From assembly GCF_006345805.1 (NCBI RefSeq), contig NC_043001.1, forward strand, positions 28,706,001-28,770,000: a stretch of DNA of 64,000 bases. The letters are read 5' to 3'. The translations under genes were made by a program, and so were the position numbers. Under the pieces are notes generated by a model. That model was not told where the DNA came from, searched no databases, and was given only the letters and a program-made list of their open reading frames with translations. Below are positions 1 to 64,000 of this stretch, in pieces (position 1 is the first letter of the stretch; each line of letters starts with the position of its first letter). Source of the DNA: Octopus sinensis (Eukaryota).

Positions 1-62
1 CTAGGCCAACCAGGTCTCGCTGCTGCTACTGCTGCTTCTGCTGCTGCTCGTAAGCTAACTAC
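1..62 (+). CDS. Candidate coding exon A (5'-truncated by window) of an unidentified gene; LGQPGLAAATAASAAA(RKLT)
   Basis: Open frame 1 with Ala-rich codons. Two donors: GTAAGC at 50 (phase 1) and GTCAGT at 63 (phase 2). Both phases match downstream exons. Confidence 0.6.
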
Positions 63-314
63 GTCAGTGACTTTTAATATAAGAAAGACACCATAATCAG
101 TTTATATTTAACACTCCCCAACTAAATACCAGTTGACTAATTATTGGTCACCAGTCAATTGCCTTTCGTTCCTTCATTTCTCACAGGATAGGAAATTTCA
201 TATAGAACAAAATGAAATGAACTGTAAATGAAAGCAAAAAGCAAAAAAAAAAACGCACACACTGTGTCACATATAAACCTACAAGGACAAATACACATGT
301 ACACAAACACACAC

Positions 315-346
<32 letters not shown>

Positions 347-359
347 CAAATTTCGTCAG

Positions 360-413
360 GGAAGCTGTGGCACTGCATATGACCTTTGCAGGTCTTCGCA
401 CACAGGCACAGTG
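360..413 (+). CDS. Candidate 54-nt symmetric (phase 2-2) cassette exon B; (T)EAVALHMTFAGLRTQAQ(W)
   Basis: Poly-T tract 319-346 and TCAG acceptor ending at 359. GTAAGA donor at 414. Open in the frame set by the donor at 63. Length is a multiple of 3. Confidence 0.6.
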
Positions 414-660
414 GTAAGACTGCTGCAACAGATGCGCCCAGCTTAAAGAAGGAAAATATAGGCAGAGGGGGAAGTTGGGAATCTGATCTGACTGCATGAC
501 AGGGGGAATCTCTGAAAAGCACCCCAAGGACCAGATGAATGTTTTTAAACCGGATGGTGGTAGGTTAGGCCTACTCCTTCATCACACTTAAGGGCAAACG
601 CACATACAATTCATAAAGCAATGGGGACATTCAAATTTACATCAATTTTTGATTTTGCAG

Positions 661-680
661 GAGGCAAAGAATGAATATTT
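661..680 (+). CDS. Candidate 20-nt micro-exon C (phase 2-1); (W)RQRMNI
   Basis: TTTTTGATTTTGCAG acceptor ending at 660. GTAAGA donor at 681. Restores the phase-1 exit of the short exon A form (13+54+20=87 nt; 13+20=33 nt). Confidence 0.55.
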
Positions 681-734
681 GTAAGACACAGAAAGAGAGA
701 GAGTGAGATGGAGATCGAGAGAGTGAGAGCATGT

Positions 735-756
735 TAGTGTGTGTGTGTGTGTGTGT

Positions 757-807
<51 letters not shown>
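735..807 (+). repeat. (GT)n microsatellite
   Basis: Direct reading. Confidence 0.95.
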
Positions 808-813
<6 letters not shown>

Positions 814-899
814 TTGCATGCGTGAGTAAGTGCAGGTAAATAAATATATGAGAGTCAAGAATGAATGAGCAAGTGAGAAAGGCAGAAGTGTGTGAATGT

Positions 900-1305
900 G
901 AGAGAGAAAGAGAGAAGAGAGAGACAAAGAGAGGGAGAGGGAGAGAGACAAGGAGAGGGGGGAGAAAGAGACAAGGAGAGAGAGAGACAAGAGAGGAGAC
1001 AGAGAGAGACGAGAGAGAGAGAGAGAGACAAGGGAAGAGGGAGAGAAAGAGACAAGGAGAGAGAGAGAGAGAGAGAGAGACAAGGAGAGAGAGAGAGAGA
1101 GACAGGAGAGAGAGAGAGACAAGGAGAGAGAGAGACAAGGAGAGAGAGAGAGACAGTGAGAGGGAGAGAGAGACAGTGAGAGGGAGAGAGAGGTACTTTG
1201 AGAAGGAAAGAGACAAGGAGAAGGAGAGAGACAAGAGAAGAGACAGAGAGAGACAAGAGACAGAACGAGAGAGAGAGAGAGAGACAAGGGAAGAGGGAGG
1301 TGGGA
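900..1305 (+). repeat. GA-rich compound microsatellite (GAGA/GACAAG units)
   Basis: Direct reading. Source of the spurious SLSLSL and ERERER ORFs. Confidence 0.95.
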
Positions 1306-1405
1306 GAGAATTAATGAATATGTAGATGAATGAGAAAGCAGTACTGAGTGTCAAAAGAGAGAGAAAATTAAATACATAAGAGTATGGGAGAGAGACAATC
1401 AATGA

Positions 1406-1445
<40 letters not shown>

Positions 1446-1595
1446 ACACATGCATAGCTCTGGTTAAGTTGACTGCAAGAGGCAAATCACTGGGTTGAGT
1501 GTTTTGATGTAACAATGAAGGCCATCAGGTGGAAAAGAATCTTGACATTAAGTGCCTTGCATACAAAGACTACAAACAGACGGGACAGACAGACA

Positions 1596-1629
<34 letters not shown>

Positions 1630-1929
1630 CATATATTCATTCAAGTGCAGCCACTTATGTGTATGCATCACTCACACACACATACATTCACATACCTCTA
1701 AATCTGCAAACAAACATGCATATTCTTTTTCATGGTGATGAGGAAGCAGGCCAACGTCTACTGACTTGTAAATCCATCTAATATCCTTTCGTTCAGGCTT
1801 AACAGCCCTTCCCTTTGTGTTACTGTTATTTTCCTTGTCCTGTCTTTTACTGTTTTTTTATTTGTATTGTTTTTACTGTCCTGTTTTTTTTGTTACCACT
1901 TTTACCCCTCCGCAAAAAATCCCAAATTT

Positions 1930-2155
1930 TATTTAATTTGCTTCGCGGGAAGGACTGTTTCAATGGAGTCGTGTCTCGCCTTTACCTTCGAAACACGGAG
2001 TAGACAAAGCAGGGGCAGCTGAAGAAGGGGAATTTTCCTTGTGTTGTATGTCTTGTACTTGGTTTTTCGTTGTTTAAAATAATATCTGTTTCCATGGTTT
2101 TGTTTTTATTTTTCGTTTCTCATTGTGTTCGACGTTTTTTTGGTGTCCTGTACCC
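1930..2155 (+). mobile_element. Decayed Penelope-like (PLE) terminal fragment
   Basis: Partial hammerhead-like pieces (TGTC...GAAACACGGAGTAGACA; CTGAAGA plus hairpin), a T/G-rich tail, and a TA-rich microsatellite at the end. Confidence 0.35.
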
Positions 2156-2489
2156 ATATATGCATGTATATATACATATAGATGTAAGTACGTACATATA
2201 TGTATGTATATATGCATATATTTTATTTATTATTTTGTTATTAATATATAGCAAGTTGGCTTGATTCAGCCAGTCTCTTTCAAAGCTATAATTAAAGAAG
2301 AAGAGAGTTGAATTCATCAATGCTACCACAGCTTCCAGCTGCGAGTTATCCCTCTCCTACAATACCTACTTACAGAAAGACGGTTCATTGGTCCATTTAG
2401 AACTTAAATGTATTGGTCATAGACACAAAACACTTCAGACAAAATGATATTATCTAACAACTTTCAGTTACTTATCTCATGTCCTGTAG

Positions 2490-2710
2490 CCCTTTAGTGC
2501 TCAGCTTAATCTGTTAAATGTAATACATTTTTCACTCAAATTGTTTTGAATTAATCATACATTATCTTACAGCTTTGAAGTTTCAATGGTGTGATAGTTT
2601 ATTCTTAGAATGTCAATGTGGGTTAGGTGTGGGAGGCTAGATATGGCCAGTTTGAATGTAAAACATGTAGAATATTTGGGCCGGACATGGCCGGCTTAAA
2701 CACCAAAGGG
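2490..2710 (+). mobile_element. TTAA-type (piggyBac-like) MITE family 2, decayed
   Basis: CCCTTTAG...CCAAAGGG termini. Homologous to 17504, 24846 and 53272. Confidence 0.7.
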
Positions 2711-3215
2711 ATAGACTCAGTTATCCGCATTTATTTTCCATGCTGAAATGCAAAATTAATGTAAAATCTCATGCCTGTGATACACCACCATTATGGAGGA
2801 ATCTATTCATCTTGCAAGACCATGAGTTACAATTACTGCTTCAGTTTTGTTGGTGATACAGCATCTCCTGTGACTGGAGACTCACATGTGATTGACAATC
2901 ATGGCTACAGTAACTGCTTTTAAGACAATCTACTAGTCTTGTTCTAGTACAGTATTTTTTCTTTTTTTCTTTTGTTGCTTTATTTCCATCAGCAAGTTTT
3001 AGTCTCTTCTCTTGTCTTTTTAAATTCCTACCTACTTGTAGCATCTAGTGCAACCAATCACCAGCAACGTTCTTCTACCATTCAATGGTTGTGTAAAAAG
3101 AATTTGAATCTCTTTTGCACACATGCTTAAAATAACGCTAGTGTCACACTTCTGTGTTCTTACTGGAGAGCAGCATGTGTCATATTGAGAGACAGCTATA
3201 TATCATCATCTTTCA

Positions 3216-3565
3216 TCATCATCATCGTTTAACGTCCGTTTTCCGTGCTAGCACAGGTTGGACGGTTCAACTGGGGTCTGGGAAGCCAGGAGGCTGCACC
3301 AGGCTCCAGTCTGATCTAGCAGTGTTTCTACAGCTGGATGCCCTTCCTAACGCCAACCACTTCATGAGTGTAGTGGGTGCTTTTTACGTGCCACTGGCAC
3401 AGGTGCCGGGGGGGTTAAGGGGGCCGACAGCGGCAACGATCAGTAGGTGCTTTTTACGTGCCACCGGCACAGAAGCCAGTCAAGGCGGCGCTGGCATTGG
3501 CCACGTTCGGATGGTGCTTTTTATGTGCCACCAGCACAGGTATCACAACTACAATTTCCATTTGA
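3216..3565 (-). mobile_element. RTE-LINE 3'UTR-derived element (three hairpin modules)
   Basis: Reverse complement of the GTTGGCGTTAGGAAGGGCATCCAGCTGTAGAAA...(GAT)n tail seen on the LINE ending near 47908. Confidence 0.85.
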
Positions 3566-4387
3566 TAATGCCTGTTTTTTTTCATGCTGGCCTAGAATGG
3601 ACAGTTTTATCTGAGGCAGCAAGCATACATGATACTTCTCATATATCTGATGATCTTATTGATTACATTCAAAACTGCTAATAAATTAAGACTGAAAATC
3701 TAGTAAAAAAAAAAAAATTTACTCATTGCTTTTATTGTTGACAAACATATTTTGCATTCTTTGTCATGCACAAATAAACACTACGATGGAAATATTTAAA
3801 TTTGCAATAAAAAAAATATACATTCATATGTCACCATGGGAAAACAAATGTAATGATAGCAAAAAGAAATATTAAAATATAAAACAGAAAAATAAATACA
3901 TCTGTACTCTCACAGATCTCCAGTCTACTCCACTAATGTTTACATCTGGTTTTAGTGACATTAAATAAATGAAAGATAAATACTCCCTCTTCCCTTGAAT
4001 TTTTTTTTTTTTATTTTCCATTGCTTAGTCACAGGAAAAAAGTTTACCCTTGACCTTTGCAGAGTTTTAGAAACTGGTGGAAAGGGAATGAGTGGAAAAA
4101 ATTATAACTCATCACATTGTCTGTCTAGCCAGAAGATTCCCACAGTCTCCTTTTATCCAGCGTTATTTACAAGGCTTTGAGTCAACATAACAAATATGGT
4201 AAATGACACTTGTTCTGAAGTACCCCTAGGACTACTGGATTATAAAACACATAACCAGTAACTTTTTCTTTTCTGAGGGGTTGTAATCCAACATATTAGT
4301 GGAACATTGTTGCTATTGTTTACAACCAAAGGTTACAAGCAGAATACATTTGTCAACAACAAAAACACACAATTTTACTCTGCTGGA

Positions 4388-4640
4388 TCATCATCATCAT
4401 CATCATTTAGCGTCCGCTTTCCATGCTAGCATGGGTTGGACGGTTCAACTGGGGTCTGGGAAGCCAGAAGGCTGCACCAGGCCCAGTCTGATCTGACAAT
4501 GTTTCTACAGCTGGATGCCCTTCCTAACGCCAACCACTCAGTGAGTGTAGTGGGTGCTTGTTACGTGCCAGACGGGGCTGGCAATGGCCACTATCGGATG
4601 GTGCTTTTTACGTGCTACCGGCAGGGGGGCCCGTTGGGCC
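4388..4640 (-). mobile_element. RTE-LINE 3'UTR-derived element
   Basis: Same tail family as 3216. Confidence 0.85.
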
Positions 4641-5218
4641 TAATTTATTAGTAAATATGAATGCAAGCAATAAGATTATTAAATATATGAAAGGTTTTAT
4701 GTATGCATAAGAAGCAGATCTATTCATTTAGATACATAAAATATTAACTCATGCTAATGAAAGGGCCTCTACATTGTTACTAGAGATGGCTACAAGTCCA
4801 TGCGGCAAACCTGCCCAACCATGGAAAAACATGATGACAATGAAATGAAGATTACAAGAAAGAGAACCCAATTATATCCAAAGACCTAGTCTTCGGTAAC
4901 AATTTTTAGGAACAGAGGCATTGACATTCTCCATGAGTGATAACTGTTATTAGTTTTACAAAACATGGAGACGAAATAGAAAGATGGACTCAGAGGAATT
5001 TGAATTCAGAATATAGAAGGACAATGAGGATTGATATTTAAATGGTGGAGAGAAATAAGGTTAGATGAAGTGGGGGGAAAGAAGAGAAAAAACCTGGAGC
5101 AGCCGTAAATTACTTCTTCAATTTGAAAATTTCAGAATAAGAAAAAAATGGAAAATAAGGATAACTCAGCAAAGTTTATTGGAAAACATCAGCAAACAAA
5201 TAAAGTTTCATTTTTTAA

Positions 5219-5539
5219 GGAGCAATCCATTGGATACAATGACGAGGGTCCCAGCTGATACGATCAACGGAACAGCTTGCTCGTGAAATTAACGTACAAG
5301 TGACTTAGCATTTCACAAACACGTGTACCCTTAACATAGTTCTCAGGGAGATTCAGCATGACACAGAGTGTGACAAGGCTGGCCCTTTGAAATACAGGTA
5401 CTACTCATTTATGCCAACTGAGTGGACTGGAGCAATGTGAAATAAAGTGTCTTGCTCAAGGACACAACACGTCGCCAGGGATTGAACTCACGACCTTACA
5501 ATCGTGAGCCAAATGCCCAAACCACTAAGCCACGTGCCT
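5219..5539 (-). mobile_element. tRNA-headed SINE with CORE-like segment and distinct 3' tail
   Basis: Minus strand: A-box TGGCTTAGTGG, B-box-like GAGTTCAATCC, and CORE-like TGTGTCCTTGAGCAAGACACTT...CCAGTCCACTCAG. Confidence 0.8.
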
Positions 5540-5609
5540 TCATTAAAAACATCAGAACGCTGCCATGTGCGATCCATTGGTTACATGTAATACATCTGGA
5601 CGATACAAT

Positions 5610-5975
5610 ACAATAAAGGATGAAGGATGACCTCAGAATGCTGAACCTTTCAGACAAGCTAACAAAGGACCGAGATGTGTGATGCTTTGCTGTACTCAAG
5701 AAAACCCATACTCTACAGCAGAACTGGTAAAGAGGATTGACTTGCAAGAGTCTTGTGCCAGTACCATGCAAAAAGTACTTGTGCCAGTGCCACATAAAAG
5801 CACCCAGCATACTCTGTAAAGGGGTTGGTGTTACGAAGGGTATCCAGCAATAGGAACCATGCCCAATCAGACTGGAGTCTGGTGCAGTTTTCCAGCTTGC
5901 CAGCCCTGGTCAAACCGTCCAATTCACGTCAGCATGAACAACAGATGTTAAATGACAATGATGATGATGATGAAA
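5610..5975 (+). mobile_element. 5'-truncated RTE LINE (ORF2 C-terminus plus 3'UTR)
   Basis: KDDLRMLNLSDKLTKDRDV resembles the ORF2 end at 47380-47460. Same tail and (GAT)n. Confidence 0.7.
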
Positions 5976-6216
5976 TTGTGCCATCTGGTTCGCCAGTCCT
6001 CAGTCAAATCGTCTAACCCATTCCAGCATAGAAAGCGGACATTAAATGATGATGATGATAAAGATTTTTTTTTTTTCCTGTTTTTCAGCTATTTTCAGAA
6101 AGACTTTTTTGCCCCCCTAACCCCTACCCGTACAATTTCTTCATTTTTCATTTTCTTCCATAACTCTAACTCTAAAACCTTAAAACCAGTACAAATGCAC
6201 GAATGATGTCATTAAC

Positions 6217-6460
6217 AACAGTGACAAACGAAATATACACTGCCAATAATTGTTGTTGACAAACAACAGCAGTAATTTTATTCAGCTGAATACACATCAT
6301 TGATTGGTTGAAATTACCGAAATATGACAACTTTAACACGAAATAATTTCATAAATATAAACTTTTCTCAGAAATGCTAAGAGTAAAAGATGTCTTATAT
6401 GGCACAGTCTACCAGCGTCCAAAGTTTGAAAGCGCTTAGTTACAAAAAATTAATTTCTCG
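6217..6460 (+). repeat. Unclassified interspersed repeat (second copy 60931-61180)
   Basis: About 240 bp of clear homology between the two loci. Confidence 0.75.
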
Positions 6461-6663
6461 ATCTGCCATTGCTGTGCTTAATCAGGAAGTTGTTCCTTGT
6501 AGTGCCATCAATGCGCTGCAAGCATATGATATATAATGATGATGGCACACACCCACTAACGACAACAACAATATACACCTCCAGTATCATAATTTATCAT
6601 CAATATCTTTCTCCAGTCACATAATTCAGCAATATAATACCAATTGCCATCATTCCCAATTAA

Positions 6664-6883
6664 TCCTTTCGTTACCAACCCAGCTGAAATCGGCTCTGTC
6701 TCTGAGTACAAATGTCTTGTTTTCATAAGCTTTGAATTAAAATCTTCCACCAAACCTTAGTCACAATTTATGTTCCTAACACTAGTTTCATGATAACTAA
6801 GCTATTTTACTAAATTCTTTGTTATATTTAAAGTAATTGAAAGAAACACAAAGCATCTCAAAATAAGTACAGTAACGAAAGGG
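6664..6883 (+). mobile_element. TTAA-type (piggyBac-like) MITE family 1
   Basis: TTAA at 6660-6663 and 6884-6887. TIR (C)CCTTTCGTTAC / GTAACGAAAGGG. Confidence 0.85.
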
Positions 6884-7590
6884 TTAAACCATTTTACAAT
6901 ATTTTCCTTCAGACACATTTTCCTCTTTTCACTTAGTTTGTCAATGTTCTTCTCTTGGCACATGAGTCTTTATTGTTATCATCATCACCACCAAAATGAT
7001 CCACATCTAATGATAACAATATGACCATCACTCACAACCACAGTGATACTCACTAACATAATTTGATAACATTTGAAATCATGGATTACACTTAACATAT
7101 ATACACACACAAAAACACACACACACACACACAAAACTTGATAAAAACAGTCATAAAACAACACTTAAAAAGTAGCTTGCATCCTGTTACACTTCATGAT
7201 GCTCCAGGTAAAGTATATGAAAGTATCATATCACCACTAGCTTTCCTCTGTCCAAATATGGCTCACAAACTCATCTATCTAACCATTACACTACTCTTAA
7301 GTGACCTCCATAAGAAATTTTTTTTTTAAATAAATAAAAACCACTGCAACACCACAAACCACATCACAAAAGTTTAAATTTGGTCCCTAGGAATCACTCA
7401 TCAAAAAATAATGATCCAAATAAACTGGAGATATTTCGGAAATATTTTGATGGTAGTGAGTCAAATTACACTCTCACACAGGATACCAATCCCCCATGTA
7501 TACATGTCATTTACCAACATATCCTCTTAGATCTAATGTTTCTTGAGTATCTAGTCGTATTCTCCACAGACAACATCCTATTTTTTCTAG

Positions 7591-7718
7591 ACTGTGTATA
7601 CTTGACATCCTGTGTAGATGGTGACATCACAATCTCATCTCCTCATACCATACAAAGCATAAGAAGGAAAAAAAAATCAGGTGACACAATAATACTAAAG
7701 GTGCAAGCATGGTTCTAG
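7591..7718 (+). CDS. Possible alternative phase-1 exon D; xCVYLTSCVDGDITISSPHTIQSIRRKKKSGDTIILKVQAWF*
   Basis: TTTTTTCTAG acceptor ending at 7590. Only the phase-1 frame is open. Shares LTSC[VI]D with exon E. Donors are weak (7621, 7681, 7701) and the last codons overlap a SINE head. Confidence 0.3.
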
Positions 7719-8035
7719 TTTCAATCCCACTGTGTAATACCTTGGGCAAGTGTCTTTTACTATAGCGCCAGGCCAACCAAAACCTTGTGAATAGATTTGA
7801 TAGACAGAAACTGAAAGAAACCCATCCTCTGTGTGCGTGTGTGTGTGTCCGCCACCACCATGTGACAACCAGTGTCAGTTTGTTTATGTCCCTGTAACTT
7901 AGCATTTTGGCAAAAAGAGACCAATAGAATACTAGGCTTAAAAAATATATAAGTATAGGGGTCAATTTGGCTAAGTCATTGAAAGCAGTCTCCCGGTGTA
8001 GCTGCAGTCTAAAGACTGAAACAAGTGGGGAAAAA
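7706..8035 (+). mobile_element. CORE-type tRNA SINE family A, decayed
   Basis: CCTTGGGCAAGTGTCTT core plus family A body and tail. Confidence 0.75.
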
Positions 8036-8441
8036 GACAAAAGAAAAATACAAGGATAGTTACATGCAATAGTGAATAATAATCTAACATTATACAACAT
8101 TACATTCAGTAATGACACCATTTTGAAAACCGGACCAATCACCAATCAGGCAAAAAAAGAAGAAAAACCAATCAAATTTCCTTCAACTCACATCCTGTCT
8201 ATCTTAAAGAGAGAAAACATACCAGACGACCAGTATTTATAAAAAAAAGGAAAAAACAGGATAGTCAGAGTGGAAACGCTTTTGATCATAGATCTTACTC
8301 AGAAAGAGCTGACCAGGATCTAAACAGCAAAAGCAAACAATTAAAACACTGGATATTGTATGCAACACATTAAAACCATTTACACAGAACCACAAGACAC
8401 AACGTCTACCTACACATGACACAATGTCTAAAGTGTGACAA

Positions 8442-8650
8442 AGGCAGTGAGCTGGCAGAATCATTACTGCACCAGGTAAAATGCTTAGAGGCATTATTAA
8501 GCTCTGTGTTCGAATTCTGCCGTGGTTGGCTTTGCTTTACATCCTTTTGGGGTTGGTAAAATAAGTACTAATTAGGCACTGGGATTGTTGCAACGGATTT
8601 ACCCTTCCCCCCCAAATTGCTGGCATTGTGCCAAAATGTGAAACCAATAT
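8442..8650 (+). mobile_element. SINE family B (Deu/Nin-like central domain)
   Basis: GGCAGTGAGCTGGCAGAA head and GCTTT.CATCCTTTTGGGGT.G.TAAAATAAGTAC domain. Confidence 0.75.
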
Positions 8651-8651
8651 C

Positions 8652-9045
8652 TTACTCTTTACTCTTTTACTTGTTTCAGTCATTTGACTGCGGCCATGCT
8701 GGAGCACTGCCTTTAGTCAAGCAAATCGACCCCGGGACTTATTCTTTGTAAGCCCAGTACTTATTCTATCGGTCTCTTTTGCCAAATCGCGAAATGACGG
8801 GGATGTAAACACACCAGCATCGGTTGTCAAGCAATGCTAGGGGGACAAACACACACACATACATATATATATGCATATATACAACAGGCTTCTTTCAGTT
8901 TCCGTCTACCAAATCCACTCACAAGGCATTGGTCAGCCCGAGGCTATAGCAGAAGACACTTGCCCAAGATGCCACGCAGTGGGACTGAACCCGGAACCAT
9001 GTAGTTGGTTAGCAAGCTACTTACCACACAGCCACTCCTGCGCCT
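8652..9045 (-). mobile_element. CORE-type tRNA SINE family A, full length, young subfamily
   Basis: Reverse complement of the 18172 and 26265 copies. A-box TGGCTGTGTGG, B-box-like GGTTCAGTCCC, internal (TA)n(TG)n, (GTAAAAGA)n tail. Resembles octopus OR-type CORE-SINEs. Confidence 0.9.
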
Positions 9046-9970
9046 ATTCTGAAGTATTCTTTTATTTGTTTTAATCATTTGACTGCAGCCATGCTGGAGC
9101 ACCTATTCAGTAAAACAAATCGACCCCAGGACTTATTCTTTGTAAGACTAGGACTTATTCTTTGTAAGACTAGTACTTATTCTATCGGTTTCTTTTGCCG
9201 AACTGCTAAGTTACAGGGACATATATGCACCAACATCAATTGTCAAGTGATGGTGGGCGACAAACACAGACACACAAACACACACACACATTAATTTACT
9301 GTATAAATTACCTATAAATTTTTATAGCATGCTGACTACCTAATAAAAATCATTAACATGATTTTTATCCTTATATTCTATAATGAATTAATATGACAGG
9401 CTTCTTTCAGTTTCTGTCTACCAAATCCACTCACAAGGCTTCAGTCAGCTCAAGGCTATAGTAGAAAACACTTACTCAAGGTACCACGCAGTGGGACTGA
9501 ACCCAGAAATGTAGTCGGTAAGCAAGCTACTTACCACACAGCCATGCCTGTGCCTATGGCAATAGATAAAGTGTATACAAGCAATTACTGAGTGTAGAGA
9601 CAGCAGCATACTTAAGAACTCTGGGTTTAATTCTGCTGGGCAGTTACTTAGGCCAATGCAAGGCTACCTTTTAGTTGTTTTAGTTATTGGACTGTGGTCA
9701 TATTGGGGCAATGCCAAATTGACCTTAGTACTTATTTTTAAGTCAAAAAGTACCAATATTGTCATGTGGTGGCTGAAGACAAATACACACACATACATGA
9801 TGCGCTGCTACACAGTTTTTGTCTGCCACCTACCAAATTCACTCACAAAGCATTGATCAGCCCTGGCTTAATTGATCAACCCTCCTGCCCTATTTAGTCC
9901 ATTGAGAATGGACTACATACAACAGGAAGAAATGCATGGGATGGAGAGTTGCTGAAGAGGTAACAGGACA

Positions 9971-10346
9971 TACTCTCTTTTACTCTTACTTGTTTCAGTC
10001 ATTTGACTGAGGCCATGCTGGAGCATCGACACCAGGACTTATTCTTTGTAAGCCTAGTACTTATTCTGAGACTCTTTTGCCAAACCACTTAGTTATGGGG
10101 ACGTAAACACACCAGTGTTAGTTTGTCAAGCGATGTTGTGGGGGGACAAACACAGACACACAAACATGCACACACTCATATATATACATATATACAATGG
10201 GCTTCTTTCAGTTTCCGTCTACCAAATCCACTCACAAGGCTTTGGTCAGCCCGAGGCTATAGTAGAAGTTACTTCCCCAAAGTGCCATGCAGTGGGACTG
10301 AACTTGAAACCATATGGTTGGTAAGCAAGCTACTTACCACACAGCC
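9971..10346 (-). mobile_element. SINE family A
   Basis: Homology to family A. Confidence 0.85.
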
Positions 10347-10769
10347 AAAAGATTTCAAACAAAGGATACTAAAGGAATAATAATAAAGCTAAAGTGAAGA
10401 ATGAGTATATAGTGCATGTGGTTAATTGAAAAGAAGGAAGGAAGGAAGAAAGGGGAGGGGGGGAGGAAGGAAGGAAGAAAGGGGAGGAAGGAAGGAAGTG
10501 ACCCACCCCCAAAATAATATCTGTTTCAATACACGATTTCACATCAGAAATATTGCAAAACAAATATAAACTTAATGATTTCATACATTTGTACCTTTAC
10601 GTAGGAATTAATTCATTACTTACTTTGGGAATTATGTGGAAGTTTGTTTTGCCAAATGAGACCAGAATAATACTGAAACATGTCCAGAATTACCTCCCTC
10701 ATCAATAAAAACATTAGCAACTGGTTAATATCCTTTTTCCTCATAACACTTCGATGCTCCAGGCATTTA

Positions 10770-10990
10770 TCCTTTTGATAACAACCCACCAGAGATTACT
10801 CCTGCTTCCATGATACAGGCTTCCTATTTTAAAGGGATTTAAATTTAAACCTTCCACCAAAATTTCATGTTTGTTTATGTTCCAAACCCCAGCTTAATAA
10901 TGATATAATTATTTTGCTAAGTTCTTCATTCTTTTCAAAATTAATTAAAACAGAAGCAGTGGATTTCAACAAAAATTTGGTAATAAAAAA
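10770..10990 (+). mobile_element. Diverged relative of TTAA MITE family 1
   Basis: Shares AAACCTTCCACCAAA...TTATGTTCC.AAC body. Decayed TIRs. Confidence 0.55.
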
Positions 10991-11572
10991 GCAAAGCAGT
11001 CAAGTGCTTATCCTCTGTGCTGGGTCACCAATAAATCTCCAGTTATTTCACTTGATAACCCTAAGTCCACATACATTGAATGGAACTATAATCAAAAGCA
11101 TTCCAGCCACGACCATCATATCTATTAGATATTGTGGAACCTGGAATACATAATCCCATGTGTCTAAGTCTAGCTGGTAGAATCATTAGCAAGCTGGACA
11201 AACTGCTTAGCAGCATTTTTTGTGGCTTTATGTGCTTTATGTTCTGAGTTCAGATCTTACCAAGACCAACATTGCATCATGTCGTTTCAAGTTTAATAAA
11301 GTACCAGTGAACCAGCCAAAGACCAGTCAATGTGATTGACTAACCCCTTTCCCTGGAATTGCCGGCCTTGTGCCAAATTTCATTTTCATTTTTTTTTAAC
11401 TTATTTTTTATATTTTTTGTAGTCAGCAGTATGTGATTTGAGAGCAATTTGCCTACTACTTTTAATTGATCAAGCATGGAGGCCTCATTATTGCCAATCT
11501 TCATTTGTCTGCATTGAATATAACTATGCTTATTATGTCTACATTAATTATAATTACTATATTATAATTATA

Positions 11573-11981
11573 GGTAGTGGGTAGTGATTTTCTTCACTAC
11601 TTCAGGGAGTGACGACCCTACCTGACACGAGTCCCAGGCTCAGCTGGCTCCGACTGACAGTACCCAGTATGGGCCCCTATCCAAGGTTACGGAAAGGAGA
11701 CAACCTTCAAAGAAATCTGGAGTAGAGCCCTGTAAGTGGTTTAGTGTTTGACTCAACACTCTTCCAGCAGCTCCTGCAACCAAGCTGGTGCCAAACGTAA
11801 TGCTCTGCACTCCTTTGGACTACGTCAGCAACGTCGAGAGAGGAATCCTGACGATTGGGCTATCAGGATTTTCTTACATCTAGCCCAGGCCTGTGCAAAA
11901 CTGGAGAGGACATGAAATGTAAAAACCAGACTGGATTAGTTTATGCGCAACACTCTTGAGACTAAAGGATGCCAACAACAG
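11573..11981 (+). mobile_element. Short non-autonomous RTE-derived (bipartite 5'UTR+3' end) element
   Basis: Ends in GAGACTAAAGGATGCC(AAC)n, an RTE/BovB-type end. ATTATAATTA repeated at 11561-11570 and 11982-11991 (TSD-like). No tRNA head, no ORF. Confidence 0.6.
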
Positions 11982-12302
11982 ATTATAATTACTACCAAAC
12001 TACCAAAAATGAAACATTAAGCAAAATACCTAATTAGATGAAAAATAGGCTTACTGGTATGCATCAGTTCACATTGTGCATCTGATTATTACACTTACAG
12101 GACAAACACTGCCAAACAATTCATAAACAGAATGTATACTATTGCTGGCTTAATTAAAATATTACATAATTAACATGCTTAATCTGTGGATCATGCTCAA
12201 GCAAGTGATTCATTGTATCCATGCTACAAGTCTGTTAAAATAGGGTTAAATGTGTCAGACGGATGACAACAATTTTTAGTTATAGCAGCAGATTTTCTTT
12301 CA

Positions 12303-12511
12303 TTTTTTACTTGTTTCAGTCATTTCACTGCAGCCATACTGGAGCACTACCCTAAAGGGTTTTAGTTGAAAAAGTCCATCCCAGAACTTATTCTTTGTAA
12401 GCCAAGTACTTATTCTTTCAGTCTCTTTAGCCAAACCGTTAAGTTATGGGGACATAAATATATCAACATCGGCTGTCAAGCAATGGTGGAGGGACAAATA
12501 CAGATACAAAG

Positions 12512-12545
<34 letters not shown>

Positions 12546-12719
12546 ACATAGTTTCCATATACACAGTCTCTATATACAGTTTCCAGCTAGCAAATTAACT
12601 CATAAGGTTTGGTCGGTCTGAGGCTATAGTAGAAGACACCTGCCCAAGGTGCCACACAATAGGACTGACCCCAGAACCATGCGGTTGGAAAGCCAACTTC
12701 TTATCACACAGCCACACCT
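12303..12719 (-). mobile_element. SINE family A, decayed
   Basis: Homology to family A. Confidence 0.8.
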
Positions 12720-13233
12720 ATAATGTACTCATTCAGTCTCAAGATTTCACAATATGGTTTCCCCCATGAGCCAGTGAGGGAGTCTCTACACAGTCACTGA
12801 TTCTTCAAAAATTAGCAGCCACGTGTAAATTTATTCACATCAAATATTACTATCATAATAAAAAAAAAAAAAGAGAAAGAAACAGTGACTTCCTAGATAA
12901 TGTACACCGTGTGTGGAGTGTGACATAATAGTCCGAGATATACAAAAATACAGACAGGATGGTCATGCATGGAATGTCTTTCATAAGTTTGTTCTACCAG
13001 CACTGACTTGGAAATTTAAACTTTCTTCTTACTCTTACTTCTTCCAGTGACATGACTCACCACCGAGTCACTCATGTGTTTCAATAAATAATTTTATGCT
13101 CTAGTTGCATGAGACAATTATAAAATACTTATACTTACATAACTTGAAACTAGTTCATTTTTTATGTACACACACACAAGATAGATCGCTAGCCACTACA
13201 CATTATTTTCTCTCCTTGTTTTTTTCTGTGTTC

Positions 13234-13269
13234 CTTTCTGTGGAAGAGCATAGGCTCGAAACGTTAACA
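13234..13269 (+). ncRNA. Hammerhead-like motif (variant core CUGUGGA) in short PLE-like element (about 13200-13355)
   Basis: CUGUGGA-A-GAGC(AUAG)GCUC-GAAA-CGUU. Palindromic stem III. Element abuts (TA)n. Confidence 0.45.
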
Positions 13270-13353
13270 ACTTTTTCACTTCCCAAGCGTTGTACTAATA
13301 CATCTGTTTGTTGTCTACACCAACTGTCTTTTGTTTTTTTTTTTGTGAATTCT

Positions 13354-13396
<43 letters not shown>

Positions 13397-14000
13397 ATAC
13401 ACACACACACACAAACAAACATACACATACATAACGTGTGTGCACACACTGCAGGAAATATCTACAAATCAGTTCAAATAGTAGTTAAGCTTCCCTCAAA
13501 CCACAACCTACCATCTTTAAAAAAAAACAAAAACAGAAAATAATAATCCTTGATACAATGTTTGAATAAAAGATAGAAAGGGCTAAAATACCTTTGATCA
13601 ACAGGTCTAATGAGCCAAGGCTGACCAGGGGCTAAATCAGTATTTTCCAGTCAAGATTTCTTCGAACCCTAAGGTTCCACAAAAGGTTGCTAGGCATTCT
13701 GCAAGATATAAAAATACATATATGTGATATTCAGTATATTATTATATATGCACAGTATATTTGCTATGGTTAAAAGGTTAGAAAATCATGGTATATTTCT
13801 GTTATTCTTTAAATAATAGACCTATCTCTGTTATCAGAATGAGATATTTGGGTGTGGTTGTTTATATGCTGACAATTTGGCATGGCTGACTGGACATTCA
13901 GCCAGTTATAGTGATAGTAAGTTTTGGCACTGGTAGCATGCACACACACACACACACACATGCACATACACACAAAATATATATAAACACATGTTCTTTG

Positions 14001-14209
14001 CTACTCTCGCACAAGGTCTGAAATTTTGGGGGAGGGGGCCAGTCAATTAGATCAATCCCCAATATGCAACTGGTACTTAATTTATCGACCCCAAAAGGAT
14101 GAAAGGCAAAGTTGACTTCAGCGGAATCTGAACTCAGAATATAAAGACAGACAAAATACCGCTAAGCATTTTGCCTGGTGTGCTAACGTTTCTGCCAGCT
14201 CACCACCTT
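14001..14209 (-). mobile_element. SINE family B
   Basis: Reverse complement of family B head and domain. Confidence 0.85.
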
Positions 14210-14285
14210 AATGTATACATATGTTAGTGAAAGAAGAAGACAAAGAGAGACATTACACTCAAACACACGTATGTATGTATGTATG

Positions 14286-14353
<68 letters not shown>

Positions 14354-14582
14354 GCAGTTCGGAAAAGAGACCAATAGTATAAGTACTAGGCTTACAAAGA
14401 ATATGTCCTGGGGTCGAGTTATTCTACTAAAAGTGGTGCTCCAGCATGGCCACAGTTAAAATGACTGAAACAAGTAAAAGAATATATGTCTGTGTGTGTG
14501 TGTGTATATATGTGACCTCGTGAGCACTGCCAGCAATTTTTTTTCCTCTGTCTTCCCTTCTCGGGATCTTTCCTTCTCCAAT

Positions 14583-14617
14583 GTTTCCGACGAAGAGCTC
14601 CGCTTGAAACGTTAAAC
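14583..14617 (+). ncRNA. Minimal type I hammerhead-like motif (core CCGACGA) in short PLE-like element (about 14510-14720)
   Basis: GUUU-CCGACGA-A-GAGC(UCC)GCUU-GAAA-CGUU-AAAC. Stem I GUUU/AAAC, palindromic ACGU stem III, GUU site. Confidence 0.6.
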
Positions 14618-15215
14618 CCTCCTTCTTCCCTTCTTTCCTGAGCATTCAATAATACTTTATTTGTTCCACGTCCTCGCGTTGCTGTGTTTTTTTGTGTTTT
14701 CTTGTTTGGATTAACTTTATATATATGTATATATATATATACACACACACATACAAACATAACCAGCTGCTGACATACAGACAGAGAGAATGTGGAGAGG
14801 AGAGAAAGATAAACAGAGAAGAATCAAAGAATCTGATGTTGAATAAGTCAGTGTTGAATCAACGAAACCAAATACACGGTGCCAAAACAGCTATGCCGAA
14901 ATGTCTCGTACCCATCAGTAGTCGTAGATGGAAAGTGATTGAGTGAATAAAGCATGCAACTACCTATCGTCTAACAGATTATGTTGCTGCTGTGTTGTTA
15001 TTGTTTAGCAAGCCTTAGTTGAGAGACCAGATACTCCAGCTGCAACCATACCATCTTTTGGGGGGATGTTTAGGATCATATTATCCAATGTTTTCATTTT
15101 TCTTTTTAAAAAAAAAAAAAAGCTGTAGGGCAGTGGATCTTAACTGGGGTCCATATAAGACTTTCGAGGGTCCATACAAGCAAAATACCAAATTGGGTCC
15201 ACAGGGGTGACTGTG

Positions 15216-15606
15216 AGGCACAAGAGTGGCTGTGTGGTAAGTAGCTTGCTTACCAACCACATGGCTCAAGGTTCATTCCTACTGCATAGCACCTTGGGCA
15301 AGTGTCTTCTACTATAGCCTCAGGCCGACCAAAGCCTTGTGAGTGGATTTGGTAAACGGAAACTGAAAGAAACCCTTCATATATGTGTGTGTGTGTGTGT
15401 GTGTGTTTGTTTGTCTCCCCAACACCATTTGACAACCGATGGTGGTGTGTTTACGTCCCCGTAACTTACTGGTTCAGGAAAAGAGGCGGGTAGAATACTA
15501 GGCTTACAAAGAATAAGTCCTGGGGTCGATTTGCTTGACTAAAGGCAGTGCTCCAGCATGCCCGCAGTCAAATGACTGACACAAGTAAAGGAGAGTAAAA
15601 AGAGTA
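15216..15606 (+). mobile_element. SINE family A
   Basis: Full head-to-tail homology. Confidence 0.9.
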
Positions 15607-15792
15607 ATGATATCTTATGAGTCCATGAAAAACTTTTGCTCAGAAGTATTTTTGCAAGAAACAAATAGGTTTCTTTCTCTAACATTTTATGTAGTTGAGC
15701 TTACACCAGTTAATGTGTGAAAAACAAAACATGAAGTTTGAAAGAACTTTCTATTAAACTAGTTTTTAAGCATTAATTAGAAATGGAGTTCT

Positions 15793-15954
15793 AGGCATAG
15801 GAGTGGCTGTGTGGTAAGTAGCTTGCTTACCAACCACATGGTTCCAGGTTCAGTCCCACTGTGTGGCACTTTGGGCAAGTGCCTTCTACTATAGCCAAAT
15901 GCCGACCAAAGCCTTGTGAGTGGATTTGGTAGACGGAAACTGAAAGAAGCCTGT

Positions 15955-16002
<48 letters not shown>

Positions 16003-16222
16003 TGTGTGTGTGTGTGTGTCTGTGTCTCCCCCTCCAACTTCACTTGACAACCGATGCTGGTGTGTTCACGTCCCCGTAGCTTAGCAGTTCAGCAAAAGAG
16101 ACCAATAGAATAAGTAGTAGGCTTACAAAGAATAAATCCTGGGGTCGATTTGCTCGATTAAAGGTGGTGCTCCAGCATGGCCACAGTCAAATGGTTAAAA
16201 CAAGTAAAAGAGTAAAGAGTAA
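15793..16222 (+). mobile_element. SINE family A
   Basis: Full head-to-tail homology. Confidence 0.9.
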
Positions 16223-16799
16223 AAAGGGGTCTATAGGTAAAAAAAAAATGAGAATCACTGCAGTAGAGTTTGAACTGAAAGAGTTTTAGCTGCTATTTCT
16301 AATAAGTCAGGTGACCATGTAGAGACTTGTAAACATGTAATGGATTAATGTTTAAACATTAGCAACAGATGTTTCGCTTGGTCCCTGGGAAAGACAACTA
16401 CCAGCTCTTTCTAGGTATGATAGTCTATCTATAGGAAGATATTGAACTACTTAATGCCACAGAATCTGTATGTAACACTTAGAACTATTTATTTATTGCC
16501 AGCATTATACAGTAAGGGATGTGTAATATAAATTACTTCTATCTCTACAAGCAGAGTGACAGCTGGTATGAGCTCAAATTTCATTCATACAGTGAAGCAA
16601 ATGAGAAATCCCTCTGTGATTGGCTGTAGATGCCAGACCAGCAGAAACATTTCCAAGTTATTTGGTATTTATTCTGCCCTATAGGCTACATTGGAAAAGT
16701 GAACATTACAATGATGATGCTGATGATGAAAATACTAGAGTAGATTGTCAACTAAATCCCCCTCTAGCAAAAATTTGGCTTTGTGCTTAATCAAAGAGT

Positions 16800-17155
16800 G
16801 GAGGTGCATGGCTTAGTGGTTAGGGTGTCAGTATCATGATCATAAGATTGTGGTTTCGATTCCTGGACCGGGCGACATGTTTGGCTTTGTGCATAATCAA
16901 AGAGTTGAGGCGCGTGGCTTAGTGGTTAGAGTGTCAGTATCATGATCGTAAGATTGTGGTTTCGATTCCTGGACCGGGCGATGATTTGTGTTATTCAGCA
17001 AAACACTTCATTTCACGTTGCTCCAGTCCACTCAGCTGGCAAAAATGAGTAACGCTGTGATGGACTGGCGTCCCGTCCAGCTGGGGAACACATACGCCAT
17101 AGAAACCGGGAAGCCAGGCCCATGAGCCTGACTAGGCTTTAAAAGGGTGCATTTA
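16800..17155 (+). mobile_element. tRNA-headed SINE with CORE-like and V-like segments, duplicated head
   Basis: A-box TGGCTTAGTGG, B-box-like GGTTTCGATTCC, CORE-like CCAGTCCACTCAGCTGG, V-like GATGGACTGGCGTCCCGTCCAG. 106-bp tandem duplication at the 5' end. Confidence 0.8.
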
Positions 17156-17253
17156 TTTTTTTTTTTTAATCAAAAAAGATAAAACTGAAAAATAGTACTC
17201 GTATAAGAAAGTTTATAGCTGATTGATTCATGGATTCATAATATTGTATATAC

Positions 17254-17454
17254 CAGTGGTTTTCAACCGGGGTTCCGCCAGTACAGTCCAGGGGTTCCGC
17301 AAGAAGTTACAAAACTGCTAAAATCGGCAGTAATTTTTCATTCTCCTGTGCAGATATGTGTGCATAAAACTATTAAATAATTGCACAGGGGTTCCTCGAG
17401 CCAGTGGAATGTTTCCTTGGGGTTCCGCTCCAGCAAAAAGTTTGAAAAGCACTG
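17254..17454 (+). mobile_element. hAT (Charlie-like) MITE
   Basis: TIR CAGTGGTTTTCAA / TTGAAAAGCACTG. Perfect 8-bp TSD GTATATAC at 17246-17253 and 17455-17462. Confidence 0.9.
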
Positions 17455-17503
17455 GTATATACATCCACAGAAACATTTCTCCACCCAGAAAAAACCACTT
17501 TAA

Positions 17504-17719
17504 CCTTTAGCATTCAAATTATTCTATCAGATGTAATGCTTATTAATTCACATTGTTTTGAATTAATCATACATTGTCTCACAGCCTGAAGATTTCAATG
17601 ATGTGGCTGTTTATGTTTAGACTGATATTGTAGGGTAGGTGTGAGAGGCTAGATCTGGCTGGTTTGAACATAAAGCAGGTAGCTTTGGGCTAAATATGGC
17701 TGATTTGAATACTGAAGAG
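17504..17719 (+). mobile_element. TTAA MITE family 2
   Basis: TTAA on both sides. Homologous to 24846. Confidence 0.8.
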
Positions 17720-18171
17720 TTAAAATATATTTCCAGGAGTGAATAAAAAAATTCTCAAACTTGAGGGGATGGGCCCCTTAGATACTAACATGGGCCCCCA
17801 TATATGGATTCTAATAGAGCAGGGGGCCCACTTGCCATTGGGCAAGCTGGCCAGTCCACCACTGATTGTAGCTGTGACGATATAATTTCCCCTCCTTCCC
17901 CAACCCCACCACAATATAGAAGCTCCTGCACCACATTGTCCAAAGTGACAAGGGAGACTATGTGTGGTCACTTAGCTAGTTAGAAATAGCAGCCAAATTT
18001 CTCTCAAACCACACATTACCATACTAGAATTGTATGATGTAGCCTGAGATACATTATATCTGGATAAACAAAACTGACAGTCATGGTTGGAATGTCTGAT
18101 CATAGTTTTACCTCAATTCAGGCCAAACTGGGGCTAAATATCAATAACAAAGATATCAATATCAAAAATAT

Positions 18172-18572
18172 CAGGAGTGGCTGTGTGGTAAGTAGCTTGC
18201 TAACCAGCCACATGGTTCCGGGTTCAGTCCCACTGCGTGGCGTCTTGGGCAAGTGTCTTCTGCTATAGCCCCGGGCCGACCAATGCCTTGTGAGTGGATT
18301 TGGTAGACGGAAACTGAAAGAAGCCTGTCGTATATATGTATATATGTGTATATATATATGTGTTTGTGTGTCTGTGTTTGTCCCCCTAGCATTGCTTGAC
18401 AACCGATGCTGGTGTGTTTACGTCCCCGTCACTTAGCAGTTCGGCAAAAGAGACCGATAGAATAAGTACTGGGCTTACAACGAATAAGTCCCGGGCTCGA
18501 TTTGCCCGACTATAGGCGGTGCTCCAGCATGGCCGCAGTCAAATGACTGAAACAAGTAAAAGAGAGAGAGTA
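18172..18572 (+). mobile_element. SINE family A, young subfamily
   Basis: Near-identical to the 26265 copy. Confidence 0.92.
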
Positions 18573-18658
18573 ACATATATCCTTTTTTGAGGGAGATCCA
18601 GCTATTTTTAGTAAGTCAACTGTTCAAAATAGTAATACTAATACTGGTCAAATGCTTG

Positions 18659-18713
<55 letters not shown>

Positions 18714-18959
18714 AAGACATTGAGTATTTTCCAGCCAGACTAACAAGAAGACAGAATGAATTACTATTTTTTTATCTTTTATTTATTTCTGTCATTGGAC
18801 TATGGCCATACTGGGGCACCACCTTGACTAAATTAATAAGTCCGCTTCTTATTTATTTAGTCCCTTTTTTCCTTTTTTAACTGCTAAGTTACAGGGACGT
18901 AAGCTAACATTGGTTGTCAAAAGGTGGGGAGGAGAACAAACAGACACATAAGCACACAA

Positions 18960-19275
18960 TTACATATATACACACACACACAAAAATACATATATACGCA
19001 CAAATACAAACATATATATATACGCACACAAACATACATATATACACACACATATATAGACATACATACATACATATATATATATAGACATACATATACA
19101 CACACATAGACATACATACATACATATATAGACATACATATATACACACACATATATAGACATACATACATACATATATATATAGACATACATATATACA
19201 CACACATATATAGACATACATACATACATATATAGACATACATATATACACACACACACACACACACATATATAG
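18960..19275. repeat. Compound CA/TA/GACATA microsatellite grown inside a family A fragment
   Basis: Direct reading. Begins at the SINE's internal microsatellite position. Confidence 0.9.
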
Positions 19276-19285
19276 ACGGGACACA

Positions 19286-19812
19286 AAACTCTACTTGTGA
19301 AGACGTGTTGAGGCAAGTGAGGATCAGAATCGAAATCGATCAATGGAAATTGCGGATGTGCTACCAGTGCCGGTGGCATGTCGAAACTCTGCTTGTGAAG
19401 ACCCATTGAGGCAAGTGAGGATCAGAATCGAAATCGATCAATGGAAATTGCAGATGTGTTACCAGTGCCGGTGGCATGTAAGAGAACTTTCCGTTTCGCG
19501 ACCGTTGCCAGCACCGCTCCGTTTCGTGTCCGTTGCCAGCCTCGCCTGGCCCTCGTGCCGGTGGCACATAAAAAGCACCATCCGTTCGTGGCCGTTTGCC
19601 AGCTCTGTCTGGCACCAGTGCGGGTGGCACGTAAAAAGCACCCACTACACTCACGGAGTGGTTGGCGTTAGGAAGGGCATCCAGCCGTAGAAACACTGCC
19701 AGATTTGACTGGGCCTGATGAAGCCTTCTGGCTTCACAGACCCCAGTAGAACCGTCCAACCCATGCTAGCATGGAAAACGGACGCTAAATGATGATGATG
19801 ATGATGATGATA
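19286..19812 (+). mobile_element. RTE 3'UTR-derived element with 98-bp 5' tandem duplication
   Basis: Copies at 19286-19381 and 19384-19479, then hairpin modules, tail and (GAT)n. Confidence 0.85.
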
Positions 19813-20275
19813 CATACATTCACATACATACATATACACACACACAATGGGTTTCCACAGATTTTGTCTACAAAATTCTCTCACATGGTATACAAAGAAG
19901 ATACTAGCCCAAGGAGCCATAGAATGGGACTGAAACTGCAACTGAAACCATGTGGCTGCCAAGTGGCTCCCTCCTTAACCACACAGTTTCAGGTTCGGTC
20001 CCACAAATAAAACACTGTTTTCTTTTATGTTTTAGTCTTTTTGAAGACTTACAGTTCTTAGAATGTCGTCTATCAGGAAGACTGTACTTAGCCCCATGTT
20101 GAACTTTTAGCATTCTGCTACAAACTCAATTGTTGAAATCCAATATAAAGAGGGTGTAAGAAGTTTAAATAGCTGTAAATGACGTAGAAATAAATTTATA
20201 AAAACAACACAGACCATTACTTCAGGAAATGACCAATAACTAAGTATTAAGTGTTCTTGAATGCATTGTTCTAAA

Positions 20276-20309
<34 letters not shown>

Positions 20310-20692
20310 AAGTGAAGTTGTTTGTGTGTGTGTGTCAGGTTTGGTAGCCTTCAACTAACACTATCTCCTCTGAGACCCTGCGGCGCAAGTTGACCAAAAT
20401 TGAGAATATGATAGAAGAAGGCTTGCTCTTTCTTCTGTAGAAGAAAAAATTCAAATCGGACCATGTTAACACCAAAAATTATTTACATCAAAAAGGTGCT
20501 TTTTTTTTCTATGAAAATCCCTATTTTTTACAATTTTTTGACTGCTGTGTCGCCATTTTCCGGTGAATTTCAACCAGAAAAATGTTCACTTAAAGGGAAT
20601 AACAAGCTACATAATGCCATATTTTTACTTTTCAAAAATTCCAATTCTAAAGGGTCAAAACAAACCCGAGCAACGCCAGGTGATACTGCTAG
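20276..20692 (+). mobile_element. Non-autonomous Helitron-like element
   Basis: A|TC...CTAG|T junctions, no TSD. Subterminal hairpin CCCGAGCAACGCCAGG. Same 3' end as 30202-30592. Confidence 0.8.
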
Positions 20693-20844
20693 TTAATAAA
20701 TAAAGTTTGACAATAAAAGAACTAAAATGTATCTGACAATTTCTTCACATTCATGATAATCCAGTGAAAGTGAATTGTAACAGACAGCAACTGTTAAGAT
20801 ACAATCTTGGAAAACAAACACAAAAGCAGAATAAAATGAATTTT

Positions 20845-21295
20845 ATTTCTTATTATTTACTTGTTTCAGTCATTGGATTGTGGCCATGCTGGGGCACCAC
20901 TTGAAGGGTTTAGTTAAACAAATCAAGCCCAGTATTAACCCTTTCGTTACTGTATTTATTTTGAGATGCTCTGTGTTTCTTTCAATTACTTTAAATATAA
21001 AAAAGAATTTAGTAAAATAACTTAGTTTATCATTCAGCTAGTGTTAGGAACATAAATTGTGACTAAGGTTTGGTGGAAGATTTTAATTCAAATCTTATGG
21101 AAACAAAACATTTGTACTCAGACCCAGATCCAGTTTCAGCCAGGTTGGTAACAAAAGGATTAATTTTATTTATCAATTTTTAAGTATAGTACTTCATCTA
21201 TTAAGACTCTTTTGCAGAACCACTAAGTTACTGGAGATGTAAATAAACCAACTATAGTTGTCAAGTAGGGTGGGGACTGTACAAATAGAAAGACA
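20845..21295 (-). mobile_element. Old family A-like SINE interrupted by a MITE
   Basis: Tail and body homology continue across the MITE at 20939-21159. Confidence 0.65.
20939..21159 (-). mobile_element. TTAA MITE family 1
   Basis: TTAA at 20935-20938 and 21160-21163. Reverse complement of 6664-6883. Confidence 0.88.
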
Positions 21296-21918
21296 AAGAT
21301 ACAGAGAGAGAGAGAGAGAGAGTGTGTGAGAGAGTGAGTGAGACAGACAGGACAGGCAGTGTGATTTGAAGATCTGGCTGCTATTTCTAGCAGATCAAAT
21401 GACAACATACAGGCTTTATTAGTAATGATGTAAATGTGCACAATCTTAACAGCTAATAATAGAAAGAGTATCAAGGAGTAGCAATCACAGCATAAACTCC
21501 AAGTAAACAGTGTAATAGGCAGAAATACATCAATGTACGTCACAAATCTCCCTCAAATTACACACTGTCATTTTGAAAAAATATGAACACGCTGGACAAT
21601 ATAAACCAAGATACACAATGCATAAGAAAAGGATGAACTGGTTATGGTTGCAATGCCTTCAATCACATATTTGCTTCATCAGAACTGACCCAGTGCAAAC
21701 CAACAACAACCATAATGGAGATAGCACATGATGAGCTGCCAGTGTTGGAACTAACAGGGATCCAGATATATGTGGAAAATTGGTGTCTTTCATCTTTTAT
21801 GTTTCACTCATTGGACTGTGGCCATGCAGCAGCACTACCTTGAAAGGTTTCAGCAGAACAAATAGATGCCAGTGCTTTTATTTTTGTTTTTTTTTTTAAT
21901 TTGGTATTTATTGTATCT

Positions 21919-22220
21919 GGCCCAGTGGTTAGGGCAGCAGACTCACGGTCGGAGGATCGTGGTTTCAATTCCCAGACCAGGCGTTCTGTGTGTTTATTGA
22001 GCGAAAACACCTAAAGCCCCACGAGGCTCCGACAGAGGGTGGTGGTGACCCCTGTTGTACTCTTTCGCCCCAACTTTCTCTCACTCTCTCTTCCTGTTTC
22101 GTGAGTAACGCTCTGATGGACTGGTGTCCCGTCCAGCTGGCAGGGAAAACATACACCACAGAAACTGGGAAACCGGGCCCATGAGCCTGGCTAGGCTTGA
22201 AAAGATGCATGAATAAAATA
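21919..22220 (+). mobile_element. tRNA-headed SINE with different middle domain but same V-like segment and tail as 16907
   Basis: Shares GAGTAACGCT.TGATGGACTGG.GTCCCGTCCAGCTGG...GGCCCATGAGCCTG.CTAGGCTT with 17048-17140. Non-homologous 22000-22100. Confidence 0.75.
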
Positions 22221-22463
22221 ATAGATTTATTGTATCAGTCTCTTCTGTGGAACCACTAAGTCACAGGTACAGAAACAAACCAGCACCAGTTGTCAAGCAA
22301 GATTGGGGGTGGGACAAACACAAATATATAGGGCTTCTTTCAGTTTCCATTTAAATTCTCTTACAAGGCATTGGTCAACCCAAGATTACAGTAAAGAGCA
22401 GAAGCCCAAATTGGTGCATTGCAAACCTAATCAACCCATGTCAGCAGAGAAACCAGACAAGAT

Positions 22464-22662
22464 GATAATGATGAGGGTGATGATGATGACGATGATGACG
22501 ATGATGATGATGGTGCTGATGGTGATAAGGATGATTATCTTGATGATAATGTTTTTTGGTGACTCCATTGTAAATAATTATGATGATGACAATAGCATCA
22601 AAGACTTGATGCTAACAAAGAAAAAAAAACCAATGATGATGGTGATGATAATGATGATGACA
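22464..22662 (+). repeat. Degenerate (GAT)n
   Basis: Direct reading. Confidence 0.85.
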
Positions 22663-22877
22663 TCCATATGTAATACATATTACTGGTAAAAAACATGTTG
22701 GTGAATTCTGGCTCATTGGCATAAAGAATTTCCAATTTCGCCTCTATAATTCTCTTTCCATGTGGGACAGGTTATGCAGTATATTACGTTCTGCATCTTG
22801 CAATTCATGTCTGCATAACTTTGAATGTGTGCCCACTCTTAAATTTTATTTGTTTGTTTCCCCCTGTATATTTGTAG

Positions 22878-22936
22878 ATGGGGTTACTGCAGATCCCACA
22901 TCTACCATCTCCACACTCTTGACCAGCTGTATAGAT
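22878..22936 (+). CDS. Candidate 59-nt exon E (phase 1-0); xGVTADPTSTISTLLTSCID
   Basis: Long pyrimidine tract with TTTGTAG acceptor ending at 22877. GTAAGC donor at 22937. The phase-1 frame is open and matches the exits of short exon A and of exon C. Confidence 0.6.
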
Positions 22937-23273
22937 GTAAGCACATTTTTTTTCTTCTTTCTTTCTTTCCTTCTCTTTTCCATTGACACTCCTTTCAGAT
23001 ACACAGGCACACACACACACAAAAACACACACTCTCACTTTCTCCCCATTCCTCACCTTCTTTTACTATCCTATATCTCTCTCCACACCTACACACTCAA
23101 TAATACTATAAAAAGAGACGAATCCCCTCAAAAAATTCAAATCTGAAGAATCTACTAGAGTAGATGCAAGCGCTAATATATGATTTATAAAAACATGTGA
23201 CATATTAATAAAAATCTGTAAATGTACACCCATCCAGATTTCTGAGTACCTTATTTTTTCTAATCTCTCTCTT

Positions 23274-23305
<32 letters not shown>

Positions 23306-23761
23306 CATATATATATAGAGAGATTATAAAGTGGTCATTTCTTTGTCATACACCAAAAACATGACAGCTAGCAAGTGAGAAAGAGGCAACAAATGACAAA
23401 GTGAAAGCAGATACTTACAAAAGAATAGGAGGGAGGGAGAGAGAGAGATACTACAAACAAGAGCAAGGGATAAAATCAGACACCAGTAGAAGTAGAGGGA
23501 AAAGAAGATAATTAATGTTGTTACAGTAGTAGTAGTAAGTCTTTCAAAACTTTGGCACAAGGCCAGCAATTTTAGAGGGAACAAGTAAATGGATTACTAG
23601 GCTAGCACTTGTTTTTCAGCTGAGAGTACTGGAGCTACATGATATAAAGAACTTTTCTCAAGGATACAATGCAAAGCCCAGTCCAAGAATTGGACCCACA
23701 ACTTTCTGATTAATCATGAGCCCGACACTATAAATCCCCATACCATATGTCTACGCAGCAG

Positions 23762-24005
23762 GAGTGTGTGTGTGTGTGTTGGTGTGCGTGTATGTGTGTG
23801 TTGGTGTGCATGCGTGTATGTGTTGGTGTGTGCGTGTGTTGGTGTGTGTGTGTGTTGGTGTGTGTGTTGGTGTGTGTGTTGGTGTGTGTGTTGGTGTGTG
23901 TGTTGGTGTGTGTGTTGGTGTGTGTGTTGGTGTGTGTGTGTGTTGGTGTGTGTGTGTGTTGGTTTGTGTGTGTGTTGGTTTGTGTGTGTGTTGGTTTGTG
24001 TTCGT
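23762..24005 (+). repeat. (GTTGGTGTGTGT)n-type minisatellite
   Basis: Direct reading. Confidence 0.92.
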
Positions 24006-24269
24006 GTGTATGTGTCTGTTGAGAAGTGGGGGGAGGCGTGTGTGTGAATACGTGTACTATCCTTCCAGCTCTGACTAAACCCTAAAACAAAATTTAAACA
24101 TTTAGAATTCCCCTTGAGGTGATGATAACGACAACAACAAAAGCTATAATAGAGAGAGTAAAAAATACTGAGCAAGTTTCAGCTCTGTTAATGTAAATGA
24201 ATAGAAAGAATGGCTAGAATACTGAACTTAATAGTTTATAAGTTTTAACTAATACTGTCACGTGCAATG

Positions 24270-24308
<39 letters not shown>

Positions 24309-24845
24309 AAATTTTAAAATGGGGAGTGTGCATCAACTTCATTTGAGTAATAAGAGTAATTTTAGGAAGAACTGTCTCTTTCATAACTGTACAGCTTTGA
24401 AGAGAATTATTTAAGCAACAGATTCTATTTAGTATTAAGTGTTTGAAATTGAAGGCATTTTTTTTTTTCTTTCTTTCCTATATTACAAGCAGGCAGTCAT
24501 AGAGTACAGAAAAATTAAGTTAGAACACATTGTCAGTCTATCAACAAAGAATTCATCAGAGGAAATACTTTCGAAATAGCTTTAGAACATTACATACCAA
24601 ACTATTGATGAGTGAAACAACTAAATTGAAATTCCAGTTTACTAATTTAGTTCATTCATACTTGAAGTAGAAATGAAATGACCGAGCAGATAAGATACTA
24701 GCGTTAAGTTCATATTTATTTGAGGCTTTTGTATCTGTGAAAAACCAAATGTCGATTTCTACCTGCCTCAGTTTAATTAATTATTGGATACAGGTTTCAA
24801 AGGCCAGGTGTCATAACCAGAATAAAACATTGTCCTTCAACTTAA

Positions 24846-25066
24846 CTCTTTAGCATTCAGATTACTCCGTCAAATGTAATACTTATTTACTCATATTGTT
24901 TCAAATTAATCCTGCATCGTCTTGTGGCACTGAGATTTCAATAAGGTGATTGCTTATTATCAGAATAACATTGAAGGATAGGTGTGAGATGCCAGATACA
25001 ACCAGTTTGAACATAAAACAAATAGAATATTTAGGGTCAGATATGGCCAGTTTAAATGCTAAAGGG
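24846..25066 (+). mobile_element. TTAA MITE family 2
   Basis: TTAA at 24842-24845. TIR CTTTAGCATT / AATGCTAAAGGG. Confidence 0.85.
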
Positions 25067-25632
25067 ATAAAGTCATATAACAAAGCAGAAGCCAGCCTTT
25101 ATAATCTGTCCTGATGAAGGTATATCAGCCAAAATGTTGTGTTAACAACTAACAAGTTGAGGACAAATATCCGTCAAATGTAAATAATGTAAATAATGCA
25201 AATAATGTGCTGTCCAAGTTTGTTGAAGAAATTTTATAATTATTCAAATAATATACCATGTCAGGTATATTATGTTGTAGTATATTATATTGTAGTAAAT
25301 CCAGTATTGTAACATATTTTTTATACTTCATTCCACAAAAGAATTCTTTGTGAGAGCTAGACTTGCTAGAAATAGTAGCTAAATCTCTCATATCCCATCC
25401 TATTGTTCTGAAAAAGAAAAGGACTCATGTCAGTCACTGGACTGCAACCATACTGTAACTTGAAGTTTATTCAAGCAAATCAACCCCAGTACTTATTTCT
25501 AAAACTGGTACTAATTTTATTGGTCTTTTTTGCTGAACCAATAAGTTACGGGGGACATAAACAAACCAACACCAGTTGTCAAATGGTGATGGTAAAGAAC
25601 AAACACATGCACACACATCTATCTATATACAT

Positions 25633-26014
25633 TCTTTTGTTTCAATCATTCGACTGCGGCCATGCTGAAGCACTGCCTTTAGTCGAGCAAATCAACCCCA
25701 GGACTTACTCTTTGTAAGCCTAGTACTTATTCTATCAGTCTCTTTTGCGGAACTGCTAAGTTATGGGGACATAAACACACCAATATCAGTTGTCAAGCGA
25801 TGGTGGCGGAGACAAACACACACATATACACAAACATACACATAGACATATATATATATATATATATATACAACGTGCTTCTGTCTACCAAATCCACTCA
25901 CAAGGCTTTGGTCAGCCTGAGGGTATAGTAGAAGACAATGCCACGCAATGGGACTGAACCTGGAACCATGTGGTTGGTAAGCAAGCTACTTACCACACAG
26001 CCACTCCTACACCT
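25633..26014 (-). mobile_element. SINE family A
   Basis: Homology to family A. Confidence 0.88.
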
Positions 26015-26264
26015 GTATTCTCATAACATTTTTAAAAATTCATTTAACCACCACCAGAAAAAAAAAAATGGTTTTAATATCATTAGTTGTAAATTAATTC
26101 AAATTAGAGACTTTATAAGCACAAATTCAAGACAAAATAATCTACACAGAATAAAAGTAATTAAGACAATATTCAAGATATGTATAAAAATGAAAGTTTC
26201 CAATTTATGTTTGAAAATAAATAAAACACAAAGAAAGAGATAGAGAGAAAGACAAAATGAATAT

Positions 26265-26664
26265 AGGCGCAGGAGTGGCTCTGTGGTTAGTAGCTTGCTA
26301 ACCAACCACATCGTTCCGGGTTCAGTCCCACTGCGTGGCATCTTGGGCAAGTGTCTTCTGCTATAGCCCCGGGCCGACCAATGCCTTGTGAGTGGATTTG
26401 GTAGACGGAAACTGAAAGAAGCCTGTCATATATATATAAGTGTGTGTATATGTTTGTGTGTCTGTGTTTGTCCCCCTAGCATTGCTTGACAACCGATGCT
26501 TGTGTGTTTATGTCCCCGTCACCTAGCAGTTCGGCAAAAGAGACCGATAGAATAAGTACTTGGCTTACAAAGAATAAGTCCCGGGGTCGATTTGCTCGAC
26601 TAAAGGCGGTGCTCCAGCATGGCCGCAGTCAAATGACTGAAACAAGTAAAAGAGTAAAAGAGTA
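26265..26664 (+). mobile_element. SINE family A, young subfamily
   Basis: Full length. Confidence 0.92.
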
Positions 26665-27261
26665 ATATAACATCAAACCATCAAAAAGAAAGAAAGTGTG
26701 AAACGATATAAAAAAGTCTTCATTATTCTCACCAAAGACAAATATAAAAAAAAACATGTTAGATATGCTTATGCAACTTTGCCTGTTTAATTAACCATTT
26801 TATCAGCAAGTTATTCAAGATCAGCCATACTAAGGCATTCATATTTAAATTAAAATCTTTAGAAATTCGGTCATTCGTATTATGAGGTTTTGATAGTGTG
26901 TCATGACATTAACACATTTTTAAATGATCAGTTACAAAGGTTTCTGTAACAAATTTGCTTTCAACGTCAGCTCATGCAAAAGATCAAAGTGAAAATTTAC
27001 GCAATATTTGGCACTTCCTCAGACCTGCATAAAAGATGCATTACATTGTGGATCTACCAAACTTTGATTATATCAAGAGGAAACAAAAAGAATGGTCTTT
27101 CTACTCTACCAGGAGCTCAAATTATATATATTCCTTAACTGCTATCTCTGAAGAGCACAGAGTTACATTACCTAACTCTCTGTTGAAACCCCTAGTGTGA
27201 AACTGATTGGTAAGATTGACCATAAAGGATATATAACACTGAACATTTTGATTAATATCAT

Positions 27262-27600
27262 GATCATCATCATCATCATTTAACGTCCGTTTTCTATGCT
27301 GGCATGGCTTGGACAGTTTGACTGAGAACTGGCAAGCCAGGAGGCCGCACCAGGCTCCAATCTGATCTGGCAGGGTTTCTACTGCTGGACACCCTTCCTA
27401 ACGCCAACCACTCAGAGTGTAGTGGGTGCTTTTTACTTGCCGGCAGCACTGGCATAGGCCACATTTGGAAGGTGCTTTTTACATGCTACCAGCACAGGAA
27501 CCAGTTGGGGCAAGGAGGCTAGCATCAACCATGTTCAGATGCTGCTTTTTACATGCCACCAGCATGGGGAGCCAGTCAGGCGGCACTGACAATGACCTAT
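27262..27600 (-). mobile_element. RTE 3'UTR-derived element
   Basis: Tail homology, three hairpin modules. Confidence 0.82.
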
Positions 27601-27789
27601 ACATACATGGTGCTTATTAGTTGCAAAACCAGTGACTATGTGACACTTTTTTTCTATATATGGCAAGCTGGGTTACGCTACTGCAATGTCTAGTAGACAA
27701 GTATCCATCACTGAAGATGATCTAATAAGATCAAAATTGCATGATATGGTGGTCTTTGAGCTAGGATAGTATGGAGTTCTCTCCCCACT

Positions 27790-27908
27790 TGCTACATATA
27801 TATATCAAGAGTGAAGTGCACTGAAAAGCTAGCTGAGGGGAAGTGTCCTCCTGGGGTTAAAATAGCATTATCATTCATTCTTAAAGAACATCCACATTTA
27901 AGTGGTGA
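27790..27908 (-). repeat. Unclassified repeat (homolog at about 63585-63700, +) abutting the mariner remnant
   Basis: Shared CCACTTAAATGTG...CCCCAGGAGGACAC.TCC. Confidence 0.55.
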
Positions 27909-28400
27909 TAAACATTACTTTTTTGGTGCTTGACATCTTTATAGAGAATCCATTTCTCATCACCAGTTACTATTCAGTCCAAAAATGGTTCATTTGTGAG
28001 ACATGACAGCAAAGAAGAGCACACATTCACTCTGTGCATGATTAAACTCAGAAAGTTTGTGAGGAACCCACTGACCCAATTTGCTGATTTTTCCAATGGC
28101 ATGCAGGTGTCAATGACTGGTTGAATAATCAAATCCAAGCTTTTCTGTTAGTTCCTCAACAGTTACAATGGGATTTTGTTCCACCAGGGTTTGCAGGACA
28201 TCCTCATTGAGCTCTAAAGATCTTTCAGGATGAGGATCATCTTCTAGGCTGTAGCTTCCAGCTCAGGATTTCTGGAACCACCGTTGACACTGGTTTACAC
28301 TTATTGTCCGATCCCCATATACTGGATTAATAATCCTTGCCCTTTCCATTGCGTTGCTGCCTTTACTGAACTCATAAAGCAAAATACCGTAAAAACCCTC
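27908..28400 (-). pseudogene. Decayed mariner (Mos1-like) transposase, N-terminal half
   Basis: Conceptual translation ILLYEFSKGSNA...CQRWFQK...GQWVPHKLS...IVTGDEKWILY. WVPHxL and TGDEKW are mariner signatures. Stops and frameshifts present. Confidence 0.92.
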
Positions 28401-30123
28401 AATTTACACACTTTTTTTACACAAAAACAAAAATAAACTTTAGGGGGTGCATAAATTACACAAGTAGATCGTTTCCAGAATTTTTTTTAGAAATTCTTTT
28501 TTTGTTAAAAATGATGTACAAATGTAAACATTCGTACTGGAAGTTGACTCATTTAAGAAAAAATATAATGAAGTTGACCTATATTTATGCTGGATGGTAT
28601 AATGCTTACTTTTTCCGTATAAATTTATCAAAACCATTAAATGGTTAACTACTTTTTGAAGTTTGATGTTCATGCTGGTAATCACAGTCCGGGCTATATT
28701 TTACTGCATCTAACACCGACAACATCATAATTCATCCTTACGCATGTAAATTCACTAAGTGAATATAACTTAGCATTCCTACAGAAACTTTCATTTACCT
28801 TATACGATGTTTAATGTCATTTCACATTCATGTTCTATTACGCAGCAATCTTATGTCCTCTTCATAGAACACTTGTAATGTATGTATTACCAGTTCTTTT
28901 GGTGTAGTAGATTTTTGCTATTCTTGTTTATGTCTCCTCACAGACATGTATATTCTAACAAGTCTCTTCTCAAATTTAGCACCTTGCTTGTTCAATAAAC
29001 ACTGAGTTAAACTTACAAAGCTTTTTATTTTCTCCTTTCGATTTTTAATGTATATTTTAGCAGGTTACCAAACTATCAGTTTGGTCTCTCAGCTAAAATG
29101 GTAATGACAAATTATTAAGTTTGCTTGACATTTTAGAAGTTTGAAAGGGATTAAAATTTCAATACTATATATCAAAGGTTCTGATAAGAATAGGCAGAAA
29201 ATCAGAGCTTGAGACAAGAAAACACTTTCAACCAATCAGAATTGTTTACATAATCAGTTTGATTGGTCACCTTCTTCTGTCGGTTGAGTAAAGTGTCATC
29301 CAAGCTGATACTTATTGTAATTAAACTTATTTTGCAACAGTTGTGCATATTTATCAGCTTTGCTTTTGTTGATAACAATTATCAGCAACTTTCCCTGTGA
29401 TCATGATTTGAGAAGACATACAGACGTATGCAAAAGAACATGCATAATCTCTTGTGGGCAAGAAATGTCAAATAAAGTTTATTATAAACAACACAAACAC
29501 TTTGTAATTTAATAGCTTTCAATGTGATACCTGTTAAACATTATTTTTATTTAATAAAATCTAATCATAGGTAAGTGAAATTATGCTAAATACAACTAAA
29601 TTGAAAACCTTTTTTTCCCTGGCCATATAAGCAATACTGAAAAATTTTGGGTGCAAATTTTACACGAGTTGAAACTTTTTTTAACAATTTTTATCCTGAA
29701 AATCACCTGAGTAAATTACACAGGTGCACAAATTACATGAGTTTTTACAGTATACAAAATATGCTTTTTTGTCACTTCCATTATAGCTTTGAAAAAATAA
29801 CTTTAAAATCGAACTGCACTCTTCAAAACTTATACTAAGAATAAGGACAAGGTAAAATTACTACCAGCTTTTATAGCAAGTTGATGCAGGTAATTTATCC
29901 CATCTCCCTCTGATTTTAAGTTCATACAATTGAAAAAAAACATTATTTATGAGATGACCTAATATCTGGAATAATTATTCCAAGACATTTTTTTTCCTCA
30001 TACTTAAATGGTTCAAATACTAATACTACTACTACTACTAATGGTTTCTAACATAAACACATGGTGAAATTTTGAGGGTATGGTATTAGTCAATTAAAAC
30101 AACCCCAGTACTTGAGTGGTTTA

Positions 30124-30713
30124 TGAAGAGGTGCTGAAAAGTTCCTGGCTTTAGGTAAAAGAAAATACAGGACTATCAGTTAATTATGATTTTATTCAAC
30201 ACTAGCAGTATCGCCCGGTGTTGCTCGGGTTTGTAAGGGAAATAACTATAAAGCATTTTTAGAGAGTTATAGCCAAAAAATAGCAAAAAATGCATTAAAA
30301 AAATGGAAAAAAAATTATGGTAAATTTTTTTACCATAATTATGGTAGACATTTTTAGAGAGTTACTTCCCTTATATTTAAAAAAATATGTATTAAAATGG
30401 AAAAAAAATGATGGTAAATTATTTTTAAAATCGTAGACTCATCGTAGACGCGCGCTAATACCCAGAAGGGCTTGATATGAATCACGACTATAAGATACCC
30501 GGTTTTGGTTAAACTGCACCGCAAAATGTGGGAGTAGTTAGGAATCTAAATCGGAGTAGACAGACACACAACCTTTCTTTTATATATAAAGATATTCCCC
30601 TTTCAGCAGTCTTCCAGTTTTTTCTAAGTCCTGTAAAAGAACTTGGAAGGTTGGGCTTCCAACCAGGCCTTTCGTGATACCCTTAAAACCAGGAACTTTT
30701 CAGCAACCCCTTG
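30124..30713. mobile_element. Tc1/mariner-type MITE (about 200 bp) with nested Helitron
   Basis: TA flanks. TIR GTGCTGAAAAGTTCCTGG / CCAGGAACTTTTCAGCAAC. Confidence 0.85.
30202..30592 (-). mobile_element. Non-autonomous Helitron-like element
   Basis: Minus strand A|TCTTTATATATAAAAG...AAACCCGAGCAACACCGGGCGATACTGCTAG|T. Subterminal hairpin, no TSD. Confidence 0.85.
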
Positions 30714-31911
30714 TAGCTTCATTTATCACCAATTCGTTTGTCACTGACCAAGAAAACATGGTAAGCTCAATTGTGAACCGTGTTATGCTTATTATAGACT
30801 GATTTGTGATAGAACAGGCCTGCAATCCAATGAAGATTCTGCTTGTACCACAAAAATGTGCCCCAGTGACAACTCACAGTACTCAGCTACCCAAAATGCA
30901 CCGACTACCACTTGTGTTTACGTGACTGTGGTGCAAGGCAGCATATTTTTTATACAGGTATACATACTTGTACCCATCAACATGGGACCAATGGAAAGAA
31001 AAAACACTAAGGCACCTGAACTTAACATGTGACAGAGACAAGAAAAGTTAAGAGCTCACCAAGAAAATATGACACTGGAACCTTTGCTGCTTTGGGTCCC
31101 AAGTTTGGTTGTCAATGAATCTACCATTGTGGGAACAAGTAAATGGATTACTAGGCTAGCACTTGTTTTTCAGCTGAGAGTACTGGAGCTACATGATATA
31201 AAGAACTTTTCTCAAGGATACAATGCAAAGCCCAATCCAAGAATTTCTGATTAATTATGAGCCCGACACTATTAATCCCCATACCATATGTCTACGCAGT
31301 AGGAGTGCATGTGTGTTGGTGTGTGTGTGTTCCATTTACAAAGTGCATAGATAGGATTCACTACCACCAATTTTTTTTTTTTTTTTTTTAAGTGGGAGAG
31401 ACAAAAGCCTTATGATAAACAAGGACAGATGTACTTTTAACACTGAAAGGATGACAGTAAAGTTGATCATGGTGGGATTTGAACTCAGAATGTGAAGAAC
31501 TGGAAAGAAATATCACAAGTTGTTTTTTTTTATATTTTTCTTTTTTTTTTCTTTTTTCTTGCCTAACAATTCTGCCCTAACAACAAATTGCTGACAAAAG
31601 AAAAACAAAAAAAAAACCCACATTAAACTAGCATAGGTCAATGAATATAACACAAGAGAAAATGAAAAAACACAGTTCCTGCTTACTTCCTTTTTAGACT
31701 GAACAATGATACTTTCTTACATTTGAACAAGATGACTATCAAGGTCAAAATCATTAACATACTTGTTTTTGAGGGGAGTAGATCTTATTTTTTTTCCCAT
31801 TTTATTTTTTCACACATTAACAAGTTACCAACTGTAAGTCAAAGAGAAATTGATGTGTAAATTACACTCATAATTACCACCTAGATCTTAATTATACAAT
31901 CAAATTAAGCA

Positions 31912-32066
31912 CAGGCATGGCTAATGTGGTAAGACGTTTGCTTCCCAACCACATGGTTCCGAGTTCAAACCCACACTGCGGCACCTTGGACAAGTGTCTT
32001 CTACTATAGCCTCAGGCCAACCAAAGTTTTGAGTGGATTTGGTAGACAGAAACTGAAAGAAGTCAG

Positions 32067-32119
<53 letters not shown>

Positions 32120-32236
32120 GTATGCGTGCGTATACGTTTGTGTGTTGCATACATGCATATATATGTATGTATACGTTCGTATATGTAAGTATTTGTATGT
32201 TATATGTATGTATGTATATATATATATATATATATA

Positions 32237-32280
<44 letters not shown>
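31912..32280 (+). mobile_element. SINE family A 5' half followed by expanded TA/TG microsatellite
   Basis: Head and core homology end at the internal microsatellite. Confidence 0.8.
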
Positions 32281-33834
32281 TTAATGTTACTTTCTGAATT
32301 GAAGTAGGCACTTCCACTGAAGAGGCAAAGCATTTCTTATACAAAACCAGAAATCTGGGATCTGGAATTACCCAGTAATTTTTTTGCTAGTTTATTTTGT
32401 CTTTTTGTCTTCTCTCCTGGTGCTGTATGAACATTTAATGTGGTTTTAGCTGCTATTTCCAGCATGGCAGTATCTCTTTGATACCCTAAATTATAATTTT
32501 AATAATAATTATTACCTTTGAAGGTTTTTATTCCCATGCTGGCCACTTGGTAAGATCGATATTTAAATTAACAATCTTATCCTTGTGTGTGTGTGTGTGT
32601 GTGCGTGCATGTGTGTGTGTGCGTGCATGTGTGTGTGTGTGTGTTTTCTTTTTTCGGAAATTGCTTTGCAAGATCCATGATGTGAAATCACATGCTGAAA
32701 CATATTGTTATATTCCAGGATAGTCTCCCCCCCACCTGCCAAATAGCCACATATACTGTACATATGTTCTTCAGATTTATTATTGTTATTATTTTAGTGT
32801 CCTTTGTCTGAAATCTTTCATCACATGTCCTGTGACCTCTTCAGGGACCCTCCATCCCATGTCTCCTCAAGTTCTGCTTAGTCCATTCTGAGAAAGAAAG
32901 AATGAACTAAAACAGAGTCAGCATGCTAACAATTCTGCCCAGCTCACCACTTTTGGACAACGAAGACAATAACAATAACAAAAAAAAATAACATACAAGA
33001 TAATAACAAGACAATAACAACAACAAAAAAATAACATACAAGATAAATTCTTTTGAGAAATTGTCTCTGCTTTCAGAGAGGGTAGAACAATCACTTGGTG
33101 GCAAGTGGAACTGACTCAAAATGGAAAAGAGAGATAATCTCAAGAATCGAGAATTCACCAAAAGTGATATGACCTTAAGGAACCAGTCAGATAATCTGGA
33201 GACAAAAGTTCAACTCTGGACACATAGATTTTTTTTTTCTCTGACACTCCACTATTTCTTTCAATCTTATCCTCAACTACTCCCACCTACCCTCATATAA
33301 TGTGGGTAACCATATATGACCTCTATAGCTTAAAACCTGTGCTTGTTCCACTATCATATGTTAACATTTTAACACCTGGCATAAAGCAACATCTATTACT
33401 CCCCCTCAGTAACAAGAGCTCTTCCTTTTCTTTGTACTTTTTCTTCTTGCAAGTTATTGGGGAAATTCATTAGTGTGGGTGGCATGAAAAGAAAGCACCC
33501 AGTACACTCTATAGAGCAGTTGGCATTAAAAAGGGCATTCAGCTGTAGAAACCATACCAAAGTTGACAATGGACATCAAAAGATGACGATATACAAACAC
33601 ACATGCATACACACACACACATACAAAGATACATACATGCACACATAAAAGACGCACATGAGTGAGATGCATTTTCTCTGATCAGGCAAGGTGAACAAAA
33701 CTTCCCAAAGGGCCAATACTGACCATGTAGATCCTTGGAGTGCATGCCAGCATGGAAACTGTACATAAAATGATGATGGTGGCTGTGTTAATGAGTACAT
33801 TCCTATATTTATACATACACTATATGTATACATA

Positions 33835-34022
33835 CATTGCTGGTGGCACGTAAAATGCACCCACTACACTCTCGGAGCGGTCGGCGTTAGGAAGGGCATC
33901 CAGCTGTAGAAACTCTGCCAGATCAAGATTGGAGCCTGGTGCAGCCATCTGGTTCGCCAGCCCTCAGTCAAATCATCCAACCCATGCTAGCATGGAAAGC
34001 GGATGTTAAATGATGATGATGA
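33835..34022 (+). mobile_element. RTE 3'UTR-derived element
   Basis: Tail homology and (GAT)n. Confidence 0.85.
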
Positions 34023-34408
34023 CACTCACACACACCCACACACAGAGATACAATGTTTGAAAATAAGATGAGATGCTCATAACTGGAATACCTTTGATCA
34101 CATTATTTTTTTTCCTTTTACTGGCTTTAGTCACTGGACTGTGGCCATGCTGGGGTATCTTCTCAAAAGGTTTTTGCCAAACGCATTGACCCTAGTACTT
34201 ATTCTTTTAAGCCTGTTACTCATTCTAGCAGTCTTGTATGCTGAACCATTAACTTAAAGGGATGAATTAAACAAACCAACACTGGTTGTCAAGCAGCGGT
34301 TGGGGATTAACATAACAAACACACACACACACATGTGTGTGTGTGTGTGTGTCCCCTTTTTCTTGCCTGTTAATTTTATTATTTGTTTATTTGAATTGAC
34401 TATATATA

Positions 34409-35221
34409 CAGTAATCCCTCGACTATAGCAGGTGTTACATTCCAAAACCTCAGGCGATAGGTGAAAATCTGTGGAGTAGAAACACTACTGTACTGCATAT
34501 ATTTTATTATTATTATTTTTATAATTTGTATCTCTTTTACTCTCTTTTACTTGTTTCAGTCATTTGACAGTGTCCATGCTGGAGCACCGCCTTTAGTCGA
34601 GCAAATCGACCCCAGGACTTATTCTTTGTAAGCCTAGTGCTTATTCTATCAGTCTCTTTTGCTGAACCGCTAAGTTACGGAGATGCAAACACACCAGCAT
34701 CGGTTGTCAAGCAATGTTGGGAGGACAAACACAGACACACAAACACATATATATATATATACATATATACGATGGGCTTCTTTCAGTTTCCATCTACTAA
34801 ATCCACTCACAAGGCATTGGTCAGCCCAAGGCTATCGTAGAAGACACTTGCCCAAGGTGCCACGCAGTGGGACTGAACCCGGAACCATGAGGTTGGTAAG
34901 CAAGCTACTTACTACAGTATTGTGCGATTCTTTGTTTACTCATGTACAGTACACAATGTATTTGCTTTTAATATATTTTAATTAATGTGTTAAACAGTGC
35001 AGTATTGTACTGTATTTTTATTTATTAATTTTTAGGTGTGAAAATGCTTATTTTACCACAGAAATAATTAAAATCTAAACAAATATAAATACCTATCGTC
35101 CACAGAAACCCACGATATACTGAGGAGTCTGCGATATAAATTTACATATATTATTAGCCAGAAAAATCTACAATGTAATGAGGACATAATAGGTGAACCT
35201 CGATATGGTGAGTGGTTACTG
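34409..35221. mobile_element. Tigger/pogo-like MITE with nested SINE
   Basis: TA|CAGTAATCCCTCG...CGATATGGTGAGTGGTTACTG|TA. Confidence 0.75.
34529..34917 (-). mobile_element. SINE family A nested in MITE
   Basis: Homology to family A. Confidence 0.9.
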
Positions 35222-35261
<40 letters not shown>

Positions 35262-35263
<2 letters not shown>

Positions 35264-35412
35264 ATATTTCGGAATGGTCATTTTGCCAGTTTAGCCAATA
35301 AAAACACACGCACTATACATATGGTGTTACTTTACTTCAGTGTTATTTATTGTTTACATTAATCTTAATCTTATTTCGACTAAACTGGCAAAATGACCAT
35401 TCCGAAATATAA
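35262..35412. mobile_element. 151-bp MITE with perfect 33-bp TIRs
   Basis: TTATATTTCGGAATGGTCATTTTGCCAGTTTAG and its exact reverse complement at 35380-35412. Confidence 0.85.
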
Positions 35413-35468
35413 TAATATCTGTTTCAACACACGACTTCACATAAAAAATCTTGCACAACAAATATTTA

Positions 35469-35586
<118 letters not shown>

Positions 35587-36230
35587 CTTGATTCCTTCCA
35601 TATGAGATGTCTGCATTATATTTGCAATGTTAAATGGCAAGATCATGTTCGAAATAGTGAGTTACTGGAGAGGTGTGAGATCACTGGTATTGAAACATTT
35701 TTGATTAAAATACAAATGCGGTGGTCTGGTCATCTCGTAAGTTCCAAAGCAACTTTCTTATGGGCAATTGACAAATTCTTCCCGTCCAACAGGGCGTCCT
35801 CTTCTTTGTTACAAGGACAAACTAAAAGACAATCTGAAGTGTTGTGATGTTGCTCTGAGCTCCTGGGAGAGTGCAGCAGGGGATCGCAGCAAGTGGAGGA
35901 AAATGTGTTTTCTAAAGACTAGAGAATTTGAAAGTAACCATCTTCATCATAGGGACGCCCTTCGTGCAAATTTGAAAGCAATGCATCAGCAAAATCCACC
36001 AAACAATGACTGTGTGTGTGTCACTGTGGGTTTAAAGTACGAAGCAAAGCTGGGTTATCTGTCCACTCGAGAAGACATTTTGAACCAACGAATACATGCA
36101 GGTGTACCATTTGCGAGAAAGTGTGCAAGACATCTGCTGGATTGAAGGTACACATGCGTGTCACAAGGCTTAGGAATTGTTGAAGGTTATTTACTGAACC
36201 CTCATTCATCGTCTTCGATGAGAGAATCCA
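35587..36230 (+). mobile_element. 5'-truncated RTE/BovB-like LINE (ORF2 C-terminus with C2H2 fingers)
   Basis: LDSFHMRCLHYICNVKWQDH...MRWSGHLV...GRPLLCYKDKLKDNLK...WESAAGDRSKWR, then C-x2-C...H-x3-H fingers. Frameshifted and flanked by (TA)n. Confidence 0.85.
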
Positions 36231-36232
36231 CC

Positions 36233-36269
<37 letters not shown>

Positions 36270-37204
36270 TGCATGCATGCACCCATGCAAACACACCCCA
36301 GTTTCTTCTCACAAGGTTTTGATTGGCTCGAGGCTAAAATAGAAGACACTTGGCCAAGGTGCCACATAGTGGGACTGAACCCAGAACCATATGGTTGAGA
36401 GGCAAATTTCTTGCCACACAGCCATACCTGCACCAACTGTCACCTCATTCAGTGCTTATCTTGGGGCTAAACAGAAACAAAAACAAAACAGGTCTTACAT
36501 AACTTGTTCCACTCCAAATAGTGAAATCTTCACAAAGAGCACACTTGAAACAAATATTAACATTAATTCATTCTAACCTCATTCACTGTCACATTTATTC
36601 ATAATTTTCCTATTTCATTTATTAATATATTTTTTTTCTTTACCAGTAATCAAAAGAAAGACATGAATAAAGAAAAGAAAATATGTTGGTAAAATTTCTA
36701 TAAATGTCAACTTTTAATTAGTTCTAAATCAGTAGTATTTAAAATGTAATTTGCTAGTATTTGTAATTACCACCTAAAAACTAAAAGATTACGTTTTCTG
36801 GGTGAGTGTGAGTATTGTAGTTTAAGTAAACAGAAAATTCTCAAAAATATTTAAATAGTATTTAAAAGTGAAGTTTGAGCTTAATATAGATTCTATTACT
36901 TATGACAAAATACGCTTAAAAGAGAGCACAAGAAAGCCACAATATCCTTATTCATTCCCTCTAAAATTAGTTCTTTATGACCATGAGATTTTTTTTTGTT
37001 TTATTGTTGTTTTTTTTTTTTTTGTAAAGTGAAAGTGTAGATTGACCCAGAAGATTGTACTGAACAAACTTCTGGGTCAATACTACAAGTTCAAATTTTG
37101 CTATGGGTAACTTTGCTTCCGCCCACTTAATATCATTTAATGTCCGTTTTCCATATATATATATATACACATGCATACATACATACACACACACATATAC
37201 ATAT

Positions 37205-37330
37205 ATCATCATTTAGCATCTGTTGTCCATGCTGGCATGGGTTGGATGGTTTGACCAGGACTGGCAAGCTGAGGGGCTACACCAGACTCCAGTCTGATTT
37301 GGCATGGTTTCTACAGCTGGATGCCCTTAT
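37205..37330 (-). mobile_element. RTE 3'UTR fragment (another at 37565-37715)
   Basis: Tail homology. Confidence 0.75.
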
Positions 37331-38546
37331 ATGTGTATGTGTGTGTGTGTATGTATGATTGTATATGTATAGATAGATAGATAAACAGATATTTGGTTAA
37401 TAAGAGACAGAAGATGGAAGATACAAGAATTTTTATTAATCACTACAACTATTTCGACCCATCTAGCATCAATCTCTCATGAGTGAGATACTTAACAACT
37501 GGTTCAAGAGCATCCAACAGTGCAAATGTGTCTCTTCAGATGACAGAGAGAGACAGACAGAAAGATCATCATCATTTAATGCCCATTCTCTATTGGTTAG
37601 ACAGTTTGACAGAAGTTGGCCAGCTAAAGAGCTGCCTGGGTTTCTATGGCTAGGTACCCATCCTAACACCCACCACTTTACAGACTGCACTGGGTGCTAT
37701 TAATGTGGCACCAGCACATGTGTGTATGTATACATGTGTGTGCACACACATGTATATGGCTTTATGCAGCCTAATGGTTTTGGGTTCAGTTCCATTGTGT
37801 GGTATCTTGGGTAAGTGCTTTCTATTATAGCCCTGGGCCAATCAATGCCTTGTGAAAGAATTTAGCCTCATCGATTCCTCTCAACAGCTAGCTTTGAAGA
37901 CAAGACAGCCTACAATCAACAATGTATTATTTTCGTAAAATTTCAGTCAGCTAATCACCCATGCTGCTTGTTTTTAGATTTAAAACATCCTTGGAAAGTG
38001 TTTTTGCTTATTAGTATGATGGATAATCACAGATAAGCACAAATTTTCCAATCATCATATTTCATGTTGGATCCTGTCATATGTGTAAACAACTGACAAT
38101 TTACTGCACTAATTATGTTGGGTGAAAAAAAAAAAAAGTTTCCACAAATACATAAGCTCAGAAAATTGCCTTTTAAATTGAAATTTATGATTAGATACCC
38201 CAATATTTGCATACTCACTTTTGGTTTACCAAGGCTTTTAGAGTAGTTTTTTTTTTTGTCATTTCTAATCAGTTACAAATGCTGCTAATATACATACTAT
38301 TTTGTAATCATGAACCTATTTATGTAAATGTACTTGTCAGACAAGTAAAATATCTGTTTATCTAGCTAGTTAATTACTTAGCAACCCAGTTGCAAATCTA
38401 CAACAAGCAGCACCTTACCGTGCTGGATAAAAAAGACATGTCTGATCTATGCAAGCATGGAAAAATGTACAAACACACAGGCAGATGAGTAAAAAGTTGT
38501 GAATCAATCCACGGGGTAAAATTTCTCTATCATATTTACTTTTTTT

Positions 38547-38944
38547 TTTACTTACTCGTTTCAGTCATTTGACTGCGGCCATGCTGGAGCACCGCCTTTA
38601 GTCGAGCAAATTGACCCCAGGACTTAATCTTTGGAAGCCTAGTACTCATTCTATTGGACTCTTTTGCCGAACCGCTAAGTTACAGGGACGCAAACACACC
38701 ACCATCGGTTGTCAAGCGATATTGTGGGGACAAACACACACACACATATATTTATATATATATATATATATACATATATACGACGGGCTTCTTTCAGTTT
38801 CCGTCAACAAAATCCACTCACAAGGCTTTGGTCAGCCCAAGGCTATAGTAGAAGACACCTGTCCAAGGTGCCATGCAGTGGGAATGAACCCGGAACCATG
38901 TGGTTCATAAGCAAGCTACTTACCACACAGCCACTCCTGCACCT
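38547..38944 (-). mobile_element. SINE family A
   Basis: Full length. Confidence 0.9.
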
Positions 38945-38974
38945 ACATATCCAAACATATCTTATTTTTTCTCA

Positions 38975-39330
38975 ATTAGAACAACAACAGAAACCATACT
39001 CTTATATGGCTGCACAACATGGACTCTAAGAGGAAAGGAAACTAAATGGAACATACACAAGACTTCTGAGAGCAGCACTTAACGTCAAATGGCAGTCCCA
39101 TATAACAAACAAGGATTTTTTTATGGAAAATCTTCCAAGAGTTACCTCCAACATAAAGGAAAGAAGACCAAGATTCTGGGGACATTGCTTTCCCAGCAAG
39201 GATGAGGTGTTGAATCAAATGCTGATGTGGGAAACAAAGCACAGAAAGCAGTCTAGGGATCTTCTGAAGGGCAACCTACCAAGAGCAATGCAGGAGAAGA
39301 AATTCTGGAGGCAAGGGTTTGATAGTATTT
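38975..39330 (+). mobile_element. Decayed RTE-group LINE 3' fragment (third lineage)
   Basis: TETILLYGCTTWTL...NGTYTRLLRAALNVKWQSHITNK...NLPRVTSNIKERRPRFWGHCF. Confidence 0.75.
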
Positions 39331-40227
39331 GTCTGTATACAACACAATGATGATGGAAACAAATAGAAAAAAAAGAAAAAAAAAGGAGGTATAAATTTAA
39401 ATATGAGCATGAAAAAATGAGTTACAAAGAGTTAAAATAAAATTTTCAGAATAAATGTTGCCAGCACTAAAGAGTAAGAAGATTCTGAGATAGATAAGAG
39501 ACATAGCGGATGTTGTAAATATCTCTGGTATATCAACGTTGAATTACCAACAAGGATCATTTACTTCCTAAATCAACTGATAATTACATAAGTGAAATTA
39601 CTTAATAATTACAACTCTGCAACAATTAAGGGCATTACACACTGTGTGTGTGTGTGTGTGTACACAGGTGTGTGCAAGAGTGATAGACAGTTGTGGTGTA
39701 TCTGTATTGTAATGTGCATGTTGTTTAGTTCCAAGTTAACTCTGGTCTAGCAGACATGTGATGAAAGGCATTCTTATAACTATTCAGTCTTTTTGGGTTT
39801 ATCTAAAACCTATTATCCAATGTGTATGTATTTCTTTTTAAGACTGCGAGGTGATATTTGAAGGGAATTTGGCTGTTATTTCTAGCAGGTCAAGTGACCG
39901 TACAGAGAATAGTTCTTAACCTGGCTAGCTGTGTCCTTTTAGAAATATTGCCACAAGGACAATATTGTTATTGTCTTCGTTGTCCAAAAGTGGTGAGCTG
40001 GGCAGAAATGTTAGCATGCTGACTGTTTTAGTTCATTCTTTCTTTCTCAGAATGGACTAAGCAGAACTTGAGGAGACATGGAATGGAGGGTCCCTGAAGA
40101 GGTCACAGGACGTGTGATGAAATGTTTAAAGAGTTTGTGGTTTTATTTAGAAAAATGTTTAAACCAGTTACAATATTTATATTAATGAACAACTCGTAAG
40201 AATTTTAAATTGACAAAGCTCTTTTAA

Positions 40228-40460
40228 AAAAGGAATTAGAAGCAATGTGCAAGAGAAGACTGCACTGGTTTGGCCATGGGATGCATATGGATGTAGACAG
40301 CTGCATAGAAAAGAGCCGATCACTTAAACTGGATGCAATTCATGAAAGAGGGAGACCCAGGAAGATATGAGATGAAGTATTGAAGGCCAATCTCAAGACA
40401 CTGAGCCTTATGAAGGAGAAGACAAAGAACAGAGTGCTTTGCTGCATTTGAGAAGGTCTA
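40228..40460 (+). mobile_element. Decayed RTE ORF2 C-terminal fragment
   Basis: Homologous to 47245-47460 (RRL.W.GH...RGRPRK.W motif region). Confidence 0.7.
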
Positions 40461-41591
40461 TCCAGCACAGCAGAATTGATATCCTAAAACCACTTAACTA
40501 ATGCTTGTCTGTGAGCAGCTCTGCTCCATGCACACCTGCATCCTCTCTGACCTGTCAGCCATTTCTCCCTTCATTTCAGCCCCTTAAACCCATCATTTCT
40601 CTATCACCTCAGAGCACAGTAGGCACATACTACATACCCCTGATTTCTCACTTACCTTCCTCTCCACCCCAAGACATTTCCATTTCCCATTATCTGCCTA
40701 CAAACTTCCTTCCTGTATCTTTTCTCCTATGTGTTATTAATACCTCACTTATCTGCTATCACCCTCAATGCCCTCACATATCTACCACAACCCATGCTCC
40801 CAAAACTCTCCTATATTTACTCCATCATTTACCATTGTCACTGGTTTTGACACATTTTCACCACCATCTCTCTCATTATTGCTTTCTTTATTTTACTCCG
40901 ACTCACACACTCTCTTTACCTGACTCCCTAACTCACACTTGCTTTTCCAACTGGGGTATCCATGTATCTACTCTACAGCAAAATGCCTCTGTACCTTTAA
41001 TCACTCATCAACTGGCACAAAGACAGTACCACATAAAAAGCAATGGTGCTGGTGGCATGTAAAAAGCACCCAGTACACTTAGTAAAGTGGTTGGCATTAG
41101 GAAGGACATGTAAAGAACATGTCTGAGTCTCCTTATCTTAAAATTATGTAATGACTGTAAATGAGCATCACTGTCGTACAAGCAGTGTTGTTCATTTCCA
41201 GTTATCCATGAAAAACATGTCTGGAAACAGTGAGGGCTGGCAACAGGAATGGCATACTACAGTAGAAAAGTGTCTCAATAAACTCCCTCAGACCCATGCA
41301 AGCATGGAAACATGGCCATTAAATAATGTTGACAATGAGGTGTCCTCACCCTCTTTAGCGATTCCCATAAAAATTTAACATAGAAAGCATTAGCTGACAC
41401 ATATCTGGAAAGCGGCACATGTTGAACAAGATTCTGTATGGGAATATAGATAATAAACCCACTATGTGAAATTGGGTCCCATTTCATTAAAATAATCTGC
41501 TTTTCTTATTTTCATAAAACATGGAGAATGGATATTTGAAAAACAACATTCAGCAAAAGGGGGCACTGAACTATAAAGGCTCCCTTGTTAG

Positions 41592-42950
41592 CATGTGTGT
41601 GTGTGTGTGTGCATTGTGTTGTGTGCGTGTGTTGTGCGTATGTATTTGTGTTTGTGTGTGTACATATGTGTTTGTGTGTGTGCGTATGTGTTTGTGTGTG
41701 TGCGTATGTGTTTGTGTGTGTGCATATGTGCTTGTGTGTGTGCGTATGTGCTTGTGTGTGTGCGTATGTGCTTGTGTGTGTGCGTATGTGCTTGTGTGTG
41801 TGCGTATGTGCTTGTGTGTGTGCGTATGTGCTTGTGTGTGTGTGCGTATGTGTTTGTGTGTGTGCGTGTGTGTATGTGTGTGTGCATGTGTGTACGTATG
41901 TGCATGTGTGTACGTATGTGTATGTGTGTACGTATGTGTATGTGTGTACGTATGTGTATGTGTGTACGTATGTGTATGTGTGTACGTACGTATGTGTATG
42001 TGTGTACGTACGTATGGTATGTGTGTGTACGTATGTGTATGTGTGTGTGTACGTATGTATGTGTGTGTGTACGTATGTTGTATGTGTGTGTGTACGTATG
42101 TGTGTTGTGTGTGTCGTATGTGTGTGTGTGTGTGTACGTATGTGTTTGTGTGTGTGTGTCGTATGTGTTTGTGTTTGGGCGTATGTGTTTGTGTGTGTGT
42201 ATGTGTTGGTGTGTGCGTATGTGCTTGTGTGTGTGCGTATCTTGTGTGTGTGCGTATGTGCTTGTGTGTGTGCGTATGTGCTTGTGTGTGTGCGTATCGT
42301 GTGTGTGTGCGTATGTGTTTGGTGTGTGTGCGTATGTGTTGTGTGGTGCGTGTGTGTAGTATGTGCATGTGTGTACGTATGTGTATGTGTGTACGTATGT
42401 GTATGTGTGTACGTATGTGTATGTGTGTACGTATGTGTATGTGTGTGTGTACGTATGTGTTTGTGTGTGTGTACGTATGTGTTTTGTGTGGTGTGTTGTT
42501 TGTGTGTGTACGTATGTGTTTGTGTGTGTGTACGTAGTGTTTGTGTGTGTGTACGTATGTGTTTGTGTGTGTACGTATGTGTGTGTGTGTGTGTGTACGT
42601 ATGTGTTTGTGTGTGTGTACGTATGTGTTTGTGTGTGTGTACGTATGTGTTTGTGTGTGTGTACGTATGTGTTTGTGTGTGTGTACGTATGTGTTTGTGT
42701 GTGTGTACGTATGTGTTTGTGTGTGTGTACGTATGTGTTTGTGTGTGTCCGTATGTGTTTGTGTGTCCCCGTATGTGTTTGTGTGTGTGTACATGTGTGT
42801 GTGTGTGTACATGTGTGTGTGTGTGTACGTATGTGTTTGTGTGTGTACGTATGTGTTTGTGTGTGTGTACGTATGTGTGTTTGTGTGTGCGTATGTGTGT
42901 TGTGTGTGTGCATATGTATGTTGTATGTGTGTGTGCATTGTGTAGGATGT
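41592..42950 (+). repeat. About 1.35-kb GT-rich compound satellite
   Basis: Blocks of GTGTGTGCGTATGTGCTT, GTACGTATGTGTATGTGT and GTACGTATGTGTTTGTGTGTGT units. Confidence 0.95.
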
Positions 42951-43769
42951 GTAAGAATGTGTTTCTGCTGTTGTTTAGGTCAACCCTTGTAGAGCAAAAC
43001 CTATAATCAGAATTCTATAAAGAGAATTCTAGCCATGACCAGGTTGTCTTTACTTCAGGTTCTGCATCTCAGACAATATTATCAAAAATATCTTTCTGTT
43101 TTCTGAGACAGCGGGGTATGATTTGAAAGAACTTGGCTAATTCTAGAAAATAGTAACCACAACATTATCAAAAATGACTTTCCTTTTCTAAGACTGTAGG
43201 GATGTGAATTGCAAGAATTTAGCTACTATTTCTAAAAAAAAACAGCAGCCACAATATCATCAAATATGCCTTTACCATTTCTAAGACAGTAGGGTGTGAT
43301 TTTAGAGAACTTGGCTGCTATTTCTAGAGAATTAAGCAGCTTGATAAAAACCCTGTTGTTGGGTTCTTTATTAGCTAGTAAGTTCTAATGGTAACCAGAG
43401 TGGAGGTAAATAAGGAGAACTTGAGCAGAGCACAACAACTGCCATTCTTCTTATTGGTGTTGTACATTCCAGCAGCATATCTAGGTTACTGACACTATAA
43501 AAACAACTGCTATCATTTGTATGTGTGTGTTTGTTTTTTATGTTTATCTAAACCTCTATTAAAGCAAGCTCTACCTAAGGTTCCCGGAAAAGATTTTGGG
43601 TTTCTGTGAAATAGGATGTGTATTGACATAATTTATTAAAAACTGGCCAGCAAGCCACTACAAGGAATTGAACTCTGCACCTCTCAAATTCCGGCTGAGT
43701 GCTCTGTACCATTAAGTTAAGAGATCCCCTAATAAAATTATTTATATACTACCTTGGATTTCAGAACAA

Positions 43770-44046
43770 TCTGCTGTGCTTGAAGAGACCTGGCTTCTGT
43801 GCCGGTGGCATGTAAAAAAACACCAACCGATCGTGGACGCTGCCAGACTCCCCTGGCACCTGTGTTGGTGGCATGTAAAAAGCACCCACTACACTCACAG
43901 AGTGGTTGGCGTTAGGAAGGGCATCCAGCTGTAGAAACACTGCCAGATCAGACTGGGGCCTGGTGCAGCCTCCTAGCTTCCCGGACCACGGTCAAACCGT
44001 CCAACCCGTGCTAGCACGAAAAACGGACGTTAAACGATGATGATGA
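43770..44046 (+). mobile_element. RTE 3'UTR-derived element
   Basis: Two hairpin modules, tail, (GAT)n. Confidence 0.85.
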
Positions 44047-44719
44047 ATAGGTTTCTTTCAGTTTCCACTTTCTAAATCCACTTACACTACTTTTGTAGGA
44101 TTGAGACTGTAGTAAAAAGCACCTGCCCTAAGGGTGCTGTACAGTGGAACTGAACCTAAGGCTCCATGGTTGAGAAGCAAGCTTCTAAACCACACAGCTA
44201 TACCTGTGCCAACTGTGGCCATGTTTCATATGATTCATAACAAGAGAACCTCTATGTGGCCACTTGAATTGGGTAGAAATAGAACCCAAAGTTCTCCAAA
44301 ACCATGGGTTACTATCTTAAGAACCAAGTGGATTAAAAATAGTTCTGAAAACACTCAGCTTATGGGATAAAATATCACAAAGTCAGAAACACTCTTCAAA
44401 TGGTGTCTGATTGTGTCATGTTATGATAAGGAGTTTGTGATGTATGCATGCACATGTTGTTGATCTAGTTATTGTGTTCTTGTTGTTAATGTTGCAGTCG
44501 TTGTTCAGCAGCAGGTCAGTCTTGCTCAAGCAAACACATGATCAAAACAAATGTTCTATTTAGCACTTGGATTTTTTTTTAGTCAGACACAGGCGTGAGT
44601 AACAGGCATCAGCAAATGGTTAAGAAGTTCACTTCCCAATCTCAGGTTGAGTAATAATTTGTGAGTAAAATAATATGATTGATAGAAACTGTATAGAAAC
44701 ACTTTAATATATATATATA

Positions 44720-44949
44720 TTTCTTTATTGCCCACAAGGGGCTAAACATAGAGGGAACAAACAAGGACAGACAAAAGGATTAAGTCGATTACATCGACCC
44801 CAGTGTGTAACTGGTACTTATTTAATCGACCCCAAAAGGATGAAAGGCAAAGTCGACCTCGGCGGAATTTGAACTCAGAACGTAGCGACAGATGAAATAC
44901 TGCTAAGCATTTCGCCCGGCACGCTAACGTTTCTGCCAGCTCGCTGCCT
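44720..44949 (-). mobile_element. SINE family B, well preserved
   Basis: Minus strand GTCGACTTTGCCTTTCATCCTTTTGGGGTCGATTAAATAAGTACCAG resembles the Deu/Nin domain. Confidence 0.88.
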
Positions 44950-45369
44950 ACAGTAACCAAGTTGATCAATATACACACACATACATACATACATACATAC
45001 ATACAAATTGACCCTGGTACTAATATGTTTAGAGTCTATTACTGATTCTGTGGGTCACTTTTACTGGACCACTAAGTTATGGGGATGTAAACAAACCAAC
45101 ATTGCTTGCCTAGCAATGAGGAAGAGGCAAATACACAAAGGTTTCACATACACATATAATAACAAAGGTGGCTATACATGATATAAAACCAAAAAGGAAA
45201 AATTCAATTGTCACTGATTGTGACTGACAGTGCAGGGTACATTGCAAGAAATAACAGTTAAAAAACTTTAGAGCTGCAAAGAAGCACATGTCTCTGCACT
45301 GACAAGGGAGATAACTGCCCCACAGCAAGCAAGATCACCATACTAGTCTAGTTTCACTTAAAATTAGGT

Positions 45370-45444
<75 letters not shown>

Positions 45445-45511
45445 ATATATTAACAGAATTCGATAAAAAAAAATCCAAGGCAGTGAATAGTTTTCAGAAC
45501 ATTTAAAAAGA

Positions 45512-45562
45512 GGTGTTACAGCTGTTTCCGGGATATTTTATATATCCCTTCATCAGAGACGG
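45512..45562 (-). ncRNA. Type I hammerhead-like motif with canonical core in PLE-like element (about 45451-45760)
   Basis: Minus strand GUCU-CUGAUGA-A-GGGAUAU(AUAAA)AUAUCCC-G-GAAA-CAGCUG-UA-ACAC. 7-bp stem II, palindromic ACAGCUGU stem III, GUA site, stem I with 3 of 4 pairs. Confidence 0.7.
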
Positions 45563-45959
45563 TGCGAGAAAATGTTTAAGTAATAGTTATTATAGAGAAG
45601 ATATGAAAAGCAGAGTGAAGTGGAGGAATGAAAACAGACATGAAATATGGAAGGATATCATATCTGTAGTTCCATTATTTAACTATAGTCTGTACATAGC
45701 ACTTACTCAACATTACCTGAGACCTTTAAGCCTTTTTGACACCAATACCTCTCATATCCTACATATATATATAGGGTGTGTGTGTGTGTGTGTGTGTGTG
45801 TGAAGCAAGACATGTATATGCCCCACTCACTCCTGGTTTCAAACACTCCTCCCCGACTTAGTCGAGGTGGCTTTTCATATCTTGCAAGCTACTTGGTGAC
45901 TGCACCGAGAGAAAAAAAAGAAAAGAAAAACACAGCCAGTACATACTGCAAAGTGGTTG

Positions 45960-47908
45960 ATATTAAAAGAGAAAGCAGTTAAGGATATGAAGATAGGGAA
46001 AGTCTCTGGCCCACCAGGAATCACCACTGAAATGCTTAAAATATCTGGCGATGTGGGTTATGGTCTTGTCACCCCTATTGTAAATCAGGTGGTTCACGAA
46101 GGAGTCATACTCAATGACTGGTAGAGCAGCACCATAGTCAACTGCTACAAAGGTAAAGGTGATGCCTTAGATAGAAATTATTAGTGGTATCAGATTGTTG
46201 GATCAGGTGATGAAAGTTACTGAGAGGATCATAGCCCAACTAATTAGGCAGAGAGTCTAGATGAGATACAGTGTGGTTTTGTGCTAGGGAGAAGTACCAC
46301 TGATGCTATATTTCTGATGAGACAGATGCAGAAGAAATACATAAGCCAAGGATAAACCTCTGTACTTGGCCTTTGTTGACTTGGAGAAAGCCGTTTGACA
46401 GGGTTCCCCGATTTCTTATCTTGTGGTCAATGCAGAAACTAGGGAGGGGACGAGTGGTTGGTGAGAGCTCTACAAGTCATGTACATGGATGCTACCTGTA
46501 AGGTGAAGGTTGGCAATGAATACAGCAGAGAATTCAGAGTGGAAGAAGAGGTTCACCAAGGATCGGTCCTCAGCCACCCCCTTATGTTCATCGTAGTCCT
46601 TCAGGCAATAACAGAGGAATTTAAGACAGGCTGCCCCTGGGAGCTCCTCTATGCTGATGACCTTGCTCTAACAGCTGAATCGCTACCAGAACTAGAGAAG
46701 TTTCAGGTATGGAAACAAGGATTAGAGTAGGAAAGAAGACAAATCACAAATCCCTTCAGGTAGATGGCCCTGCCTAATCTGTAAATAAGTCATAGGAAGA
46801 AACAACATAAGATGCATCCAGTGTAGGCTTCGCACACATAAGAGGTGCAGCAATATCAGAGGAAGGTTAACAGTGAAAATAGATTTGTATGTGGAAGATG
46901 CACAGGTACAATAAACACAACTGCCATGGAGGTAAGCTAGAGGTAGTAGATAGCTACCATTATCTAGGTGACAAGTTAGCAGCAGAGGTGGATGCTCCAA
47001 GAGTGTAGCTGTGAGAATAAAATTAGGCTGGGCAAAGCTCAGAGAGCTCCTACTTCTGCTGACAACAAAGGGTCTCTTAGAGTGAAAGGTAGATTGTATG
47101 CTGCATGGCAGTGAAACATGGGCTGTGATAGCTGAGGACATGCATAGGCTTGAAAGAAATGAAGTCAGTATGCTTTACTGGATGTGCAATGTCGGTGTGC
47201 ATGTTCGACAGTGTAAGTATCTCAAGAGAAAAGTTGAGCATAAGAAGCATCAGATGTGGTGTGCAAGAGCGATTGCGCTGGTAAGGTCATAGACAAGGAC
47301 AGCTGTGTAAAGAAGTGCTAATCTCTAACTGTGGAGGGAGCCTGTGATAGAAGTAGACCCAGGAAGACGTGGGACAAGGTGATGAAGCATGATCTTTGAA
47401 CTCTGAACCTAACAGAAACAATGATTAGTGACCAAGACCTTTAGCGATATGCTGTGCTTGAGAAAACCCGTCAAGCCAAGTGAAATCATAGTCATGGCTG
47501 ACGCTGGTGTCATGTAACTGGCACCTATGCCGGTGGCACATACAAAGCATTTTTCAAGTGTTGGGCCTCAAAGAGGCAAAGTAGCTGAACTCCTTTCAAG
47601 TGTTGGGCCTCACAGAAACAATGACCAAAACCTTTGGCATTATTCATGCTTGAGAAGAAGACGCATCAAGCCAAATAAAATAGCAGTCATGGAAGATACC
47701 GGTATCATGCAAATGGCACCTGTGCCAGTGGCACGTAAAAGCAACCATTACACTCTCGGAGTGATTGGCATTAGGAAGGGCAACCAGCCATAGAAACCAT
47801 GCCAAACCAGACAGGAGTCTGGTGCAGCCTTCCAGCTTGCCAGCTCTGGTCAAACCGTCCAACCCATGCCAGCATGGACAACAGACATCAAATGATGGTG
47901 ATGATGAT
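45960..47908 (+). mobile_element. 5'-truncated, decayed RTE-clade LINE (RT domain to 3' tail)
   Basis: KGKGDALDRNY, GRSTTDAIF, LAFVDLEKA, GVHQGSVLS-like, ELLYADDL, YLG, LHGSETW and GRPRKTWD motifs. 3'UTR and (GAT)n tail. Many stops and frameshifts. Confidence 0.95.
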
Positions 47909-48244
47909 ATGCAGCCATAGAAACCATGCAAAAGCCTACACTGAAGCTCAATACAGCCCTGTAGCTCACTGGATCCTGTCAAACCATCCTAGCTATACCA
48001 ACATGGAAAACAGACATTAAATTATAATGCTGATGATGATTCCAACCATGCAACAAGCTCACACATAACCTACTATTTCCAGTTGCTATGAAACAGCTTG
48101 AAAATGAAGGAAGGGCCTTCACAAATAGAGACCTTGACAACATTGAAATCTGTTAAAGGTAGTACTAGTTTATTATTATGCAAACTAAGTGATAAAAGAG
48201 AAATTATTACTATTAACATGTATGAGTCATCATTAACATTCAAG

Positions 48245-48450
48245 GGCACTGGACAGGCAGAATTGTTAGAGCATCAGACAAATTACCCTTGCAGTGCTAT
48301 ACATTTTGAGTTCAAGTTCCCACTGCATACAAATTTTTCCTTACATCCTTCCAAGGTCAATAAAGTACCAGTCAAGTACTGAGATCGATTTAATTAACTA
48401 ATGTCACCTTCCTTCAAAGTCATGACCTTGTGCCTATGTTAGAGATCATC
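48245..48450 (+). mobile_element. SINE family B, decayed
   Basis: Domain homology. Confidence 0.65.
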
Positions 48451-49527
48451 ATCTAATATTCATCGTCCATGGGTTGGATGACTTGACAGTATCCAGTGAA
48501 CCACAGGGTTCCTATGTTAATTTTGGTATGGTTTCTATGGCTGGATGCCCTTCCTAACATCAACCACTTTACAGTGTATACTAGCTGCTTCTTTCATCTT
48601 ACTGGCTCAAGTGAGATTGGCAAGTAACTCATAAGACAAGAATAAGGAAAGGAAGAGGCCCTCTTGACTAGGTGAGAGCAGTATTTGAGAAGGGGAGGTA
48701 GCTTTATGCCAGAAGAATACAAGAATTGGTAACACAATGGGTAAAATATCTTGAGCTGTTACACATCCTTACATTGTGAATTCAAATCTAGTCAGGGCCG
48801 ATATTGTTTTTCATCATTCAGTGGCTGTTAACCACATAAGTACCATTAACCTTCTGTGAGTTCATGAAATAAACAGTATCCCTATTTACCAATAAATTTA
48901 AGGCATCTTACCAATATCAGAAATCTTTATTACCATTATTATAATTTTGCTGTTACACAATATTGATGATGTAATTTTTTTTTTTTTTTTTGTGTAATTC
49001 CTCTCTTTCACAATTCACAGTCTTGGATGAGAAACTTCCTTGTTCGTCCTCCATATGAGGTCATTTAATGCTTGTTCAGATCTGTCCTTACTTTGTAGTG
49101 AGGCCTTTCTAAATAATTCTTGCTGATTAAAGTAAATGAGTTTTTTTCAAACGACACCCTCTAACAGATTAATATTAAATTTTCTAAAGTTTACATTTAA
49201 ATTCTTTATCACAGTTCCCAAAGCCCTAATGATAAGCAGCAAGATCACGACCTTGTCAAGTTTTTTATTCCAGCATTTGATATCATTCTTCAAGTTGCAA
49301 TGATATTCTGCTCTTTCTTTTTCCTTCTTCTAGGCTCTGGCATCAAATGGATAGGCCAAATCAATTATGAGACATACTTGTTTCTTATCAAAACAACACT
49401 GAGTTTGTTATACCATTTTGTTATGCATGGGAAAATCATATAACAAACTTCATTGTTTTCAAGGACTTTCCTTCCAGTTCCCACAAAACGGTCGTTATTA
49501 TTTTTATTATTATTATTATTAATCCTG

Positions 49528-49945
49528 AAGGCAGTGAGCTGGCAGAATCACAAGAGAGTTGGAATAAATGATTTGCTGCAGAAATTCCTACACTTTTTAC
49601 TCTGAGTTCAGATCTCACTGAGGCCAACATTGCTTTTCGTCCCTTACAGGAAGTATCAGTCATGCACTGAAGTTGATGGTATCAACTAAGCCCTTCCCAT
49701 CAAATCTGCTGGCCTCATGCCAACACAAGAAAATATTAAAAAGCAAGCAAGCAAACAGAATTGTTAGACTGTCAGAAAATATGCCTTGTGGAATTTTTTC
49801 CAACACTACATTCTTAGTTCAATTTGCCTTTTGTCCTTTCTGGGTTGATAAAATAGAATACCAGTTAAGTACTGGAGTCAATGGTACCAACTAAGCCCAT
49901 TCCCATTTAAAATTGATGGCCTCATGCCTAAGTCAAAAACCACTA
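49528..49945 (+). mobile_element. Two tandem decayed family B SINEs
   Basis: Heads at about 49528 and 49750. Confidence 0.7.
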
Positions 49946-49966
49946 TTATTTTTATTATTATTATTT

Positions 49967-50116
49967 TGGTTTGGCTCAGGTTCGGTCTTATTCCTGGTAA
50001 GATTTATGTAACCTTAAGTATCGACAAGTTTTCAGCAGTCTTTCAAGTCTTTAGAACCCTCCTGATAATCATTGCTGTCCCTAAGCAACAAACTTTTTGT
50101 AGGTGCTCTACCAGGC
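49967..50116 (-). mobile_element. R4/Dong-like non-LTR element 3' end, copy 1
   Basis: Minus strand VEHLQKVCCLGTAMIIRRVLKT*, short 3'UTR, (TAA)n. Confidence 0.7.
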
Positions 50117-50146
50117 ATCATCATTATTATTATTACTACTACTACT

Positions 50147-50358
50147 GATTTAACTTGTGTTTAGTCTTATACCTGGCAGGAATTATGTGGGTAGCAGGTT
50201 ACTACCTGTAACCTTAGATATCCGCTAGCTTTCAATAGTCTTTCAAGTGCTTAGAAACCACCCCACCCGATAGTTCTTCTTGTCCCTAAGCAACAAACTT
50301 TTTGTAGAAGCTCTACAGGACATTCTATTCCAATCTCCTTCAACCATATTTCAAATTT
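50147..50358 (-). mobile_element. R4/Dong-like non-LTR element 3' end, copy 2
   Basis: Minus strand KFEIWLKEIGIECPVELLQKVCCLGTRRTI, 3'UTR, flanked by (TAA/TAG)n. Confidence 0.7.
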
Positions 50359-50389
50359 ATTATTATTATTATTATTGTTATTATTATAT

Positions 50390-50600
50390 AGGTGACAAAC
50401 CGGCAGAATCGTAACTGTGCCAGGAGAAATGCTTAGTAGCATTCCTTCTAACTTTACATTCTGAGTACAAATACTGCTGGGGCCGACTTTACCTTTCATC
50501 CTTTCAGGGTGGATAAAGTACCTGTTGAATACTGGGGTCAATAAAATCAACTTACACATTACTCCAAAATTGCTGACCTTGTACCAAAATTTGAAACTAT
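50390..50600 (+). mobile_element. SINE family B, decayed
   Basis: Domain homology. Confidence 0.7.
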
Positions 50601-50624
50601 TATTATTATTATTATGTATTTGGT

Positions 50625-50915
50625 GACCCTGTCAGTGCAGGTTCCACTTAAAAGAACCCAGTCCATGCTGTAAAGTGGTTGGTGCTCAGAAGGGCATCCA
50701 ACTGTAAAAACCTTGCCAAAACTGACCTAGCCTGTGCTTGTGCCACATAAAAAGCTCTGAGTCCACTCTGCTGAGTGATTGATGTTAGGAAGGACATCTA
50801 GCTTAAAAATCTTGCCAAAACAGTCACAGAAGTCTGGTGCAGGCTTCAGCCTGGCTGGCTCTTATGGAACCATCCCACCCATGCTAGCATGTAAGACAGA
50901 TGTTAAACGATGATG
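50625..50915 (+). mobile_element. RTE 3'UTR-related element, decayed
   Basis: Tail homology. Confidence 0.65.
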
Positions 50916-51070
50916 ATTATTAAGGCAGTGAACTGGCAGAATCATTAGCATGCCAGGTATCAGTGATGCACAAATCACCAGCCACTAAAGGACATGCTCA
51001 ACTGGTTAAAGTCAAGCAGCTGACAAGCAAATCTACGGTATTGAGCAGAATATTTGCTTATTACTATTAT

Positions 51071-51444
51071 TATTACCTGCACCTTAGCGAAGTCGGAGGT
51101 AGTGTTTTCAGTCGTGTTTGTTTGTTTGTTTGTCCTTGGACAAGATATCTCAAGAACCACTCAACGGATTCAGATGAAACTTTCAGGGATGTTTGGCCTT
51201 GCGACTGGCACAAACTGATTAGATTTTGGGATCGATCTGGTACCAGACAAGCATTCTGGATTATTTTTTCATTTTTTTTACTTAATCTTTGAGAGTAGTT
51301 AGGTCCATTTTTAGAATTCTTGCTTGTGAGAGCAGTCAAGTTTATTTCAGATATTCTCATTTTAAAAATCATTTCCAGCTAATCATCGAGAGGACATTGG
51401 TGTTGCCTTGACAGAGGTTTGCACTCTCTGAGTGCTCTTGCTAT
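51071..51444 (+). mobile_element. Helentron-associated (HINE/DINE-1-like) non-autonomous element
   Basis: 5' TTACCT..ACC..GGAGGT inverted repeat, (GTTT)n, 3' GGCAGAGGT subterminal repeat with short hairpin. Second copy at 60480-60848. Confidence 0.7.
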
Positions 51445-51635
51445 TATTTTTACCAGAATCATTAGCACATCAGACAAAATGCTTAGTGACATTTCTTCTA
51501 ACTCATTATGTTCTGAGTTCAAATTATGCCAAGGTCAACTTTACTTTTCATCCTTCCAGGGTTGATAAAATAAGTACCAACTGAGTACTAGAGTTAATGC
51601 AATTGACTAGCACCCTCCTCCTTGTGCCTGTAGAA

Positions 51636-51990
51636 TTATTATTATTATTATTATTATCGTTATTGTTATTATTATCATTATTGTTATTATCATTATTATT
51701 GTTATTATTGTCTCGACCACGGTCGAACAATGATAATGATTGTTATTATTATCATTATTATTATTGTTATCATTATTATTGTTGTTATTATTATTATTAT
51801 CATTATTATTATTGTTATTATCATTATTATTATTGTTATTATCATTATTATTATTGTTATTATCATTATTATTATTGTTATCATTATTATTATTATTATT
51901 GTTATCATTATTATTATTATTATTGTTATCATTATAATCATTATTATTATCATTATTATTATTATTGTTATCATTATTATTATTATTATT
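51636..51990 (+). repeat. Compound (ATT/GTT/ATC)n array
   Basis: Direct reading. Confidence 0.95.
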
Positions 51991-52231
51991 GGCAGCAGAT
52001 TTTCAGAATCTATAGAGTATCAGACAAAGCAACATGTGTTATTTTTACAGCCCATCCTAAGTTCAACTTTTACAAAGCCTACTCTTAACATTTCCAGCCA
52101 TAAGTTTACTTAAGAAATTAGGGCAAACAGAATAATTAGAGCAGGAGTCAAAAATACCCTGTGCCATTTGTTCTGGCTCTTTACTTTCTGAGTTCAAACT
52201 CCACCAAGACCAACTTTATCTTTCACCCTTC

Positions 52232-52413
52232 CATGTACAAATGTCTTGTTTTCATAAGTTTCGAATTAAAATCTTCCACCAAACCTTAGTCACAAATTAT
52301 GTTCTTAACACTAGCTTAATGACAACTAAGTTATTTTACTAAATTCTTTGTGATATTTAAAATTAATTGAAAGAAACACAGAGCATCCCAAAATAAATAT
52401 GGTAACAAAAGGG
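52232..52413 (+). mobile_element. TTAA MITE family 1, left end missing
   Basis: Right TIR GTAACAAAAGGG|TTAA. Confidence 0.8.
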
Positions 52414-52744
52414 TTAATTTGTTGTCATTAAAGGATGGCAATGAAGAGGCTGAAATAGTATAATGACAGGCTAAATAGCTCCCACCACAAGATCCAGTCC
52501 TTGTCATGTTGTGTTGGCATATATGCCTCAATGTCCCTGCAAAATATGCCAGCAGGGTAAAAGGTTTTGGTAGGGCCTCCTATTCAAGACAGATCAAGGG
52601 ATAGAAGCCAGACTAATATGGACCACCTCTTCCCAGAAGTAAAAAAAAAAAGGAACCTCTACCTAGAAATAAGTAAATTCACAGGAGCATTGTTGACAAT
52701 TCAAAACGAACAAGACCTGAGAGAGGAAAGTTTTTTCATATGAA

Positions 52745-52935
52745 CATCATCATTGTTTAACATCCATTTTCCATGCTGGCATGATGAGCTAGATGGTTTG
52801 ACATGGAGCTGACCAGCCGGGGAGCTGTCCAGACTCCAATTGTCTGTTGTGGCATGCTTTCTATGGCTAGATGCCCTTCCTAATGTCAACCACTTTACAG
52901 AGTGCGCTGGGTACTTTTTACATGCCACCAGCACA
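52745..52935 (-). mobile_element. RTE 3'UTR-related element
   Basis: Tail homology. Confidence 0.75.
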
Positions 52936-53271
52936 TAAGACATGAAACATATGATCTGAAATCTACAAAGGAGACAGAATAGAGAATGCCCTCAAAATAA
53001 CTGGAGGCAAGGCAGAGCTGAAACGTCTAGAGAGAAACAAAAAAACAGCTCAAAATGAAGAACAGTAAAGGTTGTCGCTGGATTATGCTTCATAAGGAGC
53101 TATGGTCTTATGTAAAGAAGACTAAATAACTAGTTTGGGAGGAAGTTTTTTTAATTATAAGTTGAGAGGAAGTACCCATGACTTTTTCGCAAGGCTTCCA
53201 CAACTGGTGGGGAAAAAGAGAGGAAGAAACTATGGCTAATGAGTTATCCTTACATCAGCAACCTGATTTAA

Positions 53272-53486
53272 CCCTTTAGTGTTCGTATTATTCTGCCAAA
53301 ATTAATGCTTCTTTATCTACATTGTTTTGAATTAATCATGCATTATCTTGTAGCTATGAGATTTTGATGAGTTAGCTGTTAATTTTTAAAACAATATTGT
53401 AGGGTTGGTGTGAGAGACCAGATCTGGCCAGTTTGAACATAAAGCAGGTAGAATATTTTTGGCCGGATATGGCTGGTTTAAATGCT
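53272..53486 (+). mobile_element. TTAA MITE family 2, right TIR truncated
   Basis: TTAA|CCCTTTAG left end. Confidence 0.8.
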
Positions 53487-54804
53487 TGCAGTAGTGAAAA
53501 TTCCACTAAAGGTATCCAAGAACCAAATGCTGTGAATGTTCTTTTTTATGTTCTAAGCTGAAAGTAAAGCTTATTTTAACCTTCAACAATCCAGAGTACC
53601 AGTCAAATACTGGAATCAATCTGAATGACTGTGCCCTTCCACCAAAATGTCACGTGACATGTCATATCACCAAAGACTAGATCTTAGATGCCCCATTTTT
53701 CTACAATCATGGCAGCCGAGAATTTACTACAGACTTTAATTAATTTAGACCACATAGGGTGAACAACAAAGTTTATGTTTGTTGGCATATATAGAAGACA
53801 ATGTTACAAGTGAGATGTGTCAACAGCAAGAAGAAATATCAAGATATCATATCTAGGACAACATTGAAGAATTTATGAAACTAAGAGCAGCTTCTTTAAG
53901 TGTGTAGCATCTCAATTTTGCTAAACTTTTATGATGGAAGAGACCAACCACTGAAGCTTGGAGATATCAAATCATATAAATACAACAGCAGATGGAATGC
54001 ATAAGTATGAACATAAAATGATGATGATAGAGGTATTGGATTCTTAAATCAATCTCAAATCACACCCAACCATCTATAAAAAAAAAAAAAAGGCATACTG
54101 GATAATGTATTAATTTAAACTATGAATGAAAACGATGATTAAGGCTACAGCATCTTAGCTTAGGTTTGTTGGCTTGATTAAAATCAACTTAAAGCTAAAG
54201 AAAGGAATAAGAACTGGGCCAAGAAGGCAACCATAAGACAATAATGGGGAAATGAGAGGACCACAAACCAATGAGAGAGTGCTATGAACTGATAAGGGAG
54301 CCTTGAGATGAGGAGGATTCAACATGATCACTCAACTTTCTAGAAAGTGCAGCCAAATCTCTTAAATAACAACCTGTAGTATTTGAAAAAGAATGACACA
54401 TTCAATAATGAAGTCCTAGAAATACAAAAAGACAGCATAATCATGAGAGGAACACTTTTGATTGTAAGTGTTTGATTTAGAGCTAGCTAAGAGCTAAGCA
54501 GCAACACTGTGCTGGGGTGTACATCTGAGACATGTTCTGAACACAGTCAATTCTTGTGGCTACAACTAGAGGGAGATATAGAAAGTAAGGGAGAAAGATC
54601 AGTTTTTTTTTCTCTCTCTCTTTATATGTGTGCTAGTATGTATACACTAATGTGAGTGTTCACATATATGCATTGTTATATGCACAGATCCATGAGTCAT
54701 CTTGACTGCATGTGTCTGTGAAATGCATGTTAAGCTGTAAGAAAGTGAGTAAATATAGGATTAGTTAATGAAAATAACAGGAATTATTATTACACACTTC
54801 AATA

Positions 54805-55020
54805 AAGCAGTGAGCTGGCAGAATTATTAGCATGCCGGACAAAATGCGGGGAGGTATTTCGTCTGCCGCTATATTCTGAGTTCAAATTGCACCGAGGCCG
54901 ACTTTGCCTTCCATCCTTTCAGAGTCAATAAATTAAGTACTAGTTGCAAACTAGGTCAATCTAATCGACTGGCACCGCCCCAAAAAAATTTCAGTCCTTG
55001 TGCCTATAGTAGAAAGGATT
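54805..55020 (+). mobile_element. SINE family B
   Basis: Head and domain homology. Confidence 0.82.
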
Positions 55021-56089
55021 AATATTAACTTTAATACTGAGTTTATTAATATTAACTTCAATACCAAGTTCAATACTGAGTTTATTAACTTCATTTATGA
55101 AAAGTTTAAAGCAAAAAAAAACTTTCAAAGTGGAGCCAATGCAGGCGTTTGGACTTTCTTCAAGAATCACTGCAAAGACTGATACATAAGTGATAACAGT
55201 AGATAAGTCACACTCCAATCAATGTATTTATAAGCATAATAAATTATATGTATACATTGCATACATAAGATAGTGTGGACTTGAGCGTAGAGGTTTGTGT
55301 ATGTGTGTGTAGATAATAGAGTATGGATGGATCATGGTGTATATGTCTATGCGTGAATATTTGAGCTGGTGGTAATATGCACATGCATGCTAGCATGTGT
55401 TTATAAATATTTTAGTTTCAACTTTTGAATTGTATGCTATAACTGTAAATTATGTACTTACTAATGTGAGTTAATTGTAAACTGTAAATAATAATATTGT
55501 CACTCATTGCCAATATAATCTAGCAAAGTCCCAGAACCATAGCATTGTGGGTTTTAAATTCTAAGCTTGGCACAAAGAAATTAATTGGTGCTTTTAAAGT
55601 CACATCTTGCTTTTTGTAAATAATGTATGTAATTTCACTTGCAGCTGTATTTAAATAAAAAATTTAAAAAAACAGCATTTAATTATAATATTTCACACAT
55701 TGCCAATATAATCTAACAAAGTTCAAGAACCATGGTGTGGTGGGTTTATAGTCTAAGCTTGGCACAAAGAAATTAATTGGTGCTTTTAAACTGCCACTAT
55801 TAACTGACTTTAACATGCAGTATCTAATAGGATTACAGCTGGCCAGTAAAGAACTACATCTGGTGGGGTGGGTGTGGACGTAAATAAATTTATGGGACTG
55901 CATATTGTTACAAGCACATTTGTAGCAGAATTGAATTCTGCTTAAGCAGTCATTTTTGTTTCATGGGCAGCAGCAGTACCAAGCTACTCAATGTGAAAAT
56001 TTTGCCTGCAGCTGATTGGGAGGGGTCAAAAGCTGTTTTGACCCTATGGACCCAAACAGCCGAAAATCTGGTTTTTCCAGATTTTTTAA

Positions 56090-56722
56090 GGATGGCCAGG
56101 TCTTGGTGTGATTGAGAAAACTCGGCAAGCTCAAATGAGACCATAACCTCGTGGCCTATGCCAGGGGTGTAACCAGCCCACTTTATGCATACCTTTCCCT
56201 CATTGGGCACTAAACTGCTTGCGAAGACCTGTTGAAGCAAGTGAAATCAAAATCGAAATCAAATTCGATGATTGGCATCCATGCTAGTGGAGTGCTAAGA
56301 GTACCATACGAGCATGATCGTTGCCAGAGCAACTAGCTGGCCTCCATGCCGATGGCATGTAGAAAAGCACCATTTGAGCATGATCGTTACCTGCATTGCC
56401 TTACTGGTACTTGTGCAGGTGGCACGTGAAAAAACATTCGAGCGAGGTCATTGCCAGTGCCGCTGGACTGGCTCCTGTGCAGGTGGCACATAAAAAACAC
56501 CATTTGAGCGTGGCTGCTGCCAGTACTGCCTGACTGGCCCTCGTGTCAGTGGCACATAAAAGCACCCACTACACTCTCGGAGTTGTTGGCGTTAGGAAGG
56601 GCATTCAGCCGTAGAAACTCTGCAAGATCAGATTGGAGCCTGGTGCAGCCATCTGGTTCGCCAGACCTCAGTCAAATCGTCCAACCCATGCTAGCATGGA
56701 AAGCAGATGTTAAACGATGGTG
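56090..56722 (+). mobile_element. RTE LINE 3' end with five about 65-bp tandem hairpin modules
   Basis: GAGAAAACTCGGCAAGC matches the ORF2 end at 47460. Modules at 56281, 56346, 56413, 56477 and 56543, then the tail. Confidence 0.85.
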
Positions 56723-57639
56723 AGATATATATATATATATATATATATTACGGAGATGTACTTGCATATATATAGTTATAGATATAGATATATATATAGA
56801 TAGATATATATATATACACACACACACACACAAACGTGTGTGAATAAATGAATGTGACTGTGTGTATGTGTTACTCTCGTCATGCCTTGACATCATGCAT
56901 GAGTGTCACCATCATGCAAGCAGTGTCCTTATTTCCAATCTTCCATGAAAACATGTTTGCTTGTGGAAATATTACTTGCTTGGAAACAGGTACTGGCTGG
57001 CAATAAAAAAGGCATCCAGCTATAGAAGCTCCATCTCAACACAATCCATCCGACCCATGAGGGCATAGAAAAGTGGATGTTACAACAATGAGGACACAGC
57101 ATCATCAATAATTTCTATTTTGTTTCCAACGCTAATACTCATATAGATTGAGTAATGGCACACCCTACATACTCAATCATTTGCTCATCTGTGTGTGTGT
57201 CTGTTAATGAAGGCTTCAGACTCCACGCCCAAAGTAATGTTTGGTAGATAAGCCATACATGCTTTTTTTTTTCATTCATTTTTTTAATGAAGAACTATAA
57301 TTTATCCAACAAGTACATACAGTAGGTATTGAAAGTATGACATGAAGATAGATGATAAATAGGTTTATGTTTTTCTGTTTATGCTGTTCTTTAGGCTTGG
57401 GTCAGTGCTGATTGTTCGAAAATATTTCAGGTGAAATCACTCCATTCTATTTTCAGACAGTGTACCTAAAACAACATTATTTAATGTGTCATTCACCTTT
57501 TTATTTCAATATGGTAAGGTGATTTGAAGGAAATTTGACTGCTATTTCTAGCATGTCAAGTAACTGCAAAGGTCACAGCAGTAGCATGCTGTACTTGTTT
57601 GTTTACACTTGCGTATGCCTGTTTGTATATTTGCAAGTA

Positions 57640-57916
57640 TGTGTGTGTGTGTGTGTGTGTGCAAGAATGTGTGTGAGTGCAAGAATGTGTGTTTGTGTGT
57701 GCAAGAATGTGTATATATGTGTGTGCAAGAATGTGTATATATGTGTGTACAAGAATGTGTGTGTGTGTGTGTTTGCAAGAATGTGTGTGTGTGTGTGTGC
57801 AAGAATGTGTGTGTATGTGTGTGCGCGTGTTCACAAGATGTGTGTGTGTGTGTGTGTGTTTGCATGAATGTGTGTGTGTGTGTTCACAAGAATGTGTGTG
57901 TGTGTGTTTAAAAGAA

Positions 57917-57947
<31 letters not shown>

Positions 57948-58050
57948 ATGTGTTTGCAAAGGTGTAGTGTGTGTGTGTGTGTGTTTGCAAGAATGTGTGT
58001 GTGTGTGTGTGTTTGCGTGTGTGTGTATGTGCATTTGCATATGTGCTTGT
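57640..58050 (+). repeat. GCAAGAATGTGTGTGT-type compound microsatellite
   Basis: Direct reading. Confidence 0.92.
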
Positions 58051-58120
58051 GTGTATGTTCTGGAGTGTACATACCAAAGTAGTGTATGTTTACATAGGTG
58101 CATTCCCAAAGGTTTGTGAG

Positions 58121-58652
58121 TGCATTTGAACTAAATTTGGTTACAGGAAGACATGCATGTGTAAATACATGCATATGTGTGCATGAATGGAATTATCTGA
58201 AGTTGTCTCCCGTGTGTTAACATTTGAATGTATTTATGAGCATATGCAATTATAGGTGTACATTATGAGTGGCTGTGTGGTAAGTAGCTTGCTTACCAAC
58301 CACATGGTTCCGGGTTCAGTCCCACTGTGTGGCACCTTGGGCAAGTGTCTTCTACAATAGCCTTGGGCCGACCAAAGTTTTGTGAGTGCATTTGAACTAA
58401 ATTTGGTTACAGGAAGACATGCATGTGTAAATACATGCATATGTGTGCATGAATGGAATTATCTGAAGTTGTCTCCCGTGTGTTAACATTTGAATGTATT
58501 TATGAGCATATGCAATTATAGGTGTACATTATGAGTGGCTGTGTGGTAAGTAGCTTGCTTACCAACCACATGGTTCCGGGTTCAGTCCCACTGTGTGGCA
58601 CCTTGGGCAAGTGTCTTCTACAATAGCCTTGGGCCGACCAAAGTTTTGTGAG
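58121..58652 (+). repeat. Exact 266-bp tandem duplication (flank plus SINE A head)
   Basis: Copies at 58121-58386 and 58387-58652; no mismatch found by eye. Confidence 0.92.
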
Positions 58653-59100
58653 TGGATTTGGTAGACGGAAACTGAAAGAAGCCATCATGTACATATGTAT
58701 GTATGTATGTGTGGGTGCATGTGTGTGTGAGTGTGTGTATGTGTATGTGTGTGTATGTGTATGTGTGTGTGTCTGTGTGTGTGTCTGTGTGTGTGTGTGT
58801 GTGCGTGTGTGTGCGTGTGTATGTGTGTATGTACGTGTGTGTGCGTATGTATGTATGTATGTATGTATGTATGTATGTATGTATGTATATGTGTGTGTGT
58901 GTGTGTGTGTGTATGTTTACATGTCTGTGTTTGTCCCCCCAACATCATTTGATAACCGATACTTAGCAGTTTGGCAAAAGACCCCGATAGAATAAGTACT
59001 AGGTTTACATAGAATAAGTCCTGGGGTCAATTTGCTCGACTAAAGGTGGTGCTCCAGCATGGCCACAGTCAAATGACAAACTAGTAAAAGAATAAAAGAA
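58533..59100 (+). mobile_element. SINE family A with expanded internal microsatellite
   Basis: Head, core and tail homology. Confidence 0.88.
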
Positions 59101-59459
59101 TATATTTTCTTGTGCATGCATGTATAATAGTGTGGATGTCAGTGTATATGTGTAGATGGTAGAGTATGTAGGTATTATTGTATGTTCATATGTGTGTGTA
59201 TGTGTGTTTCTATAGCCAAATGCTGTAATTGGTGCCCTCACCTGCTACCAAGCAAGATAATAATCACCACCCAATCTATAAAACAATGAACAGCTTGAAC
59301 ACAGTTACACGAAGAATTGGAAACAAACAAAATTGTTTACATGAGCTTTTGTTTACAATCAGCAAACACACCTGAAGACAAGGAGAAATGCAAACTCACT
59401 TGAGAACACACATGCACACCCTACAAATTTCTCTCACAAAATATTGATCAATAGTGTTC

Positions 59460-59609
59460 AAGTGGCTGTGTGGTAAGTAGCTTGCTTACCAACCACATGG
59501 TTCCGGGTTCAGTCCCACTGTGTGGCACCTCGGGCAAATGTCTTCTACTATAGCCTCGGGCCGACCAAAGCCTTGTGAGTGGATTTGGTAGACGGAAACT
59601 GAAAGAGGC

Positions 59610-59676
<67 letters not shown>

Positions 59677-59905
59677 GTATGTGTGTGTATATGTTTGTGT
59701 GTCTATATTTGTCCCCCCAAACATTGCTTGACAACCGACGGTGGTGTGTTTATGTCCCCGTAACTTAGCGGTTCAGCAAAAAAGACCGATAGAATAAGTA
59801 CTAGGCTTACAAAGAATAAGTCCTGGGGTCGATTTGCTCGACTAAAGGCAATGCTCCAGCATGGCCGCAATCAAATGACTGAAACAAGTAAAAGAGTGAA
59901 AGAGA
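59460..59905 (+). mobile_element. SINE family A
   Basis: Full homology. Confidence 0.9.
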
Positions 59906-59984
59906 TATGTTTCCAAAGTTAACCTCTTCACCACTCAGCCATATTTGCACCCATAAAATTTTAGCCAGTGTATACATATATCAT

Positions 59985-60350
59985 CATTGTTTAACATCTG
60001 TTTTCCATGCAGGCATGAGTTGGACTGTTTGACAGGAACTGGCCAGTCGGGGAGCTGTCTAGACTGCAATTGTCTGTTTTGGCATGGCTTTCTATGGCTG
60101 GAAGCCCTTCCTAATCCCAACCATTTTACAGAATGCGCTGGGTGCTTTTTATGTGCCACCAGCATGGGACCTGCCACCAACATATATCATCATCATCACC
60201 ATTTGATGTACGTTTTCCATGCTAGCATGGGTTGGACGGTTTTGACTGAGGGCTGGCAACCAGATGGCAGCACCAGGCTCCAGTCTTGATCTGGTAGAGT
60301 TTCTATAGCTGGATGCCCTTCCTAACACCAACCACTCCGAGAGTGTAGTT
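59985..60350 (-). mobile_element. Two adjacent RTE 3'UTR-derived elements
   Basis: Tails at about 59985-60185 and 60187-60350. Confidence 0.8.
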
Positions 60351-60479
60351 CATATATATGTATATATATCATTATCAACATCATCTAAAGTCCATTTTCC
60401 ATATTGGTATGGACTGGACAGTTTAACAGGAGCAGGCAAAACCAGGAGCCATATGACTATATAATTTAAAGAAGTAATA

Positions 60480-60848
60480 CAAAAAGAACTGCGAGAGCAC
60501 AAACCTCTGCCAAGGCAACGCCAACATCCTCTCAATGATTAGCCGGAAATGATTTTTACAATGAGAATATCTGAAATAAACTCAACTGTTTTCATATATG
60601 AGAATACTAAAAATGAACCTGACCACTCTCAAAAATTAAGCAAAAAACCTGGAAAAATAATCCAGAATCCTTGTCTGGTAACCAGATCGATCCCAAAATC
60701 TAATCAGTTCGTGCCAGTCATGAGGCCAAACATCCCTGAAAGTTTCATCCAAATCCATCCAGTGGTCCTTGAGATATCTTGTTCACGGACAAACAAACAA
60801 ACACAACTGAAAACAATACCTCTGCCTTCGCTAAGGTGGAGGTAATAA
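60480..60848 (-). mobile_element. HINE/DINE-1-like element, copy 2
   Basis: Reverse complement homolog of 51071-51444. Confidence 0.72.
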
Positions 60849-60930
60849 TATAAAGAGAATCTTTATGTTTAATTTCATTTTTTCTTTTGCCCCCCCCCCC
60901 ACCACCACCACAACAACAAAAATGATAAAA

Positions 60931-61180
60931 TAACAGTGACAAACAAAAAATACACTGCCGATAGTTGTTGTTGACAAACAACAGCAGTAATTTTATTCAG
61001 CTGAATACACGTCATTGATTGGTTGAAATTACCAAACTAGGCCTACTTTAACGTGAAATTACTTCGTAAATATAATTTTTCCTCAAAAATGCTAAGAGTA
61101 AAACATGTTTTATAATCACACATTCTACCAGTGTCTGAAATTTGAAAGTGTCTAGTTACAAAAAATTATTTTTTAAATCT
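60931..61180 (+). repeat. Unclassified interspersed repeat, copy 2 of 6217-6460
   Basis: Direct homology. Confidence 0.75.
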
Positions 61181-61925
61181 GTACGTCAAAAGGTAAAGAT
61201 CCAAGAATATAAGTGTACCGCTAGTGGAAAAAAATGGTTGCAGAGTACTGATCTAAACAACCATGATAATATAACTTCATTCAGCTTTCCCACTAAAAGT
61301 TTAGCACCGAATGGCTACATAACAATGGTAATTCTCTGCTCAGCTGTCACTGTTTTTGCTGAATGTACTACTCCCAATTATATTATTGTATTCAAGATAT
61401 GGAATGAATATGTAAACACATATTGCCTTACAGAGATCTGTTATCTATAACTAGAATGTAAGAGAAAAGAAGATAAGAAAAACTGGAGGAATAAAAGGAA
61501 AAATTTGAAAAATGAAAATAAAAGGAAAAAAAAAGATAAAAGCAAAAAATATCAGAGGATCCAGGCTAAAGGAATAAGGAAAAAAGTAGAGGAGAAAGGA
61601 AATAGAGTCAACGGCATGGTGTGCTATATTTTAGTGTCTAGTAGACCCAGAAAGCATTATAAGAAGAGATGATTAACTCCAATTTTCATAGTATTTAAGT
61701 GGATGAGAGATATACAGTTCCTCACAGATAGGAAACCATTCTATACCAGGAAAACATTTCCAGACCTTCCCAACTCATATGTGAACAAAGACAGATGATG
61801 TTGATAATTACAAAAAGAAAAAAAAAAAATGCTTCCGTCAGAATTTTAACCCCTAAAGGCATTAGCAAAACCTTTAACTCATCATTGTTCCCCATGATCC
61901 CACTACCCAGGATTTAAAAACATAT

Positions 61926-62013
61926 ATATTATATAGAGGGCATTACTATACATAAATGCCACACGCTAGGAGGGACTGGGCATTTACGTATAGTAATGCC
62001 CCCTATATAATAT
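61926..62013. other. 88-nt near-perfect hairpin (35-bp stem, 2 mismatches, 18-nt loop)
   Basis: Arms at 61926-61960 and 61979-62013. Confidence 0.85.
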
Positions 62014-62234
62014 AAATAAATATATTTAAGTGAAAAAATTGGTGGATTTTTTTCTCTTATGATGTTTTTCACGCTAACTACTTGATAAATTCTTATAAAG
62101 ATTTTATCCTATTTTTAAATTGTATATATATATATATTAGTTAATCCAAACATGAAAGCACAAAAAAACACAATGCGAGGACGTGGAACAAATATAGTAT
62201 TATTGGACGCTCAGGAAAGAAGGAAAGAAAGAGG

Positions 62235-62270
62235 GTTAAACATTTCGAGCGGAGCTCTTCATCGGAAACA
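62235..62270 (-). ncRNA. Hammerhead-like motif (core CCGAUGA) in PLE-like element 62140-62340, same family as 14510-14720
   Basis: Minus strand UGUUU-CCGAUGA-A-GAGC(UCC)GCUC-GAAA-UGUU-UAAC. Confidence 0.55.
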
Positions 62271-62342
62271 TAGAAGGAAAGATCCAGAGAAGGGAAGACA
62301 GAAGAAAAAAAAATCACCAACGGTACACACGTGGTCACATTT

Positions 62343-62391
<49 letters not shown>

Positions 62392-62943
62392 ATAAGAAAT
62401 TACATTTTTATACTTTGAACTAAGCGAAGACAGAGAACAATGAAAAACAAATATATAATTAAAAAAAATTAGTAAGTGGGAATTCCCAACTAATTTAAAA
62501 TTATATCATTCTGCTTATTTCCGTCTGTCTTTTCTGGGTGTTACATTTACGTCATCAAGGGTGAGTAGGTGGGTAGATTGAAGGTAGGGAGGTAGGTAGG
62601 TAGGTGGTTAGACAGATTGAATGATTTATCGATTGCCCCTTCAGGACTGCCTGCGTGCATTTTCACACCTCGAGAATCAAATGTTTTAGGAAAATATACA
62701 ATTTCACCGTACAATTTTCAAAATAACTATGGAATTTCCATGGGTGCTACTAGTACACATACATAAATGTACTTACTAAAAAAAGATCACATTTTAAATC
62801 TTTGAACACTGGCCTTAATACAAGCTTCACAAATAGAAAAAATATAGTTTGATCCATACAAGCTTGAAAAGTTGGTATTAAATTATGATGGTGGTGGCAG
62901 CCGGTGTAAAAAAACACACACACATATATATATATATACATAC

Positions 62944-62975
<32 letters not shown>

Positions 62976-63009
62976 TTTTACACCAGCTGCCACCATCATA
63001 TATATATAT

Positions 63010-63213
63010 TCTCTTTTACTTGTTTCAGTCATTTGACTGCGGCCATGCTGGAGCACCGCCTTTTTAGTCGAGCAAATCGACCCCAGGACTTATTCTTTGT
63101 AAGCCTAGTACTTATCCTATTGGTCTCTTTTGCCGAACCACTAAGTAACGGGGACGTAAACACACCAGCATCGGTTGTCAAGCGATGTTGGGGAGACAAA
63201 CACAGACACACAA

Positions 63214-63265
<52 letters not shown>

Positions 63266-63425
63266 GAAGGGCTTCTTTCGGTTTCCATCTACCAAATCCA
63301 CTCACAAGGCTTTGGTCGGTCCGAGGCTATAGTAGAAGACACTTGCCCAAGGTGCCACGCAGTGGGACTGAACCCGGAACTGTGTGGTTGGTAAGCAAGC
63401 TACTTACCACACAGCCACTCCTGCG

Positions 63426-63428
<3 letters not shown>
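63010..63428 (-). mobile_element. SINE family A
   Basis: Full length. Confidence 0.92.
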
Positions 63429-63460
<32 letters not shown>

Positions 63461-63487
63461 TTTATTTAAAAGCAGCAGAAATTCAAC

Positions 63488-63534
63488 AAAACCTGTTACT
63501 CGGAGTTTCACGTTCTCGTTTGTCGGATAGTTTT
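63488..63534 (-). ncRNA. Hammerhead-like motif (core CCGACAA) in about 80-bp element between (TA)n tracts
   Basis: Minus strand AAAACUAU-CCGACAA-ACG(AGAA)CGU-GAAA-CUCCGAG-UA-ACAGGUUUU. Confidence 0.45.
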
Positions 63535-63827
63535 GTTAAAATATATATATATATATATTATATATATATATCGTGACGTATATTTGCCACTTAAATGTGA
63601 CTAACCCTTAAAGGTAGATGACATTGTAGCTTCTAGCCCCAGGAGGACACCTCCTCCAGCCGGTTACTGACACACTATCTGTGACCTATCAATATTTGTA
63701 AAGGGAAGCCATCCTTCCCATCTCCAAACTGACACGATACACACGGACTCGAGTTTCTGGTTATTGACCTGTCATCAGCGTGTGACAATCACCGGTTGTC
63801 GATGTGAAGTGGCTCCCAATGCAAATA

Positions 63828-64000
63828 TACTCTTTTACTGGTTTCAGTCATTCGACTGCGGCCATGCTGGAGCACTGCCTTTAGTCGAGGAAATCGACCC
63901 CAGGACTTATTCTTTGTAAGCTTAGTACTTATTCTATAGGTCTCTTTTGCCGAACCGCTATGTTACAGGAACGTAAACACACCAGCATCGGTTGTCAAGC
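63828..64000 (-). mobile_element. SINE family A, cut by window end
   Basis: Tail and body homology. Confidence 0.9.

What the first reader, a model, noticed from the sequence alone, without database searches (positions are those of the whole stretch)
1..680. Phase-compensating cluster: two donors on one exon plus a 54-nt exon and a 20-nt micro-exon
Seen: exon A can exit at 49 (GTAAGC, phase 1) or 62 (GTCAGT, phase 2). The phase-2 exit reads in frame into exon B (360-413, phase 2-2) and/or micro-exon C (661-680, phase 2-1). The added lengths are 87 nt (with B) or 33 nt (without B), both multiples of 3, so all routes reach phase-1 exon E at 22878 in the same frame. Predicted products: ...AAAHGVTADPT..., ...AAARKLTTRQRMNIYGVTADPT... 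and ...AAARKLTTEAVALHMTFAGLRTQAQWRQRMNIYGVTADPT... Read-through of the B donor gives QAQW*. Inference: a regulated, probably neural, splicing switch in which the choice of 5' splice site is obligatorily coupled to micro-exon inclusion; the long exit adds an RKLT PKA-like site. The introns here (297 and 247 nt) are short and free of interspersed repeats, unlike the rest of the window. I could not identify the protein.
Basis: partly seen in the sequence, partly recalled or inferred. Interest (0 to 1): 0.7.

Follow-up and report, generated by a model that had tools for sequence, protein, structure and literature searches.

The report
Possible frame-compensating alternative exon cluster, unverified
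At the left edge of this cephalopod-like window, a second splice donor 13 bases downstream, a 54-base exon and a 20-base micro-exon fit together to keep the reading frame, more neatly than chance usually gives, but no transcript, protein match or related genome could be found, so it is not shown to be a real splicing switch.

Summary
The donors are 49|GTAAGC and 62|GTCAGT, exon B is 360-413 (54 nt) and exon C is 661-680 (20 nt). Exon E starts at 22878; I place its end at 22936. The three listed routes are open and in frame, and the five other combinations shift the frame or hit a stop.

The cluster looks exon-like. Each acceptor is the first AG after a pyrimidine tract. B is one of about five best acceptor/donor pairs on the + strand of the 64 kb. 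Positions 1-680 hold no interspersed repeat. An empirical null from the window reproduces the full pattern in 0.3-0.6% of pseudo-anchors.

Independent support is absent. No protein among 5.8 billion matches any isoform, any frame of the locus or any other exon-like ORF. The database does hold Octopus bimaculoides proteins. There was no Pfam, PDB or Rfam hit. The gene's upstream exons lie outside the window, so the gene stays unidentified.

"Neural", "regulated" and "PKA site" are untested. The Arg-Lys arises automatically from reading through the GTAAG donor.

Best guess, 0.38: a real frame-coupled alternative exon cluster in a disordered Ala/Ser/Thr-rich linker. Chance pseudo-exons remain a strong rival.

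The parts
1..49 (+). Visible 3' end of putative coding exon A (frame 1: LGQPGLAAATAASAAA, then 1 base). It runs off the window's left edge.
   Evidence: Open frame and translation. GC 0.61 against 0.30 in the following intron. Amino-acid composition is in the top 0.5% of six-frame 18-aa windows, driven by Ala.
19..48 (+). Imperfect (GCT)10 repeat that encodes the Ala-rich run.
   Evidence: TRF. It is the only GC-rich trinucleotide repeat among the rows listed for the window (90 rows were not shown).
50..55 (+). Proximal 5' splice site GTAAGC (exon exit at 49, phase 1).
   Evidence: Weight-matrix score 5.07.
50..62 (+). 13-nt extension used if the distal donor is chosen. It encodes (R)KLT(T).
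   Evidence: Arg-Lys comes from reading through C|GTAAG.
63..68 (+). Distal 5' splice site GTCAGT (exit at 62, phase 2). It is weak: C at +3 and C at -1.
   Evidence: Score 2.23.
319..346 (+). T28 run that serves as the pyrimidine tract of B's acceptor. It can pair with the A-rich stretch 219-253.
   Evidence: TRF. Inverted repeats I1-I24.
360..413 (+). Putative cassette exon B, 54 nt, phase 2-2. It encodes (T)EAVALHMTFAGLRTQAQ(W). It is usable only after the distal donor and only together with C.
   Evidence: Acceptor 5.5 and donor 8.35, among about five best pairs on the + strand. GC 0.56.
493..498 (+). Single UGCAUG (Rbfox-type hexamer), 80 nt downstream of B.
   Evidence: About 0.43 expected per 720 nt, so it is not significant.
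656..658 (+). UGC immediately upstream of C's AG (UGCAG).
   Evidence: This is the position class described for SRRM3/4-dependent micro-exons.
661..680 (+). Putative micro-exon C, 20 nt, phase 2-1. It encodes (W/T)RQRMNI(Y). 13+20 = 33 restores the frame.
   Evidence: Acceptor 4.3 and donor 2.96. There are 7 comparable 10-30-nt pseudo-exons on the + strand of the window.
681..686 (+). 5' splice site GTAAGA of C, followed at once by (GA)n/(GT)n microsatellites (690-1284).
22878..22936 (+). Putative next exon E, 59 nt, phase 1-0. It encodes (H/Y)GVTADPTSTISTLLTSCID. Donor GTAAGC at 22937.
   Evidence: Acceptor 3.5 and donor 6.86. It lies in a unique block. Its composition is unremarkable, and it is one of many phase-1-compatible candidates.

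Best explanation
The left edge of the window is the 3' end of a coding exon of an unidentified cephalopod gene on the + strand. That exon ends in an Ala/Ser/Thr-rich, probably disordered, linker.

The default splice uses the strong proximal donor (49|GTAAGC) and joins a distant exon, probably E at 22878. A minority or regulated pathway uses the weak distal donor 13 nt downstream. That choice shifts the frame, so it gives a translatable mRNA only if the 20-nt micro-exon C is also included (13+20 = 33 nt, 11 codons). On that pathway the 54-nt exon B is an optional in-frame cassette (18 more codons).

The coupling is not enforced mechanically. It emerges because the five mismatched combinations are out of frame or carry a stop, and would be expected to be removed by nonsense-mediated decay.

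Shown: the sequence, the phases, the open frames and the relative splice-site quality.
Inferred: that any of these sites is used, that the products are made, and everything about regulation.
For: - All phases and peptides were verified.
- Each acceptor is the first AG after a pyrimidine tract.
- B has one of the best acceptor/donor pairs in the 64 kb.
- A, B and E are GC-richer than their flanks.
- Positions 1-680 are free of the interspersed repeats that cover 38% of the window.
- (GCT)10 is the only GC-rich triplet repeat among the rows TRF listed (90 rows were not shown). It reads as poly-Ala with a protein-like composition.
- The full pattern recurs at only 0.3-0.6% of pseudo-anchors in the same window, and at 0 of 712 at the observed scores.
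- A UGC sits between the pyrimidine tract and the AG of micro-exon C, as in most SRRM3/4-dependent micro-exons.
- The frame arithmetic holds whatever the downstream exon is.
Against: - No protein among 5.8 billion matches any isoform, any of the six frames of the locus, or the 38 best splice-bounded ORFs of the window. Octopus bimaculoides proteins are in that collection.
- There was no Pfam or PDB match.
- No further host-gene exon with a domain was found downstream.
- The distal donor (2.23) and C's donor (2.96) are weak.
- The null thresholds were set after the fact.
- Two extra in-frame routes turned up by chance, which shows that such compensation is not rare.
- E is not distinguished from more than 10 other phase-compatible pseudo-exons.
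- B's and E's compositions are only in the top 6% and top 27%.
- There is no conservation or transcript evidence of any kind.
Confidence: 0.38

Rival explanations
1. Exon A (and perhaps E) is a real constitutive exon spliced only from the proximal donor. B, C and the distal donor are chance pseudo-sites in the first 700 nt of a long intron, and the frame arithmetic is coincidence.
For: - Pseudo-exons with sites as good as C's are common: 7 on the + strand alone.
- One-exon compensation occurs at 6% of pseudo-anchors.
- Two unlisted in-frame routes also exist.
- The distal donor is weak.
- No protein carries B or C.
- The neighbouring pseudo-exon 503-559 scores as protein-like as B. The GC-richer block around 347-580 therefore looks 'coding' in several frames.
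Against: - The complete three-part pattern is rare in the null: 0.3-0.6%.
- B's site pair is among the best in the window.
Confidence: 0.22
2. Nothing here is coding. The (GCT)10 tract is a non-coding microsatellite (intron, UTR or intergenic) that happens to be followed by GTAAG, and the whole exon chain is a reading imposed on non-coding DNA.
For: - Only 49 nt of 'exon A' are visible, and 30 of them are a triplet repeat.
- No protein match in any frame or on either strand, with a working positive control.
- No domain-bearing exon was found among the unique + strand ORFs downstream of E. The minus strand was not scanned against Pfam.
- The window is microsatellite- and repeat-rich throughout.
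Against: - GC-rich triplet repeats are otherwise absent from the rows TRF listed for the window.
- The frame is open, with a consensus donor exactly at the repeat's end.
- Strong exon-like sites cluster in the next 700 nt.
Confidence: 0.27
3. B and C are real but unproductive ('poison') exons. When included after the dominant proximal donor they introduce stops (RGKE*, RKLWHCI*) and down-regulate the gene through nonsense-mediated decay. The in-frame combinations are incidental.
For: - A49-C-E and A49-B give premature stops.
- Poison exons and frame-shifting alternative 5' sites are standard forms of unproductive splicing, especially in RNA-binding-protein genes (PMC11062102).
- The Ala-rich linker weakly resembles those of CELF, MBNL and NOVA proteins (low complexity, not significant).
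Against: - The gene is unidentified.
- This reading does not explain why 13+20 and 54 are all frame-neutral.
- No conservation data are available.
Confidence: 0.1

Closest known systems
Frame-policed pairs of alternative splicing events (e.g. non-3n mutually exclusive exon pairs such as FGFR2 IIIb/IIIc, where including both or neither exon shifts the frame and triggers nonsense-mediated decay; PMC11062102 Fig. 2G; Jones et al. 2001, cited)
   Same: Each single event (13-nt donor shift, 20-nt exon) shifts the frame. Only particular combinations are translatable, so the apparent coupling can be produced by the reading frame plus mRNA surveillance.
   Different: Here the rule would be 'both or neither' (mutual inclusion) between a 5' splice-site shift and a micro-exon, not 'one or the other' between two similar exons. 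No transcript evidence exists.
SRRM3/4 (eMIC)-dependent neural micro-exons
   Same: Length 20 nt, a UGC between the pyrimidine tract and the AG, and a GTAAGA intron start.
   Different: Neural micro-exons are mostly multiples of three and frame-preserving on their own (my knowledge of Irimia et al. 2014). C is 20 nt and needs a partner event. Tissue specificity and conservation are untested.
RBFOX1/2 C-terminal exon cluster (B40, M43, A53)
   Same: It is a cluster of short non-3n alternative exons in a low-complexity, Ala-containing C-terminal region of a splicing regulator (PMC2777236).
   Different: In RBFOX1 the A53 exon changes the C-terminal frame rather than being compensated. No RBFOX sequence is detectable in the window.
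MBNL1 54-nt exon 5, which follows an Ala-rich stretch (my recollection, not tested against a database record)
   Same: A 54-nt alternative cassette lies directly after an AAATAA-type alanine run.
   Different: There is no sequence similarity between B and the MBNL exon, and no MBNL zinc-finger or downstream motifs in the window. The resemblance is probably coincidental.
Poison exons / unproductive splicing of RNA-binding-protein genes
   Same: B or C joined to the main donor gives premature stops. This matches the types listed in PMC11062102.
   Different: Three combinations remain fully open. Gene identity and conservation are unknown.

Membership tests
SRRM3/4 (eMIC)-dependent neural micro-exon | Very short exon (about 3-27 nt) | tested here: met
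   C is 20 nt.
SRRM3/4 (eMIC)-dependent neural micro-exon | UGC motif between branch point/pyrimidine tract and the 3' AG | tested here: met
   UGC at 656-658, directly before AG 659-660. The feature is described in 10.1101/2024.09.17.613571. UGCAG acceptors are common, so this is weak support.
SRRM3/4 (eMIC)-dependent neural micro-exon | Frame-preserving on its own (length a multiple of three) | tested here: not met
   20 nt. A49-C-E gives RGKE*.
SRRM3/4 (eMIC)-dependent neural micro-exon | Neuron-specific inclusion and deep conservation | not testable with these tools
   No cephalopod RNA-seq or orthologous genomes were reachable.
Frame-policed coupled alternative events | Each event alone disrupts the frame and the combination restores it | tested here: met
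   13 nt + 20 nt = 33, with B adding 54. A62-E is frame-shifted, and A49-C, A49-B and A62-B-E reach stops.
Frame-policed coupled alternative events | The events are actually used and co-occur on the same transcripts | not testable with these tools
   Needs junction or long reads.
Real internal coding exons of an annotated gene | The encoded peptide is found in a predicted or known protein of the species or a relative | tested here: not met
   No hit for the isoforms or for any frame of the locus. The positive control hit O. bimaculoides UniRef proteins.
Real internal coding exons of an annotated gene | Splice-site quality above the intronic background | tested here: met
   B is among about five best pairs on the + strand. 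The full pattern occurs in 0.3-0.6% of null anchors. The distal donor and C's donor are weak.
CELF / MBNL / RBFOX / NOVA / Musashi linker region (gene identity) | Family domains or linker motifs detectable in the window or the peptide | tested here: not met
   tblastn of recalled human C-terminal regions against the window gave only noise. The best peptide match was the CELF2 linker, 48% over 25 low-complexity residues. Pfam found nothing.
Poison exon (unproductive splicing) | Inclusion relative to the main isoform introduces a premature stop | tested here: met
   A49-C-E and A49-B give stops.
Poison exon (unproductive splicing) | High intronic/exonic conservation and sensitivity to nonsense-mediated decay | not testable with these tools
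   No orthologous sequence or expression data.

The most novel reading that the evidence does not exclude
This is a conserved coleoid 'mutual-inclusion' switch. A 13-nt shift of the 5' splice site and a non-3n 20-nt micro-exon with a UGC-type acceptor are productive only together. The reading frame and mRNA surveillance would then convert two independent, possibly neuron-regulated, choices into an all-or-none insertion of an 11- or 29-residue basic segment into a disordered linker. That would be a class of neural micro-exon that escapes the usual multiple-of-three rule by pairing with a donor shift.
Probability: 0.12. Interest if true: 0.5.

Novelty: new member of a known kind. Interest (0 to 1): 0.27.

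Why it matters
If real, it would be a clean invertebrate example of two frame-shifting splicing choices that are viable only in combination. It would also be a micro-exon that is not a multiple of three. Both bear on how micro-exon programmes and reading-frame constraints co-evolve, and cephalopods are of special interest for neural transcript diversity. As it stands it is a well-formed prediction in an unidentified gene. Its value is as a precise, cheaply testable hypothesis (five junctions), not as a finding.

Tried and rejected
1. Protein identification.
- The longest isoform against 5.8 billion proteins gave nothing.
- A 2935-residue composite gave nothing among 8000 capped candidates. It held all six frames of 1-720 and 22740-22990 plus the 38 best splice-bounded ORFs on both strands.
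- Pfam on the three isoforms gave only a sub-threshold HEAT_EF3_N hit (E 0.08). PDB gave nothing.

I did not work around this.

3. Reaching the sequence upstream of the window. Exact-ORF look-ups of two left-edge ORFs were not on record.

4. Gene-family guesses from memory (CELF2, RBFOX1, MBNL1, NOVA1, MSI1). tblastn against the window gave only noise, and peptide matches were low-complexity only. All were rejected as identifications.

5. Looking for further host-gene exons. Pfam on all unique + strand stop-free stretches downstream of E gave only a weak C2H2 finger next to a LINE fragment.

6. RNA-level explanations. There was no Rfam family and no tRNA. The fold of 1-720 is no more stable than shuffles (z = 0.15). 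There is no long-range pairing between the donor region and C. Recursive splice sites were rejected because no AG|GTAAG junction occurs at B or C.

7. Regulatory-motif enrichment in 1-720 (UGCAUG, UCUCU, UGUGU): none.

8. An antisense-SINE origin for B's T-run acceptor: no other copy of 347-650 exists in the window, so this stays undecided.

Full report
**What is in the sequence**

The window is AT-rich (about 38% G+C) and full of microsatellites and interspersed repeats. Self-matches cover 38% of it, and TRF reports 240 tandem-repeat rows. A LINE tail at 35545-36142 finds its best database relatives in two Octopus bimaculoides UniRef proteins (49% and 52% identity).

At the left edge every statement of the finding reproduces:
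- Frame 1 is open from base 1 (LGQPGLAAATAASAAA).
- There is a consensus donor C|GTAAGC after base 49 (phase 1) and a second, weaker donor AC|GTCAGT after base 62 (phase 2).
- 360-413 is a 54-nt AG..GT-bounded segment, open in the phase-2 frame.
- 661-680 is a 20-nt AG..GT-bounded segment.
- 22878 is a good acceptor of a 59-nt segment that ends at 22936 (GAT|GTAAGC).

I also translated the other combinations. A49-B, A49-C-E and A62-B-E run into stops, and A62-E is frame-shifted. So three of the eight combinations of donor, B and C are translatable.

**Is it more than chance?**

I scored sites with a simple metazoan weight matrix. It is crude and not trained on cephalopods. The scores were:

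| Site | Acceptor | Donor |
|---|---|---|
| A, proximal donor (49) | – | 5.07 |
| A, distal donor (62) | – | 2.23 |
| B | 5.5 | 8.35 |
| C | 4.3 | 2.96 |
| E | 3.5 | 6.86 |

Only about five acceptor/donor pairs on the + strand of the whole window reach acceptor at least 5 and donor at least 8, and B is one of them. C-like micro-exons are commoner, with seven on the + strand.

Each of the three acceptors is the first AG after its pyrimidine tract. For B that tract is a T28 run.

As an empirical null I treated every strong GT in the window, on both strands and in all three phases, as a pseudo "exon A". I then asked how often a second donor within 40 nt plus pseudo-exons within 700 nt restore the frame with an open reading:
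- At the observed scores: 21 of 712 anchors for one compensating exon, and 0 of 712 for a two-exon route.
- At thresholds just below the observed scores: 6% for one exon, 1% for two exons, and 0.3-0.6% for the full pattern with and without the cassette.

The cluster is therefore unusual, but three things temper this:
- The thresholds were chosen after the fact.
- I found two more in-frame routes that nobody predicted: the distal donor to an acceptor at 22770, and the proximal donor to 503-559 to E.
- E itself is one of more than ten phase-1-compatible pseudo-exons, and its composition is ordinary.

The frame arithmetic (13+20 = 33, plus 54) does not depend on which downstream exon is the true one.

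**Other local evidence**
- A, B and E are G+C-richer (0.61, 0.56, 0.47) than their flanks (0.30-0.44). C is not (0.30).
- Positions 1-680 contain no interspersed repeat, even at low stringency. But 66 unique blocks of at least 150 nt exist in the window, so this is not distinctive.
- The (GCT)10 tract that encodes the alanines is the only G+C-rich triplet repeat among the rows TRF listed for the window (90 rows were not shown).
- A UGC lies directly before C's AG, and one UGCAUG lies 80 nt after B. Neither motif is enriched.
- The RNA fold of 1-720 is no better than shuffles. No pairing links the donors to C. The only notable pairing is an A-rich stretch (219-253) against B's T-run.

**Independent support: none found**
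- The longest isoform finds no protein at E of 10 or below among 5.8 billion.
- A composite query finds nothing at E of 1 or below (candidates capped at 8000). It held all six frames of the locus and of the E region, plus the 38 best splice-bounded ORFs of both strands.
- The same database returns O. bimaculoides proteins for the LINE control. The negative is therefore meaningful, though modest. The 2015 octopus gene models are incomplete, and the window's species is unknown.
- Pfam, PDB and Rfam give nothing.
- No domain-bearing exon lies downstream of E on the + strand.
- The part of the gene that could identify it lies upstream of base 1, and I could not reach it.
- Recalled linker regions of CELF2, MBNL1, NOVA1, RBFOX1 and MSI1 give only low-complexity similarity, the best being CELF2 at 48% over 25 residues. 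None of their domains is in the window. The protein stays unidentified.

**How it would work**

My best reading (0.38) is a real cluster:
- The proximal donor is the default.
- Use of the weak distal donor turns the proximal GTAAGC into codons (CGT AAG CTA = Arg-Lys-Leu) and shifts the frame.
- Only inclusion of the 20-nt exon restores the frame.
- The 54-nt exon is an optional cassette on that branch.

The "obligatory coupling" would then not be a mechanical link. It would be the visible outcome after out-of-frame products are discarded. This is the same logic that polices non-3n mutually exclusive exon pairs (PMC11062102), applied here to a both-or-neither pair.

The Arg-Lys of the "RKLT PKA-like site" is dictated by the splice-site consensus read in phase 1, so it is not evidence of a selected kinase site (inference). 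"Neural" has no support beyond exon size and the UGC.

**Rivals**
- A (and perhaps E) is real, but B, C and the distal donor are pseudo-sites (0.22).
- Nothing here is coding, and the GCT tract is a microsatellite followed by a chance GTAAG (0.27).
- B and C are real poison exons acting through nonsense-mediated decay (0.10).

The data cannot separate these. Five junction counts from RNA-seq would.

**Comparison and verdict**

The closest known kinds are:
- frame-policed pairs of alternative events;
- SRRM3/4-type micro-exons, where length and UGC are met and the multiple-of-three rule is not;
- the RBFOX cluster of short non-3n exons (PMC2777236);
- poison exons.

If real, this is a new member of a known kind with an uncommon "mutual inclusion" twist. 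It is not a new principle.

The interpretation cannot be judged with these tools. Interest is low to moderate.

Noticed in passing
The distal donor (62) joined to an acceptor at 22770 adds 120 nt in frame. The proximal donor (49) joined to a 57-nt phase 1-1 pseudo-exon at 503-559 (donor GTG|GTAGGT) also reaches E in frame.
   Followed up: partly
window 219-253 and 319-354: An A-rich stretch (including A11) can pair with the T28 run that forms B's pyrimidine tract (74-100% complementary, 66-nt loop). It could mask the acceptor, or it could simply be low-complexity sequence.
   Followed up: no
window 35545-36142, 39030-39347 and about 45800-47700 (+): These are degraded LINE fragments. The 35.5-36.1 kb tail hits Octopus bimaculoides UniRef proteins A0A0L8HZP8 and A0A0L8FMP5 (49-52% identity). 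The 45.8-47.7 kb piece carries frame-shifted reverse-transcriptase-like motifs, but Pfam did not report RVT_1.
   Followed up: partly
window, e.g. 8798-9001, 10093-10377, 15780-16088(-), 34674-34982, 38679-39026, 58503-58916(-), 59451-59702(-), 63160-63573: This is an abundant short interspersed repeat. It is recognisable in translation by ...LPNPLTRLWSARGYSRRHLPKVPRSGTEPGTMWLVSKLLTTQP..., usually sits next to (GT)n/(TA)n tracts, and has many copies on both strands.
   Followed up: no
window 3142-3678, 4430-4648, 19364-19765(-), 47647-47988(-), 59957-60286: This is a second repeat family, with the translated signature ...LDALPNANHS.SVVGAFYVPPA... It is often preceded by an (ATC/ATG)n triplet run.
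   Followed up: no
window 16774-16981: This is a tandem duplication of a 106-nt unit (94% identical). The unit contains tRNA-like A-box and B-box sequences (TGGCTTAGTGG ... GGTTTCGATTCC). ARAGORN and Rfam call no tRNA, so it is likely a tRNA-derived SINE head.
   Followed up: partly
window 19286-19479 and 19510-19642: These are two adjacent tandem duplications (98-nt unit x2 at 93% identity, 63-nt unit x2.1 at 81%) inside a repeat-rich stretch.
   Followed up: no
window 690-1284: About 600 nt of (GA)n/(GT)n microsatellite follows micro-exon C's donor directly. So C's downstream intronic flank is low-complexity rather than the conserved unique sequence typical of regulated micro-exons.
   Followed up: no
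window 36100-36280 (+): This is a weak C2H2 zinc-finger match (Pfam E 0.04, below the cut-off) in an ORF just after the LINE tail. It is probably transposon-derived.
   Followed up: no
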